Positions 1 to 64,000 of a DNA stretch of 64,000 bases are shown here, piece by piece. The translations under genes and the position numbers were made by a program. The DNA comes from Narcine bancroftii (taxonomy: Eukaryota). Location of the stretch: contig NC_091469.1 of the NCBI RefSeq assembly GCF_036971445.1, forward strand, positions 446,834,001-446,898,000, written 5' to 3'. The notes beneath the pieces are model-generated. The model saw only the letters and a program-made list of their open reading frames with translations, was not told the origin of the DNA and ran no database searches. Numbering within the stretch: the stretch's first letter is position 1; the number at the start of each line of letters is the position of its first letter.

Positions 1-50
1 CCCTCCATAAATCTTCGTCCGCGAAGCCAAGCCAAAGAAAGAAAGAAGAA
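1..50 (+). mobile_element. RTE LINE 3' terminus
   Basis: CCCTCCATAAATCTTCGTCCGCGAAGCCAAGCCAAAGAAAGAAAGAAG matches the 3' ends at about 11011-11056 and 38461-38500. Confidence 0.85.
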
Positions 51-985
51 TATAGGGAGCCTAATACCTGTTGGAAAAACAACTGTTCTTGAACCTGGAT
101 GGGCTGGATTTCAGTCTTCTGTCTGAAAGTATCAGGGAGAAGAGATTGTGGTCCTTTATGTTGTTGGATACCTACTTGAGACAGCATAGATATCTTCAAT
201 GGATGGGATGTTGGTCCCTGTGATGGACCCAACTAGATTAACCACTTTCTGCAGCCCTGTGCATTCCGTAGTACTCAAGGTTCCAAACCAGGTCATGCTG
301 CAGCCAGTCAGTATACTTTCCACAGTCCACCTATTGAAGTTCAATAGAGTATTCAATAACATGTTGAATCCTCTCAGAGTCCTGAGAAATAAGAGACAAT
401 GGTGGGCCTTCTTCACGTTTGCATAGTTCCAGGATGGGCGATCCAGAGCAGAGTGCAGAAGAAAGAAAGAGCAACTTGTGGCTTGGTGCCCAAACTACAA
501 CCTCTCCCTCAATGTCAGCAAGACTATAAAGAGCTGGTTAGAGATTTCCAGAAGGTAGGTGGAACTCACTCCCTAGTCTGCATCAATGGTGTGGAGGTGG
601 TGACAGCTTTAAGTTCCTTGAGGTAAACATCTCCAGTGATTTGTCCTGGTCCACCCATAGCTGATGCAATGGCCAAGAAAGCCCGTCGGCATCTCTACTT
701 CCTCAGAAGCTTGAGCAAATTTGGAATGTTAACAAGATCCCTTCATAATTTCTACAGGTGCACCACTGACTGCATCTTGTCAGGGTGGATCACCGTGACA
801 ACATCATAACTGCTCATCACACACCTACCCCTCCATCTCAAACTCCTGCTGTCTTGGAAATGCAGTCAACATATTGAAAGATTTGTATCACTCCGGCTAC
901 ATTCTCTTCAACACATCTCCCTCCCAACTAGGAAGAAGATTCATGAGATTCAAGGACAGTTTCTTTCCAGCTGTTAGCAGGAATG
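51..985. mobile_element. Two Rex1/L2-like LINE 3' fragments in opposite orientations
   Basis: ORF 156-416 (ESILTGCSMTWFG...LQKVV) and plus-strand KELVRDF motif. Confidence 0.65.
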
Positions 986-1284
986 GCAAAACAGAAAAAT
1001 TATGTCACCTATGCTCCACAACAACTGATTGTTTCATGTAACTCTTCACTTTTATTCTGTGTCTTACTTATACTATTTATGAGGAGTCCACTGGTTTACT
1101 CGCAAAACCTCTATCACTGCACCTTGATACATGAAACAATAAACTTGAGCATAAATCTAGACACCAGGCACTTGAAGGTACCAACTTTAACCACCACTGC
1201 CCCATGAGCCTTTTAGATATTTATAACAAATCTGCCTGTTTATCCTTGCTTATAAGAGAGACAATCTGCTGCTCTTGATCTGCA

Positions 1285-1410
1285 CCATACCTTGATGAAG
1301 GGCTCATGCTCGAAACGTCAGTTATCTATTTTTATCTTTGCTGTATGAAGGACCTGCTGAGCCTCTCCAGTATTGTGTTTTTACTCCAACCACGATGTCT
1401 GCAGACTTGC
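1285..1410 (+). mobile_element. Penelope pLTR fragment with a hammerhead-like motif
   Basis: CCTTGATGAAGGGCTCATGCTCGAAACGTC followed by the same downstream CTGCTGAG..TCTCCAG tail. Confidence 0.7.
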
Positions 1411-3301
1411 GTGTTGTAGTTCTTGTTCTGCCCTGTGCGACCTCTCACTCCAGTATAACGACACAAGCCATTCAGTTGCATTAAATAAAAATCGGCAGAG
1501 AATTGCAGTAATTCAGCAATGTCTGTCACCAACATCTCTTGGTAACCAGGGGAGAGAGATGTACTCTATCTTGCCAGCAATGTCTCCAGTCAAAGAAAAA
1601 TAATTAAAAGTTTTGAAAGTGGCCATGGTCTGGATTTCTGCACATAAAAGAGGTGGAAATGGAATCAATCAGTACCATCAACAGAGAATTGGAAAGACAG
1701 TAGAGAGCAAGTAATTTATGGGGCAGTTAGGAAAGATGAAGAGTAATGACCAATGGTGCTAGCTGACTACAGCTCTCTGTGACTGCATTAATAGGCTTTT
1801 TTCAAACATTCCTGCTGTTTTATTTCTGCATTCACTATGGGACCTGGAAACAATATAGGGATGGCGTGAAGATGGTGATAAAATGATTTCATTTAAAAGT
1901 TAGACAGATTTGGGATACTGTATGTGTCAAGATAGTGTTTTTTGTGGGGGAGGGTGGAAACATGAGTTCTCACAAGAAAATAAGTGTACCTTCAACATTC
2001 ATATCTTCCACTTCAGTAATCAGGAAATCACTGTTCAGCTGCACTCTGTTGCCAAAGAAAACAATGGTTGCAAGGCAGCCAAAGTTGTGCCAAGTCACTT
2101 TGTACGTTCAGTCTTACCTCCTTGTCTTCATGCTTATTATTAACCAGAAAATTTAGTGTATCATACCAATGGTTTTGAATTTATTGGTCTGCACTTTACT
2201 GATTTTCAGTTTAAGAACATTTTTGTCAATAGTTGACATGGTCTTGAAGTTCCCTGTGCTACCCTAACACTAGCCACAAAAAAATCAGGAACAATCTAAA
2301 GATCTGTCTGCACTGTTAACACATGGTGATTTTGCACTAATTGCTACTGTGAACATTCATTTATCTATCCTTTTATATTTATTATCTCCTTTCCTGTATC
2401 ATGGCATATTATGGTTATTTTAATTTATACCATTGTTGTTGATGCATCTTCCATACTTGTGTGCTGTTGCAAGAATTTCTGAACATTGTGCTTATGAAGA
2501 ATGACAATATCTTCTCATCCTCTGGAATATGCACCTTCCTATTACGTGTACAGGGAAGATCCCTTGACTTCCAAGTATTTCGCTGTGCAAGTTAGATATT
2601 GTCAAACTATGTAATCAGCAAAATCTGAAATGATGTCATTGCATTAGGTTCCCTGCTGCCCACATATGCTGAACTCTACCAATGCCAGCTTTCCCTCGCC
2701 ATGCCAACTACTTTCCTAGTGCGACAAACATTTCCTGTTGCTGTATTAATAAGGAGTCACTATGGGTGGCAGAACAAATTCACAGTCACAAGCAAATGCA
2801 TCACAGTGGGAGGGTAGTTAGTGAATGCTCAATTCCATTTAAACAAGGAACAAAAGTTTGTGGTTTACATCAGCTTGATCTATTTGGCTTTGTGTGTAAC
2901 ACTCACAAGCCTGGGCTAACCCTGATCACATTATGAACTTGCTGTTAAATTGATTACATTCCAATGTGCCTAGCAACAGTTCATAAATTTCTCACTATGT
3001 TACAAGTGACCTTTAATACTAATAATTAGTATGATTGATAGAACTGCCGTCAGCTTTTGGATAGTTGTTCACTTCAATTTGTCCAAACCACAATCATAAT
3101 ACATTGAGCAGATCTAACACAATGGAAACAATGCAGATCAATCAAAATCCACCAACCATATTAGAAGCCCCAAAATTTAGATCCATTCACTCCACAGAAT
3201 GCAGTAATCTTCATCCAATATGCTGCAGTCCAAATCCTCCCACTATCCAATATAATAAAGTCCAAACTCACCTACTCAGTCCAATGTAACACAGTCGAAA
3301 T

Positions 3302-3677
3302 CAGCAGTTCTCATCATTTTACTTTCCATTCACACACCACTTTCAGTCATCCCTATGCCAATGGTGTCCTGTGATTAGTAAGGGATGGCTTAAAGTGGTA
3401 TGTGAGTGGGAAGGGAAGGTTGAGAATCACTGCTCTAGACCCATTTGCTACTGAAATATTTTGCTTGAGAAAAATTGTCATTGGCCTAGTTCCTTTGGAG
3501 TTATGAAACTGTGCACATAACGAGTCAATGAGGTACAATTAAAACAGTGGTTTTTCAAACTTTTTCTTTCCACCCACAGACCACCTTAAACAATCCCTTA
3601 CTGATCACAGAACACCTATGGCATAGGGAATATTTAAAGTGGTATGTGAGTGGAAAGAAAAAGGTTGAGAACCACTG
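3302..3677. mobile_element. Composite hAT/Charlie-type MITE (two inverted ~130-bp MITEs plus a 112-bp spacer)
   Basis: TIRs CAG(C/T)(A/G)GTTCTCA...TGAGAACCACTG; internal TIR pairs; 8-bp TSD GTCGAAAT/GTCTAAAT. Confidence 0.85.
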
Positions 3678-4095
3678 GTCTAAATAGATGTAAAAGGACA
3701 GGAATAAGATATTTAAATTAGTGAGAATGTTGAATAATGTGAATGAATGGCAATTCCACCGTTATTTCTTTTTTCATTACACATTTCAATAGGGGTCGTG
3801 TGCCCCATGATGAATGGGATCAAGGTAAGTTTTTGGAATTTATTCGCCTTCATCTGCCTTCACGGCTGTTGAGTTAGAAGTAACTTTATCTGCTTGTTCC
3901 ACTGTTGAGGTCTTGGTTGGAATGTTCTTTGTCAGGGACCCCACCCTTGACCTTACCGCATGGGTGGCCCAACCAGGAAAAAAGCTCCAGACGGCATCGC
4001 TCTCAGGATCTCAGGACCACACAAGGTTCTCCACCACGACAAGGTGACAATCCACAGAGAAGTTCATTAGTACAGCAGAATAAAACACACTACAG

Positions 4096-4227
4096 CAGTG
4101 GTTCTCAACCTTTTTACTTCTACCCACATACCACCTTAAGCAACCCCTTACTAATCACAGAGCACCTATGGCATAGGGATTACTTAAAGTGGTATGTGAG
4201 TGGAAAGAAAAAGGTTGAGAACCACTG
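4096..4227. mobile_element. Monomeric 132-bp hAT MITE
   Basis: Perfect TIR CAGTGGTTCTCAACC/GGTTGAGAACCACTG; 8-bp TSD CACTACAG/CACAACAG. Confidence 0.9.
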
Positions 4228-5000
4228 CACAACAGGGAGTAGTTACTGAGAGATCTGTTTGAATGGAGAAAGGGGAACATTATTTCACTTGTGTGAGGTT
4301 TGTCAGGACTCTGAAAAAATGGGAAACAAACTGTCTTTGAATCTGGTATGATTTCCTACTCTTGAATATTCTTTCTGATGTGAGGAGGGAGAAGAGAGTG
4401 AAGCAAAGGCTGTTTGCTTATCTGAATCATAAGGAGATGAAAATGGAGGGGAGGGGTTTGCTGTTACGTTCTGAGCTGTGTTCACAATTCTCTGCCGTAT
4501 CTTGAAGACTTGGATGGTGCAGTTCCCAACCCAGTTCGAGATGCATTTAGACATAGGATACTCTCGATGATTCATCTGTAGAGTTGTTGAGGGATGCTGA
4601 GGACATGCCAAATCTACTCAGGCTTATGAGGAAGTAAAGGCACTGGTGTGCTTTCTTGGGTGTTGCATCAATATGGTTAGTCCAGGACAGGTCGTTGGAA
4701 GTATTGACTCCTGGTAACCAAATGCTATTCTATTACCTCCACCTGAGCACCAGTGAAGTGGACAGAGAATGCTACTCCTCTCCCTAAAGTCTATAACTAG
4801 CTCTGTGATCCATGAGCAGCCTCTCAAAGCACCTCATGATTCTGAATGTCAAAGCCTCTGGGTGGTTGTCATTGAAACTCATCATTGCATTATTTTTCTG
4901 TGGAGGAGTTGCACAGTTTGCCCATCCAGCCCACACAACAGAAAAAAATCCAGAAAATCTATCTCATCCCATGCTAAAAACAGTACAAATCCATTATTGT

Positions 5001-5245
5001 CATCCTATGCAACACAGCCAAACCCCTCTGCCCCGTCCAATACAACGCAGGCCAAACCCATCTGCCCCATCCAATGCAACACAGGCCAAACCCCTCTGCC
5101 CATCCAATACAACACAGGCCAAACCCCTCTGCCCCGTCCAATACAACGCAGGCCAAACCCATCTCCCCCATCCAATGCAACACAGGCCAAACCCCTCTGC
5201 CCGTCCAATACAACACAGGCCAAACCCCTCTGCCCCGTATAATAC
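5001..5245. repeat. Minisatellite, about 7 units of 33-34 bp
   Basis: Unit CCAATACAACACAGGCCAAACCCCTCTGCCCCGT. Confidence 0.95.
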
Positions 5246-5799
5246 AAAATCACAATTCACTTTTTCATGGGCCTTTGAAAATATTTTGATGTAACAAAAT
5301 TTATTGTGGGCAATCTTTCTACTTGTCACTTCCCTTTTCACATACAGTGCATGACTTCCTGGTACGGTTGCTATGTGTCTATTCAACAGCTGGTGGCAGT
5401 ACATATCTGAATGCCAGATATTTTACTGTAATAGATCTAATTATCCACACTCCACGCCTTCTTGCACATTTCCATAAAGTTATTCAATGTCATTTTTCAC
5501 GAACAGTGACGAGGCCAAGCCTCTCTGATCTATTCATCCAAACCTTTCTGTAACTAACAAAACCATGTGATCATCTGGGGAGATGAAAACCAGATAAACA
5601 AACAACCGTGGAAAACCAGCTTGGAAAATGCATTCATGCTCCTAGGGGATAAAACCTATTCGCCAAACCACTCTCTTCCTGAATTCTTGGTCATCCTGCC
5701 ATCTTCGCTTATCATATTCCACCATTGTTCTTATCTTTGGAAATCCCAGTTGTTAGCAGCAGCTCTGTAGCCTTCAGGAAGACTTCAGCTATTTAAGTG

Positions 5800-6625
5800 C
5801 CTCTCTGGATACTATGAAATGTCTCAATGGCCTCTAACATCAAAATGTTTCAGAAATCAACCACTGTGTGATAAACTTCCCCTCTGGTCCCATTTAACCC
5901 ACTACCTTCTCACCTTAAACTCATGTCCTCTTGTTTTAGACCTCAGCATGGGGAAAAAAAATACTATCCACCATCAGAGATTGATAGGTCCTTGATTAGC
6001 CAGGGCATCAAAAATTAAGGGGAGGCTGGGCAGTGGGGCTGAGTGAAAAAACAGATCAGCTCATGATTAAATGGCAGGACAAATATGATGGATTGAACAG
6101 CCTCATTCCACTCCTACAGAATGACTTATGGTTTTACCTAAAGTCTCCTTCTCAATTTTATATACCTCGATCTGGTCATTGCCCAGCATCCTTTGCTCCA
6201 GGAAAAATAAGTCGAGCCTATCCAATCTCTCATAACTAAAGCCCTTCAATCCAGGTAATATTCTGGTGAATCTCTTCTGAACTGTCTCTCTTATGCAATC
6301 ACATCCTATAGCAACCAAAACTGCACACATCTGGCCTAACCAGCATTTGGTATCATTGCAAATAATATCAGGACTCTTATATTCTATGCCCCATCCAGTG
6401 AAGGTAAGCATGGCATATACCTTCTTCACCACCCTGTTAACCAATGTGCAACTTTCAGGAAACTTTGAATACCTGTATGTACCCTAAAGTCTCTCTGCTC
6501 ATCAATATTTCTTAGAGCCCGACTACTTACTTTGTATATCCAACCTCTATTTACACTTGTCAGGTTTAAATTCCATCTGCCATTGCTCTGCCCAACTCCG
6601 CAGTTGATCTATATCCTGATGTAGT
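5800..6625 (-). mobile_element. CR1 3' fragments
   Basis: ORF 6103-6444: VQKRFTRILPGLKGFSYERLDRLDLF. Confidence 0.7.
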
Positions 6626-6644
6626 CTTCCAGAACCTTTGCTAG

Positions 6645-7268
<624 letters not shown>

Positions 7269-9551
7269 TAATGCATTCATATTACAACCATCTTACATTA
7301 TATCATGAGAATAGTTGTGCAGGAAAAGTAAAGCAGTGTCTTTGGTTCATTGATTATTTAGAAATCCGATGGCAGCAGGGAAGGAAGGAGCTGTCCTTTT
7401 GCTGTTGAGTGCTCATCTTTAGGCTCCTACTAGTTCAAAGTGAATGAAACCCTAAATCAAGTCATAGTTGTCTAATTGAATACTTTTTTCTGCTAAACTT
7501 CCCTTCTGAAAGACAATGGCAAAATCCACTTTAGGTAACAGACAAAAACAATTGGCAGCAAATTTAATTGAAACAAATATATTGAGGGCCTCATTGCCTC
7601 AATTGAACACTGGTTTTAAATACCTCTTGCCTTGTGTGAAATTCTAATGAGAAAGTAGCTGCATCATTGCATCTATTTGTGGCAGTGAATTGGGGGTAAT
7701 AGATCGCCCTCTGCATTTTCACACTTTCAACATGGTAATTTTCATCATTATAGTTCAGACTTTTCCTAACAAGGTTAAATCCCCTGTGAGGTTAGAAAAA
7801 TTCCAGATGACAGTGAACATCTTAGAATACACCCAGCACATGATGGATCAGCTACAAACTCAACTTTGTCAACACATCAATAATTAATTTGCAATTGTGC
7901 CTACCGGGATAACTGGTATTAATTAGCATTAAAATAGTTGGAGTTGTACAACATAGGAACAGGTTCAGGTGCATCTTGCCTATCCATATCAATCCATTTG
8001 CCTATGTTAATTACATGTCCCTCTGCTTTGTTCATTCAAGTACTTGTTGATCCTTCTCAAGCGTTTAAACTTTTCCAACTTCAACTGTCAGCTTATTCCA
8101 GATACCAACCAACTCCTCTTGGTGCGAAAAATTTAGTCCTCAGATGCCTTTAAACCAACTCCCTTTTTTACCTTGCGTTTCTATCTTATTTATGCTTGGA
8201 GTTACATTTCAGGTGTATTAGAAATGTCCTTGGAGACTAATCAGAAAGTCATTACCATGAAAACATGCAAATTCATCATATTCAATTTTCTTTCAACAAG
8301 TTGAACATTTTCTTTTAGATTGAAATCTTCCAGTATCTAAGTGATGCTTTTAATCTGTCATTCTTTGCTGATATCCTGTTGATGATGACTGAAGGGTGAT
8401 AATCTGAGGATTATAGGTGTTACCTATATGAGAGTTATGGCTCAGGGGGTGATCGGGGCACAGGAATGTGGATTGAAGCTCCAAGAGGTTTGACACAAAA
8501 ATCTGGACTGATAATTCAAATAGGTACCACAGGGGCATTGGACCATTGGAGGTGTCATCTTTCAAATGAGACATTCGACCAGATCACTTCTTTCCTTGAG
8601 AATGTGAGTTTTAAAATGTTGACTGGGAGAAAGGGAGACTAATCCCATTCCTGATCTTCAACAAGGCTAAGGCTGATTATGAATTCATTATTTAGCAAAG
8701 ACAGTAAAAGATTATTTACCTTTGGGTAAGGGACACGAGCCTGGTTAACAAATCCCAAAGGAATTCTAAGAAACATGCACTTGTAAAAGTTTATTTGAAT
8801 GTTCTGGAAAATTGGAGATTTGCCTGTATAAATGTGAGCCATGAGGCAGATTCCCTTGTGCTGAGTCTAGCTGCTTGTGGCAATGCTTCTTGCTGAACAG
8901 AGTTCTCACGCTTTGCAAAGTGAATTAAAAATTTTTTGCAGTTGTATTATTGTTTGTTAAGTAATCTTGTGTCCATTTTAACATCATTGGAATATCCCAC
9001 AGCGCCATACATCTTGATGTTTGATTTTTGTTCACAAATTGCCTAGCCTTCCACAGTACCACTGTGCAACACAAAATACTTCAATGGCTGTAAAGCACTT
9101 CGGAATGTGACATCATAAAAACTCCTTAGAATAACCAAAAAAAAACCCAGAATGTTTAGAAAACATCAGCTCATGCAATATCTGTCAGAATGCAAGTTGA
9201 TGTACATTCCCCCTTCAGTCGTCATCAACAGGATATCAGCAAGGAATGACAGATGCTGCCTGACCAGCTGATTCTTTTGCACCAGTATTTTGGTTCCCTT
9301 TCCAATCCCCATCTGTAAATCATTTGATTTTCTGTAAAAATATCTTCTTTCAAAGGACTTTGCCAAATCTTAGCTAATAATCCTCCTGCAAAACACCTGA
9401 GAACTTATTTAAAAGCTATGAATAATATACTGTTCTACTCTTCAGGCAAGGTCCAATCCTAACATCCTACATTTCCACTTCAGAGCTTCAAGCTAAGCAT
9501 TACCTTTTGAAATCTCAAGATCAGGAAAATATTCAAGACAGTTATCAGTGG

Positions 9552-11056
9552 ATATTCTCCTAAATAGAATAATACCTAGTGTCGCCGAGAATATTCTCCC
9601 AGAATCACAGTGCGGATTTCGCGCAAACAGAGGAACTACTGACATGGTCTTTGCCCTCAGACAGCTCCAAGAAAAGTGCAGAGAACAAAACAACCACCTT
9701 TGTTGACCACACCAAAGCCTTCGACACCGTGAGCAGGAAAGGGCTTTGGCAAATACTAGAGCACATCGGATGCCCCCCAAAGTTCCTCAACATGGTTATC
9801 CAACTGCACGAAAACCAACAAGGTCGGGTCAGATACAGCAATGAGCTCTCTGAACCCTTCTCCATTAACAATGGCGTGAAGCAAGGCTGCGTTCTCGCAC
9901 CAACCCTCTTTTCAATCTTCTTCAGCATGATGCTGAACCAAGCCATGAAAGACCTCAACAATGAAGACGCTGTTTACATCCGATACCACACGGATGGCAG
10001 TCTCTTCAATCTGAGGCGCCTGCAAGCTCACACCAAGACACAAGAGAAACTTGTCTGTGAACTACTCTTTGCAGACGATGCCGCTTTAGTTGCCCATTCA
10101 GAGCCAGCTCTTCAGCGCTTGACGTCCTGTTTTGCGGAAACTGCCAAAAAGTTTGGCCTGGAAGTCAGCCTGAAGAAAACTGAGGTCCTCCATTAGCCAG
10201 CTCCCCACCATGACTACCAGCCCCCCCACATCTCCATCGGGCACACAAAACTCAAAATGGTCAACCAGTTTACCTATCTCGGCTGCACCATTTCATCGGA
10301 TGCAAGGATCGACAACGAGATAGACAACAGACTCGCCAAGGCAAATAGCGCCTTTGGAAGACTACACAAAAGAGTCTGGAAAAACAACCAACTGAAAAAC
10401 CTCACAAAGATAAGCGTATACAGAGCCGTTGTCATACCCACACTCCTGTTCGGCTCCGAATCATGGGTCCTCTACCGGCATCACCTACGGCTCCTAGAAT
10501 GCTTCCACCAGCGTTGTCTCCGCTCCATCCTCAACATTCATTGGAGCGACTTCATCACTAACATCGAGTACTCGAGATGGCAGAGGCCGACAGCATCGAG
10601 TCCACGCTGCTGAAGATCCATCTGCGCTAGGTGGGTCACGTCTCCAGAATGGAGGACCATCGCCTTCCCAAGATCGTGTTATATGGCAAGCTCTCCACTG
10701 GCCACCGTGACAGAGGTGCACCAAAGAAGAGGTACAAGGACTGCCTAAAGAAATCTCTTGGTGCCTGCCACATTGACCACCGCCAGTGGGCTGATATCAC
10801 CTCAAACCGTACATCTTGGCGCCTCACAGTTCGGCGGGCAGCAACCTCCTTTGAAGAAGACCACAGAGCCCACCTCACTGACAAAAGACAAAGGAGGAAA
10901 AACCCAACACCCAACCCCAACCAACCAATTTTCCCCTGCAACTGTGTCTGCCTGTCCCGCATCGGACTTGTCAGCCACAAACAAGCCTGCAGCTGAAGTG
11001 GGCATTTACCCCCTCCATAAATCTTCGTCCGCGAAGCCAAGCCAAAGAAAGAAGAA
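9552..11056 (+). mobile_element. RTE (BovB-like) LINE, 5'-truncated
   Basis: RT motifs KAFDTV, GVKQGCVLAPTLF, LLFADD, FTYLG; C-terminal Cys/His motif; (GAAA/GAA)n tail; frameshifts and stops. Confidence 0.92.
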
Positions 11057-11494
11057 GGAAACAGCCTGATATGACTTGTTTTACAGTGGAATGTTTGTCT
11101 TGGGCTCCAAGAATTGAGTTGATTTGTACAAAGCTGGGAGAAATGGTTTTCGTTCTTCAACAACCTATTTGAGATAAAGGATTGATATGGGTTCCCACCA
11201 AGAGCAACAGGCTAAAGAAAATTTTGATAAGATTACCAAATCCAATTGAGTGGCAATTTAAAAAATGCTTAATAGTAATCACATTTTTATGAACCTAGGT
11301 GCTAACAAAAATGAACAATGCAAAGGACACAAATGTTTAAAAAGTTTGTAAACTATTAATGGTCACCATCCAGTTGTTCAGTTAAAAAATATATTACTGG
11401 CAATTTAAAATTACAAATCGAAACATTTGTAGATTCATCAACTTTCTAAAAAAAAAAATACCTGGGCTGGATGAGCAGAAATATTTATTTTGAC

Positions 11495-11702
11495 ATACAG
11501 CACAGTAACAGGCCCTTTCAGCCCTCGAGCCCGTGAAGCCCAATTACACTCAGTTAACCTATAATCCCAGCACATTTTTGAAGGGAGGGAGGAAACCAGA
11601 GAATCCAGGGTGAAACCCGGGGAGAATGTACAAACTCCTTACTGACAGCGCCAGGTTCGCTATTACATCATTGTGCTAACTGCTACACTAACCACGCCAC
11701 CC
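11495..11702 (-). mobile_element. tRNA-derived HE1/V-SINE-like SINE
   Basis: GGAGGAAACC.GAG...GGGGAGAATGTACAAACTCCTTAC core, also seen at about 14125-14375, 39115-39310, 57010-57190 and 62175-62400. Confidence 0.75.
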
Positions 11703-12449
11703 TAACATGCAGGAATTGTGCATATTTGGAGAGATTACTTACCTTGCCCTTAAGTTTGATCACGTTATTGGCAGTTTGACAAAATTATTAGTTATTCTCC
11801 CTTTAAGTTGAAACATTCATCATAAAAATATAATAAAAGCTGGAGGAGACCATCTGACTTGTTGAGTTTGCTCTCCAATGAAATAAAATTATGGCTGATC
11901 TGAATTTAATACAAATTAAATTTAATCTAAATTTCACGCATCTTCCCTAATCGTTCAAATGGACTTTTGTGATCATTTTTAATAAATAATAAGACTCACA
12001 CCTAATGTCTTAAATCAAGCCCCCAACTAACCTGGAAGAATTGCAAGGCTACTTACTCATCTGTCATTTAGATTCCTCATGGAGTAAATCTATTTTCCCC
12101 ATAGCAATTACTTAATTTCAAAGTATCTATTGGTTAAACATTAAAGCAAATTAATGATCATTGAAAATTATATAAATTTGAAATAAGTTTGCAATCTTGA
12201 CTTCAGCTTTACAGATACCACCATGTAACAGTGAATTTATGCAAAATTTAGCAACATTTATGCAGATCATACTTGAAATCTTATTTTCATATCTCCCCAG
12301 TTGGAGGAGCAGTGCCAGAAGACTGCAGCACTCGCCACATTGTTAATTCCTTCGATAATTTTATACGATAATGCAATCAATTAAATTAACTTCAGTACTG
12401 AGATAATTACTGGAATTAATTGAGAAGGACAGTAAAAACCTGCATTTAG

Positions 12450-13200
12450 AAAAGGAACCAATTAAGCCAGTGTGGGTTTATGCTATGGGTAAGCACTTTA
12501 AAGAAAGGATGATGAGGGAAGTGCGTTTGATGCAGCCTAAATGGATTTCAGCAAGAATTTCTCACTCTAGGCTGGTCAAAAATATAAAAGGCCATGGAGA
12601 TAGGGTGGTAAAAAAGGCTTTTGCTGCATCTGCCTTCTGCAGGTCAGGAGAGTAAGTGCAAGAACTGGGACATCATGTTTCAACTGCACAAGATGTTGGT
12701 GAGACCATATGGAGTACTACTTGCAGTCTGGTTGCCTAGTGTCAGGAAGGATGTCACCAGTTTGAAGAGGATGTAGAAAATATTTACAAGGATATTAACA
12801 AGGCAGATAGCTTGAGTTACAGGGAGAGCCCTTGATATGCTGGGGTTTTTCCATGAGTGAGGAATTACCTTAGACATACAATCTCATGCAAAACATAGAA
12901 TGGTCACAGTCATTATACCATGGTAGGGAACATAAAACTATGGACATGGATTAAGATGAGAGAAGAAGGTTTTAAGGGGACTTGAGGAGCAACTCTTTCC
13001 ATAGAGGATGGTTGATATGTGGAACAGCTACCATTGGAGGTGATACAGGTAGCTACAATCATAGCATTTAAGAATTTTGAACAGATGTGTGCCTGGGAGT
13101 GGTTGAGAAGAATGTGGGCCAAATGAGATTAGCTCAGATAGGCAACGTGCTTGAGCTAAAGAGCCTTTGTCCATGCTATATAACTCTCATGACTCTCTAG
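12450..13200 (+). mobile_element. CR1 3' fragment, old
   Basis: Degenerate similarity to 51550-52170. Confidence 0.7.
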
Positions 13201-13461
13201 ATAGTTTTTTGGAATCCCGGCTAATACTGTTCAAAAGTTTGTCTTCAAATTATTAGCTACAGTGAAATTCAGATCATGTACTATTCTTCTTAAAACACGA
13301 TCCAAAAGTTTAGAAACTTAAAAACTTATTTGCAGTTGATTGCTTTGATCAATTTCTGAAACACTGTACAATCCATGAACTTAAGAGTCTTGAGATATTT
13401 GACATCTTAGGTGAATAATATTTCTCCAGACACAATCATTGTTTATTTATATACAGGGTTC

Positions 13462-13827
13462 CTACTGTGCAACTGTGGAAATAAACTTTTGGATGCCATT
13501 TGGCCTGTTCAAACAGTCAGTGGATTGCTTGTTTGGCTTTAGTGAATCCAACAAAAATTTAATCCTTTCACTAGCTGGCTGCCGTCTCCTCTTTTTGCTC
13601 CTTGCCGGAGATAACTTGGAGTTAGGAAGAAGCAGGGCCGTCAATCCCCAAGGGTTTGCCTTCGGGTGTTTTAGACCTTCCTGCTGTAAGATCCAGGCAC
13701 TCTCTCTAGCTGCTGTCACAAATCTATCCAGCTGGGTTTGATTGACATTCTTGCTAACGTTGAGTGCCTGTTCAAATGGATTCTGGATGTGTAGTGGCGA
13801 TGCTTCAGGTTTATTTTGTTCTTTTCC
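13462..13827 (-). CDS. MTPAP: MTPAP terminal coding exon 9
   Basis: tag|GKEQNKPEASPLHIQNPFEQALNVSKNV...ARESAWILQQE...PWGL...; TAG stop at 13464-13462. Confidence 0.96.
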   Translation of the reverse strand, partial: GKEQNKPEASPLHIQNPFEQALNVSKNVNQTQLDRFVTAARESAWILQQEGLKHPKANPWGLTALLLPNSKLSPARSKKRRRQPASERIKFLLDSLKPNKQSTDCLNRPNGIQKFISTVAQ

Positions 13828-14124
13828 CTAGAATCATTGCAGGGGAAAAAAGAAAAAACTTACAACATCTATAATATTTAATATTATCCAAAACACAAAA
13901 AAAAACATTATTGACATATGGATCTTAAAATATTATCCAGTACTTCAGTCTGTAGATTTATTTCTGCCTTGTGTAAGGGAACAGCCAATGGCATCATGAA
14001 TTAAGCCTCTACTTCCTCAGGACTTTGCGGAGGAGCTAGTGGAGTTGTTCAAGTGAACCGGCACGGACTTGAAGGGCCGACATGGCCTGTTTCCGTGCTG
14101 TAAACGGTTATATGGTTAAAATTT

Positions 14125-14375
14125 AGAAATACAGCACTGTAACAGGCCAATTTGGCCCAATGAGTCCATTCCACCCAATTTGCACCCCATTAACTTACAC
14201 CCTGATATGTTTTAGAAGGGTGGGAGGAAACCGGAATCTCCGGAGAAAACCCACGCAGACATGGGGAGAGCATACAAACTCCTTACAGACAGCACAGGAT
14301 TTGAACCTAGGTCTGGTTCCGATAGCTGATGCTGTAAAGTTGTTGTGCTAACTGCAAAGCCAACCATCCTGCCCT
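14125..14375 (-). mobile_element. HE1/V-SINE-like SINE
   Basis: Same core as the 11.5-kb copy. Confidence 0.75.
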
Positions 14376-15765
14376 GTAGATGTGAAGATGAGAGCAAAGA
14401 CCCAACTGCATCATGAACTTCCAAAACTGCAGAACTTCCAGTCTAAATTAATTCATAAATATTAAATTTGACTTAACATAATTAATAATTAGATTCTCTT
14501 TTTACACTCTTGATCAAAAGCAATAACAAGACATCTTGTAATCCATGTTTATTTACATATTTCAAAAGAGAAAATGCTCAACTTAAAGCAAAATCCTGAA
14601 GTAGCATTGTATAAATAAATTGAACTATTGCCCAAAATGAACTGGCTGCTCTGTGGAATTTGAAGCTTGTTTAAATATTAAGGTGTAGGCTTTTAGGACA
14701 TTCAAACACTAGACATTATCTAATGGACCCACAGTTCACTCCCAACTATTATCACAGCTTGTCACAGCATTCTTTGTGCAAACCCACATACAGCTTCTGG
14801 ATGCACCTAAAATCAAGCACTAAACAAAGGCTCCATCGCACCCTCAATTTTATTGCAGAATCATCTGCAGTTAGTTACATGTTTCAAATATTTAAAAATT
14901 AGAGTTGCTCGTTTTTTCTAACATTTTGTTAGGTTCATTCTTTTCTACTTTATTTTTTAAATAATGCTGGGCTCCTGCCCAGCTGCAGGAGCAGTGTCAG
15001 AGGACTAGAGCATTGATAGCATTATACCATAATTTAAAAAGGATGGAAGGAAATTAGCAGATAATTAGTTAAAATTCAGTTCTGGGTTGGGGTTGGGGGG
15101 GGGGGGGGAAATTCATTAGAATCAATTCAAGACAGATTAAATCTTTACTTAAAAAGTTCACTGATTGTCATGGAGAACCAGTGTGAATTTGTTATGGGAA
15201 GATTGGTATTTGAACTTCAGTGAATGTTTAAAGGCAGTAATAAGGAAGGATTATGAGGACATTGTGTTTAATGCATCTTACATGGGTTTCAGCAAGGATT
15301 CTTACAAACTTCCTCATTTAAGACAAAAGGATGCCATGGGAAAGTGGTACATTGGATCTACAGGGAGCAATACGTAATGGTTTGTGGAAGGTTGGTATGA
15401 GTGGATTCCAAGAGCCTCAGCAATCAATTCCTTATGGTTATAGGTTATGCCCAATGATTTAGATCTGAACATAAGGTATCTAATAAAAGTTTAAAAATGA
15501 TACAAGAAAAATCAAGTTTGTTTTCAAATTATGGTTGCCTGCAAGTGAAGATGAGAGCAAGTGTTCAATTGTATGGCTTTGGATACTCGGGATTAATCTA
15601 GCTATGACTTGTCTAGCTCAATGCTGTCCTTGTGATTCATATAAACTCCCAAAACCAATTATTTTGATGTTCCACAATCTTACTAAAAGTTCCATTATAA
15701 CAATGTTGCAATATCAAGCAAACAGATCACAGGGATCATCAAAACAAAGCTGCCAAGCTACTAAC

Positions 15766-15839
15766 CTTTCTGATGTCGATAGACATTCTATTAAAAGCAA
15801 AGGAGCCATAAAATTCAAAGAATTCTTGTAGGAGTTCCT
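15766..15839 (-). CDS. MTPAP: MTPAP coding exon 8 (PAP-associated domain)
   Basis: ttgcag|ELLQEFFEFYGSFAFNRMSIDIRK|gttag; 74 nt; follows an 86-nt intron. Confidence 0.94.
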
Positions 15840-15925
15840 CTGCAAAGAAATTTTATTTGAAAATTATTTGATTTGCAAACCATAACTACACAGTACTTCA
15901 TCTGACCAATTCCACATCATCTTAC

Positions 15926-16015
15926 CCAGAGTCTCTGTGTTTTGAGAAGGCTTCATTTTAATATCGGAAACAAATGTGCAGTCGTGATTATCAATGATAT
16001 GCTTATCTTTTTCTT
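15926..16015 (-). CDS. MTPAP: MTPAP coding exon 7
   Basis: EKDKHIIDNHDCTFVSDIKMKPSQNTETL|gtaag; 90 nt. Confidence 0.94.
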
Positions 16016-16519
16016 CTAAAAAAGAACAAATCAGTGTCATTATCAGTGGTACAATTATTACAGAATATAGGAAAAGTGCAGGGAAGACTAATGACAATCC
16101 AGGTTCCAGTTAATCCTTTAAAAAGTCCAATGAGCCAAACGAAATTTTCCTGTACGAAAAATTCAACCATTTTTTCAAGGCCCTTACACATCAAAAAACA
16201 ATTGCAATGAATTAGTAAAGCATTAGTCCTTTTAAAATTAATCCACAAATTAATAGGCATGATAAACTAGGGAGAGTGGAAAGTAAGAGAGTGGAGTGCA
16301 ATAATCCATTCCTATTTTCTATGTTTGCCAACAATACTAAACTGGGTTGTAAGGAGTTGAATGCGATTTAGACAAGTGGGCAAATATATTGTAGAAGCAA
16401 TAAAATATGAATAATTGCAAAGTTATCCACTTTCAGCATGAAAACACTGAAATGCAGAAAATTAATTAAATGGTAATATTGGTGTACTTATGCACTGGTC
16501 ACAAAAAGCAAATATGAAG

Positions 16520-17350
16520 ATAGAATGCATTGTGGACAGCGAGGAAGGCTTTCAGAGGGATCTAGACCAGCTGCAAAAATGGGCTGAAAAATAGCTGATG
16601 GAATTTAATGCAGAAAAATGCGAGGTGTTACATTTTGAAAGGTATATGTTAGGGCACTGAGGAGTGCGGTAGAATAGAGGGCTTCGGGAATAGATACGTA
16701 ATTCCCTGAGAGTGGTGTCTCAGGTAGATAGATTTGTAAAGATAGCTTTTGGCATATTGGCCTCCGTAAATCCAAGTATTGAACATAGAAGTTGGGATAT
16801 TATGGTAAAATTGTACAAGACATTGGTGAGGCCAAATTTGGAGTATTGTGCACAGTTTTGGTCACCAAACTGCAGGAAAGTATCAATAAGATAAAAAGAG
16901 AAGATTTACTAGGATGTTGCTGGGGCTTCAGGAACTGAGTTACAGGTAAAGCTTCAACAGGGAGGGACTTTATTCCTTGGCGTGTAGAAGAATGAGGGGG
17001 TTGAGGTACCAGGTATCTGAAATTATGAGGGGTCTGGACAGAGTAAATCAGCTTTTTCCACTGAGGGTAGGTGAGATACAAACCAGAGGACATGGGTTAA
17101 GGGTGAAAAAGGAAAAGTTTAGCAGGAACATTAGGGAGAACTTCTTACCACAGAGAATGGTAGGTGGAATGAAGTACCAGCTGAAATGGTGAATACAGGC
17201 TCAATTTTAATTTATAAAAAGAAGTTGGACAGATACGTTGATTGAAGGGTATGGAGGGCTATGGTTGGAGTGCAGGTCAGTGGGACTAGGGAGAATAATA
17301 GTTTGGCATGGACAAGAAGGGCCTGTTTATGTCCTGCATTATTCTACACC
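16520..17350 (+). mobile_element. CR1 LINE 3' fragment
   Basis: LYKTLVRPNLEYCAQFWSP. Confidence 0.85.
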
Positions 17351-18359
17351 TAACAATCCAGTTATCTACAGGGTTGATGAAAGTGGGACAGCTTTGCTGG
17401 ACTATGCATCCCATTTTTAGTATGAAGGAATTTAAGATGTTTATATCCAGATATCATCCTTGCAAAACCTGAACCATAGAAGCAGGCCATAAATGATGTG
17501 TGATACTACTGGCTAACTAACACTTCAATGAGGCAGCATTTCTTGTGAAAAAGGCATTAACCCACTCCCAAGTGTCTTGCCTCAAACTGAATTGTGCCAC
17601 ACAACCAGCACTAATCAGAAATCATAGATGGACACAGAAGTTTTTCCACATTCAGAGCTAGGGATGCAGCCTTCAGAACAGGAGAAAAGATGGCACTAAG
17701 ATCAGCCAAGGCTGAAATCTCCCATGCAATCAGGAAGGCAAAGTGTGGATAGTCACAGAAGATCCACAATCAACTGTGCCACAGTGGCAACATGAGGCCC
17801 ACAAGGCAAGGGATGAAAACAATAGCAGGTGACAAGACAACCTTGGGAGTCAATGATAACAACATCTCCCTTCCTGATAGACAGAACATCTTCTACACAT
17901 AGTTCTACGAGAAGAGTAGGCTTAGGCCAAAGAAAGCTCTGTCTACCAGAGAAGAACAGGCTCCTTTTATAGCTGAAGCTGAAGTGAGGAGAATCATATC
18001 CAAAATGAACCCACACTAGGAAGCCTCTGTGAAGCAATCTGATTTGCTTGTTAATGCTAAAAACTGAGTTTGACATTATCAATGTTTAATCTTCTTACTT
18101 TGCTTTTACTGTTTTCTGTGAACTTTTCAATCCAAAGTGGCAATGGAGTGCGGGAACATTTTTGCAATGACTGGATAAGCTTCTTTGAGTTGTTCTAACT
18201 GACTACATAACGATAAACTAAACTCTAAATATTAAAGAACATTTTGAGGATTGTTGATAAAGAATAGGGCCACTGTCGCAAGAATGCATAGCTCTTTTAG
18301 AAAAGCAACAATCAACCTACTGAAACGCTTGATAAAGAGCATTATATTGTTTACATTAC

Positions 18360-18586
18360 CTGCTTGGTCCTTTAGTTGGTCTAGTGTTGGGATGATTGGT
18401 GGACTTCTCTTCTGCAGCAGGAAAAGAACCATCATGGTCAAGGAGAAATTAGTGATCCAAGCACCAGGAATTCTACTGGTGATACCCTGAACACGAGCCC
18501 AACATCGAATGCCAAACACCAGGGCCCGTACCCGAGGGTCCATATTAGAATAAATATAAAGGAGTTCTGTGCTTTTCATAGCAATT
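18360..18586 (-). CDS. MTPAP: MTPAP coding exon 6
   Basis: [12 protein letters not shown]...[14 protein letters not shown]...[15 protein letters not shown]...[10 protein letters not shown]|gtaatg; 227 nt. Confidence 0.97.
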
Positions 18587-18659
18587 CTGTACAAAAATAT
18601 AAAGGTTCAGTGAGACATTAAGAACTAATAATCAACATCCATCTCCAAATCATTATCTG

Positions 18660-19315
18660 CTCTGTCACTCTAGTTCCCATCCCCCTTCCAATCTAGTTTA
18701 AACCCCCTGGAGCAGCATTGACAAATCTACCACAAGGATGTTAGTCCCCCTCCAGTTCAGGTGCAAACTATCCCATCGGAACAGGTCCCACATTCCCTGG
18801 AACAGAGCCCAATTGTCCAGAAACATGAAGCCCTCCCTCCTGCACCATCTCTTTAGCTGAATTAACTTCTTATTTCTAGCCTCAGTAGCACGTGGCATGG
18901 GTAGCATGGGAGATCACAACCCTGGAGGTCCTGTCCTTCAATTTTGCACCTAACTCCCTAAGCTCTCTTTACAGGATCTCCTCACTCCTTCTACCCACAT
19001 CATTGCTCCCTACTTGACCCACGACATCTGGCTGTTCACCCTCCCTCCTGAGAATACCAAGAACTTGATCCGAGATCTCATGGACCCTGGTAACAATAAG
19101 ATAACAGACCATCTGGGATTCTCAATCTCTCCCACAGAACCTCTTCTCTGTCCCCCTAACTATTGAATTCCCCCATCACTACTGCGCTCCTCTTCTCTCT
19201 CCTTCCTTTCTGAGCTGGGGATCCAGGCTCAGTGTCAAGAGACTTGACCACTACAACTTGTCCCTGGTAGGTCATCCCCACCAACAGTATTCAAAATGGC
19301 ATACTTATTGTTGAT
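18660..19315 (-). mobile_element. CR1 ORF1 (SGNH esterase-like) fragment
   Basis: WCRREGFMFLDNWALFQG..DLFRWDSLHLNWRG. Confidence 0.75.
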
Positions 19316-19539
19316 AATTCAAAGTCACTTTTGAGTTTCATATATAGCCTTCAGAAAGGACACTGACACTGATTCACTTGCAATGGTTTACAATAATCAC
19401 TGTGGAGCAACAACTGCTTACCAGCTCCAAACATCTGCCATGAGAAAAGTTACTGAGGAAAATGAACAGAGTCAAGTGGTAATACAGATAACAGAAATAA
19501 AATAAAACCTGCATATACCTTGTCTTTGGCATTGCTCAC

Positions 19540-19751
19540 CTATTATTGGCAGTGAGATCACACTGAAATCCTGAAGGCTGATGAGAAAACCGCACCAATG
19601 GGCACCGAGCATTGAGTATTTTTTGCATTCCTGTACATCCTGGGACAAATTGATCAATGCACTCTCCTATCACTGAAAGGATGCTTTGTGTGGCCACCCG
19701 TTCTGATGCCACCCTTTTTGTTTGGTACTCCATGGAGAAGGTACCTTCTGG
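19540..19751 (-). CDS. MTPAP: MTPAP coding exon 5
   Basis: gtttag|[10 protein letters not shown]...[28 protein letters not shown]|gtgagc; 212 nt; includes the third catalytic Asp. Confidence 0.96.
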
Positions 19752-19939
19752 CTAAACAAGAAGAAAACTAGTTGGCAAATGGCAATGCTTTGGTCAGGCT
19801 TGAAACTTCTAACAATGTGCATGAACTTTTGATTCCTTTGATCACACACACCAGATCTCATTCTATTGTAAGTGCAGCCCATACTTACTATAAAGAGCCA
19901 CAAAGGCAGGAATTGACTTTCCTACCTGAAAACAAATTC

Positions 19940-20476
19940 TGAAAAAAACACACAAAATGGTGGAGAAAGTCAGCCTTTATGTAGCAACGGTAAAGATAGA
20001 TCACCAACGTTTCGGGCTTGAGCCCTTCATCAAGGTGTGGGGGAACATGAGAGATGTCCGAACAAAAGGGGGGGGGGTAGATGGTGAGGGTCGGAGATGA
20101 TAGGTCAGGGGGAGAGGGCGGGGGGGGGGGAAGACTGCAGGAAGTAGGGGAGGTATCTAGGCTAGGTGGAGTGAGAAAGGAAGTAGGAACTGGAATGACT
20201 GGTTAAAAGGGGAGATGGGGGAAAAGGCAAGGTAATTCATGGAATACTGGAGTTGGGAGTGTCCAGAGAAAAATGACGTGTTATTCCTCCAATCTGCAGC
20301 TGGACAGTGGTGGGGTAGTGTGAAAGGCCATGGACAGACATAAGCCTGAGAGTACGACTCAGAATTGAAATGGGTTGGCTATGGGGAGGTCACTTTTGTG
20401 GCGGACGGAGAGGAAGTTCTGTGCAAAGCAATCTCCTAATCTACGACCAGTCTCTCCGATGTATAGAAGGCCACAA
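19940..20476 (-). mobile_element. Penelope-like element 3' end (GIY-YIG remnant plus pLTR)
   Basis: Minus-strand translation of 20401-20475 is CGLLYIGETGRRLGDCFAQ, followed by a pyrimidine-rich tract and a hammerhead motif. Confidence 0.85.
20002..20037 (-). ncRNA. Minimal type-I hammerhead ribozyme-like motif of the Penelope pLTR
   Basis: CACC-UUGAUGA-A-GGGC(UCAA)GCCC-GAA-ACGUU-GGUG: stem I CACC/GGUG, stem II GGGC/GCCC, palindromic AACGUU in place of stem III; core has U instead of C at position 3. Confidence 0.7.
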
Positions 20477-21289
20477 ATTCTGATTCATTCTCAGTAGCTT
20501 CAAGTAATATAACAACTTAACAAGGGGATAAAACATTGTGCATTGTTATATAATATTTCTACCTTTACAATAATGTTAAGCATTTCAATAATTGGAAGCA
20601 ATTTCAAATTGAATTATTTATACATGCTAATTTTGCCACAGAGATATTCATGAATATCGATCAACCAAGAGAGCTTCTTTAGCAAAGTAATGGAATTCCA
20701 CAATATCATATTTTATTTTCCTTTATGTGACCAATTTCTTTCAATGGAGCAATGCTCTGCAATATTTCAAGCAGATGTCCAGTAGGCTAAATAACTAAAA
20801 TTTCACACAATGGATGATGTAACTGTACACTCATTCTTGGCATCTACCTCTTCAAAAATCATAAACAGATAGATCTAAAGGAAAGCCCAAGGTAATGGGT
20901 TTTCAAATACATTTATGATTTACAGAATCTATTTAGGGAGTTCTCAATATAACCATATAACAATTACAGTATGGAAACAAGCCATTACAGCCCCTCTAGT
21001 CCACCCCGATTTAAGTGAACTCCACTAGTCCCACCTAGCTGCTCCCTCTCCATAACCCACCAGTCCCCTCACATCCATGTACTCATCCAACCCTCTCTTA
21101 AGTGACAAAATTGACCCTGCAGCAACCACCTCTTCTGGAAGGTCATTCCACTCAGCCACCACTCTGAGTGAAGAAGCTTCCTCTTATGTTACTTCTAAAG
21201 TTCTGCCCCCTAACCCATAACATGAACCCTCATTCCAATCTCACCTACCCTCAAGGGAAAAAGCCTGATCAAGTTATCTTTACAAATAT

Positions 21290-21840
21290 TTTTATAAAGC
21301 TTCATCTCTGATATTGATAGGGCTTTTTTGCGTGATGAATGCTTGCTGGCAGGATGAGCCTTGCAACTGTTTTTTGCCATTCTTGTCTCTGACAAAATCA
21401 AAGACCATCTCTGTAGCCTTCACTGCAGGTTGAGTACTTGTCAACTTCTGTCTGTATACAGGAAAGAGGAGCAAAAACAGGTGGTCCATCTTTCCAAAGT
21501 GTGGGCATGGAATGGAACAACAGGCATCCTAGATAAGTGTAGCAGTGGTTGAGAGTGTTCAATCCCTTGGAGTTGCAGGAGACACGCTGGTGGTAATTTG
21601 AAAGTATCTCCATTAGACTGGCCTGATTGAAGTCCCCACCAATAACTGAGAAGGCATCAGAATACGCTGCATGTTTGTTGATCACGGCGTGCAAATCCTC
21701 CAGTGCCAGCTGAACGTCTGCATGTGTAGGGATGTAGACTGCAATCAGTACAACGGAGATACATTCCCTCAGGAGATAGGAGTGGCACTTGAGTACCAGA
21801 TGTTCCAGATGAGGGAGCAGCCTGGGACAGATTGCCATGT
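21290..21840 (-). mobile_element. Rex1-like LINE endonuclease fragment
   Basis: LEHLVLKC..YL.RE...V.IAVYIP...GGDFNQASL. Confidence 0.75.
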
Positions 21841-22278
21841 CTGAGCATCACAAAGATTTAATCATAAAGATTACACTGCTGCTTTTTCCTTTATCTGAGG
21901 CCCATGCAAAAAACCTTTGGCTGAAAGATCGAGTCCAGGGAGTTGGTGGTGAGCCATCTCTCTGTGAAGCAGAGTATGGAACAAATCCCCATGTCTCTCT
22001 GGTACAGAAATTTTATTTCAATTTATTCTCCAGAGATTGCATATTGGCTAAAAAATATACTAGGAAGGGGTGAATCCCAAAATTTGAATGAACTTTGAAG
22101 TTGTTTGTTGATTACTGGGTATAAATTCTTCAGTGACAGCTTAACGTCTGTGCGTGGAGCGACGTACATTCCCTCAGGAAGTAGAAGGATTGCCACTTGA
22201 TGTGGTCTGTGTAGACTTTTACAAGGTTGCAAAAGAAAATAGTTTGGTGATAGAAGCAAAGGATGATGGTCAAGGGCT

Positions 22279-22336
22279 GCCTTTTGTGACAGGAAGTCTA
22301 TGACCTCGCCTTTTGTGACAGGAAGTCTATGACCTC
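22279..22336. repeat. Perfect 29-bp tandem duplication
   Basis: GCCTTTTGTGACAGGAAGTCTATGACCTC x2. Confidence 0.95.
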
Positions 22337-23215
22337 TGGTGTACTGTCTGTAAGCAGTACACCAAGCAGAAATTAATGCTTGGACCTATGATGTGCGTTT
22401 CAAAAATCAACCATTTGAATGTGAATGTAAGAAAGATGATCAGTATGTTATCATATGTTGTGAAAATTGTTGTTGTTGATAATAGAGGGTTAGTTTACAA
22501 CTGTAAAACATATTTCTCATGATATAATAGGATGCCATTCAAACTATATAGGCGTTGCCATTGCTCAGAGCTATTCTTTTATTTATCTCCCCCCAACTTG
22601 CAGAAGCCTGCTCTCTCTTTCCTATTCCAATCAATTACCTCCTAACACTAGATAAATTTATAGTAGCCAATTAACTTGCCCACAGGATTGAACACAGGTC
22701 TTGGGTACTGGGTGGCAGTGACTCAGTAATTCTGCCTCTATGCTAACCAAAAAGTATGCAGTTCTGGTTGCCAGAGGAGATTCTCAATTAAGGGTCACAA
22801 CCTGAAACAATGACTGACCATTTCTGCCCATGGATACTGCCTGACCTACAGATCCCCCAACAGCTCATTGTTTGCTCTCCATAGTGTTGCCTAGGATAGT
22901 CAGCAATCAAGAATGAAATGCAGAGGGTAGATAGTGACAATGTTTTCCCCTTGGCATGGTTGTTTATGCAGAGTGCATTACTTTCAGATGGGGTAGAAGA
23001 GTTACAAGGGATATGAGGAAGAATTTTTTCATTTAGATGATGGTTGAATTCTGTAAAGCATTTTTGTCTGAGGTGGTGGTGGTGAAAGCAGATATTCCCA
23101 CAGCACTTGTGTAGTTGGATGAACGCTTGAAGCACTCTGTTCTGGAAAATGAGGTATTTGATGGCCAACAATGACTGAAGGACCCATTTCTATCATGTAC
23201 AACTGTAGTATTCTT

Positions 23216-26200
23216 TTTTTATATTTTATTTTTGGTTTTCAAATATACATATTTTACATAAATAAAATAGTCTGCTTACAGCTTACACATAGAATATGTT
23301 TTTCTTAAAAATACAAATTTTTTCATAAATATCTGTATATTAATATCATAAATGTTATTTAAATATATTATCTTAACCAAACTTAAGTCAAATAAAACAA
23401 AATTTTCAAACAATAAACACTCTATTTCCACCCCCCCATACCCTTTAACACAAAAAATAGACGAATATTGGGTCCTTCCATCCACTGTTGGAGCTTACAA
23501 TCTACATTCTATTAAAAAAGATCTAAAATCGAAGGAAGACCATGAATTTACAGCAGCATTATTGTACTTGTGCAACAACATAATTCAAGTATGGTTGCCA
23601 GATCTTGAGGAATGTATTATATTAGTTTCTGATATTATATGTGATCTTTTCCATAGGTCCTAAACTGTCCATTTCTGATATCCATTGTGCCAGAGCAATC
23701 AGTGCATCTGACTTCCATGTAACTGCTACACATTTCTTGGCTACCACCAATGCAATCTTAATTAAAAAGATATTTGAAACTCTCTGAGGATATTGTTAAT
23801 CTCTATAAAATTTCCCAGTAAATATAGTTTGGGGTTACCTGGAAAGTTAACTCTGGTAATCCTTTCGAAGACTTCTGGTATTTCTTGCCAGAAAGAATGA
23901 ACTTTTGTGCATAACCATACAGAATTGAGAAATGTTCCTTCTTCTATTTCACGTCAAAAGCATCGATCTGATATGTCTGGGTTTGATTTGTGTAGTCTTT
24001 GTGGGGTAAAATATAATTGATGCAAAAAAGCCATGCTGCGCATTAATAATCGAGGTTACCCTTTCTTTGTTTTACTGTATTTGCTGCCAGATCTGCTTCC
24101 CAGCTTTCTTTTGATCTATGTAATCCAGGCTTTTTCACTTTCATTTGTAGGGCATAATATATTCAGGTAATAAATTTGGGTACATTACCCATCCATAATG
24201 TTTATTCCAATTCACTTACTTCCAGAGGAGTCGTCATTTCCCCAAATTTCTCTTAGAAAAACCCTTAATTGCAGATAACAAAGGAAAATACCTTTTGGAA
24301 TTCCATAGATTTGCTTCATTTGTTCAAATGACATTGAAATACTGTCTTTGTAGCAGTCCGCGATATGAGCGATCCCCTTTTGTAGCCATATATTTAGAAT
24401 CCTATTTCCCATTATCATAGGTAGAATCGGGTTATTACATAATGATGATCGTAACAAAATTCTAGTTTTCCTTCCTATATTGTTGTTAATATCCTGCCAA
24501 TTTTTTTTTTTAAACATATCAATATAGGATTTGAAGTCTTTTTCCTAATTAATTTTAAATTTCATTATAAAAAAAAATTTAATCACTGTTTCATCCATTC
24601 CTTGTAATCCCACATGCACCCATTTTGGTAGGTTTGTATTGAAAAAAGATGCCAAAAATCTTAATTGTGCAGCCAAATAATTTTTTTTAAATCTGGGAGT
24701 CGCAGTCTCCCTAGTTTATGATCCCATGTCAATTTTTCTAATGCTATTCTTGGTACTTTATTATTCCATCGGAATTGTCTTACTAAATTATTTGTCCAAA
24801 AAAACTTTTTTGGTAAATGTATTGATATCGACTGGAACAAATATTGAATTTTTGGCCTTATCTTCATTTTGACATAATTAACTCTACCTATTAGGGGCAG
24901 GTCCTTCCATTTTTGTTTCATTTTCACCAGCAGGGGAGAGTAGTTCAATTTGTACAAATTATTCAAATTGTTATCAAGCATAATTTCCAGATATTTGATC
25001 CCTTCATTTTTCCATTTGAGTATACTGCTTGCATATAATATGTATTATGTTAAACAATCTTGCCAGATTATTTGACGCATGTCTGCCTTTAACAAATCCC
25101 ACTTGATCTGTATGAATTAACACAGGTAAATACTATACTAACCTGTTCACCAGTGCTTTTTTATAATCTGCGTTTAACAGAGATGTTGGTCAATAGGAAG
25201 AAGTTTTAAGTGGATCTCTATTCTTTTTTTGGTAACATAGTAATTATTGCCATTGAGAAATATCTGTGTTATTACTACTTGTTCCATTATGTCCATGAAT
25301 AATGGCATTAACAAATCTTTAAATTTTTTGTAAAACTTGAGTGGAAATCCATCTTTGTCCAGGGCTTTATTAGCTTGAAGAGTTCCTAATACTTTCTCAA
25401 TTCCCTCCCTGGTAAAATTTAAATCCAATTCTTGTCTATCATTATCATTCAGTTTCGGGAGTTCCACAAAATCTAGAAATTCCTCTATTTCAGTCTCATC
25501 GGTGAGTCGGATTTATATAAATTTTTATATTGTTTGAATGTTTCATTTATTTCTTTCTGTATTGTTTTCCTTCTGTATAACATTTATAGCTCTTGCTGAT
25601 TCTGCAGCCATGCCAATATTTTATGTGCCCTTTCTCCCATTTTGTAATATTTCTGCTTTGTGTTTAATATTGTTTTTCTGCTTTGTATGTTTGTAAAGTG
25701 TTATATTGAATTTTCATATTTTCCATTGTTCTGCATTTGTCTTGTTCACCCGTTCTTTGATATTCTTTTTCTAATTCTCCTATTTCTTCCTCCAATTTAT
25801 TCACTTCAGCATTAAACTCTCTTTTAATCTTTTTTGTGTTGAAATGATTTGTCCTGATAGGTATGCCTTTAAAGTATCCCACATCAAAAAGCTATTGTCA
25901 GTTGATCCTAAATTTGTTTCACCAAAAATTTCAATCTGCTGTCTTATAAATTGTTTAAAATCCTCCCTTTTTAACAACAGTGTATTCAATCGCCACCGAT
26001 ACATAGTTTATTGTTTCTCTGGTATTTGTATTTTTAAGGTTAGTGGTGAATGATCCGAGTGTAATCTGGGTAGGGATTCAGTTTTTTCTACTCTATCCTT
26101 CAGACTCGATGATAGCAAAAAAAAGTCTGTTCTTGTATGTGAATCATACCCAGAGGGTGGTGAATCTGTGGAATTCATTGCCACAGAGGGAAGTAGAGGC

Positions 26201-28794
26201 AGGTTCATTAAATATATTTAAGAGGGAATTAGATATATTTCTTCAGTATAAGGGTATTAAAGGTTACGGAGAGAAGCCGGGGACGGGGTACTGAACTTTA
26301 AGATCAGCCATGATCTCGTTGAAGGGTCGAATGACCTACTCCTGCTCCTATCTTCTATGCATTTTTGAATAAAGCGAGTAGTCTCTTTCCGTGGGATTGG
26401 ATTGCTTCTATACGTCCATCAAATTTAAATCTTTCATGTATAAAAGAGTTAACTTAGCTCTTGTTATTGTTCTTGCTAACTCATCAAGTATTGGGTCTAG
26501 ACAAAAATTAAAGTCCCCTCCAATCAGTATATTTTGCCTTCCCTCTGCTATTTTTAAAAGCACATCCTTCATAAAAGCCTCATTGTCATAATTTGGAATG
26601 TAAATATTCATCAACATCCATGATAGATTTTGCTGTTCATAATTATATATCTGCCCACTTGAGCTTTTGAAATATTTTCTATAACAATTGAAACATTTTA
26701 TTGATTAAAATTGCTACTCTCCCTGCTTTTGAATTAAATAATGAAGAAAAGGCCTGTCCCACCCATAATTGTTTTAGTTTTATCATGTTCTACTTTCATG
26801 AGATGTCTTCTTCTTCTTTGGCTTGGCTTCGCGGACGAAGATTTATGGAGGGGTAATGTCCATGTCAGCTGCAGGCTCATTTGTGGCTGACAAGTCCGAT
26901 GCGGGACAGGCAGACACGGTTGCAGTGGTTGCAAGGGAAAATTGGTTGGTTGGGGTTGGGTGTTGGGTTTTTCCTCCTTTGTCTTTTGTCAGTGAGGTGG
27001 GCTCTGCGGTCTTCTTCAAAGGAGGCTGCTGCCCGCCGAACTGTGAGGCGCCAAGATGCACGGTTTGAGGCGATATCAGCCCACTGGCGGTGGTCAATGT
27101 GGCAGACACCAAGAGATTTCTTTAGGCAGTCCTTATACCTCTTCTTTGGTGCACCTCTGTCTCGGTGGCCAGTGGAGAGCTCGCCATATAACACGATCTT
27201 GGGAAGGCGATGGTCCTCCATTCTGGAGTCGTGACCTACCCAGCGCAGTTTGATCTTCAGAAATACCACATCAGCTTTCAGCTTTTTTAAATAGGTAAGT
27301 ATTCTTTTCCTCTTGACCGTCACATTCAAACCATTAACATTAAAACTTATAAATTTCAATGTCTTATCCATAGCAGCATTTTGTAAATTCTGTGCAAATA
27401 AATAAATATGTAAACAATTTCATGATCTGCACCCTAAATTAAAAACTGTGCAACCTCCGCTCCAATGGTGACGTAGACAGTATGTCCCTGAGACCCATTA
27501 AAAAAAGCCTGATGAAACCTCCAGGGGTAAAACTAAATCCCCTGCTAACACTATTACCCCCCCACACCTTAAGCAAGAGTTTGAACCGTGCTGTACCTTC
27601 AATACCTTCTTTCCACTTTCCGAGTTCCCCGAGAGCTGTAGATAGGATGAAACTTTGACATTTCTTAATATAATTAAGGCAACCTTCACAAAAAAAAACT
27701 TTTCTAGGTCCATAAAATCTCTTATTTACATTAGTTTTTCCACAGTCAACTTTTCTTGTGTCTGCTTTCCTTTCTCTTTATCTTCTTCATAATTGTCGAA
27801 TGAAGTCTTCCACCTCTTCTTTTGTTTTAAAGAATCTTCTATTGCCTTCTGAGATTTCCACTCTCAAAACTGCTGGGTATAATATCGCATACTGGAAGTT
27901 CTTTTCACGAGGTTGCCTCTTGACCACACCGAACTCTCTCCTCTTTTGGATTACTCCATGTCTGAAGTCCTGAAAAAACCTAATCTCTGTATTGTCCCAC
28001 TTTATTGGAGAGCAGGTATTTTGTGAATGTTCCAATGCAACTCTCAAGATTGTTTCTCTGTCTTTGAAGCTTAGTACCCTTACCAGAGCAGGTTGAGGGC
28101 TAGTTTCACCCATTCTCCTAGGTCCAAGCATTCAGTGAGCACGTTCAATGTGGACACGATCACCAAGTTCATCAGTGTGAAGGACTTGAGAACTCCAAGA
28201 CTCGAAAAATTTCACAGTATCTCTGCCTTCTACAACTTCTCTCAGGCCAACTATTCTAACATTGTTTCTCCAACTGAAGTTTTCCGTGTGATCAATTTTA
28301 TCTAAAAGAAGTTGCTGGTCTATTGCCCATTGTTCAGCATGTTTTTTTCAGGACTTCAATCTGTTTATCATATCTACTGAGATCTCTCTCAGTGCCACCC
28401 ATTCTTTCAGATATATCATTTATTGCTTCGTCCTTATCATTCACTGAATTGGTGAGCTCCTTCATAGCATTTTCCACACCTGTGAAACATTGTCCCAGTC
28501 CTTCAAATTCTTGCAAAAGCTTTTCCATCTCTCACATTTGTTAAGAAGTAGAGGCAGCTCCCCCCACCCCAGTACTGTCTGTTGAGGTAGCTGATGAAGC
28601 CAGAGCTTCTTTTGTCGTTGGTCTTGGCTTTTTCTGCGTGCGATCTTCCAGTCATCTTCAACACTTCTTATTCAATGTTGTATACCCACTTTTTCAAGCA
28701 AAAATTCTATTAGAAAACACTTTTTGGTTGTCTTTTAGCACTTTTTCCTGAGAGCTCAGAAAAACACGTCCACTCAGCATGGCCATGCCCTCCC
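23216..28794 (-). mobile_element. Full-length degenerate L1-clade LINE (ORF1 + ORF2) in MTPAP intron 4
   Basis: ORF1 remnants: coiled coil, ALVRVLSFKDRETILR, IRFFQD, AILYPAVL. ORF2 APE: FNVNGLN, GGDFN, SDHSP, followed by RT fragments. Poly(A) end. TSD CAACT(G/C)TAGTATTCTT at 23200-23215 and 28795-28810. Confidence 0.9.
26806..27260 (-). mobile_element. RTE LINE 3' fragment nested in L1 ORF2
   Basis: RWVGH..RMEDHRLPKIVLYGEL...FPCNHCNRVCLSRIGLVSH; (GAA)n tail. Confidence 0.9.
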
Positions 28795-29571
28795 CAACTC
28801 TAGTATTCTTGTAAACAGCTAGCCACCAATTCTGATATATTTATCTTCAGTAATGCTTTGTTCAGAATATATTAAGAATGGGAAATTGAATTATAATTTT
28901 ATCACAAACCATTTCCAAAGAATAATTCATTTTTTGCTACAAAAATTAATCTGTATAACCTAAGCACAGACACAGTGTGACAAGGGGAATTCCTAAAAAC
29001 AAAGCACGTTCTTATGAACCATCAGGGACAACTTGTTGTCTGATCATTGGTGACCTAACTTTTTGCGAACTGCTGTGTTTCGTTTCACCACCTCTGGACT
29101 GATTAGTGAACAATGGCTGATTTCAATAGTTGGAAACAAATAAATAAGTCAGTGACCGAATTTTCTTGGAAAATCTTTGAATTATTTGAAGGCAAAATGA
29201 ACAGATTAGAAACCTCACTCATAACATTACCCACCAGTTTGTCTGAAATAATGACCACTTACAAAATTATAAAAAAGATATCTTCCATCATTAAAATGCA
29301 TCTTCTTTGTCATCTTGCAGAACTAATATAGCAAGTTAATTTCCTACTTTTGAAGAATCTCACTTATTTCACTCTCCTAAGAATATAATTATTCCTCAAG
29401 TTTAACATTCAAGATTGCTTAATAAGTTGTTTACAATCTCACCACACAAAAAGCTTCTACACTAGAGGACACATGATCCTTTTTTTACCATTACTCTACC
29501 AAACAATTGGTCCTGATCCTTAAAGGCTGCTTAAAAATTACTCAAATAAATCAGCCTACAAATTTCACTCG

Positions 29572-32500
29572 GTTACGTTGAAGCTGCCAACATTCTGGGC
29601 ATCGCAGCCACACGTGTGGTTCGAATAAGCTGAGGCCCAGTTCTACCGACAGACGTTACTACTTTGTGGTGAGCTCGCTTAACCAGGACACAGCAGTAAG
29701 TGTAATCAACTTCCTGCAGCAGCCTCCATAACAAGGCAAATACGATGCCCTCAGAGAGCTATTAACCCACACCTTCAGACTCTCACAGCATGAGCATGCC
29801 ATCGGATTGTTGGATATGGATTGTTTGGAAGGACAGGGCCCATCTGCTCTCATGAGCGAAATGCTCACCCTTGCTGAGGGACACAGGCCTTGCCTGCTCT
29901 TTGTGAGCAGATTTTTCTGGAGCAGCTGCCTAAGAAGAACCTACTCTCGTTAGCCGATGAGGACTTCAGCAACTCCAGGAAAGTTACAGCCTGGCCGGAT
30001 GTTCTCTGGAGAGTAAGAAAGAAAATGATGCCTTGGTGGAGCACATAGCCGGCATCAAGGCCACAGGAATCAGAGAGGTAAGTGGACCCCCCTAACCCAA
30101 CAGTATTGCTATTATCACCAATGATTGGGTGCGGGGCTCAACAATGCTGCCCACCCTGCGCATTTCAGGGAAACACCATGGCCAACCGCCGTTAATGGCT
30201 GCGGCAGTTGCCCAATGTGACAGCCTCCTCCATGTGTGGGAATCTCTATCAGGAAGGCGTTTCCTCATTGACACTGGTGGCCCTCGGCCTATGACACCTG
30301 GAACAACAAGCCAGGACCAGCACTGGGGGCAATGAACGGCAACACTATACGAACTTTTGGCACCCGCGTCATCCCCCTCCACTTCGGCAGCAACCAGTTC
30401 ACGTGGACATTCACGATTGCAGCTGTGGTGCAACCGCTGCTGGGAGCAGACTTCCTGCAAGCCCACTGCCCGCTGGTGGACCTTAAAGGGTGGCATTTGG
30501 TGCACACCAGGTCTTTTCGAACAACACCCCTTGGGAAGCCAAGTTACCTGCTCCCCACGTCAACTCCATTACTCTGTTCGACAACGCATTTAAGCAGATC
30601 CTAGTGGAGTTCCCTTCAATCATGGCTCCAGTTTTCCTCCGCTGAACTGAAGCACGGGGTAAGGAGCCACATTCTCACTAAGGGTCCCCCCCACTCTATC
30701 CCAGGGCATGCCGCCTTCCCCTGAGATGCTCACCCTCACCATGGAGGAGTTTAAAAACAATTAAAGAGCTGAGGATAGTGTGGCATTCTGACAGCCCCTG
30801 GGCCTCCCCCCTGTACATGGTACCGAAGGCAGGAAGAGGGTGGAGGCCATGTGGTGACTATTGCTGCCTCAATGAGGCCACCACACCTGACAGATACCCC
30901 GTGCCCCATATCCAAGATTTTACTACCACCCACATACCACCTTATGCAATCCCTTACTAATCACAGAGCACTTATGGCATAGGGAATATTTAAAGTGGTA
31001 CATGAGTGGAAAGAAAAAGGTTGAAAACCACTGTTCCAGAGGCTAGTGGATACAGTGGGTCAGGATCTCCCATTCATGTTTATCTATTTGGATAATATGC
31101 AAGTGGCCTATCTAAGATGACTGTGTAACTGGCTGTAGGAATTTGAACTATAAACCCTGCTAAGTGCCAGATTGGGTTGGAAACGATCAACTTTCTGGGG
31201 TATTGAATCAACAGGCACAGAGCGAAACCCCACCCAAAAAGATAAAGGCCACTTGGCACTTCGCCAAGCCCCACACACTGAAGGGGTTTGCAAGAATTCA
31301 ATGGTATGATTAACTGTTATCACCGATTCATACCAGCAGTGGCCACATCATGTACCCCCTTTTCGTACTCATGATGGTGAAAGGTAAAGACATTACCTGG
31401 GTTAATCAGGCCTCCGAGGTGTTCCAGAGGGCCAAGGATGCACTGGCCAATGCTACCTTTCTGGTAAACCCAGAGGTGCCAACCACTCTAACAGTAGATG
31501 TCTCCAGCACAGGGGAAGGGGACGTACTGGAGCAATTCATGGAAGGACAATGGCAGCCCTTGGCCTTCTTTAGTAGGCATCTCCAGCCACCCAAACTCCA
31601 ATATAGTGCCTTTGACCAGGAGCTATTGGCACTGTACCTGCTAGTCAGGCACTTCAAGTGTTTTTTAGAAGGTAGACAATTCAGTGTCTGAGTTCACCAC
31701 AGACATCCAACACAACGTGGCTAAGACCAACGTGGTGGCTGATCCACTGTCCCACCCTGCGATCAAGTCCATCCAAGCCCTGTCCCAATGATTAGACTAT
31801 TTTGCCATAGCCAGGGCATCCAAGATCCTGGCATACACAACAGCAGTTTCTGGGCTCAGGCTGGAGAATGTCACCATTGGTCCTAGTAACCAGATGCTCC
31901 TCTGCGACATCTCCACTGGCAAACCATGCCCCATTGTGCCAGCAGCATGGAGACACAGGTTTTCGATGCAATGCACAACCAGGCACACCCAGCCATCAGA
32001 ACTTCTGTCAAAATGGTGGCCAGAAGGGTCACCTGGCACAGCCTCCGTTAACAGGTCAGTGGGTCAAGACTTGAACGATCAGCCAGATGTCCAAAGTGTA
32101 AACACACGTCAAGACTTTCGACCCAGTGCAACATAGGTTCAGTTACGTTCATACTGACATTGTAGGGACACTACCAGACTCCCGTGGGGGCGAGATATCT
32201 CCTCACCAAGACTGACCACTTCACGAGGTGGCCGGAGGTGGTCCCGCTGGTCGACATGATCACCAACATCTGCGCCAGGGCACTGATTTACACCTGGGTA
32301 TCGAGACTGGGAGTCGCAGAGCACATGACCTTCAGTAGAGGCACACAGTTCACTCCAGGATTCTGGGCGGCTCTGGCCAATCAGCTCCACCACTGCACGG
32401 CTTACCACCCTCAGATCAACAGGTTGGTGGAGCGGTTCCACAGGAACCTAAAGGTAGCCTTCATGGCTCAGCTCAAGGAGCCAAACTAGGTAAACGAACT

Positions 32501-33233
32501 ACCTTGAGTCCTCTTGGGGATCTGCGCCGAAAGACGACTTCAATGCCTCAGCAGCTGAGATGGTGTACAGCACACTGTTGGTGATACTAGGAAGAGCTCT
32601 TGGCTGCTGCCAAGGACTCAGAAGACCTGACAGCCTCATTGACTAAGATGAGGGAAAGAATAGGCACTCTAGCACCTCCACAGTCTACGCCGCATGGCCA
32701 GCCCAAAGTCTATGTCCCCAAAGACCTGTGAGTACAGTTTCATTCAGAGTGGGCCACACTGAACACCTCTGCAATGGCCATATGAGGGGGCATATAAAGT
32801 AATCGGACAAAACAGGTCGACATGCTGGATATCAGCGGTAAAGAAGAGACCTCACTATTGACCTCCTCAAACCAGCACATCTGCAACGCAGAGGTAGGCC
32901 ACCAAAAGCGGTGAACAGCACTCCAATCGCTGGTTCTGGAGGAGGGGGCTGTGTAGCAGCCTGCTAACCGGGATGCAACCTGGCACACACAATGGCCGAC
33001 GAACGCGGCAACCACGAAGACCCCACGAGGGCCAATGACTTTCGTCCAAGGTGATCACCTACATGGCGGGAAACAATGAGCAATCTGAGACCGGCACTGC
33101 CGTGACATCACTCCTGTCGTCAGCAGTGGGAAGAGAATATAAGCAGAGCTACCAGTGCAAAAAAATCAGTCTTCTGACTTCAACTTCTTGGGTGCATGTC
33201 ATTCTTTCCACACTCTGCAGTAGGGCACATGCT
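29572..33233 (+). mobile_element. Degenerate Ty3/Gypsy LTR retrotransposon lacking its 5' LTR
   Basis: gag KLPTFW; protease FLIDTG; RT SPWASP/RPCGDY; RNase H QPLAFFSR/YSAFDQELLA; integrase TRWPE/YHPQ..LVERFHR; PPT GGAGGGGG then an LTR from about 32950. Confidence 0.88.
30920..31034. mobile_element. hAT MITE (left end lost) nested in Gypsy RT
   Basis: Matches the 4096-4227 body; right TIR GGTTGAAAACCACTG. Confidence 0.85.
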
Positions 33234-34280
33234 CTTTTCGTCATTCATTTTTGGCAGATATTTTAATTGCCCAAATCTTATTCTGTGGACTATACTTCTT
33301 AGGGTTCTACCTCTCTATCCATTGTTCAATAAATAAGCCAATAGTCATGGAATTATGGAAATTTATGGCACAGGAGGCTACCTGCCCAATAATCCCATGA
33401 CAGCCAAAAATGGACCAATTTATTTTAATTTCCCAATCTCAGTCCATAGCCATGCAGGTTCAACCTGCCATGTTTGAACTAGTTTTAGAAAGTCTATATA
33501 CATATATCCAATACCCAACCTTCAGCAATATCCATTGGCATCTTATTATTAGTTCAAAATGTTCTTTCATCTAAGGCACGCAGACTATCCTTGACTAACT
33601 AAAATGTTGACTTACGCAGTCATCAGAACTCTTCCGACAACTGACCCACTACTCCTGTTTCCATTCTTTCTCCACAGATGCCCTATGATCTGCTGAGTGC
33701 TTCAAGCATTTTCTGGCAGATACATCACATCCTTAATGTAAATTCCTATTTGATCTCCCTCTTTTATGAAGACTAAGTATTCCTAAAGAACTAAGTCTTC
33801 TGTCTTTGTACTAGTTCATTGGTGTGGTTTGAGGTGGGGGGGGGGGAAGGAAGATGTGATCAGGGATGAGTCCTTTAATATGTTGGCTGCTTTCCCAAGG
33901 CAGCGGGAGGTGAAGTGAATATGGAGTCCATGGAAGGGAGGTTGGTTTGTGTGATAACCTTAGCTGTATTCTCTTGTGGTTTTGGGCAGGGCAGATCCTG
34001 TACCAAGCTGTGATGCTTTCCATCAATTTGTGGAGCTCACACTGGATTCCATGCAATCTAACCTTTTGGACTAGCCTACCATGTGGGATCTTGTCAAGTA
34101 TGTCGCCGAAGTCCCCACCCACACACAAAACCCCATGAATTTTCTTGGGTCACCTCTTCAGTCACTGATATTAGGCTCACCAACCTGTAGCTTTTTGACT
34201 TGTCTTTACAAGATATTTGATTTACATAATTGACAAGAATGAAAATTCAATTTCCTCCGTTGAATTACAGCACTTTGTAC

Positions 34281-34505
34281 CTTTGTGCTATTTCTTCCAC
34301 CGATGCTGTCCAAATCCAGAAACATGTCGAGGTCACAGCCCATCTTGCCAAAATTATTTACAGATGATCCAAATGGTTTAATTGAGCACTCTGGAAAATA
34401 AGCACCTGCAATTTCCTTCAATAGGGAACACACAAGGAAACGAAGACGTGTATTCTCTTCAGTAAGTTGGCTCTCTTTGAGGACTGTGTATAATTGTTCA
34501 TCGAT
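34281..34505 (-). CDS. MTPAP: MTPAP coding exon 4 (nucleotidyltransferase GS...DxD motif)
   Basis: [28 protein letters not shown]...[23 protein letters not shown]; AG/GT flanks; 225 nt. Confidence 0.97.
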
Positions 34506-34785
34506 CTGAGGAAGAAAAGTTAGCAATTGTCAATCCACATTCCTCAGGCTGATCCCTATTTATTGCCCAATTAAAATACCTTGTACCTAGATGGCTCATA
34601 ATATAACCTTTATCTTTTCATGTAACTGAAGAGCATGCTCAAAAAAAAACCTTAAACCCACATTTGGGAAGGTAAAATCTAAGTTCTGTTTGGTTATTTA
34701 CATACAAAGATCATACGACCAAATCAACTTTACACTTTCACCATTACTAATCTGGATATATGCAATATAAATAAAACAAACTTAC

Positions 34786-35019
34786 ACTCTCAGCTTCAGA
34801 AAGTTTCTGCAAGAGTTCATTAAGAGGAATGACAGATTGTTTAAGCCGTGGCACTGAAGAATGTGTAGCAGTGAGTGATCCAAGATGATTATTCTTCAAA
34901 TTGAAAAACCTGGATTTGAATGGAACGGCACATTCATGACGAAGGCTTGGAATAGTGGAAGAGCATTGGATTGCTTCAATACTTTCTTTATCAGAGAATT
35001 CCACCAGAGCATAAATACC
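34786..35019 (-). CDS. MTPAP: MTPAP coding exon 3
   Basis: cacag|GIYALVEFSDKES...VPFKSRFFNLK...LSEAES|gtaagt; 234 nt. Confidence 0.95.
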
Positions 35020-36454
35020 CTGTGAAGCAGAAATAGGCACATAATATATTGCCTAAATTACAACATATTTTCCAAATCCTACTTGTTTTAGTACCACAAC
35101 GATTCAGAATTTAAATAAATATATTAGCAAGTTTACGTGGAAGAGTAAGTTTCCCAGAGTTTCTATCGATAAATTAACCTGGAATTATGAACTGGGAGGA
35201 TTAAAGCTCCCAGACTTTAAAAAATATTATTGGGTAACCCAAATGAAGTTCACCGCCTCACTCTTTGATGGAGGAGACAAGTCATCTTGGGTAAAATTGG
35301 AACTGCACAATGTTGGTGAGAAGCCAGCAGAAAAATTTATATATAAATGAAATTCTAAATTACTATTTGGTCCTGAAGAAGCCCCCTTTCTAAAACATAT
35401 TATTACAACTTGGAATGAACTCAATGCTCAAATTGGTGTTAGGGGAGGTGTCTCACCCAAAACAACCCTAGTGCAAAATAAATTAATTCCATTAGCAATT
35501 GATGAAAAATTCTAGAAACTTGGTCTGAGAGCGGGATCAAATATATCAAAGACTGTTTCGAGCAGGGACAATTTTTGACATTTGAACAAATCAGGAATAA
35601 ATTTGGAGTTTTAACTACATCCTTTTTCTGCTATTTTCATTTAAGATCATATTTAACGGATAAATTAGGTCCACCACTGATCTTACCGCAATGTACTGAA
35701 ATAGAGACTCTGGTTCGAAAGGGGATCACAACAAAATTTATCTCAAAAATTTATTTCTTACTTCAGCCTGAAGCCCCTAAACAAGGGCTAGATAAATCAA
35801 GAGATAGGAATCAGATTTGGGTAGAAAAATTGATCCATTTTGCTGGTCTGACCTGTGTCAGGACTGCATGAACATACAATTATTGTAAGGTATAGGCTGG
35901 TGCAATATAATTTTTTGCATCAGCTGTACCTTACGCCACAAAAATTAAATGCATTGAAATCTGAATTTTCCAATTTGTTTTCAATGTGGTTAAGATAAGA
36001 GAGACCTTTTTGCATTCGACCTAGTCATGTCCCGAGGTGAGATCCTTCTGGGAAAATTTAGGGAATTTCCTGGAACAAATTACTGGAATTCGATACCCTC
36101 AGGTGACAATATTGTTTTTATTGGGGAAATTAACAGATACGAGACCTAAAATGAGGCTGCCAAAATATCAATTGAAATTTGTTAAACTTCCTTTAGCAGT
36201 GACCAGGAAATGCATCGCCATTACGGAAATCTGATTCCCACGGCGTCTGATCCACTGGAAGTCAGAAATGCCTAGTTGTGCTCCCCTGGAGATTACTTAC
36301 AAACTCAGAAATTGTAACATGTTTTTAATAATGTGAAACCTGTATTTAAGATACACAGGGGTTAACCTTTGATGAATTTCCCCCTCCGATCTCCAACCAC
36401 TATCTCCAGTAGCCCCAGTGATGTCTAGGTCAAGCCATTTATCCCTTAAGGAAT

Positions 36455-36890
36455 GAATCATGTTAGTTACAGAGAAAGGTTGAGCAGCCTGGGGCTTTTT
36501 TCTCTGGAGCATCGAAGATTGAGGGGGGATTTGATGGAGGTGTTCAAGATTTTAAAAGGGACAGAGAGAGTCAACGTGGATAGGCTTTTTCAATTGAGTG
36601 GGAGATATTCAAACCAGAGGCCATGGTTTGAGATTGCAGGGGGAAAATTATAAGGGGAAATTTCTTCACGCAAAGGGTGGTTGGGATGTGGAATAAGCTT
36701 CCGGCAAAGGTGGTTGAAACAAGGACGTTATTTACATTGAAGGAAAGATTGGATAATTACATGGAGGGGAAAGGATTGGAGGGGTATGGACCAGGTGCTG
36801 GTCAGTGGGTCTAGGAGAGTGGGGATTTGTTCCGGCATGGACTAGTAGGGCCAAACTGGCCTGTTCTGTGCTGTATATGGTTATATGATT
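36455..36890 (+). mobile_element. CR1 3' fragment nested in L1
   Basis: SYRERLSSLGLFSLEHRRLRGDL; tail TATATGGTTATATG. Confidence 0.85.
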
Positions 36891-36914
36891 ATACTTCATC
36901 TGTATGCAATTAAT

Positions 36915-38503
36915 TAAAAATAAAGGCGAGAAATCAGACTGCTCAAACTACAGGGAAATCACGCTGCTCTCCATTGCAGGCAAAATCTTTGCTAGGATTC
37001 TCCTAAATAGAATAATACCTAGTGTCGCCGAGAATGTTCTCCCAGAATCACAGTGCGGCTTTCGCGCAAACAGAGGAACTACTGACATGGTCTTTGCCCT
37101 CAGACAGCTCCAAGAAAAGTGCAGAGAACAAAACAAAGGACTCTACATCACCTTTGTTGACCTCACCAAAGCCTTCGACACCATGAGCAGGAAAGGGCTT
37201 TGGCCTCGGATGCCCCCCCAAGTTCCTCAACATGGTTATCCAACTGCACGAAAACCAACAAGGTCGGGTCAGATACAGCAATGAGCTCTCTGAACCCTTC
37301 TCCATTAACAATGGCGTGAAGCAAGGCTGCGTTCTCGCACCAACCCTCTTTTCAATCTTCTTCAGCATGATGCTGAACCAAGCCATGAAAGACCTCAACA
37401 ATGAAGATGCTGTTTACATCCAGTACCACACGGATGGCAGTCTCTTCAATCTGAGGCACCTGCAAGCTCACACCAAGACAAAAGAGCAACTTGTCCGTGA
37501 TGTACTCTTTGCAGATGATGCCGCTTTAGTTGCCCATTCAGAGCCAGCTCTTTTCAGCGCTTGATGTCCTGTTTTGCGGAAACTGCCAAAATGTTTGGCC
37601 TGGAAGTCAGCCTGAAGAAAACTGAGGTCCTCCATCAGCCAGCTCCCCACCATGACTACCAGCCCCCCACATCTCCAACGTGCACACAAAACTCAAAACG
37701 GTCAACCAGTTTACCTATCTCGGCTGCACCATTTCATTGGATGCAAGGATCGACAACGAGATAGACAAAAGACTCGCCAAGGCAAATAGCGCCTTTGGAA
37801 GACTACACAAAAGAGTCTGGAAAAACAACCAACTGAAAAACCTCATAAAGATTAGCGTATACAGAGCCGTTGTCATACCCACACTCCTGTTCGGCTCCGA
37901 ATCATGGGTCCTCTACCGGCATCACCTACGGCTCCTAGAATGCTTCCACCAGCGTTGTCTCCGCTCCATCCTCAACATTCATTGGAGCGACTTCATCCCT
38001 AATATCGAAGTACTCGAGATGGCAGAGGCCGACAGCATCGAATCCACGCTGTTGAAGATCCAACTGCGCTGGGTAGGTCACGTCTCCAGAATGGAGGACC
38101 ATCGCCTTCCCAAGATCGTGTTATATGGCGAGCTCTCCACTGGCCACCGTGACAGAGGTGCACCAAAGAAGAGGTACAAGGACTGCCTAAAGAAATCTCT
38201 TGGTGCCTGCCACATTGACCACCGCCAGTGGGCTGATATCGCCTCAAACCGTGCATCTTGGCGCCTCACAGTTCGGCGGGCAGCAACCTTCTTTGAAGAA
38301 GACCGCAGAGCCCACCTCACTGACAAAAGACAAAGGAGGAAAAACCTAACACCCAACCCCAACCAACCAAATTTCCCCTGCAACTGCTGCAACTCTGTCT
38401 GCCTGTCCCGCATCAGACTTGTCAGCCACTAACGAGCCTGCAGCTGACGTGGACATTTACCCCTCCATAAATCTTCGTCCACGAAGCCAAGCCAAAGAAA
38501 AAA
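36915..38503 (+). mobile_element. RTE LINE, 5'-truncated
   Basis: ORFs 36904-38432 carry RT and C-terminal motifs. Candidate TSD ATG(C/T)AATTAAT on both flanks. Confidence 0.92.
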
Positions 38504-40001
38504 AATGTAATTAATGGTTTTGAAAACAGATGATTTTGTCACATTATATGGAAGAATTACCTCTTCTTTTCCTTTTTTGCTTTTCCTTTGGAAGAGGGGG
38601 TCTTTCTCTTCATTTTTGTTTCCTACTTTTCTTTTAAGGACCGCCTTGGTGCGTAAATTTGCATTTATAAGTAATAGGGCAGCATTTAATAATTGTGATA
38701 ATGTGTTGATTCTTCCTTCTTTGTATAATCATCATGTAGTTCGGTTTTGGTATTTTATTGTATATATCTGTAATGTTTCTTTAATTTTGTTTGTTTTGTA
38801 ACTTCATGCAGATTGAAACTTTGTTTTAAATTTTTTAAGAAATAGACACGTGAGACCTTTTTCACCACCATCTGGGATCAATGACTTTGCTTTATTGGCT
38901 AATCTGAAAGTCAAGCCTAGTACTCCTGAGACTGGAAATTCAATGGTTCTTTCTTAATCAACAGTTCATTTTCTTCTCCTTTTCTAGATTGAGAAACCAA
39001 TCAAAATTCAATGCCAACCTACACATCATGGCAATTATAAATGTAATTTTGCAATTCAGACAGATTCACCTTCAAAATATTAAAGTTTACAGATGAATTT
39101 AACAGACATATTTAGAGAGACAGTACAGTTACAGGCCCTTTTGCCTTTGAACCCATGCCGACCCCAATACATCCATGTGACCAATTATCTACTTAACTCC
39201 ATGCGTCTTTTGAACATGGGAGAAAAACAGAACAACTTTCAAACTCATTCAGAGAGCAGCGGGTTGAAACCTGGGTCACTGGGGCACTGTAATAGTGTTT
39301 CATTAACCATAAAAGAACTGGACAATCCAAATTAATGAATTGCCATCAGGTTAACTTAAACAAATACATTGAGAACCTGCTTTATTTTATGGTTACATCC
39401 ATCAAGTGAAATGATCTGTCTGCTAAATACACCTTGATTTACCAACATACAATTATTGGGCAGAAAAAACAGTACTTTTCAGAGTTAGTTTCTGCAAATA
39501 TTAGCTTGCTTTTCAAACACTAGTAGATATGCTCCATAATTTGTTTCCAGGAAGTTTTAATATTCAAGGTTTCCGTAATTGTATTTAAATTGAAGATGTT
39601 CACAAATCTAGGGTTGGCTTTGTTACATTCACTAAAAATCTGATTTTAGCATCTAAATCACTGAAAATATAAAAAGCTTAAAAATGCTGCATGCTGTAAC
39701 CAAATGAACCTCGAAATGGGCAAAATACTTGAAATGTTTCTTTATAAAACTAGGATATATATGAATATTATACAATGTTATTATACATTATTTTTCAATC
39801 TGTAAAACACCTATTAATATCTTAACAGCATAAGAAGAAATGCAGCAATAACCCATTAAGCTGCTTGTGTCATTTTCCCATCCAATAAATTTACACATGC
39901 CTTTTATCTGAGAACTACTTTCCAGTACTAACCACAAGGTCAAAAGGCAATTTTACTTAATGTGTAGCTTACAGTATTTAAGTTTAATATACAGTACTTA
40001 C

Positions 40002-40174
40002 AAAAGTTTCATAGAAGAAATACTTTTTGATCAGTCCATAGCTTGCTAAGTATGTGTAGAATTTCTTCTGAGTGACGTTAGGAGGACAACTAATCAAAAT
40101 AGTATGTTCTGCTTGTTCATGCCTTGCTGCTTGCACCGCTGAGAAAGACTTTGCAATAGTGTTCTCATGTAAAT
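40002..40174 (-). CDS. MTPAP: MTPAP coding exon 2
   Basis: tttccag|...ARHEQAEHTILISCPP...YLASYGLIKKYFFYETF|gtaagt. Matches human RREQAQRTVLIHCP...FFYESF. 173 nt; not in the ORF track. Confidence 0.93.
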
Positions 40175-40428
40175 CTGGAAATAAAAAGTTGAGAAGTGCT
40201 CAAAATGAAATAGAGCAAACAATTTTGGTGAACATGGGATAAACTGCTCACAGCAAAACAACATACGAACAAGAGTATCGGCATCAACCAGCTAAAAGGT
40301 TAAAACACAAACAAAATGAATGGCTGTTGTTAATTGGTTTGTGTGTTTGAGTCATTAAAACATTCAATCATTCTTAAAATTTATGAATATTTAATTAACA
40401 CAACTAAAACTTAAAGGCATTCTTAAAC

Positions 40429-43400
40429 TGTGAAGGCCCTCTACCTGGCAGGAATTCCAACACAAAAGATGGTATGCGAATGTGGCAATCCTGCCAGAGC
40501 CATGCCGGCTAAATGGGTTTTCTTCACAAGCTACAGGCTGCACGGTGGGAAACAGCGAGCACTGGCGGAAACACCAGCCTATCTGCGGCCGGCAAGCCAG
40601 TGACTTAATTTCCGCCGGAAGCGGCATGACAACCAGGCCAAGCAGGCCTATGTAAAGGCAGGGCTAACCGTCAATAAATCAGTATCAACTGTACTCACTT
40701 CTTGCATTCACAACCCTGCCGTAGCTTGAGCTACATTGGTGACCCTGACTGGTCCAAGTGGCGCCTTGGACCAAACAATTTCACTGAAACTGCTGGCATT
40801 CTGGACTTTGCAGCCACTGGTAGGGTTCGAACAGGCCGTGGCACAGTTCCAGATTTGACAGATCACAGCCGATGCCAAGAGGTATTATTACATGGTTAGC
40901 TCGCTTGACCAGGACACAGCCACCAAGGTTATTGATTTCCTCTGGCAACCTCCAGAGCAGGGCAAATAACCTATTAACCTGAACTTTCAAGCTCTCAAAA
41001 TGCCAGTGCACAGCCCGACTGTTACACATGGACGTTTTGGGGGACAAGGCCCCTTCTGTTTTCATGAATGTTAGTGTTAACCATGAGTCTTGCCTGCTCT
41101 TTGACCAGATCCTCCTGGAGCGACTACCAGAGGATATCTGTCTGCTGCTCAATGAGGACTTCAGTGACCCCAGAAAGCGGATATCCTCTGGGGAGCGAAG
41201 AGAGATTCCAACAACGTGGTAGACCAAGTCGCATGCCTCATGTGCAGTGGGCAACTAGATAGCCACAGGTGACCAGCAGGCCAATGGACCCCCCCTCCCC
41301 CACAGTGACCAGTACCGTTTCTATCACCAACGGTGGGGTTTGGAGGCTTGTCGATGCCACACTCCCTGCGCGTTTCATGGAAACGCCATGGCTGACCATC
41401 GCGAGTGGCTGAGGCAGCTGGCCAACGAGACAGCCTTCTCCACATGTGGAATTCCTATCAGGGCGATGGTTCCTCGTCGACACCGGGGCCTAAATCAGCA
41501 TCCTGCCAACCTCAGCTCACAGCACCCACAATGGGAAACTGGGCCTAGCCCTGAGGGCTGCAAACAATTCCAACATTCAAACATTCGGCACCTGCACCAC
41601 TCCACTTTACTTTGGGAACAACTGGTTCACCTGGGCAGCAGTGCAACAACCACTCCTGAGGGCAGATTTTCTCAGGGCTCATTGTTTATTGGTGGACCTC
41701 AAAGGGCAGAAGTTAGTGCATGCCAAAACTTTCCCGATCTTCCCCCTAGGGGAAGCCAAGATACCTGCCACCCAGCCACCCCTCTTCCCCCCCCCCCCCC
41801 CCCACAATCTGTCACTGCTAACCATAACGCACACATCCTGGCAGAATTCCCTTTCATTCTGGTACCACTGTTTACCTCAAAAGAACACAAAACACAGGAT
41901 ATGGCACCACATCCTCACTAAGGTCACCCCCCCCCCCTTTACAAGCCAGGGCACACCCCCTCCCCCCCACAAATGAGTTCAGGAAGATGGAAGAGCTGGG
42001 AATAGTGTTGCTGTCCGACAGTCCCTGGGCATCCCCCTGCACATGGTACAGAAGGCGGCAGGAGGATGGAGGCCACCTCAATGAGGCCACCACACTAGAC
42101 AGGTATCCAGTGCCCCACATTCAGGACTTTACGGCGAACCTACAGGGGACACGGATATTCCCCAAGGATAAACTCATCAGGGGCTATCACCAATTCCTGG
42201 TCCACCCAGAGGACATTGCTAAAACCGCCATTATCACACCCTTTGGTTTGTTGATTCCTTAGGATGCTTTTTGTGCTTAAAAACGTGGCTCAGACATGCC
42301 AAAGGCTGATAGACACAGTGGGCCAGGATCTCAAGTTTACGTTCATTTACTTGGACCACATTCTGGTAGACATCCGCAACCACCAAGAATACATGGCCCT
42401 CATAAGATAGCTATGCACCTAGCTCAGCATGTTTGGTTTGACCATCAACCCAGCCAAATGCCAGTTGAGGCGAGAGACAATAGACTTCCTGTGCCACAGA
42501 ATCAATAGACACGGGGCGACACCTCTGCCCAAAAAGGTAGAGGCCATCGGGCATTTCACCAAGCCACATATGACAATTTGACTAGCAAGCCTCGCTACCA
42601 TGGTTCAGGCAGCATGAAGATGACCAAAGTTCAACGCCATGCACAATCTGGCAAACCTGGCCATCAGGACCACTGCCAAGATGCTAGCAAGCAGATTTGT
42701 TTGGCATTGCCTCTGCCAGCAGGTCAGCCAATGGGCCAGAATTTACAATCATTGCCAGTCATCAAAGATACAGACGCACATCAAGGCATCTACCCCCCTC
42801 CCCCCAGCCACTCGACTTGGGACAACGACAATTCAGTCATGTGCACATAGACATTGTGGGACCCTGTCAGTGACACAGGGTACCTGTTGATGATGGTGGA
42901 CTGACTCACACGGTGGCTGGAGGCAATCCCACTGGCGGAAACCTCAACAGAGGCCTTCTCCAGAGCCCTAATAAACACATGGGTGGCTCGGTTCAGAGTT
43001 TCAGAGCACATGACATCAGACAGGGGTGCACAACTCGACCACACTACAGCATACCATCCCCAGGCCAACGAGTTGGTGGAGAGGTTCCACAGGCACCTTA
43101 AAAAGGCCCTAATGGCCTGACTCAGAGGTCCAAACTGGGTCAATGAATTGCCTTAGGTCATCCTTGGCATTCACTCTGCATCAAAGGAAGACTTCAATGC
43201 TTCAGCAGTGGAGATAGTGTATGGAGCACCCCAGTCATCCCTGGGGAATTCCCGGCTGCCACCAGGGAAATGGACGAACCACCAGAAGAAGCAAGAGACA
43301 CTGAGGGAACGACTGGGCATGCTGGCCCCAACACAACCCTCATCGTCCGGCCAGGCCAAGACATTCATCCCTAATGACCTGAGAAGCTGCACATACATCT

Positions 43401-43955
43401 TTGTGCAATGAGGGGCACACTGGGGGTCACTACATAGGCCATACAAATGGCCCTACTGGGTGGTCAGGCATAACATCGGTGGTGAGGAGGAAACATTTAC
43501 TATTGACTGCCTCAAACCAGCACATATGGACACCAGCCAGCCAATCAATCAACCATCACTTCCACGACGTCGAGGCAGGCCGCACAAAACTAAGGACAGT
43601 GCCCGGATCGCCAGTTTTTGGCGGGGAGGGGGATGGATGTTGTCGTGTGATGACCCACTATCCGGCAGCTGTCCCAGCACACAAGATGACATCTGAATAT
43701 GGCGTCATGCAAGGAACATGCTGGCTGAAAGGGCCTTCTTCACGAGCTGCAGGCCATACGGCAGGAAACAGTGAGCATCGGCGGGAATGCCAGCCTATCC
43801 ATGGCCAGCAAGCTGGTAGCGCCATTTCTGCCGGAAGCAGCGTGACAACCAGGCCCAGCAAACCCAGGCAGGGCAAACCATTAATAAATCAGTATCAACT
43901 GTACTCACCTCGTGTAAGTATCTTGTTTTAACGCCCTGCCAGAACACGGGCTACA
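40429..43955 (+). mobile_element. Degenerate Ty3/Gypsy element with both LTRs (MTPAP intron 1, antisense to the gene)
   Basis: LTRs TGTGA...CTACA at 40429-40735 and 43646-43955; PBS TGGTGACCC; PPT near 43623; gag/pro/RT/IN remnants; RNase H apparently deleted; flanks AAAC/AGAC. Confidence 0.88.
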
Positions 43956-45039
43956 AGACAACTCTTTCACCAAACCACAAAGGAGAGCAAATGACCAAAT
44001 ACCAGGACTTAATAGAAGGGTCCTTTGTCAATGTGGTGTTTTCCAATCTCTATCACAGAAAATTACAAGGCCAAATCATGAATGTATTTGAGGAAGTTGA
44101 TACATTTATTGAGGAAGACTACACTGATCAGGAATCAATGCTGATAAATTAACAATTGGAGATTCTCAAGAGGCATGATTTCAAAGAGTGCAATGAGCTT
44201 GTAAATTTGTGGAGCTAAAGGATATTTTAATATAAGTTAGGGGAAAGTCATAACTTTTTATGAAGATGAGAATTTAGTGAAAAATGTTAGAACATGTGGC
44301 TTAGTGAACACAGAGTTTTGCATAAACAAGAGAATTTCATATGTCCAAGGGTCAACTGGGGCAAAATATAGGAGGCAAAAACTTTGATAAAGGTGTCAGC
44401 AGCAAACAAGTTGAGGCTGGATCAAGTGATTCAACTTATCAAAACGTACAGTGTATCATTACCTCCTATGGATGCTGCGAGGCCTCCTGAGTTCCTCCAG
44501 CATTTACTACAATCTCAGAATTTGCAGACTTCCGTCTTTCACTCCTTGAGCAAAAAAATAGACAGGTGTCTGGATAAAAAGTTGGAGGAAGGGGCAGGAG
44601 ATGTAATGCCATTCCACCTCCCCTGCATACCATCCCACTGAAAACTTTCTCTTCTTTTCCATCTCCATCTTGAAAGCTTTTTTTTTAAAATCCCCTCTAA
44701 CTTTTCTCCATTCTGCCAACCTGATGTGTCCTTGGTTTCTTCTGCTATTGCTACCCGGTCTGCTGAGCATTTTTTTCGTGTGTGTGTGTGTGCATAGATT
44801 TCTGACACCCACAATACTCATGCACAAGGTCGGGGGACGGGGACTGGCTCAGGCAAATTTGGAAATGAATGAAGCTATCAAGAGCGAGTAAGCTGATTCT
44901 AGTGTACACTGGGAGGATTGATTTGTTCACTCTCAGGAATCCTCTATCCCAGTCGCCCATTTGTTAAGATGTGACGACTATGGATGTGGGGGCATTTAGG
45001 GACTCCACGAATTTCGTGGGAGGGTAAGGAGGCAGCCCA

Positions 45040-45520
45040 GAGAACGAGTGATGGGCCGGGCTCGAGCTCCCGTGCGGCCTACACCTCCTCTTACTTATTC
45101 CCAGACCCAAGGGATTGTTTTCATCCAAATTCCACGGAGATCCGTCACAAAATTGATGACCGCCGTGTCCTTAACCGTCCAGGGGACTGGCCGGCATTTT
45201 CTTGGCCTTCTCCCTCCCTCCCTCCCTCCCGGACACGGCGTGCGCTTGCTCGCTCCAGGCCCAGGGCGAACCGCGTCCATGATCTGCTCCGCGCTTCACA
45301 GTCACCTGGCTCCTGGCTGCCATCCACCAGTGATGCGACCTCGACCGAACTGCCGCGGCCTCTCCTGTGCGAGCTGCGCGGTCGCAGCTGCCGCCCCGCC
45401 GCCTTGAATCCCCGCAGCCACACGGAGGCCGCCATCTTCACTGGTCCCAGTACGCCTGCGCGGATTCGGTCGGCCCGGCCGGAGGTCCTCCGAGCAGTTG
45501 GGGGTCCCAAGTTCGTCAGA
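45040..45520 (-). promoter_or_regulatory. CpG-island promoter of MTPAP with TISU/YY1 element and NRF1-like site
   Basis: Local GC/CpG enrichment. GAAGATGGCGGC at 45428-45439 matches the TISU consensus SAASATGGCGGC. GCGCAGGCGT at about 45451-45461 is NRF1-like. Confidence 0.7.
45306..45435 (-). CDS. MTPAP: MTPAP coding exon 1 (mitochondrial targeting peptide)
   Basis: ATG at 45435 gives MAASVWLRGFKAAGRQLRPRSSHRRGRG..., Arg-rich and acid-poor. Donor CAG|GTGAC. 130 nt, phase 1, matching exon 2. Lies in a CpG-rich island. Confidence 0.85.
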
Positions 45521-46002
45521 ACTCACCCTGAAAGGGAAGAACATTTATTTTGTTGAAGCACTGGGCCTCTCGAGCCCCCCTTTGCCTGACCTTTTCATCC
45601 TCCTACTCCCTGACCCTGATAAAGTTCAACCTAACTTAATCAAGAAATTATGGCGCAGGATGAAAAGGGAACGTCGAGCGGGACAGCTCAATGAAAAAGT
45701 AAGTTGAGACTGTTTGGGAGAGAGGGCGTCAATCAAACTCCACTCTCTACTCGTTCATGGCATTGGAATGACTTCAAGAGGGTGAACCCTTGCAAGGTGA
45801 CGGGCCGTGATTGTGTCCCTGACAGGGTGCTGACAATCTGTGCAACCAACTGGCTGGAGTGTTCAGGGGCATTTTCAATCTCTCATTGCTGCAGTCATAG
45901 GTTGTCCCACCTATTTCAAAAGGGCGTCAATCTTACTGGCTCCTAAGATGAGTGGAGTGAGCTGCCTCAATGACTCCAGGTTCTATTTATTATCAAAGTA
46001 AT

Positions 46003-46618
46003 CTTTCTTTGGCTTGGCTTCGCGGACGAAGATTTATGGAGGGGGTAAATGTCCACGTCAGCTGCAGGCTCGTTGGTGGCTGACAAGTCCGATGCGGGAC
46101 AGGCAGACACGGTTGCAGGGGGAAATTGGTGGGTTGTGATTGGGTGTTGGGTTTTTCCTCCTTTGCCTTTTGTCAGTGAGGTGGGCTCTGCGGTCTTCTT
46201 CAAAGGAGGTTGCTGCCCGCCAAACTGTGAGGCGCCAAGATGCACGGTTTGAGGCGATATCGGCCCACTGGCGGTGGTCAATGTGGCAGGCACCAAGAGA
46301 TTTCTTTAGGCAGTCCTTGTACCTCTTCTTTGGTGCACCTCTGACAAGGTGGCCAGTGGAGAGCTCGCCATATAACACGATCTTGGGGAGGCGATGGTCC
46401 TCCATTCTGGAGAAGTGACCCACCCAGCGCAGCTGCCATATAACACGATCTTGGGAAGGCGATGGTCCTCCATTCTGGAGAAGTGACCCACCCAGCGCAG
46501 CTGGATCTTCAGCAGCGTGGACTCGATGCTGTCAGCCTCTGCCATCTTGAGTACTTCGATGTTAGGGATGAAGTCGCTCCAATGAATGTTGAAGATGGAG
46601 CGGAGACAACGCTGGTGG
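46003..46618 (-). mobile_element. RTE LINE 3' fragment with internal 68-bp duplication
   Basis: Same family as above. 10-bp TSD TCAAAGTAAT at 45993-46002 and 46619-46628. Confidence 0.9.
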
Positions 46619-47359
46619 TCAAAGTAATAAAGCAGTGTCATATTACATGAAATTTCTTTTTGCCTGCTGCAATTCTTGCCAATGGCATCTTACAGTCTAA
46701 TGCCAGTAGCATTCACATCAACTGTGATGAAATTCTTTGAGAGGTAAAGAACTGGACCCACTGCAATTCACCTACTGCCACAATCACTTCACAGCAGGTG
46801 CAATCTCACTGGCTCTCAACTCAGTCCTGCGTCACCTAGACAACAACAACACATACATCAGGCTGCCTTTCATCGACATCTCAGTTTTCAACACCTCAGA
46901 ACAGGTTAGCAAGCTTCAAAACCTGGCCCTCTGCAGCTCCCTCTGAAACGGGATCCTTGAATTCCTCGTCAGAAGACCACATTCAATACGAATCGGAAAC
47001 AACATCTCTTCTTCACTGACAATAAATACAGGCACACCTCATGGATGCGTGCTTTGCCCACTGCATTGCTGCTCATCACATTGCAGGAAATGAAAGATGG
47101 GTCTGGATACAGTAGTGAATTCAAGCCTTTTGGAATGAAAGTGCCCAATTTAATTGAATGGAAAAACAACGTATAAGAACAGAAAAACATTTATTTAATT
47201 CATTCATAATTTTAGAATATCCTAAGGAGTTTAGTAAACAATTTGCCCACTGTTCTAATGCAGGAATTTGTAATCAGTTAACAAGTAACATAATCCATAG
47301 TAATAGTAGCCAGATAATCTGTTTCATATTCAGATTGGTTGATAAATTTTGGCTAGAAC

Positions 47360-48220
47360 CAAGGTTAAATCCTCTAGCAGGGGTAAGTTGTTTTACACAG
47401 GGAGTAGTGGGTCCCTGGAATGCATTGGCAGGGGGTGGAGGGTGGTTCAATAGGGACATTTAAATTACTTTTAGACAGGCATATGGATGCAAGAAAAATA
47501 GGGAGTAATGGGAAGGTTTCGATTGTGAGTAGATTTATATAGGTTGGCATTACACTGTGGTCTGAAGGGCCTGTACTGTAATGTTTATAAAATAACTTTT
47601 TAGCTATGTTCATTCTTGTGAATGATGCCATGGATGTTGCTGAGACTGGAAGGCTTGAGTTATTGGGAGAGCTTGCTTAAGCTGGGTCTTGAGGAGGTTT
47701 ATAAAATCATGAGGGCCTGGATAAAGTGAATATTCACTTTCTTTGTCCGAGGATAGATAATTCCAGTTCTTGGTTTAAGATGAGTTGGAAAAAATTTAAA
47801 AGGGAGCCAAGGGGGCAACTTTTTCACTCAGAGGATGGTTCGTATCTTAGGCAAGCTGCCAGAGGATACTATAGAAGTGGGTTCAATTTTGATGTTCAAA
47901 AGACATTTGGACATGTTTAGGGATAGGAGGGGTCTGGAAGGATATGGAGTTTATGCAAGCAAATGAGACTAGTCCAGAATGCCAATTTGGTTGGCTTGGC
48001 CAAGTTGGGCCAAAGGATCTGTTCCATGCCATACAAGTCTAGTCAGTGGTAGAAACAGGTAGAATTATGACATTTAAAAGACATTTAGACACATTCATGG
48101 ATAGAAAAGACTAAGGGATGTGGGCCAAATTCAGGCAAAGGGGACAAGCTCAGATGAGCAACTTGGTTGGCATAGACAAATTGGACCGAAGAATCTGTTT
48201 CTATGTTGTATAACTTATGA
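47360..48220 (+). mobile_element. Cluster of CR1 3' fragments
   Basis: Repeated CR1 tail motifs (GAAGGGCCTGT-like). Confidence 0.65.
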
Positions 48221-48893
48221 CTAATATCATAGAGGCATATTGAATGGATCCAAGACATTCTGCTGTGAAATATGCACCAACCAACAGGCACCCATCCAGA
48301 TTAACCCTATATTCCAGGACCAGACCTGTGGCCTTCTACATTGAGGTTATCTAAGTGTTCTTCTAGAAGCTTCTTGCCATCCTGTCATCATTCCAAAAAC
48401 AAGCACTTTGGATAATGGACATCACTGTAATTACCGTGCTTTAGTCTCCAGTATTGGCATAAGACCTTCCAAATCAGAGGCAATTGTGCTACCAAACGAA
48501 CAACAACTGGCAGTGAGTGGCAGCATGAGAAGATGGCCAAGGAGCAAAGTGGAATTCTAGGAATAGAGTTTATAAAAGAAAATGGATATCGTCGCAGGGG
48601 CAGATCGACAAAGTTCACACTTGCCGTTCCTTAGAAATGAGTGTCAGCTGTTACTCAAAGGAGAAAGAGAAGAAGTGCAAGTCTTTGGGAGATTTCAGAG
48701 GTGATAAAGAAATTTAACACCAGAGGAGGGATCTTGCTGAAGCATCCTAAATTTAAATTGCAAGATCCCATGGAAAGGGTGAATATTGTAGATTTGTAGA
48801 TAAATAGAAAGTAATATTAGGGAAACAGAACATAGTCAAAGACAGTCAACAGACAAATTAAGTATGGAAGTGACATTAAGTATGGAAGTGACA

Positions 48894-49848
48894 TTTTTTT
48901 TTATATTTTATTTTGAGAATTTTCAATGAACATGCAATCAAAATGAAGAATAATCAAAAAGTAAAACATCAATATCCATAATATTAACAAAATAATACAA
49001 TTATCGATCCACATGTCAATATTAAAGAAAGTGAGAAAAAAGAAGTCAACATGTGATTCAATTATTGTAAAGAAAAATTCCAATAATACTACAAAAATAC
49101 AAATTCAATGTCCATGTTGAACCAAAGGGAGAAAAAATAAGAGGAACTCTCCCCCCGCACCCCCCAAGAAACAAGAAGAAAGAAGAAAAAGTAAGAGGCT
49201 AGGATAAACCCCGCACTCCCAACAAGGGACAAATAATCTGATTTATCTAGGGTCCTCGGCGCTGCGAGCACAGGGGGGTGAGACAGGAGGAAGGAATCGT
49301 TAAAGATTTACCCCCGATATACCTTAGGTATGAATTCCATATTCTTAAAAATATAACAGGTTATAGGTGTTCTTCTCTAGGGGAACACAATTATCTTCCA
49401 GTAGGCTAAACCTAGTTGGGAATCATATTTGCAAGTAACTGCTATGCATTTCCTGGCCATTGCTAAAGCGAGCTGAACAAATTTTAATTGATATTTTAAC
49501 AACCTCATTTTAGGTCTTGTGTCTTCTAATTCTCCAATAAAAATAATTCAGATGCCTGAGGGTATACCAAATTCCAGTAATTACCCAAATCTTCCCAGAA
49601 AGGCCTCACCTTAGGGTATAACTAGGTTGAATGCAAGAAAGTACCTATTTCTTGACCACATCGAAAACATTGGTCTGATATTTCTGATTTCAATTGATGT
49701 AACTTTTGTAAAGTATAGCTGATGTAAGAAGTTACATTGCACCAGCCAATACCTTACATTAATCATGTTGATCACGCTGGCCTGACATAAGTCGGACCAG
49801 CAAAATGGATCAATTTCTATACCCAAATCTGATTCCCACCTTTGTCTT
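48894..49848 (-). mobile_element. L1 3' fragment (same family as 35.8-36.3 kb)
   Basis: Poly(T) at 48894; reverse-complement similarity to 35800-36330 (GATCCATTTTGCTGGTC). Confidence 0.8.
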
Positions 49849-49949
49849 AAGTAACATGTTCTATTGCCTGTTCTGAATGGTCCAAGAAAAGGTGTTGTTG
49901 AATGCTGTGACTTTTAATGCATTAACTAAAGTTGTTGATTTTGGGTCCA

Positions 49950-52175
49950 ATGACCATAATGTCATTGTTTTCAAGGTACTTATGGATAAGGATAGGTCTG
50001 GTCCTCAAGTTGATGTTCTAAATTGAAGAAAGGCCAATTTTGTGGAAATGAGAAAGGATCTCGGAAGAGTCGATTGGAATAAGCTGTTTTCTGGCAAGGA
50101 TGTATCCAGCAAGAGGAAGGCATTCAAAGGCGAGATTTTGAGGGTGCAGAGTTTGCATGTTCCTACCAGGATTAAAGGCAAAACTAACAGGCATAGGGAA
50201 CCTTGGTTTTCAAAGGATATTTCTGATATGATTAAGAAGAGAGAGGTGTATAACCAATATTGGCAACAAGGAGCAAATGAGATACTTGGAGAGTATAGAA
50301 AATGTAAGAGAATAATAAAGAAGGAAATAAGGAAGGCAAAAAGAAGGAATGAGGGTGCTTTGGTAGATAATTTGAAGGTAAATCCAAAGGGTTTCTATGT
50401 ATATTAAGAGTAAGAAGGTAACAAGGGACAAAATTGGTCCCCTAGAGAATCAGAGTAGTCAACTATGTTTGGAACCTCGCGGAATGGGAGAGATCTTAAA
50501 CAGTTTTTTTTGCATCATTATTTACTTAGGAAACTGGCACAGTGCCATACAGATGGAAGGGAAACAAATGTCATGAAACATATGGAGATTAAGGAGGAGG
50601 AGGTGATTGCTGCCTTACAGCAAATAAAGGTAGACAAATCCCCTGGGCTGGATATGATATTCCATGGACCTTGAGGGAGACAAGTGTTGAAATTTCAGGG
50701 GCCCTGATGGAATTATTCAAAATGTCCTTAGCCATGGGAGAGGTGCCGGAAGATTGGAGAGTAGCTCATGTAGTCCCGGTATTTAAGAAAGGTTCCAAAA
50801 GTAAACCAAGTAACTATAGGTCGGTGAGCCTGACATCAGTAGTTGGTAAATAATTGGAAGGAGTTCTGAGAGATAGGATATATAGATGTTTGGACAGCCA
50901 AGGCTTAATTAAGGACAGTCAGCATGGCTTTGTGCATGGTAGGTCATGTTTAACAAATCTTGTAGAATTTTTCGAGGAAGTTACCTAGAAGGTAGATGAA
51001 GGAAAGGCTGTGGATGTTGACTACATAGACTTTAGAGAGGCCTTCGACAAGGTCCCACATGGGAGGTTAGTTCAGAAGGTTAAGACATTAAGTGTACAAA
51101 GAGGGGTTGTAAACTGGATTTGACATTGGCTGAGTTGGAGAAAACAGAGAGTGGTAGTGGATAGTTGCTTCTCAGACTGGAGGCCTGTGAAGAGTGGTGT
51201 GCCTCAGGGATTTGTGTTGGGACCATTGTTTTTTTTTGTCTATATCAATGATCTGGATGATAACGTGGTAAATTGGATCAGCAAGTCTGCTGATGACACA
51301 AAGATAGGATGCGTAGTAGACAGCGAGGAAGATTTTCAAAGCTTGCAGAGGGATTTGGACCAACTGGGAGAATGGACCAGTAAATAAATGGATGATGGAG
51401 TTTAATGCAGAAAAGTGTGAGGTATTGCATTTTGGAAGAGCAAATCAAGGAAGGGTGTACACTGTAAATGGTAGGGCACTGAAGAGTGCAGAGGAGCAAA
51501 GAGATGTTGGGATACAGGTACATAGTTCACTGAAGGTGGCATCACAGGTGGACAGGGTTGTAAAGAAACTTTTGGCATCTTAGCCTTTATAAATCAGAGT
51601 ATTGAGTATAGAAGTTGGGATGTTATGTTGAAGTTATTTAAGAAATTGGTGAGGCCAAATCTGGAGTATTGTGTGCAGTTCTGGTTGCCTAGCTACAGGA
51701 AGGTTATCAATAAGATTGAAAGAGTGCAGAGAGGATTTACTAAGATGTTGCTGGGTCTTCAATAGTTGACTTACAGGGAAAGATTAAACAGGTTAGGACT
51801 TTATTCCTTGAAATTAAGAAGAATAAGAGGAGATTTGATAGAAGTTTACAAAATTATGAGGCGTATAGACAGAGTAAATGCAAGTAGGCTCTTTCCACTT
51901 AGATTAGGAGAGATAAATACGTGAGGACATGGCTTTAGAGTGAAAGGGGAAAACTTTAGGGGGAACTTCTTCACTCAGAGAGTTATGAGAGTGTGGAATG
52001 AGCTTCCATCTGATGTGGTGGGTGCAGACTTGATCTTGAGTTTTAAAAATAAATTGGATAGATACATGGATGGGAGAGGGTTATGGAATGGGAGCAGGTT
52101 ATTGGGACTAGCTGAACAATGGACATCACAGACCAGAAGGGCCAAATGGCCTGTTTTCTGACCCGTGGTGTTCCA
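49950..52175 (+). mobile_element. CR1 LINE ORF2 3' two-thirds
   Basis: VPEDWRVAHVVPVFKKG..NYRSVSLTSVVGK, SGVPQG, ADDTK, FNAEKCEVLHFG; CR1 3' tail. Confidence 0.92.
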
Positions 52176-52376
52176 AGGTTAAACAGATAGGTAGAGAATG
52201 TCCTGATGGAAAACCTTGTGGTAGAATTTTTGAATTTAAAGTACATCGATTTTATACACACTATGTACAAAACTCACGGCAGGTGATTAATGCAATTTCA
52301 TCAATTATAATTACACAATTTAGATTAGGATTAGGAGAGATAAATATGTGAGGACATGGCTTTAGAGTGAAAGAAG

Positions 52377-52436
52377 AAAAGTTTAGGGGGAACTTTAAAA
52401 GTTTAGGGGGAACTTTAAAAGTTTAGGGGGAACTTT
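52377..52436. repeat. 20-bp x3 tandem repeat in a duplicated CR1 piece
   Basis: AAAAGTTTAGGGGGAACTTT x3. Confidence 0.95.
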
Positions 52437-52779
52437 ACTTTGGGCGTGCAAAAATGGTTCTATAAAATTACATAATTTGGAATAAGAGCACACCATAATT
52501 GACAAGACCAACACTGACTATGCAAGCACTTCTGTTGGATGAGCAAACAAAACTACAGATAATCAGAGTATAATAAATGTGAATATATCTGATATGTCAA
52601 GAGGAAGATTAATGGGTGCCAACTATGTGAACTGCTATGTTCTAGATGAAGGCAAGCTTCTTGAGAATTGTTGATGGCACTTATCCAGACAAGTGGGGAG
52701 TATTACATTATACTTCTTACTTCCTTTGCAGATGGTGAAAAGGCTTCAGGATGTCAAGAGCTGCTACATCTGCAGGTAT

Positions 52780-53130
52780 CTATGTGACTGCAATGCAAAA
52801 TGTGCTGGAGAAATTCAACAGGTCATGTAGCATCAATAGGAAGTGAAGTGTAACCACTGTTTTGGGCCTGAGTCCTTCATCAAGGTAGGAACAAAAATCG
52901 GGCAGGCGCATGAGTAAAAATGTGGGGAGTGGAGAGGAGGAGAGAGGAAGGGGCAGGGGGAGGACCACAGGCTAACAGGCAAGAAATATTAGGTAGATAT
53001 AGGTAGGAGGTCAGAAGAAGAAGAAAGCTGAGAAGGGATGGGGAGAGGGTAGCACTCTGATAGGAAGGGAAGGGTGGGGAGATGGAGAATAGGAAAAGAG
53101 AGACATTTGGGGGAGGGGCTTATCAGAAAT
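52780..53130 (-). mobile_element. Penelope pLTR fragment with a decayed hammerhead
   Basis: Minus strand CCTTGATGAAGGACTCAGGCCCAAAACAG plus a polypurine/pyrimidine tract. Confidence 0.65.
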
Positions 53131-55584
53131 AGTTGATTGCCGCAGTTTACGTTCAGCCTTTGAAGCATGAAAAAGCTTTCTAGTGTATATGTGAAGTCCA
53201 GATGATTGCATGATTGTAGCTGGTGTCTTCAATCACACCAACCCGATAAGTGTTCTACCACAGTTTCAACACCATGTCAACATCACCACCTGAGGAGAGA
53301 ACACGCAACATCAAGTGTATACCTGTTGTGTACAAGGCTGCCCCTCACCCTTCACGTTAGATTCTCAGACCATATATCCTTTCTGCTAACCCTCACTTAC
53401 AGACTGCTGGTAAAAACGAATGAAGCTAGTGCATAGGGAGTTCAGAGTGTGGCCGGGAGTGGGGAGGGGATGGATGGGTAGAGGGCACACAGCGCTACCG
53501 GACCACTTTGAGACAACAGACTGGAACTACCTCAGGGCAGTAGGCACCCACATGACTACGTAAAAATCAATGAGTACATTAACAAGTGGATTGAGGATTC
53601 TACAGTGATGAAATGCTGCACAACCAAGGAATCATGCAGAGGTCTGTGTATAGCTCAGAGATTAAATGTAGCCTTCAGAACAGGAATCCAGAGCTTCCGA
53701 TACCCAATCCTCCCCTCGCCCTACCTCCAGAGTGCGTGAGCAGTAGTAGGCCGAGGGGAGGGTTCGTAATCGGCATTGGGAGCTCCAATGTGCCAAGGAG
53801 GGAGGGAGGGAAGGGGATAAGAGGGAAGGTAATGCCACTGAGCCTGAGGTCCTGCTCCTGCTCGGGAGGTCGCTCTCCTTGATGATGCCAGGACAAGGGA
53901 TTCTTCCGATCGCTTGCAGCTGGGAGACAGTGGCACACAGTTTGAGAGGGAGAGTTGGAGAGAAAAGTCAATAGGGGAAGGTAAAGAAGAAATTAAAAGA
54001 GAGAGGGAGCGAGTTACCTGAAATGAGGACAATCGTCGTTCTAATTTCTTATTAGGTGAATTTTTTTTCAACCTGTGAGGTCAGTTTGGCTCTATAAAAA
54101 TTTTGGATAAGTAAGGATTTCTGATTTGTTTTGAATATCCTCATTTATCTGAAGTTTTTTTTAAAAATTGGATAAATTAGGATTTCAGAGAATCCAATTT
54201 CAGATAATCGGAGTTGTACATAATTTTAAAGCCTTAATTTTATTGATAAAACTGCACAATTCAGAATGTCAGGAATAGAGGGGCTTTGGTTTAAATGATG
54301 CCATTGCCAAAATTTACACATTATCGCCTCTCAAACTAACAGTCATTTCCCACGCATAAAGACTAGAATAGTATTTATGTGAAAACACCATCATCTCTTT
54401 GGCTATGTAAAAGAAAATGGCAGCATTGCTGGAGTTGCAAGGGGAGTGGAAGCAAAGACTCCCTCGTGGGGTCCAGCTGCCCAGTCCATCTTCTGGCAGC
54501 TCCTTACAGGCTTTAAATGGTCTGTTAAAGGAGCTGACGGTGGTTTATTTTAAAATCCTGTGACCATGGGGGTCTGAGCCCTTGAGGGGTTGCCGACTCT
54601 TGGGAAACATGGACTGACGGAAGGCACCAGAAAACAGGGAGACCACCCACTGTTTGAGAAGGAGAATTAGACCCACGAACCAGAATAACACACAGGCAGA
54701 GGGCTGTTAGTGTCCCAAGGTGAGGAACCCATGCAGGATGCAGGTTGCTGTCAATTGCGGTCAAGGACATGCACCAAACTGCGACCTGGTGGAGACTGGC
54801 TCAAGACTGGCTGACGGGGTACCAGGTATCAGAATTAAGATGCAAAATGGTGCTGAGGGCACTGAGAGCTTCCTGATGATTTTAGAGGTTTGGATCTGGA
54901 GCTCAGATTGCTGATGGTTTGGAATCTTGGACTGAAGGTTGTGTAGCTGGAGGCAAATCCATGGACACTCAATGACTGAGGGGACTCTCTTTTGTTTCTC
55001 TTTCTCTGACTGTAAGGGGTGCAGTACAGTTTCTGCTGATGTCGAATCTTTGTCTGGCTTATGGTAGAGTTAAGGAAATTTTGTGTTTTATTACATGACA
55101 ATAAAAGAATTTTGAATTCTTGTTTGTAAAAAAACAAATTTTCTAAAGGCATTTAGGAATAGTCAATAAATTTTAACTTCTCCAGTGATGACCACACCTC
55201 AAGACTTAAATTCTGAAAGTATTTATGCTGTTTGAAATTTAGTTCCCAGTGAACAAATATTTGCAGGCAAAAAATTACCAAGTAGGATTGTCCTTGCGGC
55301 CAAAAGCACACCAGCTACTATTGGTGGCCACGGTAACAAATCTAGACCCAAAGCAATCTGTACTCCAGCAAGAAGATGTCAGTAGTAGCGGGTCCACATG
55401 TGATGCAGTGGGATAGTCAAGCCCCAAAATCCCCCCACAGCTTTGACATTTGACTAAATTTGCTAGGAATAACCATGAATTTTAAGAACCTAAGCCTAAA
55501 TTAATAAGAAACAACTGAAAATGCAGAAAATTTAGAGATTTGTTGTGCCAACACGTGGGGCTGAGTATGGGTGATTCTGGCAAA

Positions 55585-56960
55585 GATCAGAATCAGATTG
55601 TCATGAACAAGTCAGGAAATTCATTGTTTTGCTGCATGACCAGTGCTGTAAACCACCTTCCAAAAATAAATAAAAATCCACAAAAAGTAAGGCAGTGTCT
55701 TTGGTTCATTGATCATTCAGGAATCTGATGGCAGTGGAGAAGAAACTATCCTTGCACTCCTGAGTGCTCAGCTTTAAGCTCATGTACCTTTTTCCTGATA
55801 GTAGCAGAGTGAAGTAGGCATGGCCTAGGTGGTGAGGGTCCTTGAGGATAGAGGCTGATAAGTAGACTGAGGAATTTGGTACTCTCTACTTTCTCCACCT
55901 CCGAGCTATTAATGTGTGCTTGAGTGCGGTCATTCCAGGTCCTCCTGAAGTCCACGATCATCTCCCTTGTCTTGACCACATTGAGACTCGGGTTGTTATT
56001 CGTACCAGATCATAAAGTTTTCCACTTCTTCTCTGTAGTGTGACTCATCGTTGTTGCTGAAGAGGCCAACCGTAGTTGGGTTATCTGCGAACATGATGAC
56101 TTTGTTGGAGCTGGACCTGGCAGACATGGGTCAGTGGCAAAAACAGGAGTGGGCTGAGCATACAGTCCTGAGGTTCTCCGGTGCCCAGCGTGACGGTGCT
56201 GCACCATCTGCTGCTGACCCAGAATGACTGTGATCTTTCCGTTAGGAAGTTCAGAATCCAGTTACAGATAGAATTGTCAAGTCCCAGTGAGGACAGCTTC
56301 ACCACCAGCTGAAGTCGATGAACAGCAACCTTGCGTTATGATGCTTTGTTCTCCAGGTAGGTCAGGACAAAGTGGAGGGACGAGACTATAGCATCTTCAG
56401 TGGAATGGATCCGTCTATAGGTTAATTGAAATGGGTCAAATATCTCGAGGAGGTCCATTTTGATCACCAGACGCTCAAAGGATTTCATAATGGTGGAGAT
56501 ACTAGTCATTGATGTCTGTTACTGTCACCCTCTTGGATACTGGGGATGGTAGTGGCTGTCTTAAAACCCATGGAGACTATGGACTGCTCCAGTGACGCAT
56601 TGAAGATGTCCTTAAGGACCTCCGTCAGTTGATCTGTCCAGTCCTTCAGTACCCAATCAGGTATGTCATCAGGTCCCATTGTGAGGGGACCTGATTGGGG
56701 ACTTGGATTGGGTTCCCACCTTGGCCTATTCATCAGAGGGACATTGAGCTTTCTTTGGCCTCATCAAACTGTGTTTCGAATATGTTCAGTCTGTGTGGAA
56801 GGGAGGCATCATTCTCCTTAACTTACCCAGTTGTCTTGTGATCTGTTATGATCTTTATCCCTTACCAAATGAGGTTCATGTCACCGGTATCGCACAACTG
56901 CAAAGCGATCTTCTGTGCAGACTCAGACTTTGCCTTCCAGATTGCCCAGGAGAGTTCAGC
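55585..56960 (-). mobile_element. Rex1/Babar-like LINE fragment
   Basis: GPDDIPDWVLKDW.DQL..VLKDIFNASL; ICNWILNFLTERSQ; KTREMIVDFRR. Confidence 0.8.
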
Positions 56961-58682
56961 CCTGTAATCTCAGTAAAATTAGGGCCATTATGAATGATTC
57001 TGTTTCAAAATTTAGAAATACAGCACAGTAACAGGCCCTTCCAGCCCCCGAATCTGTGACACCCAAATACCCCAATTGAACTACAACCCCTCTATGCTTT
57101 GAAGGGTGGGAGGTAACTGGAGCACCAGCAGGAAACCCACAGAGACATGGGGAAAATATAGTGCTGTAAATAGTGTTGCTCTTACTGCTCAGCTAATGAT
57201 GCAATTCTATCAGCACTTAACTCATGGGGTAGCATTCTTTATTGTGTCAGTCTATATAGTAAAGGCAAGCTATTGTTATTGGTATATCCTTCCCCCTCTC
57301 AGGAAAAGTGTGAATGTGTTGATCTCATATTTTTCAATAAAACTCAGTGAACTAAACGATGTCCTATCTCATAAGAAAAAAGTGAAGATTTCAAACTGGG
57401 ATCTTCCTGGTCTGTAGAATGTGGTAAAATATATATGCAATGGTAAAATAAAAGGGAACTGATATAAGGCAGGCAATGGCTTCACAATCGTTTATACTAC
57501 CCTGGAGCACAAAAGACAAAATGAAACCTCAGTAGTGGAAAACCTGAGTTGTGGAATCAGCCACTCTGAATCAGAAGTAACAAGGCTAAATGCAGATTGA
57601 GCTATCCCCTCATCTGTCCATTACATCTCCTTACGTGCAAAGCAGTAACAATTCTGACATCAGCCATTCTGTTGAATATAATAATTATTAGGTATTACTG
57701 AGGCAGTACATTTTGCTGAAACTGAAACGGGTTTTTTGTGGTGGATTCCTGTCCACTAGAAACACCGTTTAGTCCATTCCTAAAGCAGAACCCAAAAGAG
57801 GGTTCTAACTGTACTATGATTATACTGGAGGTTCTGGCGTCATCAACCTGAATGGTTAACATTGGATTCGGCTATGTGGACAGCCTGCCTTTCTATGTTA
57901 TGGGAATCACCACTTCAATTTGAACTGGTTCTGATTTCAACTTTGCTTGTAGAGGCATTGGAGACATTTATTTCTGGCCCATGGTCTTCTCTGAACTTTT
58001 TGTTGGTTGCCAAACAGAAAAGAACAGCACAGGAGCATGCCCTTCAGCCCACTATCTCTGATCTGATCTGATACCAAATTAAACTAATCCCACCTGCCTG
58101 CACATGGTTGGTATCCCTGTATTCCCTGCCTGTTCAAGTATTTATCTAAATGCCTCAAAAATTACTATCATGTCTACCTACCACTCAATGTACAACACTT
58201 GCATTGCTTATGTCCTTCTCACCTTAATCCTATGCCCTCCAATATTTGACATTTCCACCTGAAAAAAATTCTCTGACTATCTACTGTGCTTCTAATAATT
58301 TTATAAACTTCTGTTAAATGGTCTCTCATGTTTCAGAGAAAGCAATCCAATTTTGTTCAGCCTCTCCTGATGAACTCCATTCCAGGCAGCATGGAGCTTG
58401 ACAGCATAGAAACAGGCCCTTTGGCCCAACTCGTCCATGCCAATCAAATTGCTCACCTAAATTATCTCACACTTGACCCATATTGCTTTAACCCTTGGTT
58501 TATCTATGTACCTGTCCAAATGAAATATCTTTAGCGGTTATTATTTAATTACCTTGCATAGATTAGTTATTAGTTACCTTGTGTAGATTAGTTATGGCAG
58601 GAAACCATTCAGCTCATCAAATTTATTCTTGAAACTATATTTGGTTATCAAGTAACAATAGGGCTTTCTGCTTTTCTAAATG

Positions 58683-59049
58683 CAGTTGTCCTCAACTTTT
58701 TTTTCTTTCCTCTCACATACCACTTTGAGTATTCCCTATGGCATAGGTGCTCTGTGATTACTAAAGATGGTATGTGGGTAGAAAGCAAAAAATTTGAAAA
58801 ACACCGTTTTAATTGAACCGAATGGACTCGTTATGTGCATGGTTTCATAACTCCAAAGGAAACGGGCCAATGACAATTTTTCTCAAGCAAAATATTTCAG
58901 TAACAATTGGGTCTAGAGCAGTGATTCTCAACCTTCCCTTCCCACTCACATACCACCTTAAGCAATCCCTTACTCATCACAGGACACCAATGGCATAAGG
59001 ATTACTGAAAGTGATATATGAGTGGAAAGAAAGAGGTTGAGAACCACTG
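58683..59049. mobile_element. Second copy of the composite hAT MITE, opposite orientation
   Basis: Reverse-complement match to 3302-3677, including the spacer (TTTTTCTCAAGCAAAATATTTCAGTA). Confidence 0.85.
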
Positions 59050-59399
59050 GTTTTTAACCACTTTCTGCATAGCTACATTAACTTGGTTGTGGTTAAACAT
59101 TCAAATTCTTATCACTGTTAATTTCATAGGATAATTAATTTGTGCAGCAAAATCCCCTAAACAAAAAGAAGATAAACTGCAGACACCTCCAGGCATTAGA
59201 AAGATGCCAAAAATGTTATCTCTGCAAAATCCTTCAAATTCACCATTGTGTCCACTGCAGATCTGAGGAGTAAATGTTGCCTGTGACTAAATTGGATGGC
59301 TGTTGTACAACTGCAATCAGTTGGACTTGAGGAAGGGCGAGGTCCATGGCAGTTTTTGCACCTATCTGGACACATCCACATAGATGGATGGAGAGTCAC

Positions 59400-60500
59400 G
59401 ATCGCCCACGCCCAAACGGCAAGTTACATGAACGACTCTTAAGTCTGCAGGGAAAAGACACACAATCTAACCCTATCCACAATTCCTCAACCACCCTTCT
59501 CTCACGACTGTATCGTGATCCCACTCTTTTCGCTGGCGATGGAGGGAGGAAGAGAGAGAGAGAGCGCGCAAGAGGATGGGAATCTTTTCAGTCCTCTGCG
59601 ACATCACAGACACAATCTTCATTGATCCTTCAGAACCAAGGTGATTTCTTTATATATATTGAAAGCTCCGAGGAGTTAAATTCAGCTGAATTGAAACCGG
59701 GACTTCCCATTTATAATGCGATACGGGGGAAGTACATGACCTTTCTGTTCATTTGAAGTGGAACAACTGGTTATAGAATATATCTATATTCCCTGCTTTT
59801 TGAACAATAGCATTTTGTCAAGTAGAGTGAACACACGCGTAAAAACGTTGGCTAACCCGCTTTGCCTGGAGAAACCAACAGTCCAAAAACAAAATGTTGA
59901 CGAGTTTCGTTCGATTCACTTGTGAACAGCGATGAGATGAAAAGCGTCTAGACATCAACGCTTTGCGTGCAGAGTGAACCAGGCACTGACGCCAGTGTTG
60001 AGAGCGAATTCCCCGTGATCTCTTCCATCGGGATGAGCAATTTACCTTTGGGAATGAACATCGGGTGACCTAGCGAGACAGGCAGCCTTTCTCGGCTTCC
60101 AGGAACCTCAGTAGATCTCGTCATGACGCAAATTAAATCACATCGGTGTATGGCCGTGGTGCAAACAGACGTCCGGTATTCCGCTGAACATCCGACTGAA
60201 ACGTTGGGGGTGACCACGTAACTCGCACCGAATAGCAGGAATGACATAAAAGCAAAAACTGTGAATCCCGTCTGTTTGAAGCAGCCACTCCGCTCTCCCA
60301 GTGTCCAAACTTTCCAGTATCTGGGTGTAACACATGGAGGGGGTTGGAAATAGGTCAGGAATTCCCAAATAACATGGGCGTTCGTATTTTGAGTGCTCCG
60401 TGTCAGCGTGACAGTCATTACAATTCAAGGTACTATCTGATCAAGATTCGATAGTGAAGACGCGGAAGCACTGGTTTCCCAATGGGGGAAATTTGAGAAG
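59400..60500. promoter_or_regulatory. Non-repetitive CpG-enriched region with NF-kB-like motifs; candidate promoter
   Basis: GGGACTTCCC at 59699-59708 next to TTTATAA; GAATTCCCC near 60006; GGAATTCCC near 60358; CpG content above background. Confidence 0.45.
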
Positions 60501-60669
60501 TAATATCGGACTCTCCAGGCCACCAAGGAGAGAAATCTGGAAGGGGGGGGGGGGGGGGGTTGGAATACTTGCACATAAAAGGAACAGAAATGTGTGGAAA
60601 ATTGCAGAAAGTCTGAATTCCCTTCAGAAAATATGTGCATTGCGGACCTGTTGGGTATATCCTGCAGCC

Positions 60670-61150
60670 TTGCATTTCAGTCATGAACAAGTTAGGAAAT
60701 TCGTTGTTTTGTGGCAGCGTCACAGTGGAAACATTCATATTAACCACCTTACAAAAATAAATAAAAAATAGTGCACGCAACTCAAAGTCAGGCAGTGTCT
60801 TTGGTTCATTGATTATTCAGGAATCTGATGGCAGCGGGGAAGAAGCTGTCCTTATGCCGCCGAGTGCTCTTTTCAGACTCCTGTACCTTTTTCTGATGAT
60901 AGCTGAATGAAGAGGGCATTGAGGTGGGGGCCATTGAGGATAGAGGCTGGATATCACAGACTGAGTTAACAACCCTCTGGGAATTTTTTTTCTTGGCCTG
61001 AGTGTCCGCACCTTAGCCTTAAATACCCTTGATCTCGCCCTCAGCAGGTCGTGAATCCTCTGATTCATCCAAGATTTCTGGTTGGGGAGCACATACTTCT
61101 TAATGAAGTCGATGACACGTTACATATTCATTCAAGTTTTTGGATGAGTT
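60670..61150 (-). mobile_element. Rex1-like LINE 3' end
   Basis: GCAGTGTCTTTGGTTCATTGATTATTCAGGAATCTGATGGCAG is shared with about 55690 and about 7335. Confidence 0.7.
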
Positions 61151-62174
61151 CTTGAATAGAGTCCATTCCACCGATTCAAAGCAGTCCTCCACCTCCCTTG
61201 ACCATACTTTTGGACCTTTTCAAGTTCTTTTCTCTATGCTCTTGCTGTTCTCATTTTCATACCTCAATCTGCACTGCAGATTTGACCTCATCCTATCAAA
61301 GATCTTCTATTTGTCCAATCCTTTCTTTCCCCACCTTCTCTGTAACCTAAAACTAACTTGTTTTCTTTCTTTCAGTTTTTACCAAGAGTAATTGATCCAA
61401 AATATTAACTTGGTGTCTCTTTCCACTGGTGCTGGATGGTCTGCTGAACATTTACAATATTTAAGCAGAAATCTGTTGTTCTTGACCCCATATGGTCATG
61501 GATGTTTAGAGAGTGGGCCATTCATGTCTGAGATAAACCTTTCACAAATTCCATCATTTGCCACATTTTCACTCTCGTCTGTGTTCAGTTCTGTTCCAAA
61601 ACCTGAAGAATTATCCCTCAAGCAAAGGCCTCAGCTCTATCTCAACAGTCAATGAATGTCAAATTCCATTGCAGGATTATCTTCTATTATCTTTTCATAT
61701 GAGAGCTAGATGTTAATTGCAGGACTGTTGGACATGCACAGCAAGTCAGACTGTTCTAGTAATTCCTGTTTATTTATTAGATTTCCAGTATTTGCATTAT
61801 CTTCCACACTACCCATCCATTCCCCCTCTTACAGTTCAATATTCAATTACCCTGCTCAGAGCTTGCATGCGTGTGCGCACGCACAAACACACACACACAC
61901 ACACACACACCCCCCCCTTAGTCTTTCCATCAGGTCTGTTAATATGACATGGAGTGCCTGGGAAAGGATATACGGTAATCATTATTTTGCTTATTATTCC
62001 AATAGATTTGGAGCTATTTGTTGAGTGCATGCATCAACTGTGTGTCGTGATACGTGGTAAGGTAGTCAATACCTCAGAGTCCTATAGGAGCCATGGATCA
62101 CTACAGCTCTATGAATCATGTTCTGGGTTTGAGGTTTTGACCCTCAAACATCCACTTCCTCTATAATAAATACA

Positions 62175-62400
62175 GACGGCACAGTTAGCATAACAGTAGG
62201 TGCAACACGATCATAGTGCCAGTGATCCGGGTACAAATCCAGTGCTCTCTGTAAGGAGTTTGTACTTTCTCCTTGTGTCTGTGTGGGATTCCTCAAGGCA
62301 CCAGTTTCTTCCTACCTTGCAAAACCTACAGGGGTTGTATTTGGATGGCCTGGGCTCATGGGCCAGAAAGGCCTGTTACTGTGCTGTATGTCTAAATTAA
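62175..62400 (+). mobile_element. HE1/V-SINE-like SINE
   Basis: GGCACAGTTAGCA...GTAAGGAGTTTGTAC...GAAAGGCCTGTTACTGTGCTGTA. Confidence 0.7.
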
Positions 62401-63399
62401 AAAGAAAGATGTAAAAGTCTCTGCCAATATACTACAGGCAGTCATTGATGTCTGCCTCTTCTGGGAGATGACTTCCCAAGATATACAATACAGTCACCAC
62501 ATTCCAAGATCTTGTCATGAACCTTTATTGTTGAAGGGAGATGTTGTGCACCTGAAGGCTGACATGCAGTGGAAGAAAAAAAAATCGTGTGATTTTATTG
62601 AATTAGGTGATAGACATAAAGGGCTGAATGACCTAATTCTACTTCTATTTCTGTAGTTCTCATTATACAGATGTAGATGCACAATGACAACTTCCAATTA
62701 TGTAGCACCTTTATTGTAACAAAAATTGTACGAGTATTATCAAACAAAGAAAATTGACAATGAATCATGTTGGAATATACTGGGTCATACGATTATAAGC
62801 ATGGGATATAATGGGTTGATTTTGAGGAGTGCTTTAAAGTAGGAAATAGAAATAAAGAAGCAGGAAGTTTTGGGTGGATTTCCAGTGCTCAGGATCTTAG
62901 CAGCTGAAGACGTGGATGTCAATATCAGACAATTGAAGAAAAACAGATATTATGGAGCGTTACAGACCTAGAGCTTTCATCAAAAATAGAGAGGAGTGAA
63001 GTCATACAAAAACTTGGACAGCAAGCGTGGGAGAAGAAGACAGGAAGCAGAGTTTCAGGTGACTTCAGAATAATGGAGAAGGCAGCAAAGATAACATGAT
63101 GATGAAGTGTTGTGGTGAAGGTGAAGAGATGAAAAATTCAGCAAATGCATAAACGGCCAGGATCTGGTTGTGCTGTGCAGAGGTAGAAATATACACTTTA
63201 ATAGTTGACTTGAATTTGAAGTCCAAAACTTAACTCAAGGTCTAATATGGCAGAAAGGATTAGTTTCAGAAAGTTGATAGGGAGAGGGGTAAATGGCTGG
63301 TGAATAGAGTTGGTGATAGAGATTAAAATCAAAGGCTTCATTTTTCCAAATATTTCTTCATTTATGGATCTGAAGCTGGCTTGGTCATAGAGGGCAATG

Positions 63400-64000
63400 G
63401 TGGAAAGATGCTTTTGTGCCTAATAGTGTACAACAGGGATCAATACTTCAGCTGTGTCTTATATACGTTAAAGGATGTATTATTACATTGGGGGTTGTTG
63501 ACAGCAAGAAGCGATTTAGCGAAGCAATAGGATATGTAATTTGATTTTAATAAATATAAGTGAATGCATTTTTGGAGGTCTAATAAGAGTAAGACATGAA
63601 CTATGAATGGTAGGATGTTAGGGAATATTGACAACAAGTTCATAGATCCATAAAGGTGGCAGCACAGGACATGAGGCCAATTTTAATGCTGGCCTTCATT
63701 AGTCCGTGCCTAGAATTGAAAAATAATGAGGACATGATTAAGGATGAAAGGTGAAAACTCAAAAGGGAATATTAGGGGAAACTTCTTCATTCAGAGAGTG
63801 GTGAGAATGTAGAATGAGCTGCCAGCTGAAATGATGAATGCGGGCTCAGTTCTTGACATTTAAGAAATATTTGGACAGGTAAAATTGGAATGGAGAGGTT
63901 ATGAAAGGCTATGGTTCAGGGGGCTGGTCAATGGGACTAAGCAGAATAATAGTTTGGCATGGATTAGATGGATCGAAGGGCCTGTTTCTGTGCTGTTGTG
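63400..64000 (+). mobile_element. CR1 3' fragment
   Basis: GGGGAAACTTCTTCATTCAGAGAGTGGTGAGA...GAAGGGCCTGTTTCTGTGCTGT. Confidence 0.8.

What the first reader, a model, noticed from the sequence alone, without database searches (positions are those of the whole stretch)
3302..3677. Composite 'two MITEs plus captured spacer' transposon that moved as one unit
Seen: 3302-3432 and 3545-3677 are two inverted copies of the 132-bp hAT MITE that also occurs alone at 4096-4227. They bracket a 112-bp spacer, and the 376-bp block has its own 8-bp TSD (GTCGAAAT/GTCTAAAT). The same block with the same spacer recurs inverted at 58683-59049. The spacer begins CTCTAGAC, which fits the Charlie-type hAT target consensus NTCTAGAN. 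Inference: two neighbouring MITE insertions captured the DNA between them and became a new mobile family, like a bacterial composite transposon.
Basis: partly seen in the sequence, partly recalled or inferred. Interest (0 to 1): 0.72.

Follow-up and report, generated by a model that had tools for sequence, protein, structure and literature searches.

The report
Double mini-transposon that sheds singles
A 375-letter jumping DNA element found at over a thousand places in this animal genome consists of two back-to-back mini-transposons around a short spacer; it likely arose when two neighbouring insertions began to move together, and the rarer lone mini-transposons are likely its broken-down offspring rather than its parents.

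Summary
The 376-bp arm-spacer-arm block is one copy of a genome-wide, non-coding, Buster-type hAT family: 1,107 copies have both outer 15-mers exact, and I estimate about 39,000 in all (16,000-80,000). It moves as one unit: 46 of 105 copies have a 7-8/8 target duplication, against 1.2% by chance. Both inner junctions sit exactly on target-like 8-mers (CTCTAGAC best possible; RATTAAAA top 2%), which favours origin by two insertions (about 0.7). They are about a tenth as common and no older. Their ends match the outer ends of the long form's three subfamilies, at about the same ratio in the two counted. Ten of 28, including 4096, carry a base found almost only on the long form's right arm. So monomers look like 'solos' shed by deletion between repeated inverted repeats. 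Arms also convert each other. No donor locus or autonomous partner was found. Closest published kind: KolobokP (composite-like, with solos). The scan's index shows no look-alike by sequence. New variant of a known kind.

The parts
3294..3301 (+). left target-site duplication GTCGAAAT
   Evidence: sequence; 7/8 match to 3678-3685
3302..3432 (-). left arm: inverted MITE unit with ~52-bp inverted repeats of its own; outer end decayed in this copy
3433..3544 (.). 112-bp spacer shared by all subfamilies; no convincing coding frame
   Evidence: length 112 in 116 of the copies measured
3433..3440 (.). inner 8-mer CTCTAGAC, likely the fossil target site of the left arm
   Evidence: highest score under the family's own target profile
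3537..3544 (.). inner 8-mer AATTAAAA (GATTAAAA in most copies), likely the fossil target site of the right arm
   Evidence: top ~2% of background 8-mers, 10-13th percentile of real target duplications
3545..3677 (+). right arm: MITE unit with its own inverted repeats
3678..3685 (+). right target-site duplication GTCTAAAT; likely single in organism B (empty site, inferred)
4096..4227 (+). lone 132-bp unit with target duplication CACTACAG/CACAACAG; outer-type ends with right-arm body (C29), likely a solo derived from the long form
30918..31033 (+). 5'-truncated arm without spacer
58683..59049 (-). second long copy, 11-bp deletion in the right arm, no clean target duplication, unrelated flanks

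Best explanation
This is one copy of a high-copy, non-coding, Buster-type hAT element of 375 bp (arm-spacer-arm) that inserted as a single unit; it likely arose once from two neighbouring inverted MITE insertions 112 bp apart, and today's lone 132-bp MITEs are likely mostly deletion products of it. Shown: unit movement with 8-bp TA-centred target duplications; one shared spacer; three subfamilies in which both outer ends change together; one-way exchange between arms. Inferred: (1) a transposase in trans, not identified, paired the two outer ends, as in a bacterial composite transposon; (2) each arm is itself an inverted repeat, so the element holds two pairs of ~52-bp direct repeats, and deletion or template switching between them (at excision-gap repair or replication) leaves a 132-bp solo with two outer ends and the original target duplication; (3) a minority of solos may be arms that moved alone; (4) untested: the long form out-amplified the monomer because of its size or four binding blocks, or because inner ends drifted from the outer ends.
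For: Unit movement: 1,107 exact-ended long copies; 46 of 105 with 7-8/8 duplication vs 1.2% in mismatched pairs; T4/A5 at 95%; inferred empty site in organism B. Two insertions: four inverted-repeat blocks; CTCTAGAC outscores every real target duplication; RATTAAAA is in the top 1.8-2.3% of background and inside the real range; both lie exactly at the repeat boundary. Solos derived: 114 of 119 classifiable long copies have matching outer ends; lone copies with the same paired ends exist for each subfamily; ratio 8:86 in subfamily 3 and about 114:1,107 for the subfamily-1 end pattern; C29 in 69 of 78 right inner ends, 1 and 3 of 78 outer ends, and 10 of 28 lone copies; 15 haplotypes among 29 lone copies and no monomer-specific shared changes; no clear age excess, 7.1% vs 5.8-6.5%, p=0.22. 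Arm exchange: 25 shared private changes vs 11.9 permuted, p=0.0006.
Against: No armless donor and no long copy with separate duplications for each arm; no autonomous partner. RATTAAAA is only a moderate target (p about 0.02) and ranks second or third among the spacer's 105 8-mers. Crossover states in lone copies are not cleanly nested (T46 without T40; T40 excess not significant, p=0.31). Four of 30 loci are lone copies with the left inner end and a 6-8/8 duplication, and L120 and L138 are subfamily-2 lone copies that could be relics of a parent. Samples were picked by exact patterns, not at random; arm conversion blurs all haplotype tests. The empty site is read from depth and offsets; the joint row was not displayed.
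Confidence: 0.6

Rival explanations
1. One reading: the lone 132-bp MITE is a still-present parent family, and the long form descends from two of its members.
For: Target-like inner 8-mers; lone copies have their own duplications (21 of 38 at 7-8/8); subfamily-2 lone copies equal a near-perfect right arm (L120, L138); lone copies are slightly, not significantly, more diverged.
Against: Lone copies carry paired outer ends of three different long-form subfamilies at a similar 1:10 ratio in the two counted; the C29 state typical of the subfamily-1 right arm is in 10 of 28, including 4096; the two lone copies in 600 kb of unselected DNA are rearranged switch products.
Confidence: 0.15
2. The long form is an internal-deletion remnant of a larger, possibly autonomous, composite-like hAT in which two arms flank a transposase gene (a hAT counterpart of KolobokP); the spacer is the join of its two subterminal segments.
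For: Usual origin of hAT MITEs is internal deletion (PMC3517528, passages); KolobokP shows such architecture exists (PMC9587614); the partner has not been found, so it is not excluded.
Against: No longer shared interior among 189 long copies (longest spacer 166 bp, singletons); none of 50 transposase loci carries these arms or the spacer; longest open frame in the spacer is about 35 codons.
Confidence: 0.12
3. One monomer plus 112 bp of flank was turned into the long form by a fold-back template switch that copied the arm in reverse; only CTCTAGAC is a true target site.
For: Template switching is frequent in this family: arm conversion, an inverted 193-bp flank copy at the inner junction of L396, and switched centres in L378 and L402. 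RATTAAAA is a weaker target.
Against: The right arm starts exactly at the first base of the repeat with no carried-over flank and no 3' microhomology to the left junction (sequence), beside an 8-mer in the top 2%; the two inner ends differ at about seven positions.
Confidence: 0.1
4. The two window blocks are a segmental duplication.
For: None beyond two similar blocks in 64 kb.
Against: Flanks unrelated; over a thousand dispersed copies with individual duplications.
Confidence: 0.01

Closest known systems
KolobokP composite-like DNA transposons with solo LTDRs (Kojima and Bao 2022, PMC9587614; part 1 of 6 of the text and passages read)
   Same: Interior flanked by two long repeats that each have their own terminal inverted repeats; whole unit and solos both flanked by target duplications; solos arise by recombination or by moving alone.
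   Different: Here the superfamily is hAT (8-bp TA-centred duplication), arms are inverted not direct, arms are 132 bp not ~450/660 bp, the interior is 112 bp and non-coding, and solos are mosaics of two arms.
Bacterial composite transposons (Tn10/Tn5, recalled) and MITE-bounded TIME-COMPs (PMC13367494; search listing and start of abstract only)
   Same: Two inverted small elements move the DNA between them using the outer ends; inner ends differ from outer ends.
   Different: No cargo gene, no transposase in either arm, eukaryotic, amplified to an estimated tens of thousands of copies.
Maize Ac/Ds macrotransposons and compound Ds-l4-483 (PMC3260210; passages)
   Same: hAT ends of two elements mobilise intervening host DNA.
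   Different: Those are single events or single copies; this became the dominant form of a family.
Buster-type hAT MITEs such as Mar (PMC3517528; passages)
   Same: Non-coding, short inverted ends, 8-bp nnnTAnnn target duplication.
   Different: Mar derives by internal deletion from a known autonomous copy and has one pair of ends; this has two pairs and no partner found.
Multicopy Pack-TIRs of animals (PMC8277862; passages)
   Same: A TIR element carrying a short foreign piece that then transposes.
   Different: Pack-TIRs hold the piece inside one element, have an identified parental copy and few copies; here two whole units flank it and no donor is identified.

Membership tests
hAT superfamily, Buster type, non-autonomous | 8-bp target-site duplication | tested here: met
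   46 of 105 long copies at 7-8/8 vs 1.2% null
hAT superfamily, Buster type, non-autonomous | nnnTAnnn target consensus (PMC3517528) | tested here: met
   T4 0.95, A5 0.95 in the symmetrised profile from 59 copies
hAT superfamily, Buster type, non-autonomous | terminal inverted repeats, no coding capacity, high copy number | tested here: met
hAT superfamily, Buster type, non-autonomous | ends shared with an autonomous Buster transposase element | tested here: inconclusive
   0 of 50 PF05699 loci examined (of 150 scored, 993 candidates) share the ends; a 2.0-2.7 kb family with other ends and similar targets exists
Composite transposon | two complete small elements, each with both ends, flank an interior | tested here: met
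Composite transposon | whole unit transposes with one outer duplication | tested here: met
   inferred empty site in organism B
Composite transposon | interior is captured host DNA with a donor | tested here: inconclusive
   inner 8-mers target-like; no armless spacer in 30 of 68 pattern hits examined, a low-power search
Composite transposon | flanking elements existed independently first or can move alone | tested here: inconclusive
   4 of 30 loci are lone left-inner-type copies with 6-8/8 duplication; no older monomer family seen
KolobokP | long terminal direct repeats of ~450 or ~660 bp, Kolobok transposase and His-Me nuclease, 3-5 bp duplication | tested here: not met
   inverted 132-bp arms, non-coding, 8-bp duplication
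Pack-TIR | captured piece inside one element with identified parental copy | tested here: not met
   spacer lies between two whole units; no parent found
A named Repbase/Dfam family | match to a catalogued consensus | not testable with these tools

The most novel reading that the evidence does not exclude
A vertebrate hAT MITE went through a full cycle: two inverted copies fused with 112 bp of host DNA into a composite that displaced the monomer, spread to tens of thousands of sites in at least three species, renewed its two outer ends in concert while its inner ends drifted as in Tn10, and now regenerates monomer-sized MITEs as solos. Short MITE families can thus be offspring of composites, and the longer, four-ended form can be the fitter transposase substrate.
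Probability: 0.5. Interest if true: 0.62.

Novelty: new variant of a known kind. Interest (0 to 1): 0.48.

Why it matters
Composite transposons are a bacterial textbook item; in eukaryotes the documented cases are single macrotransposition events or the KolobokP lineage. A MITE-bounded composite that became the majority form of a family gives thousands of natural replicates for three questions: whether size or number of ends sets a MITE's success, how often long inverted repeats convert or collapse in a vertebrate germ line, and whether 'monomer' MITE consensus sequences in repeat libraries are sometimes derived solos. It carries no gene, and no effect on the host was tested.

Tried and rejected
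Segmental duplication: flanks unrelated. Treating monomer-length pattern hits as monomers: 12 of 15 loci were left arms of long copies, and 26 of the 30 best hits to 4096 lay beside a spacer. Autonomous partner: none in 50 transposase loci; a search for ends 1-4 kb apart could not be run. Donor: 30 of 68 hits for a spacer without the left junction all kept at least one arm; no donor-like pair of flanks among 189 long copies; power was low (exact words). Coding in the spacer: longest frame about 35 codons, not pursued. Ordering subfamilies by age: spacer divergence 5.5, 6.9 and 6.0%, not significant. Clean single-crossover model for solos: only partly met. Runs X7 and X8 (organisms D, E) cover a neighbouring repeat but not the element; contigs show presence, not absence. 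Runs X1-X4 may be the window's own source and were not used. Literature searches listed no eukaryotic high-copy family of two inverted MITEs around a spacer; the library lacks most subscription papers and Repbase Reports, and no supplements were read. The Fusarium passages (PMC3599309) are a hypothesis about gene clusters, not a precedent. PMC3942097 (passages) gave the Ac/Buster split but no consensus.

Full report
Observation. The sequence matches the description. Positions 3302-3432 and 3545-3677 are inverted copies of the unit at 4096-4227, around a 112-bp spacer, with flanks GTCGAAAT/GTCTAAAT. The second block (58683-59049, minus strand) is 85% identical, has unrelated flanks and no clean duplication. 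Each arm is itself a hairpin with ~52-bp inverted repeats, so the block has four repeat blocks and folds as one long stem (-87 kcal/mol, DNA parameters).

It is a genome-wide family that moves as one unit. The spacer gave 2,073 first-look candidates, and all 30 loci fetched had arm sequence beside it. A pattern for both outer 15-mers at long-form distance gave 1,107 exact matches, control 0. In 600 kb of unselected DNA there were 7 long copies and 2 lone ones, giving about 39,000 long copies (95% range 16,000-80,000); 200 kb beside the window held 4 long and 0 lone. Of 105 long copies with both ends (pooled from several searches, not random), 46 have a 7-8/8 duplication and 59 at least 6/8, against 1.2% and 7.4% for mismatched flank pairs. 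The target profile has T4 and A5 at 0.95, the nnnTAnnn Buster signature (PMC3517528, passages). The family is abundant in contigs of organisms B and C. In B one contig of depth 9.35 covers 3134-3293; depth and offsets place a piece of the same depth at 3678-3749, which I read as an empty site with one target copy. The joint itself was not displayed, so this is inferred, and precise loss in B is not excluded.

Origin. If two units inserted separately, each inner junction should keep a target 8-mer. CTCTAGAC scores at or above every real duplication and rounds to zero frequency in 200 kb of background. GATTAAAA and AATTAAAA lie in the top 1.8% and 2.3% of background and at the 13th and 10th percentile of real duplications; they are the commonest junction words (83 and 50 of 189 copies; CTCTAGAC 112 of 189). 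Both abut the first base of the repeat exactly. This favours two insertions over a fold-back copy, which need not stop at that base. It is indirect. No armless spacer was found among 30 of 68 pattern hits, no copy had donor-like flanks, and none of 50 transposase loci shares the ends or the spacer. I put two-insertion origin at about 0.7.

The lone units are likely offspring. Most monomer-length hits are arms of long copies (12 of 15). Of 54 loci chosen for two outer-type ends, 17 lay beside a spacer; the other 37 plus 4096 gave 38 lone copies, 21 with a 7-8/8 duplication. The long form has three subfamilies that share the spacer and similar inner ends but differ in outer ends; both outer ends agree in 114 of 119 classifiable copies. 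Each subfamily has lone copies with its own outer end on both sides: subfamily 3, 9 hits, 8 lone (one a duplicate assembly copy) against 86 long; subfamily-1 end pattern, 9 of the 50 listed places of 634 hits, about 114 against 1,107; subfamily 2, L120 and L138. At most one of these types could be the parent. Among 28 lone copies (no spacer, duplication at least 5/8, L171 dropped), 19 have a right-arm centre and 9 a left-arm centre. Ten carry C at position 29, a state seen in 69 of 78 subfamily-1 right inner ends but in 1 and 3 of 78 outer ends and 3 of 48 left inner ends (p=0.0013); organism B's copies have T there. The copy at 4096 is one of the ten. An outer-type T46 is enriched (6 of 28 vs 4 of 95 inner ends, p=0.009), T40 is not (p=0.31), and the two are not nested. 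Twenty-nine lone copies show 15 haplotypes at five sites and share private changes about as often as arms do (0.20 vs 0.12-0.19 per pair); core divergence is 7.1% vs 5.8-6.5% (p=0.22). Against this reading: 4 of 30 loci are lone copies with the left inner end and a good duplication, which may be arms that moved alone or relics of a parent, and subfamily-2 lone copies cannot be told from an ancestral type. I put 'mostly derived' at about 0.75.

Mechanism. Shown: arms exchange sequence one way. In 78 subfamily-1 copies both arms have the left-type centre in 15, the right-type in 9, and are swapped in 1; an element's two arms share 25 private changes against 11.9 in permutations (p=0.0006). Templated rearrangements are visible in L396, L378 and L402. 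Inferred: the same template switching keeps the outer ends matched and, between the ~52-bp direct repeats, deletes 243 bp to leave a solo with two outer ends inside the original duplication. Untested: why the long form won. Size, four binding blocks, or inner ends that differ from outer ends within the first 15 bases in the commonest subfamily (as for the inner ends of Tn10 and Tn5, recalled) are candidates.

Comparison. It works like a composite transposon and meets the structural and mobility criteria; capture from a donor and prior independence of the arms are inconclusive. KolobokP is the nearest eukaryotic precedent for a composite-like unit with solos (PMC9587614, part 1 of 6 and passages) but has direct repeats, coding capacity and another superfamily. 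Maize macrotransposons and a compound Ds (PMC3260210, passages), Pack-TIRs (PMC8277862, passages) and bacterial TIME-COMPs (listing only) share single aspects. Nine searches listed no high-copy eukaryotic family of two inverted MITEs around a spacer, but Repbase, Dfam and most subscription papers could not be seen, so the family may already have a name. The scan's own index returned nothing by sequence; by place one note describes a templated insertion in a hAT MITE of this genome.

Verdict. Observation confirmed; interpretation partly supported, with the parent-offspring direction likely reversed for present-day monomers. New variant of a known kind, interest 0.48; the full-cycle reading has probability 0.5 and would deserve 0.62.

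Noticed in passing
   Followed up: partly
L392:5901-6415: Another ~500-bp element is nested in the left arm of a long copy, close to the inner junction.
   Followed up: no
L279 and L015, around position 1500: Two of 189 long copies lack one whole arm almost exactly at the inner junction, as expected from arm excision or deletion between an outer duplication and the inner target-like 8-mer.
   Followed up: partly
L163, L296/L297, L328: Tandem arm-spacer-arm-spacer arrays and adjacent long copies occur, recalling KolobokP multimers.
   Followed up: no
L256-L258, L260, L261: A 2.0-2.7 kb hAT family with a transposase dimerisation domain, its own terminal repeats and TA-centred 8-bp duplications; a possible but untested mobiliser. 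Several other hAT families are present.
   Followed up: partly
window 3846-4063: A separate repeat shared with all four other organisms laid, much wider in range than the MITE.
   Followed up: no
window 3134-3293 and 3678-3749: Flanks differ from organism B by 11 of 232 letters (4.7%), yet this copy differs from the family majority by 26 of 375 (6.9%) and B seems to lack it: either fast change in the hairpin, descent from an already diverged donor, or precise loss in B.
   Followed up: partly
positions 3427, 3574, 3638: Organism B's dominant copies carry the states of subfamilies 2/3, organism C's those of subfamily 1, so different subfamilies amplified in different lineages.
   Followed up: partly

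Follow-up and report, generated by a model that had tools for sequence, protein, structure and literature searches.

Does a hammerhead-like motif lying in sense orientation in an intron of the mitochondrial poly(A) polymerase gene (MTPAP) of Narcine bancroftii act on its host transcript, or is it the remains of a mobile element? The motif was originally predicted within a 64,000 nt stretch of contig NC_091469.1 (the window), as a member of a variant ribozyme family that could cut host pre-mRNAs or be attenuated. We find the motif to be real, but an ordinary relic belonging to a known class. Our preferred explanation, which we hold at a probability of about 80%, is that it is the hammerhead of a Penelope-like terminal repeat, brought into MTPAP intron 4 by a 5'-truncated copy of the element, and likely an inert passenger. 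The single locus matters little, being one among many intact copies; what is mainly of interest is that, across the Penelope families sampled in this genome, the majority core is U3-G8.

The motif and its predicted fold

The minimal type-I hammerhead motif was confirmed on the minus strand at 20002-20037, with letters and coordinates as first described. In hammerhead numbering it consists of a 4 bp stem I (20037-20034 with 20005-20002), the core U3-U4-G5-A6-U7-G8-A9 (20033-20027, U3 at 20033), an additional A after A9 (20026), stem II of 4 bp with a 4 nt loop (20025-20014), G12-A13-A14 (20013-20011), a 4 nt palindrome standing in for stem III (20010-20007) and U17 in the N17 position (20006). 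From the numbering used in PMC4209133, cleavage is predicted 3' of U17, between 20006 and 20005.

Folding of the isolated 36-mer gave full pairing of both 4 bp stems, in agreement with the perfect pairing claimed earlier. The fold by itself is not beyond shuffles (z -1.84; 17 of 200 shuffles were equally good), and an Rfam scan of the window returned no hammerhead match. The copy number identifies the motif as a repeat and not a chance occurrence, as the genome contains the 25 nt core 950 times in exact form and its reversed control 0 times.

The motif has the helix I of 4-5 bp and the paired helix II of the minimal hammerheads (min-HHR) of Penelope-like elements (PLEs), its 4 bp stem II being at the short end of the published range. 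It also has the extra nucleotide between 9 and 10.1, the G10.1-C11.1 pair, the palindromic 15.1-16.1 replacing helix III, an H at 17, and the expected core at positions 4-9 and 12-14. The predicted self-duplex of the palindrome amounts to only -1.7 kcal/mol. In place of the Watson-Crick C3-G8 pair of a canonical hammerhead (or U3-A8, or G3-C8) there is U3 with G8, and the monomer has neither a stable helix III nor the loop-loop tertiary contact. As C3-G8 is absent we file the motif as a PLE min-HHR and not as a canonical hammerhead.

We rejected an alternative register in which position 3 is C and a U has been inserted, since there are C3 copies sharing this stem I and G5 has to come after U4. 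The minimum free energy homodimer (-30.6 kcal/mol) was likewise rejected as the active form, because its stem II strands pair between copies. An ATG within the core opens a 9-codon frame (20032-20003, minus strand); the ORF of the anole element is reported to begin at stem II (PMC11167929).

Position within MTPAP

MTPAP was located by protein matching as nine blocks on the minus strand between 45435 and 13465, and its exon at 19751-19540 matches, at 100% identity, a Narcine bancroftii protein that bears the label mitochondrial poly(A) polymerase. This exon 5 (212 nt, minus strand) is preceded by an AG acceptor at 19753-19752, and the last base of exon 4 is 34281, followed by a GT donor at 34280, which leaves an intron 4 of 14,529 nt (19752-34280, minus strand). 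Because exon 4 ends at 34281 and exon 5 starts at 19751, the motif lies within intron 4 and in sense, which bears out the original placement; the predicted cut falls 254 nt upstream of the exon 5 acceptor, where about 250 nt had been proposed. Exon 5 was joined to exon 6 in two contig sets that we guess to be RNA; contigs reveal neither RNA ends nor expression levels, and those from other organisms stop short of covering the site. The very high contig depth over the motif was discarded as a signal for this locus, as the depth sums paralogs, and a contig end at 19988 from another organism was discarded as a trace of the cut, as it coincides with the repeat boundary. Most of MTPAP intron 5 is occupied by another high-copy repeat (window 18600-19310), and a tail-only piece of the same element family at about 44445 on the plus strand, antisense in intron 1, carries no motif.

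The window motif scan found only three motifs, one in MTPAP and the outer two outside its coding span, with no second sense motif within the gene. The second copy (1285-1351, plus strand) is outside MTPAP and on its opposite strand, and has a damaged stem II; the third (52853-52886, minus strand), which lies 7.4 kb upstream of the MTPAP start codon, lacks both G12 and the palindrome. The same core variant had been reported at 1291 and 52880, and U3 is indeed present in both (at 1292 and 52883), but both are damaged, with 3 and 5 mismatches in 28 nt, respectively. A non-LTR retrozyme would have at least two tandem hammerhead units; the MTPAP span holds a single motif.

The Penelope-like element carrying the motif

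The motif is carried by a 5'-truncated PLE relic of about 500 nt (19973-20478, minus strand) comprising the endonuclease end, the 3' UTR/pLTR with the hammerhead, and the tail; weaker similarity continues beyond it to about 19930. Outside the motif the relic is 11.9% diverged from the subfamily majority. The GIY-YIG endonuclease remnant upstream of the motif (20266-20478, minus strand) is frameshifted but real as predicted: paralog frames match it at 51% identity across 74 aa and 46% across 71 aa. Pfam gave no match on the window's own remnant, and on a paralog endonuclease frame reached E 0.033 at best, which falls short of the cut-off.

A DNA search gave 5,252 candidates, of which 40 were scored, and the 39 besides the window itself were 76-82% identical. 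The reverse transcriptase (RT) frame of one paralog (L106) matches proteins with RVT_1, some of them also with GIY-YIG, which is a Penelope-like layout. The motif was downstream of RT in 8 of 10 RT loci, and thus has the place in the terminal repeat, 3' of an RT and GIY-YIG ORF, that characterises PLE min-HHRs. The element context and the min-HHR layout together support the proposed Penelope pLTR hammerhead.

Of 30,845 RT candidates, the 150 with the best scores show no open frame above 525 aa, and the 10 RT loci are at most 83% alike. The family hence looks old and dead, as far as the best candidates to a decayed query reveal. The L106 frame has a CX4CXXC linker, in accordance with the CX2-5CXXC before the endonuclease in Neptune; that spacing also fits Nematis (PMC8557442), and the region is missing from the window copy. 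With the linker as the sole character considered, the family appears Neptune-like, or Nematis.

U3-G8 as the state of the family

Genome-wide, exact pattern matches numbered 1,750 for U3 with G8, 145 for C3 and 84 for U3-A8, and there are about 1,900 pattern-intact copies. Along with the presence of U3 in all 29 nearest paralogs, and in 51 of 74 unselected copies as against 14 with C, these counts substantiate the claim that U3 is family-wide and not decay. Descriptor searches that insist on C3 or U3-A8 would overlook roughly nine tenths of these motifs. The ordinary stem change G10.1A has 125 matches genome-wide; as G8A is no commoner (84), A8 is at the mutation background and a compensatory U3-A8 lineage was rejected.

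To this we add the behaviour of the subfamilies. Five clusters were built on tails alone from 99 unselected copies; the clusters are mixed, and their majority tails are 51-82% alike and their upstream flanks 56-71%. U3 is the majority in all five, there are 0 differences at the ten other core positions, and variation between clusters falls on N7, loop II, N17 and stem I, positions that a hammerhead leaves free. C3 reaches its highest share in the most diverged cluster (8 of 23 versus 5 of 33). It should be noted that the unselected copies were found with a profile of the motif itself, which favours conserved cores.

The covariation test proposed for the motif was run on 79 distinct rows, made up of pattern-selected copies and the window copy, in which the pattern fixed three stem II pairs. 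In stem I all four pairs were changed on both sides, with 69% paired overall, and the covariation score of 0.165 is modestly above the 0.125 +/- 0.010 of the shuffles, none of 500 being as high, although the shuffles ignore relatedness. As U3-G8 is kept across subfamilies with diverged flanks, the fold was likely constrained in the source elements. Comparison of the copies suggests that it mattered there after U3 arose, with the tests leaning to conservation through ascertainment and relatedness; the constraint could instead reflect protein binding or a promoter.

Two explanations of the U3-G8 core may be set against each other here. The first is that U3-G8 is a slowed working ribozyme in the source elements, acting as a dimer or with the element protein, and that the change may have lessened damage to host transcripts enough for the family to spread through introns. 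The uniform U3 majority with variation confined to free positions, the stem I covariation above all shuffles, the enrichment of C3 in the most diverged cluster and a U3-G8 family in Saccoglossus (PMC4209133) all speak for it. The motif-profile ascertainment, the mixed clusters, the disregard of relatedness and the alternative of protein binding or a promoter weigh on the other side, as do the copy ends and orientations described below, and we regard this explanation as possible but rather doubtful.

The second is that U3 ended catalysis early, and that the sequence hitch-hiked or was kept for another job of the terminal repeat; this we hold to be slightly more likely than the first, though well short of even odds. 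Such a job could be that of a binding site for the element protein, a promoter or an RNA structure near the RT start. Mutants of the CUGA turn are low in activity, the G-C swap excepted, though no figure for C3U itself was found in the material of PMC9901934. In vitro, hammerhead catalysis is not needed for insertion (PMC11167929), and Naiad PLEs spread with no canonical hammerheads (PMC8557442). The lack of a compensatory A8 lineage fits as well. Against it, subfamily variation falls on hammerhead-free positions and spares the catalytic ones.

Decay and orientation of the copies

G12 was changed in 10 of the 29 paralogs, which equals the CpG rate, and all 36 letters were kept in 2 of 29. Over 28 paralogs (the 29 less one near-duplicate), rare changes at ten non-CpG core sites numbered 4 against an expectation of 12.6 (P 0.005, post hoc), which counts against an inert motif. 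This shortage does not recur among the unselected copies, as 60 of the 74 kept G5, 56 kept G8 and 60 kept the stem G10.1. A tail-anchored comparison of core and stem decay, in which an identity filter kept 101 of 216 matches, gave 53 of 198 for core G and 66 of 298 for stem G (P 0.24) in a LINE-contaminated set.

The 74 copies came from a profile search of an intron sample, 1.4 Mb between same-strand CUB exons of four long genes. The reversed control gave 1, and a single copy of the 74 was intact; extrapolated from 74 per 1.4 Mb, the genome would hold roughly 175,000 decayed copies. Head-to-head inverted pairs, a known insertion pattern of PLEs, were common (C15, C17, C5; L121, L124), and 18 of 74 copies had an opposite-strand copy within 1.5 kb. 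At one locus (L062:1400-1535, C1 near 5.19 Mb) three units of roughly 46 nt stand head to tail, each of them a single U3 hammerhead motif, and form a natural tandem of the U3 variant; the third is intact and the first two lack G12.

In the introns 36 copies were sense and 38 antisense (95% CI of the sense share 0.37-0.61, n=74). Control LINEs in the same introns were likewise unbiased (64:62 and 30:24), so the orientation test may be blunt and a cost to the host could be missed. The labels CSMD-like, CR1-like and RTE-like were assigned by the look of the sequence and are presumptive. Split by core, orientation was 17 sense to 15 antisense for U3 and 7:3 for C3, which is no visible difference and gives no help to a slowed ribozyme that spared its hosts. 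Nor do copy ends mark the cut site: of 106 unselected copies with a tail, only 4 start within 10 nt of it, and it was rejected as the 5' end of copies. Starts instead accumulate upstream of the cut, at 21-40 nt from it (34 of 106), in part because distant subfamilies align across the motif alone.

A bolder version would have a vertebrate Penelope lineage that fixed the wobble U3-G8 core, selected through several subfamilies as a slowed, protein-gated ribozyme, with about 10^5 intronic copies in either orientation and host RNA left uncut. We find this version improbable.

Folding in context and the fate of the host transcript

A rival hairpin is predicted at 19989-20005 (minus strand), with a pair probability of 0.86-0.92 in 231 and 551 nt contexts. 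Since this hairpin, just 3' of the motif, captures one strand of stem I, the 3' one, pairing of stem I is predicted to be disfavoured in context, its probability dropping to 0.01-0.03 in the same contexts of the equilibrium folding model; it could form co-transcriptionally, ahead of the hairpin. The 3' strand of stem I can pair instead with a stretch 11-16 nt downstream. In many paralogs of the window copy's subfamily the hairpin is lengthened by one further pair; it would sit at the 5' end of the cleaved RNA, or serve as an off-switch. At 19999, where 25 of 29 paralogs carry G, the window copy has a change of its own, by which an extended stem I would become shorter.

Within the source elements, stems I and II of the motif would form, and the two terminal repeats would supply two motifs sharing stem III through the 4 nt palindrome. 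The element's own protein is probably needed for cutting, which would take place after U17 and be slow, because U3-G8 replaces the C3-G8 pair. Single min-HHR copies showed no cleavage and dimers low activity (PMC4209133), and the anole PLE hammerhead cut only with the ORF protein and left no RNA-seq reads at the site (PMC11167929). In MTPAP pre-mRNA neither a partner motif nor an intact element protein was found, and hence the intron would be spliced out before any cut. Should a slow cut occur, splicing would probably survive it; according to a second-hand account in PMC2995048, introns that a slow hammerhead cuts are still spliced.

It could be argued that the host has kept the window copy to cut or tune its MTPAP pre-mRNA near exon 5. 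The copy has all 36 letters intact (chance 0.037 from per-site rates, for a copy picked for its intactness), it is in sense and it lies close to the acceptor. The missing partner, the rival hairpin and the private change all argue against this, and with so many pattern-intact copies in the genome, intact sense intronic ones are expected by chance. We consider a host-kept motif very unlikely, and nothing found points to a host role.

We therefore retain the inert passenger. The suggestion that the motif could cut host pre-mRNA found no support, given no partner in the transcript, a disfavoured stem I, no sense depletion and core decay among the copies. The other half of that suggestion, an attenuated ribozyme, is plausible from the mutagenesis in PMC9901934. 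The lone window copy probably acts too slowly for its host RNA to be cut.

Comparison with known systems

Literature searches returned no study of U3-G8 activity, which does not establish its absence from print, and we found no discussion of it in the text of PMC4209133. Further literature on these ribozymes includes PMC6765202, PMC3884650, PMC7151607 and PMC11014351.

Amniote intronic hammerheads (C10orf118, RECK; PMC3088659) are also sense hammerheads in vertebrate introns, but they are canonical, tertiary-stabilised, active and conserved across species, whereas the present motif is minimal and one of very many repeats. Non-LTR retrozymes (bioRxiv 10.64898/2026.07.22.740005) share the type-I hammerhead derived from PLE pLTRs, but are built of tandem units, where we have a single truncated element end. 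The anole Poseidon element PAc (PMC11167929) carries a pLTR hammerhead that has an ATG inside or close to it and is the likely model for protein-assisted cutting; it is C3-G8 with an active ORF, in contrast to our family, which is Neptune-like by linker and appears dead. The U3-A8 core variants of Schistosoma Cercyon PLEs (PMC4209133), with natural cases in Perreault 2011 (PMC3088659), have the same U at position 3, but restore a Watson-Crick 3-8 pair, while here G8 is retained and A8 stays at background (84 versus 1,750).

The closest likeness is to the PLE min-HHRs of Cervera and De la Pena 2014 (PMC4209133). These motifs follow the type-I layout, with 4 bp in stem I, an extra nucleotide after A9, the G10.1-C11.1 pair and a loopless palindromic 15.1-16.1, and they likewise occur as thousands of single dispersed copies from truncated elements. 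The U3-G8 PLE motif is not new in print, as Saccoglossus_kowalevskii(1) in Fig. S3 of that paper, a PLE-associated motif, has U3 and G8 along with the same palindrome and the U17 seen here. We found no cartilaginous fish in the parts of that figure examined; the supplements of bioRxiv 10.64898/2026.07.22.740005 may list some. For the question whether cutting is required of Penelope hammerheads at all, the family is a clean natural test, as a U3-G8 majority and older C3 relatives in one genome form a ready pair for assay. The published PLE min-HHR consensus has C3, while in the families of this genome U3-G8 is the majority state.
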